From assembly GCA_048013815.1 (NCBI GenBank), contig CM106586.1, positions 21,452,001 through 21,516,000 on the forward strand: a stretch of DNA of 64,000 bases, read 5' to 3'. The notes beneath the pieces are model-generated. The model was given only the letters and a program-made list of their open reading frames with translations. It was not told the origin of the DNA and ran no database searches. Position 1 is the stretch's first letter; every line of letters begins with the position of its first letter. This stretch comes from Setoptus koraiensis. Taxonomy: Eukaryota > Animalia > Arthropoda. Of this stretch, positions 1 to 64,000 are shown piece by piece. The position numbers and the translations under genes were made by a program.

Positions 1-3000
1 TGTTTTTTGCCCCATGAAGAGGGATGCTCCGTCTGCAGTTTGTTCAACAAACTTTGTTGGGGCCGGCAACCGGCAAGTTGATGATTGTGTTACCAAGTGG
101 CGGCCGCAATTCTCTTCGTGGGGCCCATTGTTGTCAATGGTGGCGCTGTTGTTGTTGTCGTGCCACGACGGGTAACCGGGTGCTCGGGCCGGCCTCGCAT
201 GTCGCTTTGTCGCGGCGACAACTCGCTAGGTGGGCCCCGCCGATCAAATCGATCGCTGTCGTGGCAACACAACTGGCGAGCCGCCAGCGAACATGATTAA
301 ATCAAGCTGATGGGCCCCTGTCTCAACTCTTCGGTTTCCAGCAAAACAGCGCGAGCAGCGGCGCACACAGCGAGCTAAGTGCTCAATGATTAGAAGCATC
401 TCTCTCGTCTGCCAGGCGCCTCTTTCAGGCCGCGACGCTGGCTGGGGCCTGCGACGCGCCGGGAAATGTCATCGCCGCCACGACATTCCTACTGGGCCTC
501 AGTGGGAAGCTGGCGCGGCGCGGCGCGTTAATTCACTCGCCGATTGTTGTTGCCGTTTCTCCACTTGGAGGCTCGCCGGCGGAGACACGCGGGCTGACAC
601 ACTCAATCTAGCCGATCTAACCGACATAGTTGTGCATGCTCCTTGGGCCCCCTGTTTTTTCTCTGGCCCCGCCGATTTGTCGCAAAACGTATGTTCGCTG
701 TTGGGCTGTTTAATTGGTATTGTTGGCTCGCAAACGAACGATTGAGCTCGCCAACTGACAACAACCGATTCGGCCAGCGGGCCCCTCCTATAATGTCAAT
801 CATGGGCCCAAATCGATATATTCTGGTTGCAGCCGCTGGCTGTTTCTGGCGCACCAGAATCCGTGTGCCCCCGCCAGGGCAACACACTCACGGACGAATG
901 CACCGAATGCACTTGCCATGGCGCCCAACGGATATGAATTTATTGGCTAGTAGTGGGCCTCGTTGTGATACTTTTTCGCATTGGCCCGTGTCAATTGGAA
1001 TTGCTTCGTTTTCTGGCGGCGATTTCGGGCGCCAATTGGGGCCCATCTCTAATGTGTGTCGGGCAATTATCGCCGCCGCTCGGCTGCTTGTCGCCGGCGT
1101 TTCGGGCCGGCTAAGCGGCGGGGCGCCAACAGTTGAGAGCCGCCTCGTGGCAGCACCTGTGAATGAATGATGATAACAGCGCGCGCTTCGGTGCCACCGA
1201 AGGGGCGACGCGGCTCACAAGGTGACGCGCACTCTGTTGTTTATGTGTTGTTGTTGTTGTTGTCATCGTTATTGGCCCTCACAATGATCGATTCAATTAT
1301 CCATGTTGTCCGACAAGCGATGACATAATACTGGCAAGTCATTCGTCGTCAGCGCAAACAATGCTTGCCAGTGGTGCACTTGGTGAATCGCTGGCTTCCA
1401 ATCCGTCGTATTATCCCAACATCATCCCCACCTTGCTCGCGCCTCCACTGTTTTCTATGCACGTGACACGTGCTATACCGGCATAATACGGTATAAATAT
1501 TTAATTACGCCCCAATATCCGAAATTAATGCATGTTATACTAGGTGCGCTCGGCAATATATTCATTGCCACTGTGTGGTGCCTGTCGCCAACGGGCCCCC
1601 AAATCTCGTCGGCTGATCATGGGCCCGACTACAATCGTAGATGCACTAATTAATACGTACAGACGTGGCAATTTGTGGCCTGGAAATTTCGCATTATTAT
1701 TCGCACCTCACGCGCCTTGCCTGATGCTCGATCACGTCGTATCACTAACGACGATGCCGATGAAAATTGTTTCGCATGTCAGCGGGCACCTCTAACGAAT
1801 TGCATTCACTGTGGGCACATTGGGCCATAAATATCACGTCACGACGAGCTCGATCGAATCCGTCCGAATTTGCCGAGAGCAAAATATACGAACACTTGGC
1901 AACATTCATTCGCTAATCGGCTTCACCCAAGCGGAGATTCGTGATCCTTTATGCAAGGCACAAACCAAGTGGAATAAGTCACAGAAAAGAGCATGCATAA
2001 ATTCAATAATTTTTCAATATTCTTGGTGCAAGCACACACTCCGGGGATGCTGGTTTACATCACGAAAAATGAAAAAAGTCACAGCAAACAACGAGAGTTC
2101 CTCCAAACGAAAACTTGAAGCTCGACTGCCCCTCAATGAGAATTTATAGAGGCCCTTGATTCGCTGACAATGTCACTGTCTGGCCGCCACCGGATTTAAA
2201 TAAAGTGTTGGCCTCACTAACACAAGCTGGCACCGGCAGCTTGTGACTTACAAGTTGTGAGTCGATATGAATGAGACTGAATCTCAGAATTTAGATGAGC
2301 ACATCTACTGAAAGAACCCGCTAATGACAAGGCGCTGTCTTGAGCGGATTTTTTCACTAGCTCAGTCAATTAATTTGCCCAATTTCTAGATACGGGCCCC
2401 AAATATTCGTGCGTGGATAGTGATCGAGCGTGTCACAGCGGCGACGGTTGACAAAATTATGCCAAAATGTGCAATATGGCATATCATTGGAGTGATATCA
2501 ATTGACAATTATCTAGCTGGCATCGCTGAGATTTCGCAGATCGTGCCCCCGGCGACAGTCGACACATCGAGCATAAAATGCAGCGGCGGCGCACGAAGAT
2601 GCCTCGCATAAACAGATCTGTTGATACACGTTATTACGACTACCTCAATTCGTGAAAAGGTACATTTTCGGACGGATAAAATAAGATAAATAAGATAACA
2701 AGACCATTGACGAAATGTGTGCCGGCATGTATGAGATGCCGGCGACTGAAGTGGCCCGTTTCGTGGCTCTTATCTTATCCCGTCCAGAAACATAGGTGTC
2801 ACCTATTAGGTGACTACTCATGACAAGTGGTCGGATTGGGCCCATTTGGGCGATAATGCATTTCGGCATCTCGAAAAAAACATTTCGGGCACATTGGGCG
2901 TGAGAGCGAGCCTTTTCAGTTTGCATGCGATCATTTTATCTGTCACCGATTGGTATCACGATGAATTATCGCGCGCATGAATTGAGCGCGACAGAAGCGA

Positions 3001-3602
3001 ATTTGAGCACATACGATTTGTCACTTATTTCGTGTGGGGCCCCAATGGAGACAGCGCCCAGTGCGTTAATTGGCGCCAACATGCCACATGTCAGACAGTT
3101 GATGAAGAGCGCCTAATGGCGCCCAGTCGGACAGGTAGACAGGTGAGTGCTTAGAGGCGCGCACAGCTCGACAGAGTGTCGCCCACAAATAACTGTCAGT
3201 TGTGTCGCCAAGACATCTCAAGATAACGTGTCGTGACAGCAGCTAGTGCTGGCTGGCTATCGAGTGTCACAACAATTGTTGGCCCTTCCTATGGAGGCTC
3301 CAACCGTTGCAGTCCAACGGCAAAACTGAGACACGAGTCCACTGACAAACTGAACAAATTCAAGAGCGTCAACTTGTTGGTGAGCTCATTGTTATATCAA
3401 ATTGTTATTGCATTATGACGGGCGAGTTTGTTTGGCATTTGTCGCGCAAATAAACAGATAAATGTCAGGCGGGCCCGCTGTCGAGCTAATTATAATTGGC
3501 TGCCGCGAGAGGCTAGCGCGACGAAAATGCCCGCTCTGTTTGCAGCCGACTGGCGTTGCTTTCCGAAACTAACCCCCAGCCGGATTATGCGGCCAGATTA
3601 TA

Positions 3603-3668
3603 ATATCGCGATGATATCGCGATGATATCGCGATGATATCGTGATAATGTCGTGATAATGTCGTGATC
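3603..3668. repeat. 11-bp minisatellite (ATATCGCGATG)n, ~6 copies, degenerating 3'
   Basis: Read directly from the sequence; the unit contains the palindrome ATCGCGAT. Confidence 0.9.
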
Positions 3669-4316
3669 ACATGCGCGCCTTTCGGCCATTTGCGTTCATG
3701 CGACGTGATTCATTTGACACGAGCTAATGATGCCCGCGTTGTACGTATTTTTGCACGTGTATGCAGGGCAGTATTATTAACAAGTGTCGACAGCAGATCC
3801 GACAACAACAAGTTTGCGACAATATGGACGAAAGTCGCCACGCATTACTAATGTGACATTAGTCGCAAACAGCCTAGGTGCACACAACAATACAGCCCAT
3901 TAACAGACATATTACATAATAATGGTAATAATTAATCTTAGCTAATGTCGCCCAATGTCAGACACGTTGTTTCGCTGGCCACTTGTGAGCTGGCTTTTTG
4001 AGCTGAAGTGGCGCCCTCAGGAGATTGCGCCAACCGGGCTGAGATCGCCCGGTTGCCCGGTGTCAGCAAGCTTTTTTGGTTTCAGGTTTTCGGTCGCCCA
4101 CCAAAAACCAGCCAAAACGGAACCAGCGGCGTCGGTTCCGTTTTGCTTGTCATTAGTTGTCATTGTGTGTTCGCGTAGACTGGTGCTGGCACACTGGCTG
4201 GCCATTAGAAAGCCAGCGCTAAAAATAAATGTAGCAGCAAGCATAGACGACGTTTGGGCTTATTATTCTTTCCACCCGAGCGAGGAATCCCCTGTTTTCT
4301 GTCCGTTTTTTGGTTG

Positions 4317-4395
4317 TTTTTGGCTGTTTTTGGCCGTTTTCTGGCCGTTTTCTGGCCGTTTTCTGGCCGTTTTCTGGCCGTTTTCTGGCCGTTTT
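4317..4395. repeat. 11-bp minisatellite (CTGGCCGTTTT)n, ~6 copies
   Basis: Read directly from the sequence. Confidence 0.92.
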
Positions 4396-5104
4396 GTCGT
4401 GTAATTCGGTAGTCGTGTGTTCGCTCGTCCGTTGTGACCGTTTGCCGGTGGCTCGCATCACTTAATTGTGCACTCAATTATCTGACCCGCACTCGTACTT
4501 TTTCGCCCGTCTCGCGATTGTCTCACGCGCTGAAATTGTCAGGCGATTTCAGCGCGCGAAAGACCCATTGTCATGTCTTGGCAGCGAGCGATTCAACGAG
4601 CGACGGGCTGCCACTGAGCCCGTCGAGGCCACCCAGCGCCAACAATCGGGAGCCGACAATCGGGCGCCGACAATCGGGCAACAACAATCGAGCATTAGCA
4701 GCGACAATCCGAACACAAAAGGTTCGCGGGTATGTCAGCGGACATATGCCAGACGAGCCAATTGCTGCGCAACAAACAGTGCAGTGCAATTAGAATTTCT
4801 CGCAATTTCTTTTCGGGGCCACCAAGTTGGCCCAAAAAGAAACTTGTTTTCTTAGCGAATTTCCTACAATTTCTCTCGTTGGCAAAACACTGTGCTGTGC
4901 TGGGAATTTTAGCGCGACCCTGCGCTGACAAACTGGCATTGTGAACGCCTCTACCAGCCACCAAATACAGCCAATTCCGGCACGAGGCATGCAGATTTGA
5001 CCAGTCAGTTTCAATGGGCCGGCTCAACGCATGACACGGCCGCCAACGGGCAGCGCCCGCAAACGAAATCGCGAGAAATCGCCCAGTGAGCGGACTTGAG
5101 GATC

Positions 5105-5190
5105 TCGGAATATCAGAATATCAGAATCTCAGTCTCAGAGTCTCAGAATCTCAAGAATCTTAGAATCTTTAGAATGTCCAGAATCTAGAG
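5105..5190. repeat. Degenerate (AGAATCT[C/T])n repeat
   Basis: Read directly from the sequence. Confidence 0.75.
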
Positions 5191-7154
5191 TTCGGGGTTG
5201 TGAGGCTCGGCGTGCGCCAGCGGTCAGCCTATTGGGCCCGTGTGCCGTGATCCGCCCATGCCGCTCGCAAGTGGGCCCCACAAAAGATCCATTGAGATAC
5301 AGCTCGCGCTGGTGTCCGGCTGGCGGGAAAAAGAGGCGACTTTTTGTTGTTGTTGCGCTGGCGCTGGCTCGGCCGGCGACCACGTTCGCGCCCCCATTAT
5401 TCATAAGCATCTGCATCACTTAGTGACACGCTTGCCAGTGGTGACATTGACGCCGAAATCACGTCGGCCGCTCGGTCAGTAAGTGCTTCGGTCGGCGCGC
5501 CGATCACGCGGCCGCTGTCCCGAGTCATGGGTCTCGGGCTCCGGGACGCCGCCGCATGTCTTACAATAACAGACTGACAAGACGCTTCTTTATGGCCCCA
5601 TTCTCCCCTTGGCCGGCTGGCTCGCTGGCTGGCCGGCTTGCTGGCAGCGAACAAGAAAGAACGCGCGCCTCATCCGAGATGCGGCTGGTGGCGCCAGATA
5701 ATAAGCGGGCCTCTCGCGAGAACGTGACTCATGAGTTATGTATATCACTCGTGACGGTCAGTGTCTGGTATCGCCAAGTGTCTCATTGGGCACTTGCTCG
5801 GACATCATGATCGTTGCATTATATTCAATTACAAGCTGCACATGTCATTAGACTCGCAACGCTCTTATGTAAGCTCTTATATACACTCTCATATTATATG
5901 CAGCTTGTATATGACTCATACTATCTGAGTCGTCTACAAGCTGCCTCGCTCGAGTATCTGGCCGGGCCCCACTCAGCCAAAAACAAGGGGCTCCCTCGCG
6001 CCACTCGTCTGCGAGAGCTCGCAACCGAATAATCTTGAAATAATAATATTACACATACATTGAAATGACACGTATATTGAGTTAATATATATATGTGTGT
6101 GTGTATATATCCGGATATCGGAATATGCTATTGTGAGCTGCTATTTTTGGCCCTGTTGCAAGGTGAGCAACGTGCCAGCGTGAGGCTGCACAAATGAGCC
6201 AATTCGTCGGTGCGCCAAATTTGCAGGTTCGCCCCCACTGGCCGTCGAAGAAAACGGACAGAAGGAAAATTGTCGATTTGAGCGCCTTCGAGCGGGCGCT
6301 CACTTACGAGTTGGCTCACTCGCGTCGCAACAAAGCGCCAACGTGTCTGCTCGACGAGCCTCAATTCCTCAACTTTGAGTGTTCGAAGGAGCCTCGAATC
6401 GTGCGTTCGCAAGAGCCGAGCGCCAGAGTGCAGTCTCGACGGGAGCCCATCGAACGGACAATTGAATTGTCTGTCGTGTGAGTCGAGCCAATTGTGATGC
6501 TGGTGGCAACGTTAGATTGGTTGCTGTGGATTGGATAACAACATTACAGCATCGGCCGTCAGGGTGAGGCCAAATAAATGATACACGCGCTCATTAGGTC
6601 CAACGGAGTCGGTTCAGAAATTCTTTCGTTCGCGACACAACTCTGGAGCTTCCTTTTCGGGCTCGAACCTGCCCAGATGACACCTGTTTTTTGCACTGAA
6701 AACACTCAAGTTGCATTTTTTTTTGTCCCTAAAACCGAAAATTGGGCTTCGCTTTCATCGATCGTTGCAAATTTCGCACCAACTGACGAACGCCATGAAT
6801 TTCTGATGAATTCGTGGTCCGAAAATCCTGGAAATGATCTGAATATGCACTGTGTTTCGTTCAGTGGGTTGCGAGAAATGGAAAAATCTCAAGTTTTGAA
6901 ATAAATAAAACTGAAAACCGACTGTGAGCAGTTTTTCTCACCGATTCTGTTTTGCCTGATAACGATGACAGCACACAGGATTTGGGCCCAACACATGGCA
7001 TATGTAGTGCCCAGGATTGTTGCGATGTGTCTGTAATTGAATTATAGTTGCAGTTATTATATTTATGGCCTGTTTACGACTCTGCCCACCATCCAAAGCA
7101 GGATATATCCGTCCGAAATAATATGTATGTTAGCTCCGAATGGCACCGGCTTCC

Positions 7155-7293
7155 ATCGTGATACTTGCATCATGATATTCAACGTATCATGATGTTCGAA
7201 GTATCACAATATTCGAAGTATCATGATATTCGACGTATCATGATATTCGACGTATCATGATACTCGATGTATCATGATACTCGATGTATCATC
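7155..7293. repeat. 17-bp minisatellite (TATCATGATATTCGACG)n, ~8 copies
   Basis: Read directly from the sequence; the unit carries the palindrome TATCATGATA. Confidence 0.92.
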
Positions 7294-9272
7294 GCGGTCG
7301 CAAAGCAGTGAATCAAACGGCAATTGAAATAAAACACGAGCCGCTATCGTGACAATCCGGAATGACAGAGTTCGCACTGGGTGTACACGTTTCTGCCCCC
7401 CCACCCTAACCGGGTATCCGGACCGGCCTTATAACAGGTTATGTTATACACAGTTATGTCGGGTCCGGTCGCGGGCAAGTTAATGGCGGATTGTCATGCC
7501 GACCGGTATGCGTGGTTATTCGCGCTTCAGTGCACTAATGCACTGGATTGATGTGTTTTTTGGCGAGCCCAATCTGACGCATGAGGTGAGAGAGGCCAAA
7601 TTAAGATCGTCGGTCATTAGTTGTTCGTAGTGCGATATCTGACGCACTTTGGCTGCCATCTCTGGCACGATATCTTCTAAGCGGCGCCCCCACCGAAAAA
7701 CACCTTCCCATGAGCGTGTCAGGCCCTACGAAGAGGCCCCTGCGAGACCCCAGCTCAATGAAACCAACTCATGCATACAGTCACTGTATTACAGTGTGTG
7801 TGTGTGTGGGTGTTGTCTCACCACTCACGCATGCACGCCCGTGCTAGTTTGGCACCCGATTCAATTGGCGCCAATTCAATTTCGTTACAAATAATTTATT
7901 TGAAATAAACTGAATGTTGAAACGAGCTTGAATGAATTATCTTGAGCGAACGGAAGTCGCGAATCTGTCTTCATTTAGTGATTCTGGACGGGCGCCAATT
8001 TGCAGATTGTGAATGCGCACAAAAATATTGATACAACGATTGGTGGATACAACAACAGTCGTCTTGCCATAGCCAAGCGAATTGAATCATCCCAACTGCA
8101 ACATACACAAATGGAGCGATCAAAATATCTGGTCATCATCTCGCGAATATTTGCATGAATTATTTGCATGACACACCAGCCGTAATTAATTGATTGTCCG
8201 ACAACCAGTGACACTGCCGAGCCGCCCTATTAGGTCATGCGGAGTGTGTGCATACTTCGCTTGCATTTCTCCCTCAATTGGGACTATCATCAATGGGGAC
8301 TCTCATCGATTGGGACAAACAATTGAGCGCGTGATTAATTTGCAACTCGGCGGAATTGGGCCATTTGGAGGCGACGGCAGCGACAAAGCTTCTGTGAACG
8401 TTCTTCGAGAACGTATCGGTGGAACAACGTGAGCCTGGACAGCGATTTTCGCTCAAAATGATCGCACAACACACAAACTCTTTATTTATACGCTCGCCTC
8501 GATCAGCTTTATCCGCTGATGGAAGTTGTCAAATCGAGCAGCCAGTTATACAGTGCAGTGGTTTGTGGTGGCAATACAATCACGATGATCGATTGAGTTG
8601 AGTCTCTATTGAACGTGTTGCGCGGCGCGATTCGCGCGTGTTGGCACCGGAAGTGGGCCCTTTGTGTTTTTTGCATTTACATTTTCTTCGCATGGGCACA
8701 TTTTCTGTTAGGTTCTGCTAGGTTCTGTTAGGAGGCGAGCAAGCGAATGACAAGTGTGAACAATATCATTATTATGACGTAATTGTCGTCGCACGCGCTC
8801 TGTAGCACTAGCTCTGCAGTGTGTGGCTGCATCTTACCTGGATATTGGATTGTGGGCGTCATTGCATATCGCACTGGCATATCGCACTGGCTCATTGTGA
8901 CATTGTGTGGGTGTCTCATTGTCGGCTTGTCGGCTTGTCGGCGGGCTATAGGCATTATTGGCTATATTATGCAAATTATCACCACTGTGTAGCATAATAT
9001 ACCCAAAAAATAGACCACGTTGAGCATGTTTGCGTGCAACCAGGTAACTAACGGTTCACGGGCTGACTGGTGGCGTGACTTTGTGAAAACTGGCGCCGAG
9101 TTCAACTGATTTGGTGCTGCTGCTGCTAGGCTTATCATTGATGAGTTATCAACTTGCGAAATAACATCCATTTGGCACATTGTTGCTGATTAAATAGTGC
9201 CCGCGGTGCTCACGTCCGCGCGTCACCTTTGTCATTGCGCCATTGCGACAATTTCGCGTTGACTGACGCGCC

Positions 9273-9375
9273 ATTTTTCGCTCACTTTTCGCGATTTTTC
9301 GCTCACTTTTCGCGATTATCACGCCGACTTTTCGCGATTGTCACGCCGACTTTTCGCGATTGTCACGCCGATTTT
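9273..9375. repeat. Compound tandem repeat with CACTTTTCGCGATT / CACGCCGACTTTTCGCGATTGT units
   Basis: Read directly from the sequence. Confidence 0.8.
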
Positions 9376-11419
9376 CGGCTACGACGAAAAAAAGAGTTGC
9401 AAGCGATTCGTCACGTTGGGCCTAATCCATTTTTGTGATCCAGTCGAGCGCAATAGTCGATAACAGCGATGATGTCATCGATTTGCGAGCTCGCCACCTA
9501 CGCGCCATCGGCGCGTCACATTTGGCCGGGATTATCTCTGATCCCTGCCGGGCGCATTTCAAGGCCGACTCGGCTTACGGCGAGCCTGTCTAACTGTCAG
9601 CGAGACAATCAAATGTTTGTTTTTCAGCTCCGCTCACCTGTCGCCGATCAGTGTCATTCGGCGCCTATTGCTACCGGCGGATATTGTGCCCGACTGACAC
9701 GCGGCCGGGCGCTGGCGATCGTTGCGCCGCAATCAGCGTCGAGCGTCGGGCACCGCCGCAACACGCCAACAAGGCGCGTATAACCGCATGCGGCCGTACA
9801 CATAATCGCCGCATATAATCACTCGTGTACAAAAGTCGAGCCCGTGGCCCTGGCGAAAGGCGCCGCAACTAAATTTTCACACCGGAACGAACGCCGCCCG
9901 AACAGCTCGCCCGAGCGACGACGCCAACAATCGCTCGCCAGCCGCCACAGCTCGCTAGTCAATATGCGTATAGTGGGCGTTCGAGAATAATCTAGCAATT
10001 ATAGTCGACGAGATCATATTATCACGCCTCATTACGTTTCTCTCATGATGCACTCATCGTGTGCAAAGGTGAGCCGTAGGTGATTGCACCCAACCAGGTG
10101 ACCAGGTGAACGCGGCATAATCCGGCCGGATTGCCTCGTTTGTGCGTGTGTGCAATGAATTTAATGTCGGGCGCGCCAAGTGATCTGGAACTCGCCTCGA
10201 TAGTTGTCGAGTGGGCCCAACGAGACGCGAGCCCGTCTTGTCGGGCCGAAACTGCCAATGATGGCTCGGCTAGTGGGCCCACTGGAGCTATTGCTATTGT
10301 TTAGTAAATCGCCCAAGTGTCGGCGGGCGCTCGAATTTCGAAAGAATTTCAAAACAAAACAAAAAATGCTTCTTTTCTGTCGCCACTTTCGAAACCATTT
10401 CCGAACAAAAACAAATTGGATCCAACGTAGATTTTTGTGCCGATGTCAACGATCAGTGCGCGACTGCTGCCCGGATTCCGGCGCCCAGTGCGCACTATTT
10501 CGGCAATTTCGGTAAAACTGTCTTGTGCGTCAACTTTGGCGCTTTTTTTCCGAACGCTTCTTGCAATATTGTTTGCAGGAAGCGGGCGCCTGCTTCCGTG
10601 CGAGCGCAGCGTGGCAGGCGCACGCTTTCATGCAAAAATTCACATAAGCAAAAATGGAAGCGAAACATGAAAAAGACGAGGAAAATGGCCACTCCGTGAG
10701 CTCAATCGTGGGCCTGACAGATATTGTAAATATATTGTAGTTCGTAGCAAAAGCACAAAGTAACATAAAGTGGCGAGATGTTTTTTTTTTGAGATGGCGC
10801 TGGAAGCGATAAATCGCAAACAATTCTCGACCATTAATTGGGGAAGAAATGCACCTTCTTCACTAAATATTTGGACAATATTTGGTCTTTGATGCACACA
10901 ATGTTGTTCTGATGAATTATTCATGCGCCAGCCAGCCGTTTGATTGGCCTGATAATTCAGTGGTAAGTCACAATGGCGCTCACATTGCGACTGTGTGTGG
11001 GGCCAGCGGAGATATTTATCGCCGATCTGTCGAAATGTCACTGCAGCGGTCAGGCCGTTATTGGTGAGCTCGTCATTGATTTAGTGTGGCCAGTTGAGCG
11101 TGTTTATGGGCCCACGACTGGCACCATATCCAGCCAATACTGACCCTTTGGCTGTAGGGGCCTGGCAATCATTGAACATTGCTTGAAATTGGTAGTTACA
11201 TTTTAGTATGTTCTTGTTTTGGGCTTGGCGCAATTTTGCCGAGCGCCACTGATTGTGTTTGTGATCTGTTGTGATTTAAAAAGACGCCATTGGTTTGCGC
11301 GAACAGCACGACCGTTATCGCGAGGCCAATCATTCTGTTCAGGGCCCACAAATTCGATTCTGTTCCGATATGAATGGATCTGGTTGACAGTGTGCATTTA
11401 TTTGTATTTACAGACCGCG

Positions 11420-11475
11420 TAAGTCTAGTCAAGTAAGTCTAGTCAAGTACGTCTAGTCAAGTACGTCTAGTCAAG
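11420..11475. repeat. 14-bp tandem repeat (GTCTAGTCAAGTA[A/C])x4
   Basis: Read directly from the sequence. Confidence 0.92.
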
Positions 11476-11944
11476 GTTCATTAGGGGCCCCATTACGGCC
11501 TTGCAATTATTTGCAGTCATAAACAAGCATGCAGAGGGCATGAACAAATATGTGCGGTTAAATGCGCCAATTTCTGGCAGTGTGTTCTGGCAGTGCAAGC
11601 CAAATTAGACAGCGAAACAATCAGCAATCTCTGGCGCTCTGACTTGACCCTGACCGGTTATTATAGTGCGACAACTCGAACGCGACCGCCTGTCTCTCGA
11701 GCCATACATTAACTGACAACATTGACTGACTGGTGACTAAATAGGTCGGATATTTTCCGTTCTCGGAGCGACTGTTTCGAGGGGAAGCTTCGAGTAGTCT
11801 CAGGCCGCTTGTGCCTTTTGTGCCGCTCACTGCCAGATGAATCGTGAGCCTCTCATCCGGCCGATCCGCTGCAAAATATCCGATTTACAAATCTTTTCGT
11901 CGAGCATCAGCTTGCCTTTTTCGTTTGCCCGTCTCTCACTATTA

Positions 11945-12005
11945 TCTCTCACTATGAGAGTCTCACTATGGGAGTCTCATTATGAGAGTCTCACCATGAG
12001 AGTCG
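11945..12005. repeat. 15-bp tandem repeat (TCTCACTATGAGAG-like)x4
   Basis: Read directly from the sequence. Confidence 0.8.
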
Positions 12006-14934
12006 CACAGCTCTTATGAGGATTCACATTGAGAATTAGTTTGGCGCCGCACCCGTTCAAATGGCGGGCTATCCCTGAGCGCGTTGCCCAGCCGGAAAGG
12101 CGCCTTTTCACTATGCGCCACAAAGTGTCCCCATTCAGTCGTGCTGCGGGCCCCCAAACAGCCATTGTTGTTTGGCCAGACGAGGGCTAATTTATTTATA
12201 TAATCAAGTCGGTTGCGAGACCAGAACCGTTGATCCAAGCGCCCAATCAGCTGGCCGAAATTGTTGGTGGGGCCGGCCTGTAATTAATATGGTTCACGGC
12301 GTGGCGGTGTTGGCGGCCAACACACGCCATGTGTCTAAACTTTTCGCCAGTGATCGGCTTAAGTTGTAAGCCTGGCAAGCTTATTGGCAAGCTTGTGTTT
12401 GGCTGGCCGTTGCAGGCCAACGATCAGCGTGGCCCGTGATCGACGCCAGCGTCTCGTCTCGTCTCGCCTCATCTCATCTCATTTCGTTGTGTGCGAAATC
12501 AAAGCAATGAAAATGGACGACGAAAGCAAAACTCTACACAAATAGCGCCAGAGTGTGTGTTGCCAGAGTCACGTTGGCTCGGCCAGATAAAACATTTTAT
12601 CTATTGTCTATAATCAAGATTAATAGCGGCAATCAACGTGGCGGCACTGTAAACTCAATTTGTAAGATCAACAATTCCGACGGTCGCTCGCCCGCTTGTC
12701 GCACGCACTTAATCCGCAGAATTGAAATGCAACGTCGTTGCCGTTGTTGCCGTTGTTGCCGCTGTTGCCGCTGTTGTTGCTGTTGTTGTTGCTAACTCAA
12801 CGGCAGCGGCGGGGGCCCCGTAACGCGCGTATGTCGTCGCTAGTCGGGGCCCAGTTTTCCCTTGTTTGTGCTGCCGGTCACATAAGCTGGCGTCTTTGTG
12901 CTGATGGGCTCGTTACATTGGCACACTGTTAGCTCAAGAAGCAATGGTCAGTTTAATTATTTACTGCTGGTCTCAGTGATCTATTTTGATGACCAGTGAA
13001 CCAGTTATTACAGGGCGTTTGCCAAAACCATGGAATACAATTTGTGCGCACATTACATTTATCCGAGCAGCGAGGGCCCGTTGCCTATGCTTACTAGCCG
13101 CGCACTGACCCAATGTAAAACGTAGCGCATTGGGTCAGCTAAGAAAAAGTCACTTTTATCTCATACACTCTTGCCAACCGAAATCCTATTTAGCCATTTA
13201 GTCACCTACAACGCCGCCCGAATGAAATTGTCTCCAACTGCACTCAAGCAACACAACAGCTTGCTTGACCGGCACAAATTAACGGAAAATTTCTGCCAGT
13301 TCACTAGCGGCCAGTGACTAGCCAGCCGCTAATGGCTTTCAACATTTAATTATTACAATTCTGCGTCAGTGTATGGCTTGGTGACGCTGCCACAGCACAA
13401 CCTCGATTATCTCTCATCTAGTTTGATTGGCCCCCTTCGGCAACAATCATCTGCGAAATCTATTTATCGCTTCAGCGCGAGTTTTGCAATTATTAGGTCA
13501 TCTTGTTTGTCGCATGCTGTTCGAATGCTGCCAACTGCCAATGGTCCGGTGCTGGACATTCGGTGGGCTCCCAATATGAACTTTAGAGTCTCTAAATTAG
13601 AGAGCATTGGCAGTGCAAGTTGAATAGTCTGAACGCGACGAGACAGCAGCCGAACATTTGTCCGTACAATCGATTCAATTATGGCATCAGTTATTGAATT
13701 ACACCTGTCGCCAGTTACTGAGAATCAGTCTGAAATGGATGGTAGAAATGATGAAATTTTAAAAAAAAAATCCAAAAATGACCCAGTACGATCTGAATAT
13801 CTTACACCGACTCTCAAACAATTAACATCGTTTTCAGCAATCCTGTTCGATCAGAATGTTGTCGTCCTTCAGGAAAAAAAAATGACCATCATCGAACAAA
13901 ACGATTGAATAAAAGTATTACAGTCCAGAATCTAGACAAACATGGGTCCGTCACTTTTTTTTTGTTAGTCAGACGGGTCAATACGGCAATTGCCGCAACA
14001 TGCAACAAGAAAATCAATAATAATTGGCGTCTACAGTTCCGTAATCCGGGTCCGCACCGTCGTACTGTGGTCCTAAATCAGAGTGATCGTAAATGTCGAC
14101 TAGTTCCTGTGCCATAACGAACGACCCACAAACTACCACGACTAGGCACATGAGGATTTTGATGAATTGAATCATATTGACCGATTCCTTCACTGCTGCC
14201 GATTCAATTTTGTACTAATCAGAGTAATTCTGATTCAAGTTTTAGTCGTCGACAAGACGCGAACTAAATTGAATTGATGATACAACTAGCATCTAGTTTA
14301 TATACCCATATAATCGCGACAGCTCATAGCAAATCGTTCGGTCTATGAATCAAGATGAAGCTGATTGTTAAGATAATAAATATAATGTTCAACAGGTGCC
14401 ATAAATCGCCTAGATTCTACACAAGTCTCTCCGACTTATTGATTTGATCCAACTCACGTAACAAATTTCACACTTTGATCTACAACCCAGAAGAGAGATT
14501 AAGTAATTAGCTGGTTATGAGGCGTATAATGAGGCCAGCTGTTTGGAATTGAAATTTTTCCACGCGACATTTCTTTCCGCGGTAATTTGATAACAATGGT
14601 TGTTCACATGTCAAAATCCAGAATATCCTTGTGTTTAATAAACAGTTTATTATAGTAATAAACAATGAGTAGTGACTCTTTTTTCACGTGAATGCCTACA
14701 AGTTGTTTATTATTCTCACTCAGTCTCGTTCAAGCAATCGAAACTAAGCTCTTCTTTTCCGTGTCCGATATCACGTTTCAATTAGATGTTGACGAGGAAC
14801 ATCTAATCATAAATTTTTGAATTTCGTGTCTCGCAACAACCGAAAAATAATCTGATTCTAAACAAACTCAACTGGCCAAAACCGGAAAGACAGGGGAATC
14901 CGGAAAATCATCGTTTGAATCTCATAGGAACCGA

Positions 14935-14957
14935 CTCTCTCTCTCTCTCTCTCTCTC
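14935..14957. repeat. (CT)n microsatellite
   Basis: Read directly from the sequence; followed immediately by ATAG, a possible acceptor at 14961. Confidence 0.9.
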
Positions 14958-15087
14958 ATAGACGGTCTCTCAAAACTACATATAACTCTACCAGACTCTT
15001 GAAATACGGACCTCTTGAGTGGCATATCTCATTCTCATTACTATTTGTTTCTTTCTCCTTATCTATGTTTTGTCAACATTGGATTAG

Positions 15088-17095
15088 ATCAAAACCATGA
15101 GACAAACAATTGGAATGTCAAAGTTGTCAATAACCACATGAATCGCCAGAGGCGACTTTCTCCCCCGGTTACACCAAGACACATAACTAACCGAATGGTC
15201 AATTTTATTTATAGATTTGATATAAGCCAAGCACAATTTAAGCCCAATGAACAATTGTTGGAGGCCGAGTTGCACCTGTATAAGTTATTGCCAGATACTG
15301 TCAGCAGCAGGACACGGAGTAATTTGTCTAGCAACAATAAGAACGACATTACAAGCATCCAGAGTGATTCATTTATTCATACCAATGATACAGTGGAGGC
15401 AAGAAACAAAACAACAGCCACACGCCAGGACCAATTTAATGCCTTTGAGAGACAATCAAGATTGGCCTCACAGCCCAACTGTCGCCTGAAGACAAATCTT
15501 CTCGAAGTAAGTACTTGCCACTTTTACTTATCCGGGTTTCTTATACCCTTGGCCACGGCTGCTATTTAATTGAATATGATCATAACCATGATCTGTACTC
15601 GTATTTGCATAATGAATTCATTTATGTATTTATAAACGCTGCTACACCGGCGATTCTATTTATTCAACGTCAACAAGGTGAGCCTATACGAAATTATGTC
15701 CGACGATTACGACAGTCTATTTAACTCGACCAATGATGGCGACAGTGACAGATTGCGCTTGTTGGACATAAGAAGGATCGATCTAGATTCAATTGGCTGG
15801 GAGGTATTCTACGTTAAGTCGGCAATCAATAGATGGATGATTGATGGCTCCAAAAACAAGGGTAATTCAGTCACCCGATGATTACAATTCCTACTTGATT
15901 ATTTTTAGCTTACGCTGTAATCACTAAAACACTTTTTCATTCTGTCGATCCACAACACTGTTTAGGTTTATTGTTGAAAGCAAAATCTATGCTTAATGAA
16001 ATATTGGAGATTGGCTGCTTGAAGTTCTCTGGTGCATTTGCTAGAAATGACCAAAGCGACGACGGTTATGAATATTCAAACAATAGGAAACCCCACAACC
16101 GTTTTCAACCAATTCTGGTTGTCTACACCAATGACGGGATCGGAAAATCCGAGCAATCACAACCGATCAAGGGAGCACTAGGTAACTTCAATGATGATTT
16201 TCAGCGCTCGAGTGTTCAACTAATGAACAAACAAAATTAATTATCAATCGTTAATAACGATATCATTGTCAAACATTTTAACTCGTGCCCGTTCCCTTTC
16301 AGACAGCAATATTTTCGGTTATCGTTCCATTGATCAACCCGAGGTACCAACAACTAGCAAGCGATCCTCATCGTGGCTGACGGGGGCCATCGTCAGCAAT
16401 CCAAAACTATTCAATCCAGATACAAACAATGGTACAGCTACTGTGATAATCAACGAATATGATGGAAAACTAAACATTGATAAGAAAAACAATAGAGATC
16501 GACAAATATTAGTGCAGAAATCAGAGCATCTCAATTGTTGGCACATGCCCATTTGGTTAAATTTCCGAGATTACATGCCTCCAAACAGAATTATTATGCC
16601 TCAAAGTAAGTTACTCGATCAGTCGATCCACAACATTTCACAGAAGCTCAACTAACCATTTTAATTTTCTCCTATTGACACACACAAACAGAGATAGATA
16701 TCAATCAGAGCCTTATGATCAGAGGAAGACATGAATCTAGGAATATATTAGACTTTTTGTCTAGCAATGATTCTAGCAATCTCAATCAAAAACTTTTAGA
16801 AGAATTAGTACGGATGGAAAAACTCACATTTAAATTGTGCAAACAAATTGCCTGTCATGACAATGAGCGAATCATTGCGATAAGCGATCAATTGTGTCAT
16901 CATAGAAAATTGTTAGTTGATAAATCTAATATCATTGAAACTACTGATAATTCCAAATGCCTAGTCGTATGTAAGAATGGCTACTCCTCGAAATTATCCG
17001 CTGTTAACATATTGTATCATAGTCAATTAGACAATCATGTAGTATTACGACAACAAAATGATATGGTCTCGACCGGATGCCGTCCATTACAGTAG
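15088..17095 (+). CDS. TGF-beta/BMP-family ligand precursor, ADMP-like, with degenerate mature domain; 5' exon(s) with signal peptide not resolved. Exons: 15088-15506, 15678-15861, 15966-16181, 16303-16605, 16692-17095
   Basis: Four GT-AG introns (15507-15677, 15862-15965, 16182-16302, 16606-16691; two donors are GTAAGT) join five ORF pieces with consistent phase (0,1,1,1). The spliced product has TGF-beta prodomain motifs: YRFDIS..EQLLEAELHLYKL, VSLY, LLDIRRI..GWEVFYVKSAINRW..NKGLLL, QPILVVYTNDG. Ligand motifs are CWHMPIWLNFRD..IIMP and KLSAVNILY..NHVVLRQQNDMVSTGC. From memory, AELHLxKL / GWEVF / QPxLVxxTxDG / xNxLY / VVLxQxxDMV fit ADMP better than BMP2/4 or Gbb. Confidence 0.88.
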
Positions 17096-17394
17096 TGACA
17101 TTATAAGTTAGACACGGAGAAAGAATACATTAGCTGGAAGAAAAAAAAATAACATGGCCACTCCGACAGCTAGAGAGAATATTGACGAAATCTAAAATCA
17201 ACCTTTTTAGGACAAAAAATCGTCAGTGTTGTGACCTTGAAAATCAATCATAATAGTCAAGTTACAAGAAAACTCGTCTAGGAGGTAGAGGTCAAAATGT
17301 GTTTGTTTTAATCGCAGAAATTGTTAAATAGCACATGTGAAAAATAAGCCGATTATTAAAGTAATAGCAACACACTTTTACTTTTCTATTTAGA

Positions 17395-20300
17395 TCAATC
17401 ATCTAAGTACTCAAATGGCTCGGGTGGTTCGGGTTCTTTTTCTTCTCCAACTTTGGATCCATGAGCTATTACTGGTTCAATTAACTCCTCAGCTTCACTG
17501 GGTCTTGTATCCTTCATCAACATTATCCCTCCAATCGTAATGTCTTTAATTGGCTGATGGCGAGATCCCTCGGGCATCTGTATAACCTTCAACTGTTGCC
17601 TGAGCACTCTAGCTGGATTTGTTAAAATCTCAAAATTTGGCTCTTCCTTGGGCCTCTTGGCATCCTTGCTAGATTCCTTACTATCCTTTGCATCGTTAAC
17701 ATTAGCCTCGTCGGTGGCGCTGACTTGTTTCTTGCTTTTTCCATCCTTGGTGGACTCTTTATCTTTGGGTGAATCCTTACTACTTGATGATTTTGTTTCC
17801 GGTTTGCTAGAGGAAAGCCTACCGCTACTCGACACTTTAGAGTCATCAGCAGGTGCAGTCTTGTTGAATGGTTCCTCATCTATATCCATCTTCTCGATTT
17901 CATGTTGTCTGTCTTTTTTGTTGGCCTCCTTCTTTTTAGCCTTAGCAGTTATAGATAAAATCGCTGTGCTAACCTTCTCTCGTTCACGTTCTTTCTTCTC
18001 CTCTATCGGTGGTGGATAGGCAAATGTGGAGGGTTTCGCCCCAGAGCGGTATTCCATTTTTGGTATTTTCAAATCGGCATTTAATCCTACAATAAATGTT
18101 GGCGTGAACGCTAGTGATAGGAAATGTGTGAGCGGGTACCAATACCAGAATTGTGTGAATATCAGCATACCAACCACTGCACAAACGTTGGTATGGCCTG
18201 TTCTAGATTGTAATGAAACTGTCACATTACGTCCGCCAGCGTCTATAATTCCTTGAGCTAAAATTGCACCAAATTTCGCCATAACATCGTCATGCTTATC
18301 AGCGATAACTTTAGCATATAGTTGACGAAACTCTTTGACTTTGGGATTCAACACTTCTGTCTGCTGAATGAGAACTAATGCTGAGGCCACAAGAGCGCCT
18401 TGGCGGACAAAATTCACAGAATCATTTATCATTGGCTCGAGTAATGATATTGCTTCTTTGCTACCGGAACCAGCACAGCAAATACCAATTGCCATAGCGG
18501 CACCACATCTCACGTGTGGATTGTAGCTTTCCGATAGAAGGGATACGACATTGGGACATTGTTCGGGACTTCTGAAAAGAATAAATCCAATGCCTACGAC
18601 TGCGGCACGTCGAACATCGTCATTCACATCACTTACTGCGACATGCAAGAGTTTAGAGATGGCCTTATTATTACCCGAACCACAATATGCCATTGCGATG
18701 GCATGCATCGCTGCCCGACGTAGAAGAGCGTCCTTATTCGAATCTAGGGTTGCTATCATTTCATCTGCTTGTTCCATACAACCAAACATCATCAAACCAA
18801 TACCGATTGATAGGCCTCGAAGTATTTTTTCATGTTGAGTTTCCTGAGCATAGCTAACCATGTCGATGATAGCAGAGCGTGAATTAGAACCGAGCATCAC
18901 TAGACCCATTGCGATACCAGCTGCTTCTCCAGTTATGGCATCATCTTGGTAAAGATTGAACTTAATTTGATCATATATGTCATTTCGATTAGTACCCATA
19001 GCCGCTAGACCAACTCCCAGACAAGCTCCGTGCCTGATAGCTTCGTTTGTGGCGTCTTTCAGTTGATTCAATAAATACTCTATTATGGAAAGACCATGAT
19101 TCGCGTATATCAGACCCAGAGCGTACAAGGCACCTCCTTCAGTGTAACCTGTTGTCTGGCCATTTGCAGCTCCTGGGTTCTTGGGTAAGTATGGAGCCAA
19201 GAGATGTAGTCCATCATTTTCATGTCCATGGTGGATAACACCTAGGCTGGCTGTGGCGGTAAACTTGGCCCAATTAACTGCTCTGCCCAACCACTCGAGA
19301 TTGTCCCGCAGGAATGCGTCTGATGTAGTACCGTAATGCATGAGACCATTAGCTATAACTGTTGCTGAATGGCAAATAGAATTTCTTACTGAATCTTTAG
19401 TGTGTTTGAGTATTAACAAATCGGCATGGTTTTTGCGTATCATGAATTGGAGCTGCAGTTCGATTGTAGTTTCACCGTGCAAAATAGTCGCTAGCTTCAT
19501 CAGTCTCTCTTGACGGGCTTTTTCGGTATCACTCAGACTCTCAAAGAGGTCCCCAGTTGTAGCCTTGGTAGATTCGGCGACCTCCGCAGACGGGGCTTCT
19601 TTGGAGCGGGATGTTTTTCGCTTCTTGCCACCAGCCTCTGTTGCCGCTTTAGCTCCTTCGGCTCCATCAATTTCCATCCTGGTTTCATTTTCTGCATCAC
19701 TCCCAGCTTCGCTGCAACTGGTGGCTTCTGACTCGCCTCCCTCAGGTCCATGTTCAGAATTCTCAGATATGGGTGTGTCGCCGATAGATTGGTTAGCTCC
19801 AACTAGCGTGGGTAATGGAGCAAAAAGTCTGATTGCTTGAATGACTCTTATGAGGAATTGTTGTGTACCGGACTCGTATAAATCGAATGCTATTTGATAG
19901 GCCATAAGATAGTCATCGGGATCATCAGTTTTGGTAAGCTTGTTCAACATGGCGCCAACTGATTGAGCATCATCGAGAAATATTAAGCATTGAATCATAT
20001 TAATATAATCTGGTTTTTCGAGATTTCTATACAAGCGTACTAGTATACGTAGTATGTCATCACGAAATTTTCGATTTTCCATAAGTGACATGCAGACATT
20101 AAATGCGTATGATAGCATTGCTGAAACATCTGTAGATTCTGTGATTGCCTTCTCAAATATATCCATTCTACGTGTTTCTAGAGCAAGTCCAAGAACTTGC
20201 TTGTATTGATGATGTTGGAAGCATCTCTCGAACATACGATTGACAATGCCCTCAAGGCGCGGATCAATGTCAATGTGTTTAACTTCTTCGCCTGGTTTTA

Positions 20301-20655
20301 GTGACAAATTATAAAGACGATGTTTGGCGTATTGATCGATACATTTGCTAATAATAGTGTCAACATATTCCGATTGTTGATTAATATCGAACAGCTGATT
20401 GGCACTAATGGCAAATGCGAGACAATCATCAAAACTGCCTAAATGATAATAGATTTTACTTGCCAATAGAGCGGCTAAATTTCTATTCCTAAATCCTTTG
20501 TCTTCGCATAATGATTCTATCTTGACTATAGCATCAGAGATTTCTGGCCAGAATTCGTCGACAATGCCATTGAGCTGATGTAGAGCGTATTCCTTAAGAT
20601 CCTGGCCACTCTCGTCCAATAGGGATATGATACCTGAGGCGGAGGTGATTTTCAT
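17395..20655 (-). CDS. PSMD1: 26S proteasome non-ATPase regulatory subunit 1 (Rpn2), single exon, ~1086 aa
   Basis: Colinear with human PSMD1 from start to end: [42 protein letters not shown] repeats ([32 protein letters not shown]), [23 protein letters not shown]-terminal [13 protein letters not shown]. The ATG at 20655 matches the orthologue start; the ORF-track TTG extension to 20757 is low-complexity. Confidence 0.98.
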
Positions 20656-21964
20656 CTTGTCCGGCTGTTGGTGCTGGCGATAATATTGTTGTAATAGAAC
20701 GGTTGGTATATAATATCGTTGTTGTTGTATTTTATAATAGTGATTGTTGCGGGCCAATATCGTTGAGCTGATACAACAAACGAGCGTGAATATTTGTGAA
20801 TATCTCTATGGTAAATGGATTCAATTGGCGTCAGTGTCGAGCATAGTTGACAATGTGTGTAGAGGACGATAATAACGTTGATAATATTGACAATATTAAT
20901 AGTATTGGCGATAATAATGGCGATATCGACGACAATGGCAATTGAATGCGGACAAGTGTGATAAATCGAGTGCCCTGCGTGTCGATTGCCGCAGCCCAAT
21001 GCAGCCTGACGCAGCCTAGCGCAGCAGCCAGAGCAGCCAAAGGACCAGCCAAAGGCGACAGCGAGCGTTCAGCGTGTCCCAGCGTCATTGGTCGGCGGCA
21101 GCGTTGCGCGCAACGGCGCTGGGCAGCCCTTGTGTTTGGCACACGGCGAACGAGACACAGGAGACACACACACACAAACACACGCACACACAAACTGTTT
21201 GTGACAAACACACAAGCACACACAGTGCGAATCTTCGCACTGTATTTGTCCGGCACAGCGGTGCGGTGCAGTGTGCGCACAAGCGGCATTGCCGATCGTC
21301 TTGTGATGTGCGGCAACAAAGCGGCACTCGGCGGCACAGTGCGCACACCGCCGGCCTGGCAACAGCCAGGCAACTGTGCCAGTGGCTGCAACAGCTGGCG
21401 TCCTTTGTCGCTTTGTGGCGTTCGCTGCGCGCTTGTGCGCATGAGCGGCCAGCGGGGGGAGGGCACCATTGGCGAGAGCGTGCGCCAGGCCAGAAAAGTT
21501 CCATTGCGCGCCCCCCCCATCGCTAGAAATGTTGGCCGCCGCTGCCGAATGTTCGCTGGCAGCGAACATTCGGCGATTGCCGTTGGTCGCTAGTTCGCTC
21601 AGCGGGCTCATTCGACAATCGAACTTCAGGGCGTCAGGGTTGCGCGCGGTCAGTGCAAATGAGTTTCAGCAATTGTTCGCCAATCAGCAAGCCAGAGCGC
21701 GACTATTCGCAACAGCATCAGCATCAGCAGCAGCAGACGAACCGGCAGATCACCAGTTACATCATCAGTTACTAGCGACTCGCAGCAGCATCACGTGAGC
21801 CCCGACACAAAGTTACATGATGCACCCGTGATACAAGCCCGGCAATGACCCGACTATGCACACGACTACACACGACACACAATATACATCACATAATAAT
21901 AATAATTCGTCGAATAATTAATTAGTGTCCTCATTGCGACAGATTGAGCCATCAAAATCACGTC

Positions 21965-22050
21965 AAATATAATAATCGTCGCGTACAATAATCGTCAAGT
22001 ACAATAATCGTCGAATACAATAATCGTCGAATACAAAAATCGTCAAATAT
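21965..22050. repeat. ~16-bp minisatellite (TACAATAATCGTCGAA)n, ~5 copies
   Basis: Read directly from the sequence. Confidence 0.88.
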
Positions 22051-22130
22051 AACGTATAGTTACAACGTATAATATAATTGCCAAGTAACCATCAGTACAG
22101 TGGCAATCGCCCACCATTTGCGCCACCATC

Positions 22131-22687
22131 ATGAGGCATCAGCAGCAAGCCAAATCCAAATGCACAACATGCACGCCAGCACCAGTGCGACCAACAACAA
22201 GTCATCATCACATGTCACCGTCACCAATGTTGTTAATTAATGCCCTACTAATCATGTTGATCTCATCGTCAGAAGATTCTGCATCAACCGCGACCCTATT
22301 CAGGCCGGCTTTCGCCTCGAAAATTCCCCCGCCAACCACCAGGGACCGTCTACCTAGAGGTAAGTTTATGCAGCCCAAACTAACCGTGCCGACCGTGCCG
22401 TTGCTATTCGGTGCTACATTGGCGGTATATTCGCATTCGGGTATAATCGGCGTATATTCTGTCCCCCTTCCTTTCTCACTTGTGTCTCCGTGTGAGTGAG
22501 TGAGTGAGTGTGTGTGTGTGTCCCTTTTTCCGATTCTTACTCAGCAGCGATTCTTATTCATCAGCGCCATTGTCAACAAGATGTTTTTGTCTACGAGATG
22601 TTTTTGTCGACGAAATGTTTTTGTCAACAAGAGATGAAGGTTTTATTGATGCCGTTGTTGCTCGAAGCGGGCCTTTGTCACGCTTGA
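22131..22687 (+). CDS. Candidate two-exon small secreted protein (exons 22131-22359, 22545-22687)
   Basis: ATG, a signal-like segment (MSPSPMLLINALLIMLISSS), a perfect AG|GTAAGT donor at 22360, a pyrimidine tract plus CAG acceptor at 22544, and a phase-consistent open frame to TGA 22687. No recognisable family. Confidence 0.3.
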
Positions 22688-23112
22688 ATACAATCTTCCA
22701 GCGAGTGCCTATTCACCGACTTCCGCTGATGATGAAGTAGCATAATACGGTGGCATTCTCTGACGATGGTGTCTATTATGTCATATTATGTTGCATCGCA
22801 TCATCTATGTGCTGTGTACACACACACACACACACCACTAATTCTTTCTTCTGCCGCTGCTGCTGCTTCTCATTGAGACTGATCACTAAACCCAGCGACG
22901 ACACTAGAGCCAATTTACTCTTGACGCTTAATTGTAATCCTGACATACATAATGTGATGTATTATGATCGTCAATGGAGTGCGATGACGAACAGCGATAC
23001 ACTTTGGACAGAGATACCTTGGCGGGCAACTGCCAATAGACAGACAGACAGAGAAATAGCGATAGATAGATAGACAGAGACATAGGAATAGAGATAGAGA
23101 GAGGTGACAGCG

Positions 23113-25407
23113 TCAATAGTTTTGTTTGAGCAGCATCGGACATAGATGTCGTTTGAAGCTTCCGTGTAGAGCTCGCGCGCTACAATAAGTCACCATGTTT
23201 GCTACAATGAGTATCGCGGGAACAATAACAATATCTATTCGCTCTAGAACAGGAACAAAACTGGCCATAACAAATGTCAAAAATACAATCATTAGCGATG
23301 TTGGCCAGCATGCCAAGCAATTATCCATTCGCTTATCTAGCCTGTATATTGTTGAAACAAAATTGATTGCCATCAATGAGCTCACAAATCGCGATATTAA
23401 AATGACCAGCGAGTAAAGCCAAGCTAGCTCAATTAGGTGATTGTCTCGGCGAACAATGCTCATAAATGCAAATTGAATAGTTAGCCACAATGAGCAGCCC
23501 CTCGTGATAGACATGAGCCAATTCAATTGAAAGTATCTGTAGCTTAGATTTTTCCAACATTGCAACAATAGGGCCGCTATTTCCATGGGCCAGCCATTCA
23601 ACAGGGTGGACACATAGAGCAATTTTAGTGGATTCCATGAACAACTCATGACAATGCTGGCGTAAGCGCCCAGTGTTACGTAATCGTTGTTATTATTATC
23701 ACTATTAGCATATTGCTGTTGTTGCATCGGCGTTGTCTTCTCATCTGTGAAATTATGATTAGTTAAATTGTGCATGATGAGATAATTCATACTGACCGTT
23801 GCAAACGTCATGTTGAGCAGGCATCTAAAAGTGCCGTTCTTAAACGGTAGATAGTTGTGCTGGCTCACGGATGTTCCGCTCCTCGCTTGCTGATCTCGCT
23901 GGCGACCACGAATATTGTCCAGGGCAATAATTGAATTTGCATTTGGAGCGTATCCGGCGTGCGCTGAGTGTCCACTGGTCGAGTTTGTTTGGCCCATGGA
24001 GCAAAACTCGCAGCTTGTGATTGTCACAAACAGTTTGCCTCTCGGTCTACCGATGGAGCCCGGATCATGTTGCCTATCGGTAATGTCGTCAATACTGTTG
24101 TTGTCGTCGATATTTTGCTGTTGAAACAGCTCATAATTTGAGTTAAATGTCAGCAACAATTGGTGCGCTAACGCAACAACGGCCGCAAATATAATCAGCC
24201 AATTTAGCAGTGAGCTCAATTGCAACCACGTTTGCATCGTTCTCATGGCAACCAGGGGCCACAGCGCTATGACCAGCGCATACAAAAGGGGCACCGTCTC
24301 GGCGATGTGCCCGCCAATTGTGAGCCTGTCGGTTAAATTGTCGCCGGCAGGTCTCAGCATGAGCATTATGTGACCAGCGAGCATGGATCGGACTAGGTTG
24401 CCGGCCAGATACAACTGGTACGAATTGGTTGTTTTGTCGTGCTTGTGCCACAATTCGGTGGCCAGTGTCACCTGAGCGCAAAACAGGCCCGCCAGCAGCA
24501 CCGTGTCGGGCAGCCTGACCGCTGCAGTGTTGTCGGGCATGAGCCGGCTTGGCGCGACCGCGGCAGCCCCATAATGGGCGCCTCGATCACGCGGGTATGC
24601 CGCCGGGTTGTCGGTGTCGTCGTCGTCGCCGTCGTCCATATCCCAGTCGTCGTCGATACTGGGCGATACCGCAATTGTGTCGCTGTCGTCGATGAGCGTG
24701 TCGTCTATGACGCCGGTTGCATAATGAGCTCTGGGGCTCTCGGTCGATACCCATCTCGCCCACAGTGCGGCCAGCAGGTAGCCGAGGGCCATCGTGAAGG
24801 GCAGCAGGCAGCGCAGCCAGTGGCGCTGACACACAAGCTCAAACTGGGGCACCAGCGACAATGTTGCCGAGATTGTCTCGAATCGCCAGCCGTATCTGCA
24901 GGGTTCCAGTTGGCCCATTTCGACGAGCAGCGACGAATCGTGGTCACTGCTGTTGGTCGTTTTATTATCTCTTGTTGTTTTATTGAGTGCGCCATCGGTG
25001 GCTGTGTCATTGGCACCGCTGGTTGGCGACGATGAGCCGCTCATTTTGTATTCGAAGCAACGGCTTATGTCATCGTAATAAAATTGCATCACTCTCGCCC
25101 TGGCCACTGTGTCCAAATCGTCGGTGTTGGCCTGAACGAAATGATGCCAGTACACGTTTTTGCTGCGCTCGTCATTGTTGCTGTTTGTCGATGAATTGTG
25201 ATGATTGGTGATTGGCGATGTGATTGGCGCTGTCATTGGTTTGTCCTGGCGATCGAGAGTGAAATTTTCTGGCGGCGCACACCAATAGTCTACGGGCCAC
25301 AGCAGCAGACATAGCGAATGAAAGTTTATAAATACAATCGATATGGCCAGCAGTGTTGTCGCCTTGCACAATATATATCCGCCACTCGAGTGATTGATAA
25401 TTATCAT
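23113..25407 (-). CDS. Divergent SLC22/organic cation transporter-like MFS membrane protein, single exon, 764 aa
   Basis: N-terminal TM followed by a large glycosylated loop with the four SLC22 cysteines (DYWC, SRCFEY, EPCRYGWRFE, VPQFELVCQRHWL), then TM2 (LLPFTMALGYLLAALW) and about 10 further hydrophobic segments. The ATG is the first after an in-frame stop. Confidence 0.8.
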   Translation of the reverse strand: MIIINHSSGGYILCKATTLLAISIVFINFHSLCLLLWPVDYWCAPPENFTLDRQDKPMTAPITSPITNHHNSSTNSNNDERSKNVYWHHFVQANTDDLDTVARARVMQFYYDDISRCFEYKMSGSSSPTSGANDTATDGALNKTTRDNKTTNSSDHDSSLLVEMGQLEPCRYGWRFETISATLSLVPQFELVCQRHWLRCLLPFTMALGYLLAALWARWVSTESPRAHYATGVIDDTLIDDSDTIAVSPSIDDDWDMDDGDDDDTDNPAAYPRDRGAHYGAAAVAPSRLMPDNTAAVRLPDTVLLAGLFCAQVTLATELWHKHDKTTNSYQLYLAGNLVRSMLAGHIMLMLRPAGDNLTDRLTIGGHIAETVPLLYALVIALWPLVAMRTMQTWLQLSSLLNWLIIFAAVVALAHQLLLTFNSNYELFQQQNIDDNNSIDDITDRQHDPGSIGRPRGKLFVTITSCEFCSMGQTNSTSGHSAHAGYAPNANSIIALDNIRGRQRDQQARSGTSVSQHNYLPFKNGTFRCLLNMTFATVSMNYLIMHNLTNHNFTDEKTTPMQQQQYANSDNNNNDYVTLGAYASIVMSCSWNPLKLLYVSTLLNGWPMEIAALLLQCWKNLSYRYFQLNWLMSITRGCSLWLTIQFAFMSIVRRDNHLIELAWLYSLVILISRFVSSLMAINFVSTIYRLDKRMDNCLACWPTSLMIVFLTFVMASFVPVLERIDIVIVPAILIVANMVTYCSARALHGSFKRHLCPMLLKQNY

Positions 25408-27020
25408 TTTGGCCCAGATACGCTCGGTCAGCTCGTATCAGCCGGTGGCTCTCGTTTGTGGCCTCATTGTGTCCGCAAGCTCACACAAACACACTCATCT
25501 CGCCTTTAAATTTCTCCCTGTATATAATCAAATCGTATCGGTGTATTGAATTTCACACACACCCAGGCCGAGATTTGATTTCACACAACAGCGTCTGTCT
25601 ACTCGATCTGTCGGTGTGTCGCCAGCCAGCTCGTTAGCTCGCTGCCAGCCGTCGTCTCGGCGGCCGTCGTCTCGGCAGCGGCTTGTTGGCCGTGTCATGT
25701 CATGTCATATCGTCTGATTGGATTTTGCGCAAGTTGCAGCCACTGGCGCAAACTTGCCGTCAATGCTGCAAAATAATGAAATGGAAATGTCTTTATTTTA
25801 ATCCGGCCACTGACAGTGTGTGCGGCTGACAGTAGCAGCTTCTTTTCCACTCTGACGGGCTTCTTTTTGACAGCGACACACGGTGATACATTTGTTGGCC
25901 CAACATCGCAGTTCAACAGATCGGCGGCCAGCCGGGCACCGATCGCAGCCACCAAGTGCCATCGGCCTGCGACGACCAATATCTGGATGAATTAATCAAC
26001 GTCATGCACAATGACAACTTGCTGGCGCGGCCCTCCGCCGCTGCTTTTCGCAGCCACTCGAACCGAGTGCACCGATGCTGGCGCTGATGCGATTCGCCCG
26101 CCGCTCGAAGCCTCAGAGCGAGCGTTCCTTTTTCAAACTTGTTGCCACCAATTGCTCAACACCCAACACTGGACATGACCGGGCCGTCGAGCTGCGCGAC
26201 CATCGCATCAGCGCCACATCAATCCACGGCAGACGCAACAATCCAACATGACAGCCAAGCGCATTGGGGAGACGCGGTCAGCGTCTCGAAACAATTTTTC
26301 AACAACTCCTTGAATAGGTGTGAGAAACATGATGTTACATAACATCATTCGGTTGGCCGGCATGCCATTAGAAGGCCATTTCACACTCAATCACTGCCAC
26401 TGATTGAAGCGCTCGCTAGAATGCCTTTCAATCCGTGTGCTCTCCTTTGTGAGCGCCAACCAGCCAGCCAACCAGCCAGCCTACCAGCCAGCCAGCCAGC
26501 CTAACTTATTTAGCGGCCCATTATACAGCGCATTACATAATGCGTTTCCATTGCCCGGCACAACTGGCCAACTTGTGCCGCTTGTTGCTAAATTGTCAAT
26601 GATGTGTGGCGAAATTGAATTGATTGTCCATTTCTGCTCCTATTCCATTCATCGCGCATTCGTCTCGAGCCGAGACTGCAACTCGAAGGCCGCTCGAAAG
26701 GCGAATTCCTGGCCGCTCATTGCGCCAACAAACGGCCTGCATGATCTAATTAATGCCCGCTCATTGTGCTCGCACTGCATCGCTCCGACGGCCGAGAATC
26801 GGCGCTCGAACGCTCCGCGAACCTCGATCTTCTTCGAAGCGTTCGCAGCTTCCGCGGCGTTCGAGCCGTTCGAGCCGCTCGAGCCGGCCGAGCCATTCGA
26901 GGCGTTCGAGCCGGCCGGGCACTGTTCGCGGCCAACAGGTGCATATTTCAATGAGAGCGGAACAGGCGATTGTCGGCCGGCCGCTCGGCATTGTCCGCGC
27001 CGGCGGCTCATAATTGCACG

Positions 27021-27152
27021 ATGCCGGCCAACATGCTAATATTAGCCGGCCGCTCCATGTTGTTGCTGGCATCAGTTTTGTTGTTGTTTGCTGCCGTCGG
27101 TCCATCTTATCTGAGTGTGCAAACAGATAAAAGTTGGCAAGTTTGCCATTGA
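27021..27152 (+). CDS. Candidate signal-peptide exon, possibly the 5' exon of the Shisa-like gene
   Basis: MPANMLILAGRSMLLLASVLLLFAAVGPSYLS has a hydrophobic h-region. Phase-1 GT donors that could join 28606 exist but are weak (non-GTRAG). Confidence 0.3.
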   Translation: MPANMLILAGRSMLLLASVLLLFAAVGPSYLSVQTDKSWQVCH

Positions 27153-28605
27153 GTCGGTGTGTCTCTGTTTGGACGACGAGATCGCTGTCTCTCGGCGCAG
27201 CAGCTCGCCAGAGAATCGCGGCCAGCAAGGAAGTTCGCGAGGAATTTATTAGCAGGTATTTACAACCATTAATTAGTGGCCATGTGCGATACGTTGCAGC
27301 GTCTGCGTTCCGTTTGTGAGTCTCGTTGCTGAGTTCGAACGCTCCACTGCAAGTGTGTCCCGCTCCGAGCCGCTCCAACTCTGAGCCGATGCGCCGGCCG
27401 CATGAGCCGACCCGGGACAGGATGGCCGGCGCTTGCCGTCCCGACCGTGATTGGCGTGTCGGCGGGCCGCTGTCCCGCCTGTCGTGTAAATGTGTGCGCC
27501 GATCGGCACACCGTTAATCATTTCGCTGGCCCGATCTATTTATGTTTTGATATTCATATGTCACAGGCCTGTGTCAGGTAGGGCTCATCATTAATTATGT
27601 GTCGATGATGATGATCGGACATGATTAATTGAAGTTGGCCGCTGCAATCTGGCCGCGGTCGCAGTCATTACTGACAAGACTTTGTGAGAGCCGGGTTTGC
27701 TGTTCGAGCCGCGAGCCGCCCGGCCGCCCGGCTGTCCGGCCGCAGACAGTGACACAAATGATATTAAAAGCGACACTCTCGTGCGCCATTATCTATTATC
27801 TCTGGCTCTGGCCGTCGAGCATGCCATTCGGCCCGCAAAGCAACCGTTGGCTGCGCGGTCGCAGCGTCTCGCTGTCGAAGAACAAAAACTCTCGCCCGTT
27901 CGCGTGTTCTCCCCGATTCGAACGTCCTTCGAATTTGAATGCTTTCAAATTTCACATTTCACATTTCAAGTTTCAAATGTTTTTTGAATTTTGAATTTTG
28001 AATTGCCAGTTGGCGATTCAAATGGCGGCTGTGGCCGCACGGTGGCCACACCGCTTGACGCGCAAACAAAGCTGATGTTTGTGTGTGTGTGACAGGCGAA
28101 TCAATGGCAACGCCAACAACAAACAAATGACCAGATATGACCAGATAATACCTGTCGCAGCAGCAGCGTCGTTTGACGTTCGCCCTGGCGCCAGACGCCA
28201 GGCCAACAAGTGACACAAGACACAGATAAAAGAGCGCACACCAGCCTGTGTGTGTGTGTGTGTGATATCTGTCAGACGCGATACAAGCCAACAGGTGACC
28301 ACTGGTCACTTTTGCCTGTTCGGCTGTCGCGTCTGCGGGCCGGATTGGCGCGCCAATGCGGCCATTCTCAGCTCGGCTGAGTTTGGGCCTGTGCATGCGC
28401 AATTGGCGATTCCGCCTATTATGCAATGCAAATACATTTTGCCATTTTTCAGCATGCTCGCTTTCTCGTCTGGCGTCGTTGTCGGTCGCACATCGGTGCA
28501 TCGGCACATCGGCGCATCGGCTGACACAACGTCGGCCATCTAATCGCATCAACCTGCTAACGGCGCTGTGATTTCAATCACCGGTCACCATCACCACAAC
28601 CGTAG

Positions 28606-29639
28606 ACGCAGCCGAGGAGCGGGCGACATACGCGCCCGAGAGCGCGCTTCCGTGGGCCGCTCGGGCGCGCCACTGGACGGCCCGCGGCACCGCCGATGAT
28701 GACGGGACGCTCGGCAACGGGACAACGCGCAGCGACAACGGGACAACGCACAGCGACAGCGGGACGACGCACAGCGACAACGGGACAGACGATAACTGGC
28801 TAGACAAGAGCTGCAGTTGGGACCAGGAGCAGTGCCAGTACAGCGCGGATCCCGGCGTGCTGATGACGCACAACAGACTGTGCCAAATAAGCAAGGACAC
28901 CTACGTGCTGTGCCACCACTATTGTTGCGGCGAATTCTGGGAGTCCCATTACAAGTACTGCTGCCAGCACAATTTCCGGCCCGTCCGAAGCACCTTCTTT
29001 TTTCTGCTCAGCGCCTTCTTGGTGCTGTCGTTTTACGCCGTGTGCCATCTCGCCGTCGAGATAACTGTCAAACGGTGCGTCACTAAGCAGCTGATCGCCG
29101 CCAAGGCCGCCAGCACCGACGATGACGACTCGCACAATGCGCTCACCAACGGCCTCCACAGCAGCACCATGTCGGGCATGTCGGGCAACAGCACCACCGA
29201 CGAGGAGGTCGAGGAGGAGCGCCTGCAGACGCACATCAAGCAAATTTTGCGCAAGAACTCCGAACAGCACCACCAACAACAGCAACAACAACGGCAGCAG
29301 CAACAACAACAGCAACAACGGCAGCAGCAACAACACCAGCAACAACACCAGCAACAACAGCACCAACAACAGCAGCAGCAACAGCAGCGGCCCCGCTTGG
29401 CTCTGCCCTCGCTCGCGGCTCGCGCTTCCGGCGGGCCGTCCCCTCCGCCGGCGAGCGGTCGGGCCGGCCCAACCGCCAGACCGTCGGCCAAGCGGGCCAC
29501 GGTGACGCCGCGGGCGCCCAACGAGCGAGCCGGTTCGCCGGCGCACGTGTTGGCGGCCACCAAATCGGGCAGCTCGGCGCGCATCCTCAGCAATTTCAGG
29601 CGCTCGTCCAAGCGCAAGATGACGCGCGGCAAGCGATGA
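28606..29639 (+). CDS. Main (terminal) exon of a single-pass membrane protein with a Shisa/WBP1/VOPP1-like Cys-rich ectodomain and polyQ cytoplasmic tail; 5' exon not resolved
   Basis: The frame is open from 28572 to TGA at 29639 with no ATG until 28863. Candidate acceptor CCGTAG|AC at 28605/28606, with a CTAAC branch-like motif ~45 nt upstream. It encodes NGT/SGT glycosylation-type repeats, CSWDQEQC..LCQISKDTYVLCHHYCCGEFWESHYKYCC, a TM (TFFFLLSAFLVLSFYAVCHLAV), an acidic patch, polyQ and a basic C-terminus. ATTAAA at 29697-29702. Confidence 0.72.
29265..29390 (+). repeat. CAA/CAG polyglutamine-coding repeat inside the Shisa-like CDS
   Basis: Encodes EQHHQQQQQQRQQQQ...QQQQQQQQR. Confidence 0.92.
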
Positions 29640-32109
29640 AGTCAGTGGGGCCAGATCGCCACCAGCGGTCAACCGGAAAATGATCGATTCAATTCAATTA
29701 AAGCAAGCCGCTCGCGGGGCGCATTGAGTCGCACGAGTTGTCGCAGTCGCGATATGCGATGAAAATCTCAATCAACGACCATCTCGAGCAAACGATGATC
29801 TCGAGCACGCGGTTCGGCGTTGTCGCCCCCGCGATACGTATCCACATATCGATATTCATATATGTGCTCAGTATTCATATGCAGTTTGTCTGTGTGTCTC
29901 CCATCGTGTTCCGTGGCCGGCCCGCAGTCGGCGCTAACGGCTCCGTCCTGCGGCGCTTGCGCCGCTGCTCGGTCGGCCTAATCCGCCAACTGACAATTTA
30001 AGCCGGCTAGTTTGGCATTGTGTATCATTGTTGTCGTTGTTGTTTTTGTTGTTGTCTTTGCTGTTGTTGTTGTTTTGAAAGGGCACGTCAGATTAGCAAC
30101 AAGTCAGTCGCATCTAATGATAGTCGTGTTGCCCGAGCGCGCATCTGCCCGCGACTCGCGCCGGCCGAGCCGGCCAAATTCGCCGAATTGGCCCGACTGG
30201 CCCGACTGGCCGTCGTATGGTCGGCAGCGGCCGGCGCTCATGCATGGGACAGGCGCATCCAGTGGACGCTGCAAATAGTATCCGCTGTTTAGCGGATAAC
30301 GGACAGAGCCTAATGGCACTAATGGCAACAATAATAGCTATAACGAGCGTAATAACGAGCGCAATAATGAGAACAGCAACAGCGCAACAATTAATGCGCC
30401 CTCCTCCTCGTGATGAGATATCGCTCATCAAGTCGGCAATATCTGGCTGGCATTATTCACAATTATTCACAATTGCGTGCCCCCCTCACAACGTGGCCGC
30501 GGCATTTGCAACAATGTAACTGTGCCGTCTGTCACGGGCCGGCCGGCCCGCGTGATGGCGAGCTGCTGTTTGCTCAGGCTCGCCATCACGCCAAATGGTT
30601 GCGACAGCAATTATTAGGCGACACACATAGTGATCGCTATGCTGCCATCGCATCGTTGGATATGTCGGCGAGACTAGCTGCAAATTGTAATGTCGTCGTC
30701 GTTATGTCACACAATCGCCAGAGTCAACAACAATTGCTGCCATTATCGCTCATCGTGCGAGTGGCTCGACGCGATAATTACCATTGTGTTCGTTTGTTTG
30801 TTTGTTGTTTGTATACAAAGGCACTTTTAATTGAATAGCGCCGTTTCGTTGTGTTCCAATGAATTGTGAATTGTGTGTCATAACATTATCGTAGACAACA
30901 ACAATTGCGGGCAAACACACACGAGAGAGATAAATATCACGTTGACGTTGACGAGCTGGCCGTGACACTTGTCAGCTTGTTTGTCATTCGCACACAATTA
31001 TACAACGTTTAAACGTTCATACATTTCGCGCATTCGGCAAACATTCAAATCGATGTGTCTATCATCGTCGTATGTGTCTATCATCATCGTATGTGTCTAT
31101 TATCAGTGGCATAATAGCAGCGCTATTTGGCGTGTCTGCACGGATCCATCCGGCAATTCGATGCGACAATGCAACAGACAGAGTGACAGCGGCCAAATGT
31201 CAGCACCTAAAGCGACGAGCGGATCGAGAGCGAGCACCGGAAGTGATCCAACTGTTGGAGTGGGCCGGCCGGCCAACGCACAACGCAAACACCGCCCGCG
31301 ACACCGACACCGACACCGACGACGACACCGACACCGACACCGACAGCCTGTTGTGCTCTACATGTTGTGCTCGGCATGTAGCGCTCGGTTTGTGACAGTT
31401 ATCAGCGCCATCTCACTCTCATTATCTGTTTGTAGCTGTGCAGCTGACGCAGCGAACGCGCTGGCGAGTCGGACAGCCGCAAATTGTCGCAACGCCGCCA
31501 ATTGTGTACTACATTATGCCTGCCGGGCGTGTATTATGTCATACGTTTGTGTTTGTACTCACGTCAGTTTATCCGCACACTGACACAGACGAACTGATGC
31601 GCGGATTCGCAGCCAAATGCACAGCGCAAATGCATCACTGATGCAGTGTCAGACGCGACAGCTGCCGTTTGCGCTGCCTGGCGGCCGCGCGGCGACACAT
31701 CCGACGGTGCGCCCGGCGACGATGCGCCCGAGCGTCGGGACGGCGACCCGTCCAGACGATGCCCGCAGCGCCGATGAGCGCACTTGCGACTGACCGGTGC
31801 GGCCGGCGCGCGACGGTCAGTTGCAAGCAGCGATCCCGTCGGCGGCGAGCAGCCGATCGCGGGCGCGAGCAGCGACAGTCGCTCGCAATCACGCGGTTTG
31901 CCGCTCGCCGCTGACGGGATCGCAGCGCCGGATCGCAGCGCCGGATCGCAGCGCCAGATCGCAACTGGCAGCGAGTCAGACGCGACCAGTCGTCGTCAAA
32001 TTGCGACTTGTCGGCCCGACATGAGCGACACCTTTGACAGACAGCTCAACTCTCGCCTTTGGAGGCGCCCCCGGAGCCCGAATCAAGCAAGGAAACTGGC
32101 CGCCATCCT

Positions 32110-32890
32110 TGCAGCCCAAAGCCGCCGCCAGCCTCAAGACTCATCGGTCCAGACGGGACAGAAGCGAGATCAAGTGCGCTCAAAAAGGTACCAGTTATCA
32201 CGGAATTTGGTTTTGAATTTCTCCCGGCGCATTGATGTCACAACTGGGCCAACTCTTCGCTCGTTACCATAAGAAAGAATTGTCTGGATTATTGAGAAAA
32301 ATTAAATTTTGCTGTTCCGGCAATCGCTGGCTCAGGCCTGTCCAGGAGATGTGCAGAGAGCTCAATTGGCACGTATCTCTCGAGTCGGATAGGACTTTGG
32401 CCCAATGCTCGGTACGGCACAACATTGAGACCGTGCAATTCTACACAACGTCGTCATATGCACACCAGCAACACGGTTGAGCAAATTGAGGGCATATCAT
32501 TCAATTTCCTGGACCACGTTGTTGGTGTGAATATGACGAATTGTTGCAGAATTGTGTGGTCTAGATGTTGTGAGGTACCAAGGATTGGGCCGTCTGTTGA
32601 GAGTGAAATTTGGCACGAGGGATACATGACAATGGAGATCCTCTGCACGTCTCCTGTGTAGGTTTAAGCCAGCCGATTGTCTGATGGGCAGAATTTAATT
32701 TTTCTATATGATCCAGATAGTTTTTTCTTATTGTTGCGGCCGAAGAGTTGGCCCATTTGGGACATCAATGCGCCGACAAAACCCAAACCAACCCGCCCGA
32801 TATACGGTGCCATTTTATGCGCGCTTGATCTTGCTTCTTTCTCATCTGTACTGATGAGTTGCGGCCATGTCGATGGCTCGGCGCTGCGAA
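32110..32890 (+). ncRNA. Long imperfect inverted repeat (fold-back); candidate hairpin RNA
   Basis: Left arm ~32110-32489 is the reverse complement of right arm ~32501-32890, with an ~11-nt loop (GGGCATATCAT). Shared blocks include GGCGCATTGATGTC, TGGGCCAACTCTTCG, AGAAAAATTAAATT, GGCCCAAT, TCGTCATAT. Roughly 70-75% identity by eye. Confidence 0.6.
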
Positions 32891-32941
32891 ACTCAAAAAC
32901 ACCCATGATGCAATATAACTTTATGCCTATCAATAAATTGT

Positions 32942-33056
32942 AAATATGCCGTGAATACGCCGTGAATATGCCGTGAATACGCCGTGAATCTGCCGTGAAT
33001 CTGCCGTGAATGCGTCGTGAATGCGCCGTGAATGCGCCGTGAATATGCCGCGAATG
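32942..33056. repeat. 11-bp minisatellite (GAATATGCCGT)n, ~10 copies, next to the fold-back
   Basis: Read directly from the sequence. Confidence 0.92.
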
Positions 33057-36000
33057 CAGCCCGACAACAAGTGCATCAGTGACCAGCTTGACCGGTGGTC
33101 GGCGCACAACAAATATTGACACTTGGCCGTCGATTGTCCGCGCCACTCGACAATGGGCGCTCGCCCGGGCCTGACCGAGCCTGTTGTCGCTGTTTGTTGT
33201 TGTCCCAACACTCGTCTCGCCGTCAACAGCCGACAGCGGTTGCGAGTCTGACAGCGGTTGCGAGTTTGTTGTTGTGCGCCAGTCGACAACAACAAACAAC
33301 CTGTTTGAACCAAGCTCAATTTCTGTGCGATTTCTGTGCGATTTCGGGCCGGTCTCGGCCCGGTTTCGGGCCGGTTTCTGGACGGCGCGCGGATAATGAC
33401 CGCTCATGCACGGCGTCTGTGCATGCGAGACACGCCGGCCGCCACCAACAAAATTGCAAAATGCGAGCGCCCTCCCGGCGAAATCTTATCTAATCGCGAG
33501 TTCATCTCGCCACTAATCCGATTCACGGCCACTCCGGCGCGGCCTCGCCGGCCGCGTCTCACCGCGGCGATCTCACCGCGACGATCTCACCGAGACGATC
33601 TCAGTGCCCGTGCGTGTGCTGACCGCACCGGCAACATCGGCGCTATCATGTGGGCTATCGTGTGGCTGTTACGGCATCATTGTGTGTGTGTTGTTGCGCG
33701 TTGAATTGTGTCCGAGCGACACGACGGCCGGCTTCGCATGATTGATTGGATCGTTAATTTATGGTCGCCGGCCAATAAATTAGCCCGCCCGTAGCCCGGC
33801 CGCACCGTCTGGTAGCCGCGTACGCAAGCCAATGGCGGCCGCGTATGCGAGCGGCCGAGAGCGGCCGAGAGCGGCTGCGGTCGGCGAGCGTGATTTGCAA
33901 GATGAGCCGAGATTTCATTTAATTTATGTGATTGCTCATGTCATCGGCGCTCGTAATTGACTTTCGTCCGGCCTGTGCACTTGTGACTCACTAGTTGTGA
34001 GACTCGGCAGCCTGTTCATTATGAACAGTTCATATCGCCCTTCGGATGTCCATGTTTCGTGGCCTAAACGACACGCCGATGCAAGCGGCTAATGGCTTGT
34101 TTCTCGCCATTATCGCTCCATTCGGCTGCCCAATCTCGGCCAGTCTGGCTCGCTCGCAAGCAGCGCTCGTCAGCGTTGGCCCGAAGCCAGATTGTTATTG
34201 ATATTGCGCAACATTGATAGTTCGGACGCAGTGACCATGCTGCACACTGGCCATTAAAGTGCGCGATAAACTCGCAGCTCCAACTGCCGCCGCTCGGCTC
34301 GCGAATCGCCGCGTCGGCGCTAATCGCGGCCGCGGCCGGCCAACGGACCGGCCAACAGACCGCCGAAAACTGACCGCTCGAGACAGACCGACAAGAGCGG
34401 ACAGCCGATACACAAACCGCTTCGGGCCAGCGCCGCCGCGCCATTCACAACATGAGCAACAAGTGTCAAAATTATGACTCATTAATCAACTAATGAGCTC
34501 GCCCGCCACACACACAAATGTATAAATAACTAGCCATAAATACGCCGCAAACAGATGCTACCGGCCGACCGGCCGGCGTCGGCTTCACTCGTGAATTCGC
34601 GCCGACATTCGCATATTTATATGTATTTTTCGCATATAATACGACATTCGTGTGCAACATTCATGCACAATATTCATGCGTTGTAGGCGATATTCATGTG
34701 CGACAGTCTCAGGCGATATTCATGTGCGACAGTCGCATGCAATGTCCATGTGGTGTTCGTATGTGATAGCCGATGAATCATGATGAATCGTGGTGAATCA
34801 TGGTGAATCATGGTGAATCATGGCCCGCGATTCGTGATTCACGGCCCGTGATTCATCGGCCGATTTCTGCGCTGCGCCAGCCTCTGCGAATCGCGCCGAT
34901 TGTGCCAACGGTGGCCCGATTCGCTAATTACGATAATTACTATAATTGGCAGCAGTGGCACATTTGCAGCCTCCAACTGTCGCTGTGCGCGCCAGTGTCG
35001 CTGCTCCGTTCCGGCCCGGTCGGCCGATCCGGCCCAAGCTCGCGCGGTCGCGCATCGGAGCGGTCGAGCGTCGAAGCGGATGCGGCCAGTTCGGCGCGCC
35101 GGCCGCACATTGCCCGTCGAGGGCGACACTGAAACTAATCGATTTGCACACTCTGTGTAAGTGCAGTGGGCACAGTGCCATTGTCTTTGGTGCCATTTTC
35201 GGTGCGTGTGCGACACGGCGCATTAGCCGGCACCCAGTGGTTTTAATTTGCACGAGCCGCCGGCCCGTTCGTGCAATTATGACAGCTCCCGAGTTGGCAG
35301 CGCGAACCCGTTTGCACGCGGCCCGTGCACGCCGCGCCGCCGCAGCCAGACACCGTCAAAACTCGTCCGAAAGGAACTCACAATTTAAATTTCGAGACGC
35401 GGCGAGTTTGGCAAATTTGCGAAATTGGCGAACGCGCTCTCTTCCGTATGGGTTTGCGCCGCTGTTGTCGTTGTTGTCGGTGTTGCTGTTGCCGGTGTCG
35501 CTGATGTCGCTGCCGTTGTGTTCGCGACGACCCATTGGGCCCATTCAGCGAACCTCCGACAACTCTAACAATGGACGCATTGATTTCTCATTTGCATACT
35601 GCCATTGTTGCAGCGACTGTCGCTGTCGTTGTCGCTGTCGTTGTTGTTGTCGTTGTTGTTGTCGTTGTATGCTCAGTGTTTTGTGCCCAGCGTTGTGCTC
35701 CATGTTGTGCTCCATGTTGTGCTTTCAACGTGCTCGAGAGTGTTGTCGTTGGCGATGTTTGTGTCGGTGTTAATCTAGTTAACTCCGGCCCGACAACTCA
35801 AGCATCTGGCATCATTATCGGCGACACTATAAACATTATAATTTACAAACGCGCCTCGCAGGTAACCAAACGGACACTGCGCCGCGTTCGCAGTTCGCAA
35901 GCAACAGCTTGCTCGCCTCTGGCGGCCAGAATCCGGCAACCAGAGTCTGGCAACCAGAGTTCGGTTGGCGGCCACTCCAAGCCACTTGAGCACTGTTGGC

Positions 36001-39000
36001 ATAACCCGAGCGGAGAGAGTGTCCCGAGGAGCGTCCGCGCCGCGGCCAGCGGGCTCGCTGCGAGGCCGGCCCGGCGAACAGCCGACGACGGCCCGGCGGA
36101 CGGTCGACGACGGCCAGGCGGACGGCCGAGGGCGGCGCTCCAATCGGCTGCAAGTTCGAGCCAGAGTGTCGGTGCGACGGCACAGAACAACTTTTTTCTC
36201 GCGTCCTCTTTACGTGTTTGTTTTTAAACAACAACAACAACAACACTCTCGAGCGTGCAAACACGTTCCCTGTCACTGTCCAACAGCGTCGCTTGTGTGC
36301 CACGTGAAGCGCGAGCCGGACACTCGGGCCGGGAATGTGCGCCGGCCAGAAGCGGCCACTTTGTTCGACTTTGCGTCCATCGTTCGCTTTGCGTCCATCG
36401 TTGGCAGTGCGAATTCGCACAATGCGCCGGCCGGTCAGCGCGGCTCGACAATGCGGCCTGACAATGCGGCCAGCAACAAATGGAACGAGAGCGATCTGTT
36501 GTCGGCGCGTCCGTTGACAATTGGCAGCGCAAAACGCGACCAATGGGCAGGCTCAGTTGGCTTCGAACTCGCAGGTTCGAGTCTCGAACTTCGAAGCCAC
36601 CGAACGGGCGTTTGTTTGCGTTTGTGCGTGCGTGCGCCAGCACGGGATAGTTGTGCTAACGGTGCCAACTGTCCGCTTGTGCGTCCTTTGTGGCGGCAGC
36701 GCAGCGAAGAAGCGAGCGGCCGAAGAAGCGAGAGCGCGACAGAACGAAGAAGCGACAGAGCGAAGAAGCGAATTCCTGCTCGTTGGACACAATTGCGCAC
36801 AACTCCTCACAACTCCCCACAATTGCACACAATTGCGACGGTTCGAAACGCGCCGAGAGCGTGTTCGCGGCGCATTGTTTGCCGCGACAAACACGCGCTC
36901 ACCTTTCGACTTGCGCCCGTTGTACCTGGCCGCTGGGGCGCCCGGCCAACGCGCACCAATCGACGGCAACTTTGTGGCAGCGACACAACGATCGTTGTTG
37001 TCGCTGGCGCAAAGTTGATCGCCGATTACAAGCACTTACAGCGGACGACCCCGGCGGCCCGACAGCCGACAGACAGCTCAATCGGGCCGCGACCCGCGCG
37101 CCACCTACGCCCGTCTGTGGCCGGCCCGACGCAGCCGCTCTCAATTCGGCCCGACGACTATTCGGGCCGACGACTATTCGGGCCGACAACAGCGACACGA
37201 CGACAGCAACGACACGACGACACGACGACACGACGCTCCGGCGAACACGTGAACGGGCCGGTGAGGCAAACACGCGCTGACAAACACGCAGCGGCGAGTG
37301 ACAATTGATGGGTCCATTTGCATACTTGGCACGGGGGTGCGTTAGCGCATATGCCATGAATGTGATTATGTCACACGATTGTGTCAGCCGCGCGATCAAG
37401 AGATAATACACGCAACTGTCACAATATTAGTCAGCGGCTCTCAACCTCTCGAACCGGCCGCGTCTAGCGCCAACCGGGCCGCCGACCGCCCGCCAGTGAC
37501 ACCGCTGACCGTCAGAGTCTGACGGGGCCCGGCCGCAAAAAGTGACAATTGCAATATCTGGCATCTCGCCATGAGAAAGTGTCACTGTTGTGCGTCTTGT
37601 TGTGCGTCGTGTCGCGCGTTGCGTCGCGCGGGGCCCGGCGCGTCGCCCGACGGGCGCACCTAACGAGCCGCGATACACGTATGAATATGTGCATCGCGGT
37701 ATAACGCGGTTATGTGGCGCGGCGTTGTGCACGGGCCCGCGCGGCGCCAAGTGAGTCATCGCACGTGCGACTCCGCCCGTACGCAATTCCGTTTTGTCTC
37801 GGGCGCGTGCTGCGCGCCTGCCGGCCCCAATCCCGTGCTAGTTGTCGGCGCCCTCGAGAATCTCGAGTCGCGAGATATTGAGCATTGTGCGTTGAGCTGT
37901 GCGGAGCGCGCTGCCGAGCATGCAGCGGGCACACGGCGGCCAGGGTATTTTTGGCGCACTCAATCAAATGAATATTAATTCGGAACGATCGCCGGCCGGC
38001 CAACGGCGGCCCGCTCCGAGGGGCCCGTTTGTCCGATTGCGCTGTCGCAAGTTGCGCTGTCGCAAGGTCGCCCCTGATGATCGGACTCTCATGATCAGGC
38101 TCCGATGATCGCACTCTGATGATCGGACTCCGCTGATGGGAGGGCCACTCGACGGCTTCGAGGCGCCGCCGCTGAGCTACTCGCGCCGATCGCACGCCAA
38201 AGAGCCGTGCGGCGGGCTGTGACCGAATATGATTGGCCCGAGCCGCCTGAAGTGACTCACGCTCCGTTTGTTTCGGCCGCCGGGCGACCCGTTCAACGGT
38301 TTGGGCCGCCGGGCCGGCCCGCCCGTACGTGGGCCCAATCAAACTTAAACGGTGGCCGAATATCATTTTCGCGGCACAAGCCAACAATGCGACCGGCCCG
38401 TCGTCTTGCAATCTTGCCCGCGCGCCCGCCGCCGGATATGGCATTGAGTGTCGGATATTGGCCACTGTGCGCTCCATTTTGTAATGGAGTGCCGACCGGG
38501 CCGGGCATTATTAATCAACGTTCGCAGGGATTATTGCTCACGCGCTGATGACCAAGCACTTTTCGAGTGCATCTTGGTTCTGCGCCGCCAGCGCCCCTCT
38601 CGGCCGGCGATCACTGTCGTCCGGCCGCCCGCCAAACGCATATCGCACACACGCTACAGTAAATACTACACCCTCGATACAGTATATCCATCCATATATA
38701 TATATATGTACCCAAACGCTCAAGAATCAATATTTCTGGAATGGGGCCCCCGCGACAGTTGTTACATCATCGCTGCTCGAGTCGCGCCGCGCACTGTTTA
38801 CCTAGAGGATAATGCATTGCTGCACATAATGCTCGCAGCTCGGGCCTCTGCACACAGCGCGGTTGCCGGGGGCGCTCCGGCGAGGGCCGCTCGAAGCTGA
38901 GCGTCTGCTCAATGAGGCTTAAACCGCCCCATTGATCCGCCGATATCTCAGAGTCTGTGATCGGTGGCTCGATCACAGTTGCCCGGCTCGCGTGATCCGG

Positions 39001-41556
39001 CGCTGGCCGCCGCAGCCCAGCATTGGGGGCGCTCGCAGTGGGCGATATTTGGAGCTCGCAGTGGGCGATATTTGGGCGCTTGCAGCGGGTCCCCAAATAT
39101 CGGGCTCGCAAATTTTGCCCGACGGTCGCCGGGCATCGCAGTCGGGCCGACCGAGTCCCGAAGGCTATAGGTCGGCCTCGTTGTCGGATCAACCCGGCGC
39201 GACAATTGTCATCGGTTATATAGGACGGCGCCCATTGTACCGGCGGCAAGTGTCGTCGCGGAGCTGGCAAGAACAAAAGCGCTGCCAGAATGCGGGCCGC
39301 GCGACTTTTCGGCCCGATCGACTCAGCGGCATTTTTGGCCCGGTCGACTCAGCGGCGCTTAGTTGTTGGCACACAATTGCCACTTGTCCGGCGAGACTTG
39401 TCGCAGTGTCGGCCGCTGGGGCGCCGCCACGCCGAATCAAATTGACTGAATTCTGATTAATAGCTGACGAGCAGCGTCTTGCGTTGCGCCAGCTGCCGCC
39501 ACCGCGGGCCCCAAAACACGGCACAATGCGCTCTTCAGTAGACAATCTCTGGCTGCCGGTTGCCCCTCTCTGTCACCGGTGTCACACTGGCCGCTGGTTG
39601 CTGGCCGCTGGCTCGCGTCGCACCGGTGACAGACGTAGCCGGCGCCGACCGTTGGGGCCCGACGAGGCGGCCGGCAAAAGAATGGCGAGTAACGAGCAAC
39701 GAGCGACGAGCAGCGAATAAGAACGCAAAGAAGCGACCAAAGAGAAAAGGAGCCAAAAGAATTCATTAGGCAAACGGCGGCGCCAAACTAATGAGCGCAA
39801 ACGCGTGCTCACTGGGCGCCCCCATTGCGCACCGTCTAATGATTGCTTATGACGCAATTGCAATTGCCTCATAAGCGATCCTCATGGCAGCTCGTGTTGG
39901 GTGTGCAGTGATTCAATTGCGTCATGATTTATGCCGCGTGCTGCCTGTTGTGCGCCTGTGGCCAACACAACGTGTTACGCGCAACAGATCAGCGCGTCAT
40001 TGCGTAACAAACGTTCTTTTTGACGGCTCAATGCTGTTGTTGTTGTTGTTTGTGCCGGTGGCCGGTTCGAACGGTTGCCACCGGAAAGGTGGCGGCTACG
40101 TTTCGAATGTCGCCACTCGCAATTGCGAGTGTGGCGACTCATTAATAGCGATTGATTAACAGCGATTGATTAACAGCGATTGATTAATAGAAACGCGCGG
40201 CGCCATTTCAATATATTATGTGACTGTTGACTGGCGCCGTCAGCGCGTCGCGGGGCCCCACTCAGGAGCTGAGGCGACAGGCGGGCGCGAAGGCGCCAAA
40301 ATTCAATTAGCGACACTGCTCACGACAGGCGAGCGATCCGGCCGGCTCATTACAAATTAATATGTCGTGACGGGCTCGGCGTACACAATTAATTTATCCG
40401 CACAGCGCGCTCAATTATGCGCTCAATTAACGTCCGGCCCGCAGACGTGTCTCACTTGCGCGATCTGTCAGTGCCGGCTCGCAACGTGTCGCCAATTGTT
40501 TGGCACGTCGGAGCTGCGCCAGAGCTCGGACGTGGCCAGAGCTGCGGGCTCGACGGCCAGCGACGGGCTGCCGACGCGGACAACGGCGACTCAATTAGCG
40601 GCCCGGCGCTGCGAGCAGCGGCCCAATTGTGACGCCGCACGGGCCAACTCGAAATGTCAGGTCGCATTGCTGCACGCACCGCGTAAACGGGCTCTCGTTT
40701 CGCACGAGCCTTCCGAGACGTTCGCGGCCTTCGAAGCGTTCGAGGCGTTCGAGGCGTTCGAAGTGTTTGAGGCGTTCGAAGCGCTCGAAGCGAGCCGAAT
40801 CGGCCAACCTCATCAGACGGCCGGTTAGCACGCGATGCCGATCGCTGTCACCAGTTGATCTGTTTTGAGCGACTGTCACTGACAATTTTGTCTGCCAATT
40901 GTTGTCTGGCAATTTGTTGTTGGCGGTTGTGCGAGTAACGCGTAAATTGCGTGTCTCTATCATGTCGCTCTCATCTCATCTATTATCCGCTTCGAAAGCA
41001 CCAATTGCACTTGCCGCGCCGGCCACGCACTTGCCCGAGCTCGAATCTCGCCCGAACTAGAAGCTTGCACGAATTAGAATTCTTGTTGCAGCCTCCAATT
41101 CCGAGCCGTGCCAGAGAGGCCTGCGCTGTGCACAGGTGAGTGCGCCGTTGTCCGGTCATCGGGCCGAACAACTGGACACATTCGTGCGCGAACGTGTCGT
41201 CGTCGGCGCACGTTGCTCGCTGCTGTTGCTGCTGCTGTCGTTGTCGTTGTTGCCGTTGTTGTCGTTGTTGCTGCTGTCGCGGCCGCACCAGCCAACAACA
41301 ACAGCAACAACAACAACAACAACAGCGACTGACACCGCGCCACGCCCAGCGTCCCCTCTCAGCGGCGTCTGCTTACGTGCGAATGGCCCGCGGATGGCAT
41401 GATATCCATTCTTTGCGAACGCAATGCTGCAATGCACCGCTCAATGCGGCCAGTCGGCCGACGGCTTCGAACTCGCGAGTTCGCAGTTCGCTGTTCGGCG
41501 CTCGCGTTCGCTGTTCGGCGCTCGCGGTTCGCTGTTTGGAGGACGTTTCTCGGGCG

Positions 41557-41600
41557 TTCGAAGCCAGTTCGAAGCCAGTTCGAAGCCAGTTCGAAGCCAG
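41557..41600. repeat. 11-bp tandem repeat (TTCGAAGCCAG)x4
   Basis: Read directly from the sequence. Confidence 0.88.
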
Positions 41601-43330
41601 TGCGCGGTTGCTGCAGGTTGTTGGCGGCCGTCAACTGGCGACGGAGCAGCCCCAACTTGAGACTCGCAAGGAACCGGCGTGCCTGTCACACTGGCCGTAT
41701 CAGTCATATTAGTGGCACTGTCATTGCGCGGGCCAACCGCGCCGCTCGGAGCGCCGCGCAGAGGCCAGGTGAGAGCCAGATTAACGGTTATGAGCCGACG
41801 CAAAGCGACCGCTTGTTTCGGCCCCTTTCAACTGGCCGTCGTCCTCTTGTCCCGTCGGTCGCAGGGCGAGCCCGAGTCGACCGACTCAAGGCTCGACAGC
41901 GGCCTCTGCGGGCCGCTCGTGCGATGTCACTGTGGCGTGTGCGCGCCGCTCGGCAGGCCCGATCCAGCGCTGTCCGCATCGCGCGCTGTCCGCATCGGGC
42001 GATCGCTGAATCGGGCGAGAAGTGAGAGAAGTGAAAGAAGCGACAGGCGAGAGAAGCGACAGGCGAGAGAAGCGAGAAGCCGGTTGCGCAACGCTCGCCC
42101 GTGAACCCGCGCCGTGAGCGCGGGCGCGATCGATCGAGCGGACGGGAACAAGTTCAAGCTGGCCGGCTAATTATGTATTGCAACGAGCCCGGCTAATGAT
42201 CCACTCCCTGTTATCGCGCACAGGTGATCGTCATTAGCATAATCATTCATTGGCCGGCCGGCCGAGCGAGCCGATGAATGCAATATCCGAGCGAGCCGAT
42301 GAATGCAATATGACGGCCGCCGTCGCTTCTCGTTCTCGGAAGGCCAACGATTGTGGCAGTAATTGTAGAATTGCCGCAATCGTCCGATCGGCGCCGGCCC
42401 GACGCATGAGCGCGGCCCGACCCGCGGCCGACACCGGCAACAGTATTCAGCGGCAGCAGCGTTCACGGACACCGGCTAATCCGGTCGTCGTCGCGCCGTC
42501 TAAGCTGATTTGCTTCAATTTGCTTCAATTGCGCGAAACCCGATACTCGCCGCTCTCGGTGCGGTTGTTGTTGTTGTTGCTGCTGTCGCGGTTGCTGTCG
42601 TTGTTGCTCTCGGCGCGGATGTTGGCGCGGCGGTTGGCGCGGTTGTTGTGTGCAGTGGCATTGCACAACTGCAAACAAACCTGCCGTTGACCTGCCCGAC
42701 TTAATCGCTCTCGCGAGCGCTTGTTTGCTGGCCGGAGTGGCGTCCGTTTGCAGCGCCAGCAAACACTGCGAAACGGGCAAAACGCGGCCAAACAAGCGAA
42801 ACAAAACGCTGGCAAACGTCTCACAAGTCAGACCGAATTGGCCGACTGAACGCTGGCCGAAACGACCTCTCAGCTCATTGGCTCATTGTCTTGTTAGCGG
42901 CCGCTGCCCGAGCGCTCGGCCGGCCGTCGGGCCGGCCCGCGACCCGCGAACCTTGATTCGAGGTTCGGGTTGGCGATTTTGAGTTTCGGGTTTGCAGTTT
43001 TGAATTTGCGGGTCTGCGATTCGAATTGTGAATCGGATTCGGCTCAGTGTGCGAGCGCGTGGCTCTCGCACCTCGCTACGGGCCGGTTGCTGCGAGCGGC
43101 CCGTCGCAGCTATCGGGCCAACAAGTGCCGCTGCGAGCGAGCTGAATGGGCGAGAACGGAAAAGAAGCGGCCAGAGAAGCGGCCGAGAGGCAGCGAACGC
43201 GAAGCGGATAAAGCGGACCAAGTAAGCGCCTCGGAACGGTTCCAGTTGGCGATGGAGCTTATTGTAAGGCCGCCCACTTTCGCGAGGGCTGCAATTAAGT
43301 CGCAGCCAGGTTAAACTTTTTGTCTAGCGC

Positions 43331-43378
43331 TTGCTGCTCCGAAGCGTTTGCTGCTCCGAAGCGTTCGCTGCTCCGAAA
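43331..43378. repeat. 17-bp tandem repeat (TGCTGCTCCGAAGCGTT)x3
   Basis: Read directly from the sequence. Confidence 0.85.
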
Positions 43379-46300
43379 AGTGAGCCACTCAAATGAGATG
43401 AGAATAATTGATTAGCCGGCATGGGCTGGGCCCGGCGCGAACAACTCGCACCAACTGCAATCATGCAAATGGAAGCCACCCTAATCTGGCTACCGGGCAC
43501 CGGCCGCTATCATCTATCAGCTATCATGGTCGGTGCGCTCGGCTCGCATTATCCGGCCGCGAGCGGTGCCGACGCGATCAGATTAAACTCTAATCACTAT
43601 TATCATTAGAGCGCACTGGCCACTCTCGGCAGCCGATGTTGCCGCTCGAATAGCGGCCGACTCATATCGCAATACAACGATACGAAAATACGAAAATGAA
43701 AAAACACAGAAATACGAAAATAAGAAAGCACAAAAAGATGAAAATATGAAAATTTGAAAACATACTCCTCGCACGGCCACAAGCCGACCAAGCCAGTGCA
43801 TGCCCCGGCAAAAAGTTGCGCCAATAGTTATGTAATGTGCAATATGTAGCTAGCCGGGCCGGACGAGCATAAATCACGCCAGGCTGTGGCAAAAACATAT
43901 CAGTGTAACACATTGTGGCTACATATATGTGAGCGATGCAAGCTGGGCGCCCACGTGCCCGTCCGGCCCGTCAAACACAAAGCCAATTGTGTTTTGGCCT
44001 AACTGTTGGCATAACTCAATTAATAAATCATTTTGGCACTTGTTGATGGCCAGACCTCCCTGTCGCGCCATCAACAAGCCCAGCCGCTTAATTTAATATT
44101 AATTTAATTTAGCATCATCATAATTTACTGCATTTGGCGCATCTGCGTGCCCCCTCGGTGCCGTACTCACGGCTGACCTGGCTCCGATTTCCAAAAGGTT
44201 TCACCTGTTTCGCAGCTCCAACGAGCTCGCAACAGCCGCAGTGCTCCGGACAAGCCGGCACTGCAAGCGCAAACGAGCTCAACGTGCCCTCGATTCGAAG
44301 CCAACGGATTCCGAGCTTGCAACTCGCAATTCGAGCTGCGAATTTCCAGCTTCCAATTGCCAATTTCGAGCCTCCAATCGCGAACTTCGAGCCGCGAACG
44401 CGAATAAGCGCCCCTCTGGGTCCTTGTCGCGTTCGCGAGCTTCTCTCACTCGCCGTCGCATCGCCGGCAGCCCAAACCACATATAACTGCATCTCTGTAC
44501 GACTGTGCAAGCACCAAATATCCAGATACATAATGCTAACCTGTCTATGTCTTTTGTATTCCTTGTCACCAAACCTTGTGCCCGTTGCCACGCCACCACA
44601 TGATGCCGCCAATTGTCGCCGCTGCGACCCGACAGGTAAGTGATCGATTCGTGAGCTTGCGCCCGAAATTCCCACTCGCAGAGTCAAAAATCGCGTTGAA
44701 ATTTCGTTCCAATTCTTGGTTTGTGCTCGAGATTTGTCGTGCAAACGCTCGTGTTATTTGAAGAGCGAATTTGAAATTTAACGTTTAAAATGCCAGCCAT
44801 TTGCGCCGGCGAGTTGCGGCCATTCGCATATTGTGATACACATATAAATAGCTGTTGCGGCTCACGTTGCGACAAATGCCGCGCACCACATAAATCAATT
44901 GTCCGGCCCGTTGCGTTGACCGCACTACCCAATGCTGAGCCGCGCCCGAGCGGTCAAGTCCGGCCAATTGAGTTGTCACTCGAGGGCCACTTGTTGCCCG
45001 TTCCATGATTTGGCATGTGTCATGTGTCGTCAGTGTCACTGACTCAGTGAGCCTCGTTTGTGCCGCTTGTGTCGCTTGTGTGGCAGCCCATAAAACTGTC
45101 AATTAGTCCATTGGCATTCTGTGGTGCCTCAATAGGTCGCCCGTTGAGCCGACCTATTGAGACATCGCCAATCAGTCAGGTCGGGCCGCAGTCGGGCAAC
45201 GCGGCCCGCGGTCGTGCCCAACGTGCCCCAACCGAGCGCTCGTTCCACTCGTCACTAATTGTGTGGCCGTGATTTATTTTTAGCTCGCACCGGCGCTCCT
45301 GTCAGCATTGACAGACCGTTGCACGGTCGGCGCTTCTCACGGTCGGCGCACCGACCCGTCGCTCGGCGTGTTTGATTCGGGTGCCGCCACACTCTGTGTT
45401 TTCAGCGAGTCAGTCAACAGGCCAGAGACCGCGCCAGAGACCGCGCCAGAGATTTTCCGCTCGTTGGCGGCCCGTTGCACGCGCCCGCCAGGCACCTGCG
45501 CCCGAAGCGGCCCGCAGTCTCTAATTAGGCCGGCGCCCTTCAGAGCGACAGCCCGCTAATGAGAGGGCGGCTCGGCTCAACTCGTTCCGTCGCTCCCACT
45601 GATCGCCTGGCCGGGCGTCTGATCGGGCGTCCGATTGAGCGTCCGACCGGCCGTCTGACTCCCAAAGCGACGGGCGACAAAACGAGCCGAACGAGTCACA
45701 GTCGGCACACACTGTGCCGTCTTTGTTTTGCGCCAGTTCCGGTGCAGCGGCACACGCAAGCTGAGGCGAGCTCGTTCGCAAGACGCCCCCACAAGCGGCC
45801 GACTGGCCGACGGATCGTGATTGTGCCATTATGTGTCATTGGCTTTGTTGTGCTCGCTTCGTGCCCGATTCGTGAGCTCGTTGCTCGCCCAGGCGGCTTG
45901 CCTACACCGTCTCGGGCCGGCACCGACGGTCACACCCGTGGCATTGCCGGCGCGGAATTGGCGCCGATCACGGGATGCGCCGGGCCGCTACAAACACACC
46001 CATGTGCGGTGTGTGTTGCCGACGGGTATGCTGCGGTGTCATGGTGGCTCGACGGCGCATACCTGTCGAGCTCATGTGGCCGGTGCATGCCAGATATACT
46101 AGCTAACAGATATGAGGTGTATATCAGATGATGTATGCGGCATATCTGACGATATCGGACGAGATGCCGAAGCGAGACGCGCGGTGCGCGCCGGCACAGC
46201 GGGCATGAGCGGGCCGGGCCGGCGGCCAATTTGCAATTCGCGATTCGCAATTCGCGATTTGCGATTCGCAACTTGCGCGCTCGCCAATTGCAGATGCAAT

Positions 46301-49300
46301 CGATGCGGGCCCGCGCGGGTGCCTGCACTTGCCGTCCGCTGTTGCGCTCGCTGTCCGCCGTTGCTCGGGCTGACGCTGCTCACGTTACGTCATCGCGGTC
46401 GCTGTTGCGCTGTTGCGTCGTGTCGCCGGTTGCGTGGCGCTTGTTGCGTGGCGCTGGCTGTTGCGTCATGCTCGTCGCAATCGCATGATATGCGCCAACG
46501 TGAGGCGTCCACGGCGCGTCCACGGTGCGCCGTCTGACATGATGCGCCGGCATAAATCAAGCCGCTGTCTGACAGCAACAACAGCGACAGCAACAACAGC
46601 GACAGCAACAACAGCGACAGCAACGGCAACAGTCGACATTTGTCGCTGGCGCGGCCGGCGCGTCGAAGCGCCGTGGCCTTCAATTCGAGTTCGAATTCGA
46701 ATTCGAAGCTCGAAGCTCGAGCGGCGGCCAGCGAATCGCGAGCCAATTTGAATGCGAGCGCCGCCACAAGCACAGTCGTGACTGACAAATCAAAATGACG
46801 CAAGCGCATTCTTTATCACTAGCCTCTAATCTGGTTCGCATATCACTTGACCATCGCGCATGATACTTCTTTGTTCGGCCCATGCATCGTTTTGCATGCT
46901 GCAATACATGCTGTAATAATGCCAAAATCTGTGCATCGTTCTGTTGCTTGCGTCGGCTGTTGCGTCATTTCTCGGCCGCCGCTCCGACGCCGAGCGGCCG
47001 AACGGGCGAGCGGCCGAACATCCGAGCGGCCGAGCGGCCGAGCGGCGCACGAGACGATCGAGACACCGAGCAGACTAACTGATGCCAAATGTAAATGATA
47101 AACTGGCACATTGCGCAACAATGCACAACTTGGCACAAGATCGCGGTTGCGCCGCGCTGCGTAACAATTGGCGAGCGTCGCAAACAATACAAGTCACTTG
47201 TAACAAGTGTGTACAAGTTACGCAATGACGTACGCTCATCATCGTGATTTGCCGCTGATTTGTGCGGCCGCTCGCTGCGCCAATTGGCCTGTTTGGCCAC
47301 CATTTTTGGGCGCCATCCGCCCACCGATTTGGGCGAGACGCGTCTCACCTGAGGCCGCCGGAGCAAGCGCAATGACAGAGGAAGAAGCGCCGAGCCGAAG
47401 AGTGGCGATTGTCTCAGCAACGGCGTCAGTAGGCAAAGGCAAACGCATTGGCACGGCATAAAGACATAAATTCAAATTTGCACGATGACCATCGAGCGGC
47501 CATTTGAATGTGCGCTGCCAGTGTCAGTGTCAGTGTCAGTGTCAGTGTTGTTTGTCACGTTTATTATCTCGCTTTGTTGTTGTTTGTTATTATGTAATGT
47601 TATATAATGAGCGGCAATAAACGCAACACAATACGCACGACGCCGGCTGTTGCTGTTGCTGTTGCGCAATCAGCAACCAGCAACCAGCGGCCAGCAAGTT
47701 CAAGGGCAGCCCATAAAAGCGCTGCTCGTCCCTTTGTTGTCGCTGCTTGTTGCTCGCCATTAATTGACTGCCCCAACCGGTTGCGCAATGCGCCCTCGAG
47801 TGGCCATGCTCACCATTGTCATCGTCAAGACAATCTCCCTCGCCTTCACACTCTCGCCGCGCTCCCTCGCCGTCGCTCCCTCGCCACTAGCGCCACTCAC
47901 AGTGCGAGTCACTCGCCGTGGAGGCCAAGGGAGGCTCGTGCTCCCCTGACGGCGCGAATTCTCTCCGCGAGGGGGCAACAACACGAGAGTTGTGTTGCCC
48001 GTCGCCCTGGCCACTTGCGCCACTCACGGTGCGAGTCACAGCCCGCCAGTCGCGAGTCACTCGCCGGCGAGGCTCGCTCCAACGAACGAGTGCTGCGAGA
48101 TTTATCTGTCACAGCTGATATCCAGTTGCAAATAAGCAGCTCGAAGGGGCCCCATTTCGGCTCGCCTTCGTCTTGCGCTGCCAGCGGCCGGTGGGCCCGC
48201 CTGCCCGACCGACGCTCTTAATGCCGCCGATCCTACGAACGCTGCCAATCCTACGAACGCTGCCAATGCCATGAATGTTGCCAATCCCATGAATGCGACG
48301 GACGCGGCGAACGCGGCGAACGCTCCCTGTCGCAGCACTAAATCGGCGCCCCGGATTCAGTAATAATAATGGGCCCGATTAGCGTCATCTCGGGCTCGTT
48401 GCTCGTGCCGCTTCGTGCAGCGGCAATGTCGTACGATGTAGTTGCCGCCGCCGCCGAGTAGCTTAAACACCGAGCAGCTCGGAGCCGAGTGAGTAATGGG
48501 GCCCGTTGGAGGCTGGCGCGTCGCAACTGGCAACTTGCAGCAACTTGCTTGTTTCAACAGTCTCAACAAGGCCCGTGCCAGTGTGTTAAATTGGACGTGC
48601 TCCGAATATAAATCCTGGCAAAGCACAAATCAAACAGCGACAAGCTCACGCTTGTTTGCGCTGGCCCCACTGCCGACACTGTTGGCCGATACTTTTAGCC
48701 GATACTTTCAGCCGATACTTTGGGCCGATACTTTGGGCCTCGGCTCACACTGCCGGTTGGCGCCGTCGGCCCCAACGAACGCGCCAATAGGCCAAACGAG
48801 CAGCACCCGACAAGCGAACGGGGCCCCACTCACAACAGTGCCAAAACTGTTGTTTCGACATGCCGACGGCAGCGCCAGCAACACCGATATTGGCACTGAT
48901 TAGTGTGCACTCATCTATTGTGTAATTCAGGGCACATAATCAATTTAATTCGCGGCCCTCTAACGGGCGCCCGCTGGTACGCTGCGCACTGGCACGCGTA
49001 TACTCCGGGCACAATACCCGTGTATCAAACACCGTGTACGTACACACTGTTACGCGGTGCCTGGGAGCCGCGCGGGTCTCGCTACCGGCCCGACAGCATC
49101 AGCCCGACAGCGTCAGCCCGACAGCGTCAGCCCGACAGTATCGACCCGACTGCGTCAGCCCGACAGTATCGGGCCGACAGTAGCGGCCCGACGGTATCGG
49201 GCCGCCATCGGACGACGAACAAAATGCGCGATATTACATGGGGTATACATTGGGTATTAATAATGCCGTATTATGTCTGGATATTGCATGTTGTACATCA

Positions 49301-52300
49301 TGTATTATGTATCAGATATAACATGTTGTATGTTGTGTGTATTTGTGGATGGCGGCGGTCGCGGTTTTCGGCCGGCCCGCCGCCGAATATCTGTATCCGA
49401 TCGCTAGTTAGCGAATAGGTGAGGCCCGTTCGCCCGCTAGTGTTGTGACACGGGCCCGCGACCGCATGCAAATATCACGCTGATCGCAATAAATCAGACA
49501 TGCCTGTCGGCCGATTTTTACAACGGTTGGCGGAACCGATTCGCTGGAACCCGCTCGAATCCGCAGCGTTCGAATCTGCAACGTTCGAATCCATTGTCCG
49601 ACTGGCGTGCCAGCGCGATATGATCATATCGCGGCCCCATTAGTGACGCCTAAAACGCAGCCATGAATGCACAAATGTCACCAATGATTTGCCTGCCACC
49701 GAGTTCATAATGTGCGCAATGGCAATCATTGCCAATCAGCGACTGTGCGGCGTGCCGGCCCGCCGACCGGGGGCCCGTCGAGCGCGGGCGCCATTTATTT
49801 GGTTTACATGGCCAAGTTGGCGTGGTGACCGTTGGAGTATTGCGCGCAATTGGGCCCCACTAAACTCATCATTGTGCCGATCAGCGTGCCGATCAGCGTG
49901 CCGATCATTGTTGCGATCGGCGCGCTGGGCGCGGGCCCGCGGCCCGCTTGCGCGCTGCCGGCTCGAGGGCCCGAATTAATTGTGCGTGCGACCAGCGACA
50001 CGGGCGCTTAATGCGCCCCATCGGCCAGCACTTTGCCGGCCGTGCAACGCTGGCCGGCGGGGCCGCGCTGGTTGCCGCTGGGCAGCGGTCATTTTTGCGG
50101 GTTGCGGTCGAACGGTGGCCGCCAGCGGACAAGGCGGCCCCGACGAGGCTCAACTTGAGCCGCTCGCAAGTGACGCAACCGAGGCGGCCCGAGCAGCAGC
50201 GCGCAACACGTCGCGCCCGCTGCCAGCGCGTGGTGAGATTTGGGCCTCTCGCAGGAGTGTGTCACCTCGGGAGGTAGCCCTGTCGGGTCCGCTCTGGCCG
50301 ATTCGTATGCGCTCTGGCCAATCCGTATGCGCTCTGGCCGATTCGGGCCGATTTAGCCCGAGCTCGGGCGAGCCGGCGAGTTCAATGAACTTGGCCCAGC
50401 GAGCGATTGCAGCGGCATCGATCATTAGGGCCGCCGTCGTTGCGTCATTTAGCGCGTGTTGCCGCGTGAGATGTGGCCCGCGGATATTCGGGATTGGCCG
50501 ACGTTGCCGGCCCGCTTGTCGCTGGCGTCCCGCTTGTCGCTGGCGGCCCGCTTGTCGCTGTGGCCGCTGTTGTTGTTGTCGCCGGTGTGGCCGCTGTGGC
50601 CGTTGTCGAGAACAATAACATTAATTAATCATCTACTGCGATGGGGCCCACAGGCGGCCCCCACACGCCGGCCAATCAAAACACTGGCCAAACAACTGGC
50701 CAGTGCGGGCAGCGCGACTCGACACAACGCCAACAACAATGCCGCTAATTAAAGCGAAATCAATTCCGCTGCATTCATACCGAATCGTTGCCATCATTTG
50801 ACTCGCGCCCCCGTATCCATACGCGAATGGGCACTGATTGAGCCGGCCAACTGGCCCCTTTTAACGGATAAAAGCTGGCCGCCGACGCGACAATATCCGC
50901 ACACTGTATACAGTAAACAGTATATTGTATACAGTATATTGTATACAGTGTACGTACAATAAATGAGATATGTGCCAGTTCGTGGGGCCCGGCCGCGTCG
51001 CCGGGCTGGCCCCAATTCGGCCGGCCAGACATGGTCTTATCCGGGCTTATCTTATTATCGTGGGGCCCCCGCCGCTGACGGCCCGCGCACGGCCAGTGGC
51101 GACAATGGCGTCTTGTCGCGCCACTCAAGTATAAATACCAGCAGTTCGCTTGCGATCGCCCGACGGCCAGTGCGACTTCAACAGTGCGGGCTTGCGCGGT
51201 GCCCGCTTAATGCGCATTATATCTCCCGCGGCCGGGTATTACCGGGTACGTGTGACAGTGCGAATATTCAAATGATTGTCGGCCAACGAGCGCGCTGACA
51301 TAACTCAAGAGCCCCCCAACTCGAGCGCTCGAGAGTTATGATTAATGATCACTCGCAATCTTGAGCGCGCCCCTCGCGCTAGCTCAGCCCGACACACACA
51401 CACACACATATCCGAGTGGCAAATATCCGCTCGCCACCCAATTCGGCGAGTCGCGACCCCGTCCGCGCCAATGGCGCCACTATCGCACTATTAGCGCCAG
51501 TGAGTCACTGGCGGGCGCACAATTATAACCGAGTGATTCATTGCGAGTGATTTTAACTCGCTCGCTCTCCCTGCCGGAGAGTCTGTAAAGTTTGCCAGAG
51601 TCTAAACTGCGAAACTGGGCCAGTCAGACAAAAATAGCGTCGTCGCATCGCGCCCGATGAAGACGCTCGGCATGCTTCATTTGGTGCCCAGCCAGAGGGA
51701 AGGGGGCCGGCCCGCGACGCAGCGCAAGCGGCCCACGACCCAGCGCAAGCGACCCCGGTGTCCGTGTGCCCGACGCGCGCCCGCCGCTCGCGCGTCCGCT
51801 GGTCGCGCGAAAGGGTATGCGAGCGTATTGGCGGATATTCGCGGATATCGCCGCTATTCGCGAGATATTCAAATCGAGATAGCAGCGGATTATTGTTGCC
51901 CGCGCGGGCCGGCGGACACATCGTGAGAGAGTCAGTTGGCAGCGCAAAGTCATTGAAGCAAAAGTAACGGGTTTGATATATGGGAATGATAAATTTGCAG
52001 CCAGCGCAAACACAAAAATTTGTCTTTGTTTTTGGGCCAGCGGCGCGGACACATTTGACATTTTTTAGCATGGCCGGCGCTGCTGTCGTCGGTGTTGCGA
52101 GCGGGGGCCGTCATCGCTTCGTGCCCACTGTCGAGCGATATGGGGCCCCTAGCTGTACCAATACCAAAACTAGCGCGCTGGCCGGCCCAGATAACGGCCG
52201 CCAGCGGTGCAGCAATCGTGTGTCGCGAGAGGGGCCCCAGTAATTACGGCCATGATTTAGTGTGCTGTGCGTCGGGGCTCATATATTGGGGCTCAGCGGC

Positions 52301-55300
52301 TCGCGCTCGCCGGGCCCCAATATATATATCATATGTACGCGTATGTGTGCCGTAAATGTCGCACATATACGGCACATATACGCCACATATACGCGATACA
52401 AATATCACATCGCGCGCACATCTTAGCGCGCCGCCTCGGTTATCTCGGGCCGACATACGCCAAATGTCGCCCCAATGGCAACTGTCTAATAATGAGGCCG
52501 CTGCAAGTTTGGGTTCGTGCGCCCCCCTCCCCCCCGCGCGCACACTGGTCACATTGGCACACATAACCAGATATATATATATATATCTGGCGAGTTCTGG
52601 CGAGTCGCCGCAAGGGCCCCGGGTTGCGCTTGGCGGCTCTCGAGCTGCCAGTGCTTATATTTTATATTTGTGTGTGTGTGTGTGTGACGGGGCCCGCCGC
52701 TGCGTGGCGCGCGCACAAGACAGTTTGGTAACTGGTCGCTGTGAGCAGTGGGTGAGTGTGTCGCATGTATGAGACGCTCGGTGGCGCCAGCGCGACATTA
52801 TGGACCAAAAATGATTACGTAATGAGATTATCCGTTATGTGTTGTTTGGGGCCCAAGTGGGCTGCGACGGTGCGTCCGGTCGCGCAATTTGTGTCGCGTT
52901 GCTAACAAACCGCCAGCGCTGGCCTCATCCAGCCCTGTCGAGCCTCGGCCGGCAGTGGCCACTGGCCAGCAATATAAATACAACGGCCAGTAATATTGTA
53001 GCGCGGATATTATATGTGTCGCACAATTGCAGTCATATCCAGACGCACAGCGCCATTGCAAATGCACTGTGCGCGCACGGACTGTGCCGGGGCCCCAAAC
53101 GGGCCCCAAGCTCGGCGTGCATACAACAGTGTATTTGCCAAATACTATTTGGCAGCGACGAAATGCAACCGGCCGACCAATGAAATGTGCGCCCTCTGGT
53201 CGGCGCCAGTTGCGCAATCATGATTGCTTATGTACGGCGACTATACGGCCACAATACGGCGAATATACGGCCGACATGCTGCGAATAAAACGCGGGCTCG
53301 CATCATGCAACCCCGTGTCTAGTCCTAGTTGTGGGGCCCCTCGCCAGTTGGCCAACGGGCCATTGGCGACCGCTGTGGACCGTGCGCCGCTAATGAAATA
53401 TTGTGCGCAAACGACCGTCTGCGATTGTCTGACGGTGCGACTGTCCGATTGTCCGATTGTCACGAGCCCCGAAAACCAAGCCGGCCTCTCGGAACGGACC
53501 CCGAACTCTGGCTGCTCGTGGGCATGTTTGCATGCTAATGTCGCGGTTGCGTCGCATACAAAACGAGATGCAAACAAAGGCCATTTATGCATCGATCAAC
53601 ACGTGATTGTGTGTCGCCGAGGCCCCATTGTCTTTGTGCGCTCATGCCAGCTCTCGGCATGCTGGGCCAGCTCGTGCCAGCTCGTGCAAGCTCGTGCCAG
53701 TTTGCGCCGGCCAACCGTGCTCGTGCCAACCAAAAAAGCGAAACAAAGAGCGATTTGAGCAAGCGAGCAAAAATTGGCAACAATGCTCGTTGTTCTGAGC
53801 GAAACTCGCTCAATGGAATAAATGAACTCGCGCAGTGTTATTTTCCAGTCGCTACTTGCAGTTGTTAAAATCAAGTAACCGCCGGATTCCGGTGGCGAGG
53901 GGCCCGACCGAGCCGGCATAAACGAGCGCTTTAGTGCGGCCTCTGTTCAAAATGCAAATCACAGCCCCCATGGCCGCGGATTAGATCGGCACGCTCATTG
54001 GCGCCGCCGGTGCGAGCTTGCGGCCAGTCCATTTGAATATTTGACGTGGTCGTATGATAGTATTTTCACTATACGTCGTATACTGAAAATATACGTCGTA
54101 TACTGAAAATATACGTCGTATACTATATAAACTATATAAAAGAAAATAGAAAATATACGGGCCCGCTTGAGCATGCGATGCGAGTGGCATTCGCGCGAGG
54201 GGCCCGGCGAGCGACCAGTGCGCCACCTTGGGGCCCGCAGACCGTCCGCTGTGAGTGTGCACTGTCATGCGATAATCTTGCTCACCCGCACCAACAACAA
54301 CCGCGCCAACAACGACAACCGCGCCGACCATCAGGCGCCGTCTGGCGCTCTATTATCCGCTGTCCGCTTGTGTGTGCATCCGGGCCCCACAACGACAATA
54401 TTGTGAATCGCGGGGCCAGCGCCCCCATCTCAAGCGAGCATAAATTAGTGTTTGCTCGCTCGGGCCGCTCTGGGTTCGCGCCACCATCGCGACTGGTGGG
54501 CCTCAGACTACGAGGCTCAGAGGCGCCGCTGCACACAGATATGCACAGATGTGCACAAATATACGCGGATATACGCGGATATACGCAGATATACGCGGAT
54601 ATACGCGCTCGGAGGCTGTCGAAGAGTCGTCGCGCGCGACAAAATTTCGGGCCGGCGCGCGACAACATTACGGGCCGGCTCGCGGCCGGCCCGAAATGCC
54701 CCGAAACAACATTGGCCAGCATATCGCATAATATTGCGCAATATAACATTACGCATACATATATTATATGCGCATTATGTAATATACGCTGCATACTGCG
54801 CGCCGGGGCATACGCGATCGGCAGCCGGTCGCGTTGGCGTTTGCACACTGCCATCGGCTTCATATCGCTATACATGGAGGCCGGCGATATATGGCAACGG
54901 GAGAGGCGCCAGTCGGCGGTGCGGCGTTGCGGCGGTGCCCCGTTCCAAAGACAGAAATGGCAAGACGTATTTTGTTACCTCGGCGGGCCGGTCGCGACGG
55001 GCCGGTCGCTTCGGCGGGCCAACTGGCGCTTGGGCGCCATGTTAAAATGCGGGCCGATCGCATGATGCGCATCGGGCCATTTTAACCCAGGGCGCACCAC
55101 ATATAACAACATAACAGATAGATTGTGCCGGCATAATGGCTATGCCGGCAGCATTACGTAACATGCAGTTACGCGCTCGTCTCAGGCACTGTTATGTAAT
55201 ACAACATTGCACAACAGTGTCACACAAGTGGACGCTGTTGCGTAATGTTGGCTGCCAGTGCTGACAAAACGGCAAACATTGTCAACATCATCAAATTACT

Positions 55301-56261
55301 GTCTGGCACTGGGAGCCGGCAGTAGCGGCAGCGACACGAAATGTCGTTGTCGTCGTTGTTTATTTTTATATTTATGATTATTTATTATCTGTCGCGGCGC
55401 AGTTGCCGTTGTCGCCGGCGCTGCAACAGCGACAACGGCGCGACAGCGGCGACAACGAAGGCACGACAGCGGCCCGACAGCGGCCCGACAACCGCGCCGC
55501 ATCCAGCGACCCCGAGATGCAGATTAAATCGCCAGCCAGCCCCATCGACGGGCCATTTGTACTGCGGGGGCCGGCGGTATCGCTCGGCGAGCAGTTGCGA
55601 CAAATTAACGCTTGATGGGGCGCCGCTGCCGCCAGTTGGCGCGCTCTGATCGGGCCCGATAAGAGGCTCGCCAGCGCTGTTGTTGTCGCCGTTGTCGCCG
55701 TTGTTGCTGTTGTCGGCGTCGCCGTTGTCGCAGTTGCGTAACAATTCGCCTCGGACGCGACTCGGCTGCGGCGCACGATTCGCTGCGAACGCAACAACGA
55801 CGGCCCGTTCGTTCGCGAGTCGCTCCGCCGGCGCGCCTCCCGAAGCGATCGCCGCGAGATGGCCCGTCGAGATAGCGATTGGCGGCGCATCTATTACGCA
55901 ATTGCCACCGTGCGCATAATACACGCCCGCCCAGACCGTGGATTGTCCGTGTTGTCGAAGAGCCGCCGTGTATTATCTTTATTGGCACTCGGCCAATCGA
56001 TTGCCAGTGCAATTTCAATTACACTTGTCGCAGTGGCAAATGCGGACATGTCAATAATTAGCCCGCTAATTAAGCGTCCGCCACTGCGCCCCCTTGACAC
56101 GGTGCCTGTGACGCCCGTACCCCTCAGAGGGCCGCACATCCCGAGCGTCGAGTACAGCGGTACTGTGCCCACTGAGCACTGCTCAGGGCTGCGTACCTCA
56201 TCCAGACCCTGCATTCCAGAGGCCATTTTCGCGCGGAATGCCCCTGAACATGCCATGAACA

Positions 56262-56340
56262 TGCCCTGATTATGCTCCGATTATGCCCTGATTATGCTCC
56301 GATTATGCCCTGATTATGCCCCGGTTATGCCCTGGTTATA
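56262..56340. repeat. 11-bp minisatellite (GATTATGCCCT/GATTATGCTCC)n, ~7 copies
   Basis: Read directly from the sequence. Confidence 0.88.
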
Positions 56341-57271
56341 TGCAGCGCTGGTGGCGAGGCCCGCAGTGGCCCGTTGGCCGACAAGTGCGCCGGTCGCGCG
56401 CCCTCTAGCGCAGGTCACGGCTCGACGGCGGCCGGCCCGCACGCCAACGCGGCCGTCCGATTGCGCTTGATGCCGGCCACTGGCCGCCGTCTCAAACAAT
56501 GAGACGGCGGGGGCGCCGACAGCCGGCGATAATGGGCGACACCGTTACGCCAGTTACTGCAAAATCGACCAAGCAAAATCGCCGGCCTGCCCCAAAGCGA
56601 GTCAGTTGGTGAGCGGACTCGTTGGGGGCGCTCACTGAAATCATAGCTAAAATCATCGACTAAATCACTGACTTGTGAGAGTGAGCGCGCGCCTCTAATT
56701 TGCGCCACTACATTATGAATTCTGCAACTATATATTATGTAACGTTATGTAATACATGTATTATGTAGTACAACGACAATACAATACAATGTGCAGCATC
56801 GCGCCAAGCAGCCAATATATGCATGTATATTTCGCAATATATGCAATATATGTTCGCAAACGAGGGCTGTTGCGCAATTTGAACCATCATCACTTATAGC
56901 GGAATGATGATATTGCGTAACGATATTGCACAACATGCTTGCTTGCTAAATACTTTACACATATTATACATGTACGACTGTTGGCGCCACGTTTGCGATG
57001 GCGCAACGAATTCAATTAGCGGCAAGTGTGATAATGGTTGCGCAATAATTATCGTCTCTGCACTGTTGCTGTCGGGCTCGAGGAGGCGACCTGACAGTGG
57101 CAGCGGCAACAACGGCAACAACAACAACAATAACAACGGCAACAGCAACAGCAACAACAGCAACAACGACGCGGCGTCAGCTGCCGGCGTGTGCAAACTT
57201 ATAAACTATTTGTAAGAGCGCTGGCAATCGAGACGAGTGTTGCGCAACGTTCCGAGCCAAGAATCTGGCCG

Positions 57272-57373
<102 letters not shown>

Positions 57374-58704
57374 AACGCAAATGCCAAATAGCTGAAGCGA
57401 GCGATTGTTTGCAGCGAGTCAGCATGCTAATGATGCGCCCGTCGTGCTCGCATCACCTGCCCGGCGCGTCTGTCGTTGTTGTTGGCTGGCTGGCTGTTTG
57501 CATCAGATTGTTGTAAATTGATTGTTTGTATCAGCCATTGTGTTTGTTACGTAACCCAGGTAACAGTGATGCCGCTTGATGGTTGCATTGCGCAACACGC
57601 TCGCCTGATACCAGTGATACCGGCGCTGGCGCACTGGCCGGCGCACTGGCCGGCGCACTGTAGCAATCAGAATGGGGCTTATGTAATCTGGCTGAAATAG
57701 CCGATGCGCTAATAATAATAATAATAGTAATAATAATAACAACAATAACAGTAATTGGCAGCGCAAACAAGCTGCTTCGAAATATAAACAAACAAGCTCA
57801 TTAGTTTAAAAGGTGCCAGCCTGTCTCGGTGCAGCGCGTTCGGTGCATCGCAGCAAAAGTGTTGCAAGTGTGAAAGATTGCGCCCCATCACGCGATCGCC
57901 GTCATCGCAAGCAACGCAAACAACGCACACACACACACACACACACGGCACCACTGACAGGTGACTCGAGTTACGCAATGGCGTTCGAGCGGCGCCATTG
58001 CGTAACTCGCTGCTGGACGTTGCACGCTGGCTGCCGGCTCGAGGACGTTGGCCGTTCGGCGCTGCACGCCGGCCGCTGGAGACGCTCGAAAATCGCCGCT
58101 GGAATTCTCTAAATCGGCAGCGAGTGCGAGCAACAAATTGATTCTGCGAACGCATTCTTGCGCTCGCTGCAGCGCCTGAGACACACACACACACACACAC
58201 ACCGGCGGCCAATTGAATTCGAATCGAGCTTCGAACGATTCCAACTGGCAGCCCGTTTTTTGCTCGCCTCTTCACACACAACAAACGCACACACACACGC
58301 ACGCACACGAACGAGTGAGCGCAAAAGAACTCACAAGTGTCAGTTGCAACGCAATCGAAGCGTTCGCTGCGAAATTCGAAGGCACGGATTTTTTGCCCGA
58401 CGCTCGCCGTCTCACTCTGACATCATCACGGGACACTGGCTGTGCGCTGCCGAGCGATAGGATTACACTGGCCATTAATGGCTGAGGCAGCATCCGCATT
58501 CCAAATACCTATATATCTATAGATGGACTTATGGCGCTTATTGCGTTACGCAACAATCGACCGAGACTCGCAGAGCCGCGCTTCACGCTGGCCACCAACA
58601 ACAACAAGTGCGCATCCCATGTGACCCGTTGCTCACCTGTCGCGTTGTTTGTTTGTGGCTTGCCCATCTCTTATACCTGTCAGCTGTTTGCCGTCAACTG
58701 TCAA

Positions 58705-58780
58705 CTGTCGGCTGTCCGCTATCAGCTGTTGGCTGTCCGCTATCAGCTGTCGGCTGTCCGCTATCAGCTGTCGGCTGTCA
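58705..58780. repeat. 21-bp tandem repeat (CTGTCGGCTGTCCGCTATCAG)x3-4
   Basis: Read directly from the sequence. Confidence 0.85.
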
Positions 58781-61496
58781 ACCGGCACAGCTGATCACAG
58801 CTACCTGGACAGATTTGTGGAGAGATTTGTGGACAGGTGAGCGGGCGAGCTGGGCGAGCGAAGCCAGCGAACAGTGGCCAAGATGCAGGCAATAAAAGGG
58901 CACAGAATCGCATCGTTTGATGCCTGTTTGATTAGTCAGTTTAATTTCGGTCATTTCAAATGACTCATTTGGTGTATTTGCAACGCACACAGCCAGACAC
59001 TTGCGACAAGTCATTTGGACTCATTGCAGGTCGTTTCAAGTGTGTGTGTGTGTGCCCATAATTTGCACAAGATAATAAAACAATGACGTAATCCCACCAG
59101 CGAATTATTACGTCATCTCGCCTTGCCAAGCCTCTCTCACCTGTGCCAATCTCACCTGTGCCGATCTCACCTGTGCCGATATCTAGTGCCAATGCGAGCG
59201 AAAGTCGCCACAGTGTGTGTGTGAGCCACATATAAATATACTAGCGAGCTAATCATCACTTGATGACCGGCTCTCGCTTCACCACAACCAACCGAACGTT
59301 CGTCTGATGCGGTTCGAGCCACTTCCGGTCCCGTATTATCCGTTATTCATGGCCGGCTATTCATGGCCGGCTATTCATGGCCGCCAAACTGCGCCAAATG
59401 TGCAAACTGGTGCGTGTCTCGGGCCCATCGCCAGCCTGTCATAGTTCACCGGCGTCAGGTGAGTCAGGTGAGTCGCGGACAATGTTGTGACGGCAGCGGG
59501 CGCCCATTGCGGCCCGTGCACAGGCCAGAGTGGGGCGCGTTCGACGGAAGCGTTCGAGGCAGCGCCACTGCGAGCCAATTGGCAGCCCGCGAGTCAAGCG
59601 AGTGTGAATAAACTGGCCCGAATAAAACATCTGTCCGCTCAGTTGAAATGAGTTGAAACGCTGGCACCATGCGACAGTTGACGATGGAATATTTACGAGC
59701 CCGCGAGCTTCTTTTTGCAGCTTCTTTCTCGCTTCTTTCGCTTCTTTCGCTGGCTCGTCGTCGCTTCTTTCGCTGGCTCGCGGTCGCTTCTTTCGCTGGC
59801 TCGTCGTCGCTTCTTTGTCGCTTCTCTTCCACATGAGCGAGCGCTTTTATGCGACCCGCTGCATTGTTAGCTGCCGGTTAGTTACGTAACAATCTAATTT
59901 AGCTCGGCTGTTGTGTCTGCATTACTCACACTGGCGCTGAGAGCTCGCTGCTGGCGAGTGGCGCCCATAACGACTGCATATGAGGCACTTGCCATTGTTT
60001 GTTTGTTTGTTTGCGTTCGTTGTCGTCGAAATGTCCGATGTCTCGACAATCTTGAGCCATCAGCGAGCCCATTTATTTTTGTATAAACGCACGCAGATAA
60101 ACAGAGCCACTGTGAACTTGAGACGCAAGCATTTCCTTTGTCGTCGTGAACGACAACAAACAATTCAAACAATTGAGCTCTCACGTATAATTTGATTCAA
60201 ATTACTTGCATCCCGTCGCGGCGCGTCTCCGCTATTTGCATGCCCAGGCCCGCCACCGATACCGCCTGGCGGCGCCGCATGCAAACACGCCCGACCTTAC
60301 GTAATGGCGGCTACGTGATGGTAGCCGCCAGTTGCGTAATTCAGTCGCCAGTTGCGTAATTCAGTCGCCAGTGGGCCGTTTGTCGTCGCTCGCAGCCCGT
60401 CTCGGTTGCCCAACAAAATCGAGTTACTTGCCCGTCGCGGCTGCTGCGACACCGGAAGCCGGAATGTCCTATCTTGGCTTTATTATCTTGTGCCCGCCGT
60501 TGCCCGTCGGCTCGTTCGCTGGTGCGTCGATTGCGCAATTGTTTGTTTGCTTGTGTCTCGTTTGTGACAACAACGGCGACAACAACGACGGCGACGACGG
60601 CGACGACAGCGCCAACGACCAAACAAATAAACGGATAATGGATGCAGCGAGCAGATTAGCCGCGCCACCTGCGCGATGCTAATCTCGCCGGCGATTTATT
60701 AGCGACAACATATCTGGCCACTCGAATCTAGGTGTCGGTTTCGGCCCGATGGCGGCCGGGTGCCGCTGCCAGCAACGGGACGACACTTGCGAGTTTTTCG
60801 AGTTGCCAACTTGCGCCGGCCCGGCATGAATCATGTCCGCGCCGACGGGCACACGCGAACCGGACGGAGGGGGCATTATTCCGGGGCATTATTCCGGGGC
60901 ATTATTTTGGTTTATTATTTTGGGGCACTATTTTGGGGCATCATTTTGGGCCATTATGGTTTGAGCTGCCGTTTGAGCCGTTGAGCGGTTATTAGGCGGT
61001 CGTGAGCGGCAACAAGAGTCACGCTCGCGACAACGAACGCAAATTCCGTCAAACGGCACTTGTAGGGATTCCCGGCCAGCGGGCCGGACCCGGCCAGCAT
61101 GGGCAGGCCAGCGCCGGCAGGCCCGCATCGACGGCACAATCGCAGCCGGAAGTGGTCGGCTGCCGCTGTGCGTCAGGTGCGCACAGTCATGGGGCCACTA
61201 TGCAGACATTAACTAACACTAACAGTCGGCGCGCCAGATTTGTCATTGGCAGCGGATTATTTTGAATTTAATTTGCAAAATTCGCGCATCTTGGATGCGC
61301 GCATTCCAGATGCGGGCCGCCGTTTGGGGCCCGCATAACCGTCGCACCCCGTGCGTCTGCACAAGATTGATCGGGTCGCGCAGGTGAGGAGGCGACCGGG
61401 GACGCCCATCGCCAGCCGCTGAACTTTGTCGGCCTCTCTGACCGGCGCTCGCTGTTCGGCTCGTTCGGGCCGGCAACTTCCGACGAGTGAGGTTGC

Positions 61497-61606
61497 ACTG
61501 AATTTGCGCTGAATTTTCGCTAAATTTGTGCTGAATTTGAGCTGAATTTGAGCTGAATTTGAGCTGAATTTGAGCTGAATTTGAGCTGAATTTGTGCTGA
61601 ATTTGT
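61497..61606. repeat. 11-bp minisatellite (GCTGAATTTGA)n, ~9-10 copies
   Basis: Read directly from the sequence. Confidence 0.92.
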
Positions 61607-63185
61607 GGGCCCCTCACCGTGCGATTTCGTGTGCACTTTCGCCCGGCATTCAGGGTTTTTTTCGAGCATAAATACAAAACGCGAATGGGGCGCCACCGGC
61701 ATCTCGCTGCCAGCAACTTGCCACTGGCAAGCGGACGCACTCTGGTTCAGTCTGGCTCGGCGTGGGCGTGTGTTTCGGCCGCTTAAGTGAATCGTAGCCC
61801 GAGTGGCAAATTTAAATGGCGATGCATGGGCCCGCGCCGCTCGGGCGCCTTTCTCGCGGGGCCGCTTATCGCGGTGCGTTTATTTGCGACTTAGCGAGCT
61901 GCTGCCGCCGCTGCCGACCACTCAGCGGTGATTCGTTTCGTCAGCTGGCGGCGGGTCCCTGGGCGCTGGCGCGGGCGCGAGTCCCGCCGGCCCGTGCTCA
62001 AGCGCGCGTGTGTTATGAATATGTATCGTGTGCGCGATGGGGGCGCGATGATCGCCGCCGCGGCGCACCGAAAGGGAGCCTGTGAAGTTGAGAGTCTGAA
62101 CCGGAGTTCAGAATCCGGAGGCGGCTTTAAAATCACACCCGCTCCACTGATCCATCATTGGCCGTCGCGGGGCCCCAAAGTGTAGCCATTGTCGGGCCTT
62201 GAGAGGCCGCTTGTCGGCCGTTGTCGGCGACACGGCGACTTGATCGATTGCTTTAAAGTTGACTGATTATTATATTATCTGTGCCGTATCTGCGTGCGTC
62301 TGTCACTGGGCTCATAATGGGGCCCATCAACTTGATACTATCAAGTTGATCGTGCACAACGCTGACATTGTGCGCCCTTGCGGGGATAATTCCGCTCGAT
62401 TCGCAGAGGAATCGCTGCCAATCGCGCTCCGAACAGCGACTTGCAACGGCCAATTGCGAGCGAGAGTCGGCCGATCGCGAGCGGGAGTCGGCCAATTCGA
62501 AGCGCGACTCGGCGAAGCTGGGCCCCGACTCCGCGCGAACCCTTGGCCGCTTGGCGGAATTATTCGCGAAACGGGCCGACGAGACCGACGAACACAGCGC
62601 CGGCAAGTGGCCACTTGGAGCCGACACTCGAGCGGCTCGGGTCGAGCCTCCGCAGCAGCCCCCGCGACACGGGCCCTGTGTGTTGTACATCACAACACTG
62701 TTGGCCCCCGACACGGGAGGTTACGTCACAGGCCGTTGCTTTCGCTGACGCGCGCGCTCCGTGTGTCAGCTTGCGTAATCTGTAATCAAAGCGTTGCGTC
62801 GTCGCTGATTGATTGCCGCCACTCGTTACGCAACTGCACGCTGCTTTGGCTAATTTGCATTCGCTTCAAACTTCGAATTTCGAACCTCGAACATCGAGCT
62901 TCGAACCTCGAACGGGCATATCCGCCCCATTATGTTCGCCATTATGGCCGCAATCGGGCGCGTTCGCTCCAGTTGCTCCGCGTTTGCACTGCTGGCTCGC
63001 TCGCCAGAGCGCTCGCTTCCTGCTCGCTCGACGGCCGCTTCCCGCACCGGAAGCGGCCGTCGGAGGGCGCCAGTGCGCGCCAATCAGCTGGTTGCGCAAC
63101 ACAGACAGCGAGCCGTAATGGCTGCTGGCTGGCATCGATTAGCCGACGGCCGTTACGGCCGCCCAATCGACCCGACGGCCGCGCG

Positions 63186-63300
63186 CAACTGTCCGATCGG
63201 GCCGCGACTGTCCGATCGGGCCGCGACTGTAGGATCGGGCCGCGACTGTCGGATCGGGCCGCGACTGTCGGATCGGGCCGCGACTGTCGGATCGGGCCCG
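63186..63300. repeat. 19-bp minisatellite (GACTGTCCGATCGGGCCGC)n, ~6 copies
   Basis: Read directly from the sequence. Confidence 0.9.
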
Positions 63301-64000
63301 ATCGATCGATCGGGCGGTCGTCGAGCAGCGCACGCCCGCTCGGTCGTAAACAAATAAAAAATGGCCACCTCATCTGGCGGCGCTGCTGGCAAATTATATT
63401 ACGTAATGGGCGGCTCGTGCCGTTACACTGTATGGATATTCCAAGCAGCGATATCCGCACAGTGGACTGAAGGACAGCGAGCTCGTCGAGACGGGTCGGC
63501 GTTGCGACCGCTCCGTCGGCGATCGACCGCTCCGTCGGCGACCGACCGGCCCGACAAGAGCCCAGAGCGAGCGACGAGGCTCGGCTGACTGCGAGCGGCC
63601 CGAGCGCGGCCGCCGGGCAGCGACGTTTGTGGTGGCCATCGCCATGGCAATTGGGCCATTTATTGCCATCAAATTGCGCCCAAAAATGGCCATAAAACGT
63701 GTAATCGGTCTGGCTAATTGCGCTCGGACATTGGCTGGCCGGGCCGGCGAGCGCCGGCGGAGGCTCGCCAAATCGGGACAGAGCGCTGACAGAGTGACGG
63801 CCATTAGCGAGTGAATGACCCGAGCGGAGCGGACCGGCTCTGTCTGTCACACGCCAATTGATGGCGGCGACATTTTATTAACTTGATATGATTTAGTGCC
63901 CATTTAGGATGCCGGTCGGGCGAGCGGCCCGCGTGCAAACGGCCGGCCAATTGGTCAAGTTGTGTCAAGTGCGATCGACTCGTTCATTGACTAACTCGAC

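Follow-up and report, generated by a model that had tools for sequence, protein, structure and literature searches.

A BMP-type gene with a dismantled cystine knot, very probably maintained by selection, in the mite Setoptus koraiensis

In every TGF-β family ligand, the cystine knot and the tryptophans of finger 1 are regarded as the invariant core. A 64,000-nt stretch of contig CM106586.1 of Setoptus koraiensis (assembly GCA_048013815.1), called the window below, carries a gene that has lost both. On the + strand, at positions 15088-17095, five GT-AG exons encode a TGF-β propeptide followed by a strongly altered ligand domain; the product of the modelled exons has 507 amino acids. Is this a maintained gene, a decaying one or an artefact of the model or of the sequence, and what might its product do? 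The original prediction was of a spliced, intact gene of the TGF-β/BMP family whose knot is dismantled and re-wired, and this description fits what we found, the re-wiring being probable.

The gene and its altered ligand domain

We found an orthologue (P0001) in a second species, on Logan contig L001, through exon E (E = 2e-38). It adjoins the same Rpn2 gene and has the same five exons, the same splice sites and every derived substitution. All four introns have GT-AG borders in both species. Exon A (15088-15506, +) lies between a phase-1 acceptor (ttag followed by AT) and a GTAAGT donor, both kept in L001 (729-1123), and differs in length from its L001 counterpart by 24 nt; its frame is open from 15015. 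It contains a poorly conserved N-terminal part with an RQRR motif, the prodomain β1/α2 block (NFIYRFDISQAQF..NEQLLEAELHLYKLLPD), a variable insert and CRLKTNLLE; in the NFIY..LLPD block dN/dS is 0.09. Exon B (15678-15861, +) encodes the prodomain arm core (...RLRLLDIRRIDLDSIGWEVFYVKSAINRWMIDGSKNK), with dN/dS ~0.05. Exon C (15966-16181, +) continues the prodomain with LLLKAKSMLNE..GCLKFS, a variable insert and then QPILVVYTNDGIGKS.QSQPIKGAL; its splice sites are kept in L001 (1609-1836), with a length difference of 12 nt. The QPILVV..YRS block, which spans the exon C/D junction, has dN/dS 0.03. An 86-nt GT-AG intron separates exon D (16303-16605) from exon E (16692-17095); the two join in phase 1, and their spliced product reads ...LNCWHMPIWLNFRDYMPPNRIIMPQ up to the junction and KIDINQSLMIR...KCLVVCKNGYSSKLSAVNILYHSQLDNHVVLRQQNDMVSTGCRPLQ from there to the stop codon. 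The first part of exon D (16303-16535, +) is the prodomain-ligand linker, which evolves fast (dN/dS 0.56) and has no conserved RXXR or dibasic site. The convergent neighbour, a single-exon Rpn2/PSMD1 gene (17395-20655, −; Pfam RPN2_N, PC_rep and RPN2_C), starts 299 nt past the stop codon on the opposite strand and served as synteny anchor and rate control.

The family assignment comes from both halves of the product. Pfam TGFb_propeptide (PF00688) matches exon B with 27.2 bits (cut-off 25.8), and the L001 exon scores 23.4 bits. The profile of this prodomain arm has pro-BMP9/GDF2 as its top PDB matches (E = 0.4). With the two-species profile of exon E, BMP2 chains are the best five PDB matches and eight of the twelve listed, two BMP2 chimeras counted (E = 0.036-0.9); the alignment spans the end of the wrist helix to C6, and its best E value of 0.036 is weak. 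On these profile matches, the resemblance of finger 2 to BMP2 exceeds chance. A BMP2 finger-1 30-mer, checked against the PDB, was slid ungapped along the 507-aa product and scored best at CWHMP in both species; of 5000 shuffles each, 62 reached the score of the window product and 213 that of the orthologue (p ~0.01-0.04). The ungapped BMP2 alignment claimed for finger 1 is the best placement across the product, and by these scores the resemblance is weak but correctly placed. Pfam TGF_beta (PF00019) matched neither exon D nor exon E, each scanned separately, in either species. Profiles of exons A, C and D gave no BMP match in the PDB, and exon E as a single sequence gave nothing in the PDB and only noise in Pfam. 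AlphaFold2 on exon E alone with the two-sequence alignment gave an unusable fold (pLDDT 37.6). Look-alikes with DUF8422 in the ESM Atlas (score 0.88) were dismissed as below threshold. The best structure matches (BMP2; pro-BMP9) suggest the BMP2/4/ADMP class without singling out ADMP.

We then investigated the ligand domain position by position. Finger 1 starts in exon D (16536-16605, +; CWHMPIWLNFRDYMPPNRIIMPQ), where C1 is kept. In place of the two WxxW tryptophans, which serve the type I receptor pocket and the core, the window has Pro and Arg and L001 has Pro and Lys. Finger 1 continues in exon E (16692-16723, +) with (K)IDINQSLMIR, which is identical in L001 except for I>M. A canonical knot takes six cysteines at fixed spacing (C1-C5, C2-C6, C3-C7), with C4 added for the dimer. 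Here only C1 and C6 are in register: C2 is Ser (16709-16711, inside an NQS sequon), C3 is absent, the CxGxC motif is gone and C7 is Pro. Where the CC pair should be stands a CxxxC, 3 residues out of register. Both species show this state. The expanded wrist (16724-16954, +; 77 aa) holds two conserved cysteines, KLC (16838) and QLC (16895), and a third, IAC (16853), that is unique to the window species. From the C2 position to the VVC cysteine there are ~87 residues, compared with 36 in BMP2, which bears out the long wrist of the original prediction; the wrist is ~50 aa longer. Its end, IIETTDNS, aligns to the end of the BMP2 wrist helix, AIVQTLVNS. Finger 2 and the C-terminus (16955-17095, +; KCLVVCKNGYSSKLSAVNILYHSQLDNHVVLRQQNDMVSTGCRPLQ and the stop) contain the CxxxC, the kept C6 (17078) and the Pro at C7. 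Leu is retained at both BMP2 knuckle leucine positions, and 36 of 45 residues of finger 2 are identical in L001. The derived residues common to both species are S at C2, LM(I/M)R, P at C7, MPP(N/T)(R/K) and NGYS. The substitutions first proposed (Ser at C2, loss of CxGxC, Pro at C7, Trp to Pro/Arg and the CC pair out of register) are all present in the window and shared by L001, with Lys for the Arg. The count of seven ligand cysteines stands for the window, but the orthologue shares only six of them. Both species also keep two prodomain cysteines and several N-x-S/T sequons.

Processing, the 5' end and a proposed function

Two features went beyond the original prediction: no furin site separates the prodomain from the ligand, and the model lacks one or more 5' exons. 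A regex search over both products found no RXXR at this junction in either species. The only conserved RXXR is N-terminal; all RXXR motifs of the window product are in exon A. The RQRR motif (15144-15155, +) lies ~13 residues ahead of prodomain strand β1 and corresponds to RRQR-LS in L001 (regex and alignment columns 26-32). A KR in the linker, at TSKRSS, is not conserved in L001. Upstream of the conserved Met, the frame is open for 45-60 codons in both species, and in L001 there is no Met between the phase-1 acceptor and M(V/A)NFIY; the gene must therefore have a further coding exon upstream. Scans for ATG and a phase-1 donor, tblastx and upstream DNA alignment in the two species revealed no shared signal-peptide exon. 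Candidate 5' exons at window 13030-13114 and L001 133-307 were rejected, as they have different ATGs and frames. The sole upstream stretch alignable to L001 (L001 87-186, 68% identity, E = 9e-5) is a conserved non-coding block (12947-13045, +) with an initiator-like TCAGTT, and may be the gene's core promoter or 5' exon region.

We propose that the product still enters the secretory pathway, secretion being assumed, and folds with its six conserved ligand cysteines paired in three disulfides, new or shifted. As a guess, one bond might form between C1 and the shifted C5, one between the new KC and C6, and one within the wrist, joining its two conserved cysteines. The ligand would stay attached to most of the prodomain, with cleavage at most at the N-terminal RQRR. 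With its Trp pocket and pre-helix loop destroyed, the product would be unable to engage a type I receptor. With finger 2 still BMP2-like, the protein may occupy type II receptors, ligands or extracellular BMP binders, so that it would modulate or antagonise BMP signalling instead of activating Mad signalling. This receptor-epitope argument draws on what we take to be textbook BMP2 mutagenesis and on the E = 0.036 alignment, with no structure. Decoy or dominant-negative roles would also be plausible. Taken as a whole, the explanation of a selected, knot-less BMP descendant that acts as a secreted BMP-pathway modulator unable to engage the type I receptor seems to us evenly poised between right and wrong. 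Its mechanistic part, with secretion, new disulfides, a retained prodomain and a modulator blind to type I receptors, is somewhat more doubtful. A bolder version is tentative and rather unlikely: the ligand role might have been abandoned for a secreted single chain of arm and fingers, uncut at the junction and stabilised by three re-wired disulfides and a new helical wrist where the knot once was. In the miniaturised, gene-poor eriophyoid mites, such a chain would be an extracellular modulator of the BMP pathway of a novel type.

Alternatively, the gene might have been re-purposed outside BMP signalling, with the arm and fingers serving as a scaffold, possibly inside the cell, where a knot is useless. 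The simultaneous loss of the knot, the Trp pocket and the junction furin site would be consistent with this, as would the conserved Met right before β1 (M(V/A)NFIY), the failure to find a signal-peptide exon in either species, and sequence and ESM Atlas feature searches that gave relatives in one species only. However, the frame that stays open 45-60 codons upstream of that Met has a chance of only ~0.05 x 0.02 under the base composition. The six ligand cysteines, the two prodomain cysteines and the sequons that are kept fit a secreted protein, and finger 2 is still BMP2-like. We consider re-purposing outside the pathway improbable, although it is the most serious competitor of a secreted modulator.

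Selection on the gene and the remaining alternatives

A wrong gene model, with splicing to a canonical knot exon or an in-frame intron hidden in the wrist, would make the losses only apparent. The unusual length of the wrist and the incomplete 5' end leave some room for this, and the public runs at the locus are DNA-like only: their contigs follow the genome colinearly, run through the introns and show no joint within the gene, and contig totals together with uneven depth point to DNA that was probably amplified. However, a six-frame scan of the 64 kb found no other CC.P...C.C, CxGxC or GWxxW. Downstream, Rpn2 begins after only 299 nt, and the last exon, the stop codon and the GCRPL ending are kept in L001. 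The wrist itself evolves like coding sequence (pS 0.53 versus pN 0.24; dN/dS 0.32; Fisher p = 2e-4), and its indels relative to L001 (3 and 21 codons) are in frame. The real introns, in contrast, are unalignable (~50% identity, with length differences of 6, 1, 23 and 41 nt). This pattern indicates that the wrist is coding sequence and not the hidden intron that the original prediction had left to be checked, and we regard a wrong model in general as very unlikely.

Could the open frame have survived by chance in a decaying pseudogene, or in an ADMP gene caught in the middle of its loss? Four of the seven canonical cysteines and both tryptophans have gone. Nucleotide identity between the species is 66-80%, compared with 90% for Rpn2, so that the gene evolves faster than its neighbour, and the protein databases are without it apart from one exon-sized ORF (P0001). 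Against this, dN/dS is 0.22 overall, 0.13 in finger 1 and 0.14 in finger 2, the very domain that is damaged, and 0.03-0.09 in the prodomain cores (Nei-Gojobori; Fisher p = 3e-34 overall and 2e-8 for both fingers pooled); with two species only and a gene dS of ~1.2, near saturation and well above the 0.53 of Rpn2 (dN/dS 0.04), these ratios are rough, though pS exceeds pN by far. Both species keep all eight splice sites, and all five exon length differences (24, 33, 12, 3 and 69 nt) are multiples of 3. The derived residues are shared, and a divergence of dS 0.5 or more excludes L001 as a very recent copy. The low dN/dS and the shared exon structure thus indicate that the product is under purifying selection, which is a far stronger argument against a dead pseudogene than the open frame on which the original prediction had relied. 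A gene caught mid-loss does not agree with a derived state that is common to both species and constrained. We reject decay as an explanation and rate it still less likely than a wrong model.

The rates by domain, which the original prediction had put forward as a check, also bear on function. Judged by them, strong purifying selection is acting on the fingers and the prodomain core since the species split, while the linker and the inserts drift. The idea of a modulator that works through its prodomain only is disfavoured, since constraint on the fingers comes close to that on the prodomain core. From its sequence and that of its orthologue, the locus is very probably a real protein-coding gene, derived from a BMP-type TGF-β ligand gene, that selection maintains. 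Since the derived state is common to both species, the knot was very probably dismantled before they split, with the tryptophans and the junction site lost, and the ~50 wrist residues gained, before that divergence too. No further orthologue or paralogue came out of an exhaustive representative search and two word-indexed searches, in which P0001 was the sole relative. P0002 and P0003 are repetitive, unrelated proteins and were rejected as relatives.

Sequencing or assembly errors at the cysteine codons are a negligible explanation, and the original concern about base-calling is settled: the assembly is not perfect, as the window differs from all three public runs at 13188, 13192 and 13653, but over 14966-17600 the runs (two of them filed under another study and organism label) agree with it except at 16440 (A>T, Thr>Ser in the linker, the sole coding difference), with no difference at any Cys codon, and an independent species has the same substitutions.

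Relation to known ligands and significance

Compared with BMP2/4, Dpp and ADMP ligands, the mite gene shares the BMP-type prodomain arm, and its finger 1 keeps C...P(I/L)(W/Y)(L/V)(N/D)F.D......I(I/V).P. Its alignment to BMP2 takes in the last part of the wrist helix and finger 2 (KLSA(V/I).(I/M)LY...VVL+...DMV..GC), and the C-terminus lies 4-5 residues past C6. Unlike those ligands, it is without C2, C3, C7, the Trp pair and a junction RXXR, and it has a shifted CxxxC and a wrist insert of ~50 aa; Pfam TGF_beta misses its exon pieces.

For a gene with a constrained prodomain and a crippled knot, the best functional analogy is Xenopus Xnr3 (Nodal-related 3). Xnr3 lacks one conserved cysteine and is not known to lack more, whereas the mite gene is changed at four canonical positions and at both tryptophans. 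Lefty, BMP3 and inhibin-α, and GDF9/BMP15, either bind pathway components but assemble no productive complex of type I and type II receptors, or have no interchain cysteine and no covalent dimers. The mite gene is similar in that its six conserved ligand cysteines leave none obviously free for an interchain bond. All of these proteins, however, are known to keep the six knot cysteines and a furin site, which the mite gene does not. Xnr3 is described as a mutated member of the Nodal family whose ligand domain has given up the signalling typical of its relatives and which inhibits BMP signals in a manner dependent on its pro-region (PMC11848351, refs 15-16). The two cases have independent origins, and the function was tested in Xnr3, while the mite gene is known from sequence alone. 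In Drosophila, Gbb is cut at an N-terminal 'NS' site in the prodomain to give the large ligand Gbb38, in which the ligand domain still carries most of the prodomain (bioRxiv 10.1101/131276). The sole conserved RXXR of the mite gene is at a comparable place, just before β1, so that a likeness to the large ligands Gbb38 and Scw can be drawn. Unlike the mite gene, Gbb also has an S1 site and an intact knot, and cleavage in the mite is predicted from the motif alone.

In eriophyoid mites, both the genome and the body plan are extremely reduced. The gene seems to be missing from protein databases, and pathway inventories of such genomes would miss it. It offers a natural experiment on whether a two-finger fold and a useful function can outlast the loss of the knot. 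This finding bears on how signalling ligands become modulators and on how eriophyoid mites organise their BMP signalling.

Gene structure and an orthologue in a second species

The BMP-like gene lies on the + strand of the window between 15.0 and 17.1 kb and comprises exons A (15088-15506), B (15678-15861), C (15966-16181), D (16303-16605) and E (16692-17095), separated by introns of 171, 104, 121 and 86 nt, all GT-AG. Joined in phases 0, 1, 1 and 1, the exons form a single 507-codon frame ending at the TAG stop 17093-17095. Exon B matches the Pfam TGF-beta propeptide with 27.2 bits (cut-off 25.8); exons D and E, which make up the interval of the original prediction, gave no Pfam match when taken singly. 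Tail to tail with this gene, after a gap of 299 nt, the Rpn2/PSMD1 gene (17395-20655, - strand) is a single exon of 1086 codons, whereas its BMP-like neighbour has at least four introns. No convincing protein-coding ORF was found upstream of the gene (window 1-15000), and such a 15-kb desert would be in keeping with a developmental gene that has a large regulatory region.

Exon E served as query in an exhaustive HMMER search, which yielded a single true relative, a protein of 149 aa (P0001, E = 2e-38) encoded by the last-exon ORF on L001, a 7.35-kb Logan contig from a second species. L001 carries the same Rpn2 gene in unchanged orientation, and its five exons (729-1123, 1289-1505, 1609-1836, 1935-2234 and 2362-2834) are all open, with acceptor and donor positions and phases identical to those of the window. 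Between the two species, the exons differ in length by 24, 33, 12, 3 and 69 nt, each a multiple of three. The introns differ by 6, 1, 23 and 41 nt; they are about 50% identical and effectively unalignable. The gene had been labelled ADMP-like, and the patchy distribution of ADMP in arthropods is upheld in the literature: Strigamia, Apis and Nasonia have it, and Drosophila and Tribolium do not (PMC4244043, PMC4218986). The best matches in PDB profile searches, BMP2 for the ligand and pro-BMP9 for the prodomain, point to the BMP class only.

The ligand domain and its constraint

The ligand region runs from CWHMPIWLNFRDYMPPNRIIMPQ and KIDINQSLMIR through a 77-aa wrist to KCLVVCKNGYSSKLSAVNILYHSQLDNHVVLRQQNDMVSTGCRPLQ. 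When a two-species profile of exon E was compared with all PDB chains, the five best matches were BMP2 entries, in line with the BMP-like finger 2 of the original prediction; of the 12 matches listed, 8 are BMP2 if two BMP2 chimeras are included (E = 0.036-0.9). The profile alignment places IIETxDNS opposite the end of the BMP2 wrist helix (AIVQTLVNS) and KLSAVNILY...VVLRQQNDMVSxGC opposite ELSAISMLY...VVLKNYQDMVVEGC. For finger 1, the BMP2 30-mer of the original prediction was verified as true BMP2 sequence before use and slid ungapped along the whole product. The top position is CWHMP.../CFHMP... in both species, in agreement with the ungapped alignment claimed earlier, and 62 shuffles out of 5000 attained its score for the window and 213 out of 5000 for the orthologue. 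Taken alone, finger 1 is a weak match, but it lies exactly at the expected place.

The reported losses are all present: the C2 position is Ser, the C7 position is Pro, the CxGxC motif is missing, the two finger-1 tryptophan positions are Pro and Arg, and the CC pair has become CxxxC, three residues out of register. The long wrist is also borne out, with about 87 residues between the C2 and C5 positions versus 36 in BMP2. The ligand domain departs from the TGF-beta family in three defining features: the spacing of the knot, the WxxW motif and the furin site at the junction. No canonical knot exon was found across the whole 64-kb window. The count of seven ligand cysteines holds for the window, but the seventh (IAC, 16853) is not conserved in the orthologue. 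Conservation extends to eight cysteines, of which two belong to the prodomain and six to the ligand region; on this two-species comparison, the conserved ligand number is even and the total of seven is a coincidence.

The derived residues (INQS, LM(I/M)R, MPP(N/T)(R/K), C(x)3C-NGYS and GCRPL) are all common to both species, indicating that the knot was dismantled before the split and that the altered domain has stayed conserved thereafter. A pseudogene is thereby ruled out, and the suggestion of an ADMP gene caught mid-loss fails for the same reason. Nei-Gojobori estimates between the window and the L001 species only, obtained per domain as the original prediction had proposed, give a dN/dS of 0.22 for the whole gene (pS 0.59, pN 0.22), 0.13 for finger 1, 0.14 for finger 2, 0.03-0.09 for prodomain blocks and 0.32 for the wrist; the linker and the N-terminal part each have 0.56. 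Together with the in-frame exon indels, the overall and finger values agree with the earlier view that the gene is not dead. For this gene, dS (about 1.2) approaches saturation, and inserts that align poorly inflate it in part. Synonymous changes are in excess (Fisher) overall (p = 3e-34), in both fingers jointly (p = 2e-8) and in the wrist (p = 2e-4); the wrist evolves as coding sequence, which argues against a hidden intron there. For Rpn2 in the same species pair, dS is 0.53, dN/dS 0.04 and protein identity 96%, and, judged from these sequences, the two species are well separated.

Sequencing error is ruled out by the presence of the altered domain in both species. In addition, three public sequencing runs (X1, X2 and X3) agree with the window across the gene with the Cys codons unchanged, contrary to a base-call error at these codons; the only difference in coding sequence, 16440 A>T, is a Thr>Ser change in the linker. 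Two of the three matching runs, X2 and X3, carry the label of another study and organism, and the runs covering the locus resemble genomic DNA. Upstream of the gene (12799-14684), X2 and X3 diverge from the window at about 1% of positions, against only two positions in 2.8 kb across the gene and its introns (14760-17600). Because this local drop in diversity includes introns, codon constraint does not explain it. All three runs differ from the window at 13188 (extra T) and 13192 (A>G) and have a 12-nt insertion at 13653, in one version in X1 and another in X2/X3. These non-coding differences are probably either polymorphisms or minor errors of the assembly.

Processing sites and the 5' end

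No RXXR or conserved dibasic site was found between the prodomain and finger 1 in either species. The sole conserved RXXR reads RQRR in the window (15144-15155) and RRQR in L001; in both it is followed by LS and lies about 13 residues ahead of prodomain strand beta1. Exon A starts at a conserved phase-1 acceptor, both species keep the frame open ahead of beta1 and the L001 stretch upstream of beta1 has no Met, so at least one further 5' exon must exist. An upstream search in both species found no shared exon; phase-1 ATG-donor candidates near a conserved block are unlike between the species, and only that of L001 has a hydrophobic stretch. This non-coding block of about 100 nt (12947-13045, L001 87-186), the only upstream DNA alignable between the two, contains an initiator-like TCAGTT (GTCAGTTTAATTATTTA) and two ATGs, and is a candidate for the gene's core promoter or first exon.

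The block lies about 2.0 kb from exon A in the window and about 0.54 kb in L001. Within this interval, the window exceeds L001 by about 1.5 kb of AT-rich DNA (13680-15000), which could be an insertion in its lineage or a deletion in that of L001. This region includes a (CT)n run (~14938-14960) and a short ORF (14014-14193, - strand) with a clear signal-peptide-like start from its second Met and an acidic Tyr-rich tail (MIQFIKILMCLVVVVCGSFVMAQELVDIYDHSDLGPQYDGADPDYGTVDANYY); the ORF has no Pfam match and may either encode a small secreted peptide or be due to chance. At a (GTTGCC/GTTGTT)n microsatellite (12725-12795), contigs of all three runs pile up at depths of 10^4-10^5, with many loose ends and back-joints, indicating a repeat common in the genome or samples.

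A possible modulator of BMP signalling

Overall, the original observation is confirmed and strengthened, and its interpretation is partly supported. We consider it very probable that this is a real, constrained, BMP-derived gene. In BMP2, the finger-1 tryptophans and the pre-helix loop form the type I receptor "wrist" pocket, and finger 2 provides a large share of the type II "knuckle" surface. In the mite protein the tryptophans are substituted and the loop would be swapped for a long helical insert, and the product would fail to engage a type I receptor. Finger 2 is the most BMP2-like part and among the most constrained. The likeliest role, which we propose tentatively, may be to modulate or antagonise BMP signalling without type I engagement. 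Lefty, BMP3 and inhibin-alpha are family members that modulate or antagonise rather than engage the type I receptor, and the supposed role of the mite protein resembles their working mode. An especially close analogy is Xnr3, cited in PMC11848351 (refs 15-16) as a mutated member of the Nodal family whose inhibition of BMP signals depends on its pro-region. The mite product probably keeps most of its prodomain attached; a cut at the N-terminal RQRR is possible and would be reminiscent of Gbb38, a form of Drosophila Gbb (bioRxiv 10.1101/131276).

The main alternative, a function outside BMP signalling, we regard as unlikely; as the upstream search found no signal peptide, the product could in that case even be non-secreted. 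The knot-less gene adds an unusual and new form to the BMP family and merits experimental follow-up.

Follow-up and report, generated by a model that had tools for sequence, protein, structure and literature searches.

Near the middle of a 64-kb stretch of DNA from Setoptus koraiensis (64,000 nucleotides, hereafter the window), a sequence is followed almost directly by a diverged copy of its own reverse complement. The original prediction held that this fold-back is an old inverted duplication that is kept as a + strand RNA duplex. The question raised by the locus is whether such a role, or an origin without function, accounts for the structure and for the differences between its arms. If the hairpin makes small RNAs, it would open a way to study endogenous RNAi in a group of tiny mites that feed on plants and whose siRNA pathway has been reported as missing or rewired, a matter that bears on RNAi-based pest control.

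A single-copy inverted repeat with an 11-nt centre

Reading of the sequence and local alignment placed the imperfect inverted repeat at positions 32111–32887 (777 bases, 11-nt centre). At the centre of the palindrome, AAATTGA (32483–32489), GGGCATATCAT (32490–32500) and TCAATTT (32501–32507) follow one another. When the left arm was aligned with the reverse-complemented right arm, identical bases made up 284 of the 375 aligned positions (75.7%, gap columns left out), and 5 indels contributed 16 gap columns. Minus-strand self-BLAST yielded 72.3% identity over 794 columns with gaps counted (E = 5e-132), and the best blocks obtained by repeat finding were 102 nt at 81% and 91 nt at 77%. Exact alignment thus confirmed the predicted architecture of a fold-back with a loop of ~11 nt, 70–75% identity between arms, and a few small indels. 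Identity was roughly even along the arms, at 22–34 matches per 40 columns (55–85%) and without a gradient toward the loop; neither a homogenised core nor gene-conversion patches between the arms were seen along the alignment. Divergence of the arms by ~24%, corresponding to ~0.29 substitutions per site (Jukes-Cantor), agreed with the description of the element as an old inverted duplication, of which structure and age were hereby established.

No other long inverted repeat was detected in the window, which bore out the view of this element as its sole long fold-back. The next in size was a weaker, 195-nt palindrome at 31781–31967 (~70% complementary, GC ~70%). This palindrome is located 145 nt upstream of the hairpin, overlaps a 13-nt repeat, and folded at −126 kcal/mol on the + strand and −118 kcal/mol on the − strand.

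Table 1. Features in and around the inverted repeat; positions are counted from the first base of the window.
Feature	Position	Strand	Description
Left arm	32111–32489	+	379 nt; from alignment with the reverse-complemented right arm and repeat finding
Centre/loop GGGCATATCAT	32490–32500	+	11 nt between the arms; from sequence reading and repeat finding
Right arm	32501–32887	+	387 nt; from local alignment and self-BLAST
Inner two thirds of hairpin	32229–32771	+	+ strand G:U excess concentrated here (25 vs 6)
AATAAA hexamer	32932–32937	+	45 nt past the right arm; possible poly(A) signal, by inference only
80-codon ORF (MGVFEF...NRLA)	32667–32906	−	Intact, overlapping the outer right arm; gene status not supported
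26S proteasome subunit RPN2 gene	17395–20757	−	Intronless, complete, 1120 aa; RPN2_N, PC repeats, RPN2_C
Orphan gene, 764-aa ORF	23113–25407	−	No Pfam domain

Copy number was analyzed in the two runs that contain the locus (X3 and X1), which were compared over positions 29600–35400 (5.8 kb); a further run (X7), which bears the same species label, gave microsatellite matches only and was uninformative. Word depth in X3 and X1 was even over the whole 5.8 kb, non-coding minisatellite DNA included, thus indicating that both runs behave as genomic DNA, whatever their label. Run searches brought up no RNA run with the locus. Depth over the hairpin equalled that of its flanks (161 in X3; 48–160 in X1), and no contigs with at least 85% identity piled up on the arms in either run. 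Since hairpin depth equals flank depth in two DNA runs, the hairpin is single-copy DNA at 85% identity or more. Sensitive BLASTN detected no further arm copies in the 64-kb window. The many dispersed, high-identity copies expected of a fold-back transposable element were therefore absent, and a multi-copy fold-back transposon was ruled out by the depth data at this level of identity.

Descent from a non-autonomous (MITE-like) transposon, of the fold-back or fully palindromic type, that entered GC-rich intergenic DNA a single time and then decayed was considered improbable. Such an origin would fit an element that is palindromic up to a tiny loop and differs in composition from its flanks, as an insertion would. 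Against it stand the depth over the arms, the lack of contig pile-up and of a second copy in the window, and a Pfam search in which no transposase-like ORF was found. Moreover, neither a target-site duplication nor a recognisable terminal motif was present at 32111 or 32887: the arm boundaries (...ATCCTT/GCAGCC and GCGCTGC/GAAACT) share no common direct repeat, which is weak evidence at 24% decay.

Some differences between runs were observed around the hairpin. The minisatellites on either side of it differed in length: one unit of the 13-nt array at 31917–31963 (3.6 copies) was missing in both X1 and X3, and a low-depth X3 contig joined 32893 to 33061, thereby skipping the 11-nt array at 32943–33055 (10.3 copies). 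A minor X3 contig (depth 36 of 129) showed seven clustered differences and a 1-nt insertion at 32854–32904, in the outer right arm, and could derive from another haplotype or from a short similar sequence located elsewhere. The CGACAC-type microsatellite at 31299–31345, which drew contigs from all four runs at depths of up to 1870, is a widespread repeat that unrelated organisms in the runs also carry.

Genomic setting, reading frames and origin of the arms

The hairpin has a GC content of 48% and a CpG observed/expected ratio of 0.90, close to the 0.93 of the window's genic part, whereas its flanks have 56–58% GC and ratios of 1.29 and 1.42. Because its composition resembles genic DNA rather than the flanking DNA, the element seems to be a copied-in piece of ordinary DNA. 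Its surroundings are dense in minisatellites with 10–28-bp units, as is intergenic DNA elsewhere in the window; the possibility that the flanking minisatellites are parts of the element was therefore rejected. Over positions 26000–64000, which are GC- and CpG-rich (CpG ratio 1.3–1.4), tandem repeats with periods of 10–28 bp are very dense, with 64 TRF rows in 18 kb. A subtelomeric location was also rejected, as no telomere repeats occur in the 64-kb window. ORFs between 26 and 40 kb are probably not genes, since Arg/Ala/Ser-rich strings occur there in all frames.

The original prediction placed the hairpin in a repeat-rich desert. This description holds for the density of minisatellites and the scarcity of genes, but not for the conserved blocks that are present at 25.5–28.2 kb. 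The RPN2 gene lies in a block of 38–43% GC, the adjacent gene-poor DNA having 55–63% GC. For the 764-aa ORF, exactly one homologue (P0003, 737 aa), with 53% identity and present in a single Logan run, was found among 5.8 billion proteins; this ORF is a lineage-restricted orphan gene. A 6.7-kb Logan contig (L001, run SRR33593474) encodes the homologue. It aligns collinearly with 22.2–28.2 kb of the window, and its end lies 3.9 kb away from the hairpin. Positions 25523–28196 of the window, upstream of the orphan gene, and 103–2680 of L001 share collinear, non-coding-looking blocks with 61–88% identity, in a relative whose orthologous protein is no more than 53% identical; these blocks would be either regulatory DNA or unannotated exons.

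Related partial reading frames in the two arms had been taken to hint at an origin from a coding gene or transposable element. The peptide strings are indeed present in both arms, but neither a homologue nor a codon pattern was found that would point to such an origin. A 2-nt indel and a stop interrupt the left-arm copy of the 80-codon ORF. A word-indexed search of 5.8 billion proteins returned no homologue of this ORF. An exhaustive HMMER search against 1.84 billion representatives returned two matches, both of them repeat proteins whose scores were summed over 5–6 weak stretches and one of which resembles a PsbY polyprotein; these were rejected as repeat-inflated false hits. Pfam contained no family for the arm ORF, matches in the protein atlas were at noise level only (best score 0.57), and no exact products of three hairpin ORFs were on record in public assemblies. 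Differences between the arms showed no codon-position pattern, with 18, 14 and 20 on positions 1, 2 and 3, respectively. In the absence of a homologue, a domain and a codon-position pattern, an origin from a protein-coding gene or pseudogene fragment was not supported. No parent or target of the arms was found in the 64-kb window or in the protein searches. A miRNA precursor was rejected: no Rfam family scored above its gathering score, the sole match being mir-5014 at the hairpin tip, at chance level (25.2 bits vs a gathering score of 101).

The reading favoured here, to which we give about even weight, is that the element is an inert, single-copy relic of an inverted duplication. A ~380-bp piece of ordinary, gene-like composition would have been duplicated head to tail in inverted orientation, through fold-back or template-switch replication or through repair of a hairpin-capped break. 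The outcome would have been a palindrome whose centre is tiny, set in intergenic DNA that is rich in GC and CpG and dense in minisatellites; the arms of this palindrome then drifted evenly to a difference of ~24% without sign of gene conversion. We infer both this mode of origin and the absence of function. The even identity of the arms, the large unpaired fraction of the stem (see below), the lack of a parent, target or family match in the searches described above and the failure of the run searches to bring up an RNA run with the locus were counted in favour of an inert relic. In addition, the base rate for function is low because long inverted repeats are abundant in invertebrate genomes, with 297,317 recorded in LIRBase for 77 such genomes (PMC8728187).

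Strand-biased G:U pairs and folding of the two strands

In the exact alignment, the differences between the arms comprised 31 transitions with G:U pairing in a + strand transcript, 15 with such pairing in a − strand transcript, and 45 transversions (binomial p = 0.026). An earlier hand count of 29, 13 and 36, respectively, was thereby reproduced. With five gap-penalty settings, 31–32 G:U transitions were counted for the + strand vs 12–15 for the − strand (binomial p = 0.004–0.026). The predicted wobble asymmetry thus survived exact alignment and a binomial test, at a modest level of significance. A G/T skew of the surrounding DNA was checked as an alternative cause. Keto (G+T) skew was −0.03 and 0.00 in the flanks (5–6 kb on each side), and a regional mutational strand skew was therefore ruled out.

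The excess of + strand G:U pairs was located in the inner part of the hairpin (Table 1). In the outer third (118 bp), 6 such pairs were counted for the + strand and 9 for the − strand, a difference in distribution that was significant (Fisher p = 0.009) in what was a post hoc split. Within the inner ~260 bp, G or T was carried about equally by both arms (14 T/G and 11 G/T pairs); since both contribute, hypermutation of one arm was ruled out. No clear deaminase-type signature was seen at the G:T sites (T then G in 12 of 31). The 25:6 asymmetry of the inner part, combined with flanks that lack a bias, was counted against an inert relic. So was the consideration that a transition asymmetry of 4:1 exceeds the usual mutation bias associated with transcription.

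Transition:transversion ratios were ~1 in both the inner (31:29) and the outer part (15:16), thus suggesting that transitions were redistributed between strands and that disruptive changes were not depleted. This pattern suits strand-asymmetric mutation or repair at least as well as purifying selection, with limited weight in view of the small counts. If the element is an inert relic, its + strand excess of G:T-type differences would be either sampling noise in a hairpin chosen among many or a trace of strand-asymmetric mutation or repair. A more specific scheme starts from intrastrand hairpins that arise on one strand in the course of replication; unequal correction of G-T and A-C mismatches between the arms would then preferentially erase one class of transitions without involvement of any RNA. 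Although such a DNA-level repair artefact would, speculatively, explain redistribution of transitions without depletion of disruptive changes, the arm identity shows no homogenised patches, and we consider it very improbable.

Folding of both strands with RNAfold showed that, as anticipated, the + strand folds better: minimum free energies of the whole hairpin were −442.6 kcal/mol for the + RNA and −396.4 kcal/mol for the − RNA. In the + strand structure, all 321 pairs were on the main hairpin diagonal. The inner two thirds, with −318.3 kcal/mol (+) vs −270.1 kcal/mol (−), accounted for the energy difference between the strands. As a null model, 400 perfect palindromes were simulated with the observed numbers of transitions and transversions and strand-symmetric decay. 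The simulated difference between strands had a standard deviation of 23 kcal/mol, so that the observed value of −46.2 kcal/mol corresponds to a two-sided p of 0.0475.

Counting G:U pairs, uninterrupted helices of 24, 20 and 19 bp were found on the + strand, vs a maximum of 15 bp on the − strand, and 21-nt windows with at least 19 paired positions numbered 110 vs 22. When 31 of the 46 transitions were drawn randomly, the observed helix-length statistics were reached in 1.7–3% of trials (p = 0.017–0.03 given the counts). In a coin-flip model in which the better strand was taken, they were reached in 0.15–0.5% of trials (p = 0.0015–0.005 overall). This placement of G:U sites where helices lengthen was counted against an inert relic. 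However, these permutation tests were devised after the data had been seen, and the stronger p-values came only from such post hoc tests. The pre-specified tests, binomial (p = 0.026) and energy-based (p = 0.0475), were only marginal, which was counted for an inert relic.

Pairing of the + strand stem was far from complete. Even with G:U pairs, which make up 8% of its columns, 76 of 391 columns (19%) were unpaired, consisting of 45 transversions, 15 A:C-type transitions and 16 gap columns, and only 25 of 371 21-nt windows had at least 20 paired positions. Strong selection for a duplex would not be expected to produce a stem with 19% unpaired columns and few well-paired 21-nt windows.

Two further observations were counted against an inert relic. 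The sole fixed difference in the stem, 32322 A>G in X3, lies opposite 32678 and converts an A:U into a G:U pair on the + strand, so that pairing is kept on that strand only; this single event fits the + strand trend. Furthermore, an AATAAA hexamer follows the right arm on the + strand. With 14 such hexamers on this strand in the 38-kb GC-rich part of the window, one so close amounts to a coincidence of roughly 1 in 25.

Together with the G:U counts, the folding energies, the longer helices and the placement of G:U sites, and with flanks without keto skew around a single-copy locus, these two observations make a + strand long hairpin RNA locus that yields small RNAs a tentative candidate. Such a locus would be transcribed rightward, perhaps as far as the AATAAA at 32932, and its RNA would fold into an imperfect ~380-bp stem closed by an 11-nt loop. 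Dicer would cut its better-paired inner part into small RNAs, and selection or transcription itself would have let G:U-preserving transitions build up on the + strand. Engineered hairpins with 18–26% G:U pairs still trigger RNAi (PMC9263138), which is consistent with this proposal. The unpaired 19% of the stem argues against it, as do the failure of the run searches to bring up an RNA run with the locus and the modest significance in view of the many hairpins screened in this genome. Moreover, the one eriophyoid mite studied in this respect, Aculops lycopersici, yielded no clear AGO2, R2D2 or RNA-dependent RNA polymerase, and its siRNA pathway was considered to be either missing or non-canonical (PMC7738191), a situation that may not hold for the present species. 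A further possibility, which we regard as rather unlikely, is that the inner ~260 bp are maintained as a + strand hairpin RNA that enters a non-canonical small-RNA route, in a mite lineage that may be without canonical AGO2, R2D2 and RNA-dependent RNA polymerase, and acts on a target elsewhere in the genome.

The + strand G:U bias of the hairpin, which was chosen among many, is real but modest. Because the hairpin is one among many hairpin candidates in the genome, p-values of 0.03–0.05 are not compelling. Maintenance of the hairpin as a + strand RNA duplex, a claim that draws on statistics at this level (p ~0.03–0.05), is unproven; sequence alone cannot tell selection on an RNA stem from strand-biased mutation. 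The locus can serve as a cautionary example, in which a G:U pattern was confirmed by exact count and its statistical weight is modest.

Comparison with known systems

Drosophila hpRNA loci that give rise to endo-siRNAs were reportedly described by Okamura in 2008 and Wen in 2015. The present hairpin resembles them in being a single-copy long inverted repeat in an arthropod, with a short loop and arms of a few hundred nt, and in that G:U pairs make one strand the better folder. In contrast to Drosophila hpRNAs, its stem is much less paired (81%, G:U included), and no target was found in the searches performed. Hallmarks of Drosophila hpRNAs are Dicer-2-dependent duplex reads of ~21 nt, defined transcript ends, accumulation of the primary transcript in dcr-2 mutants, and antisense homology to the genes of origin (Vedanayagam 2023, PMC10317233). 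Of the features of hpRNA loci, only the fold-back architecture was observed here. A further difference is that the host lineage may lack canonical AGO2 and R2D2 (PMC7738191).

As an imperfect long inverted repeat, the element is of the kind collected in LIRBase, of which thousands occur per invertebrate genome, mostly with unproven function (PMC8728187). It falls just under the thresholds applied to these entries (arms of at least 400 nt with at least 80% matches), and its centre of 11 nt is unusually short. With fold-back or palindromic MITEs it shares an inverted-repeat organization that extends over the entire element and leaves a minimal centre, its non-coding nature, and a composition unlike that of the flanks. 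Unlike these elements, it is single-copy by depth, is not bordered by a target-site duplication, and has no other copy in the window.

Engineered G:U hairpin transgenes provide a parallel: their C-to-T-type differences disrupt the palindrome at the DNA level, yet the stem of the RNA remains paired through G:U (PMC9263138). In these constructs, all differences are of the G:U type and are confined to one arm (PMC9263138), whereas in the present hairpin G:U pairs represent approximately one third of the differences and are split between both arms. By analogy with the engineered hairpins, the many other mismatches of the stem might be an obstacle to RNAi, but its 8% of G:U pairs would not.
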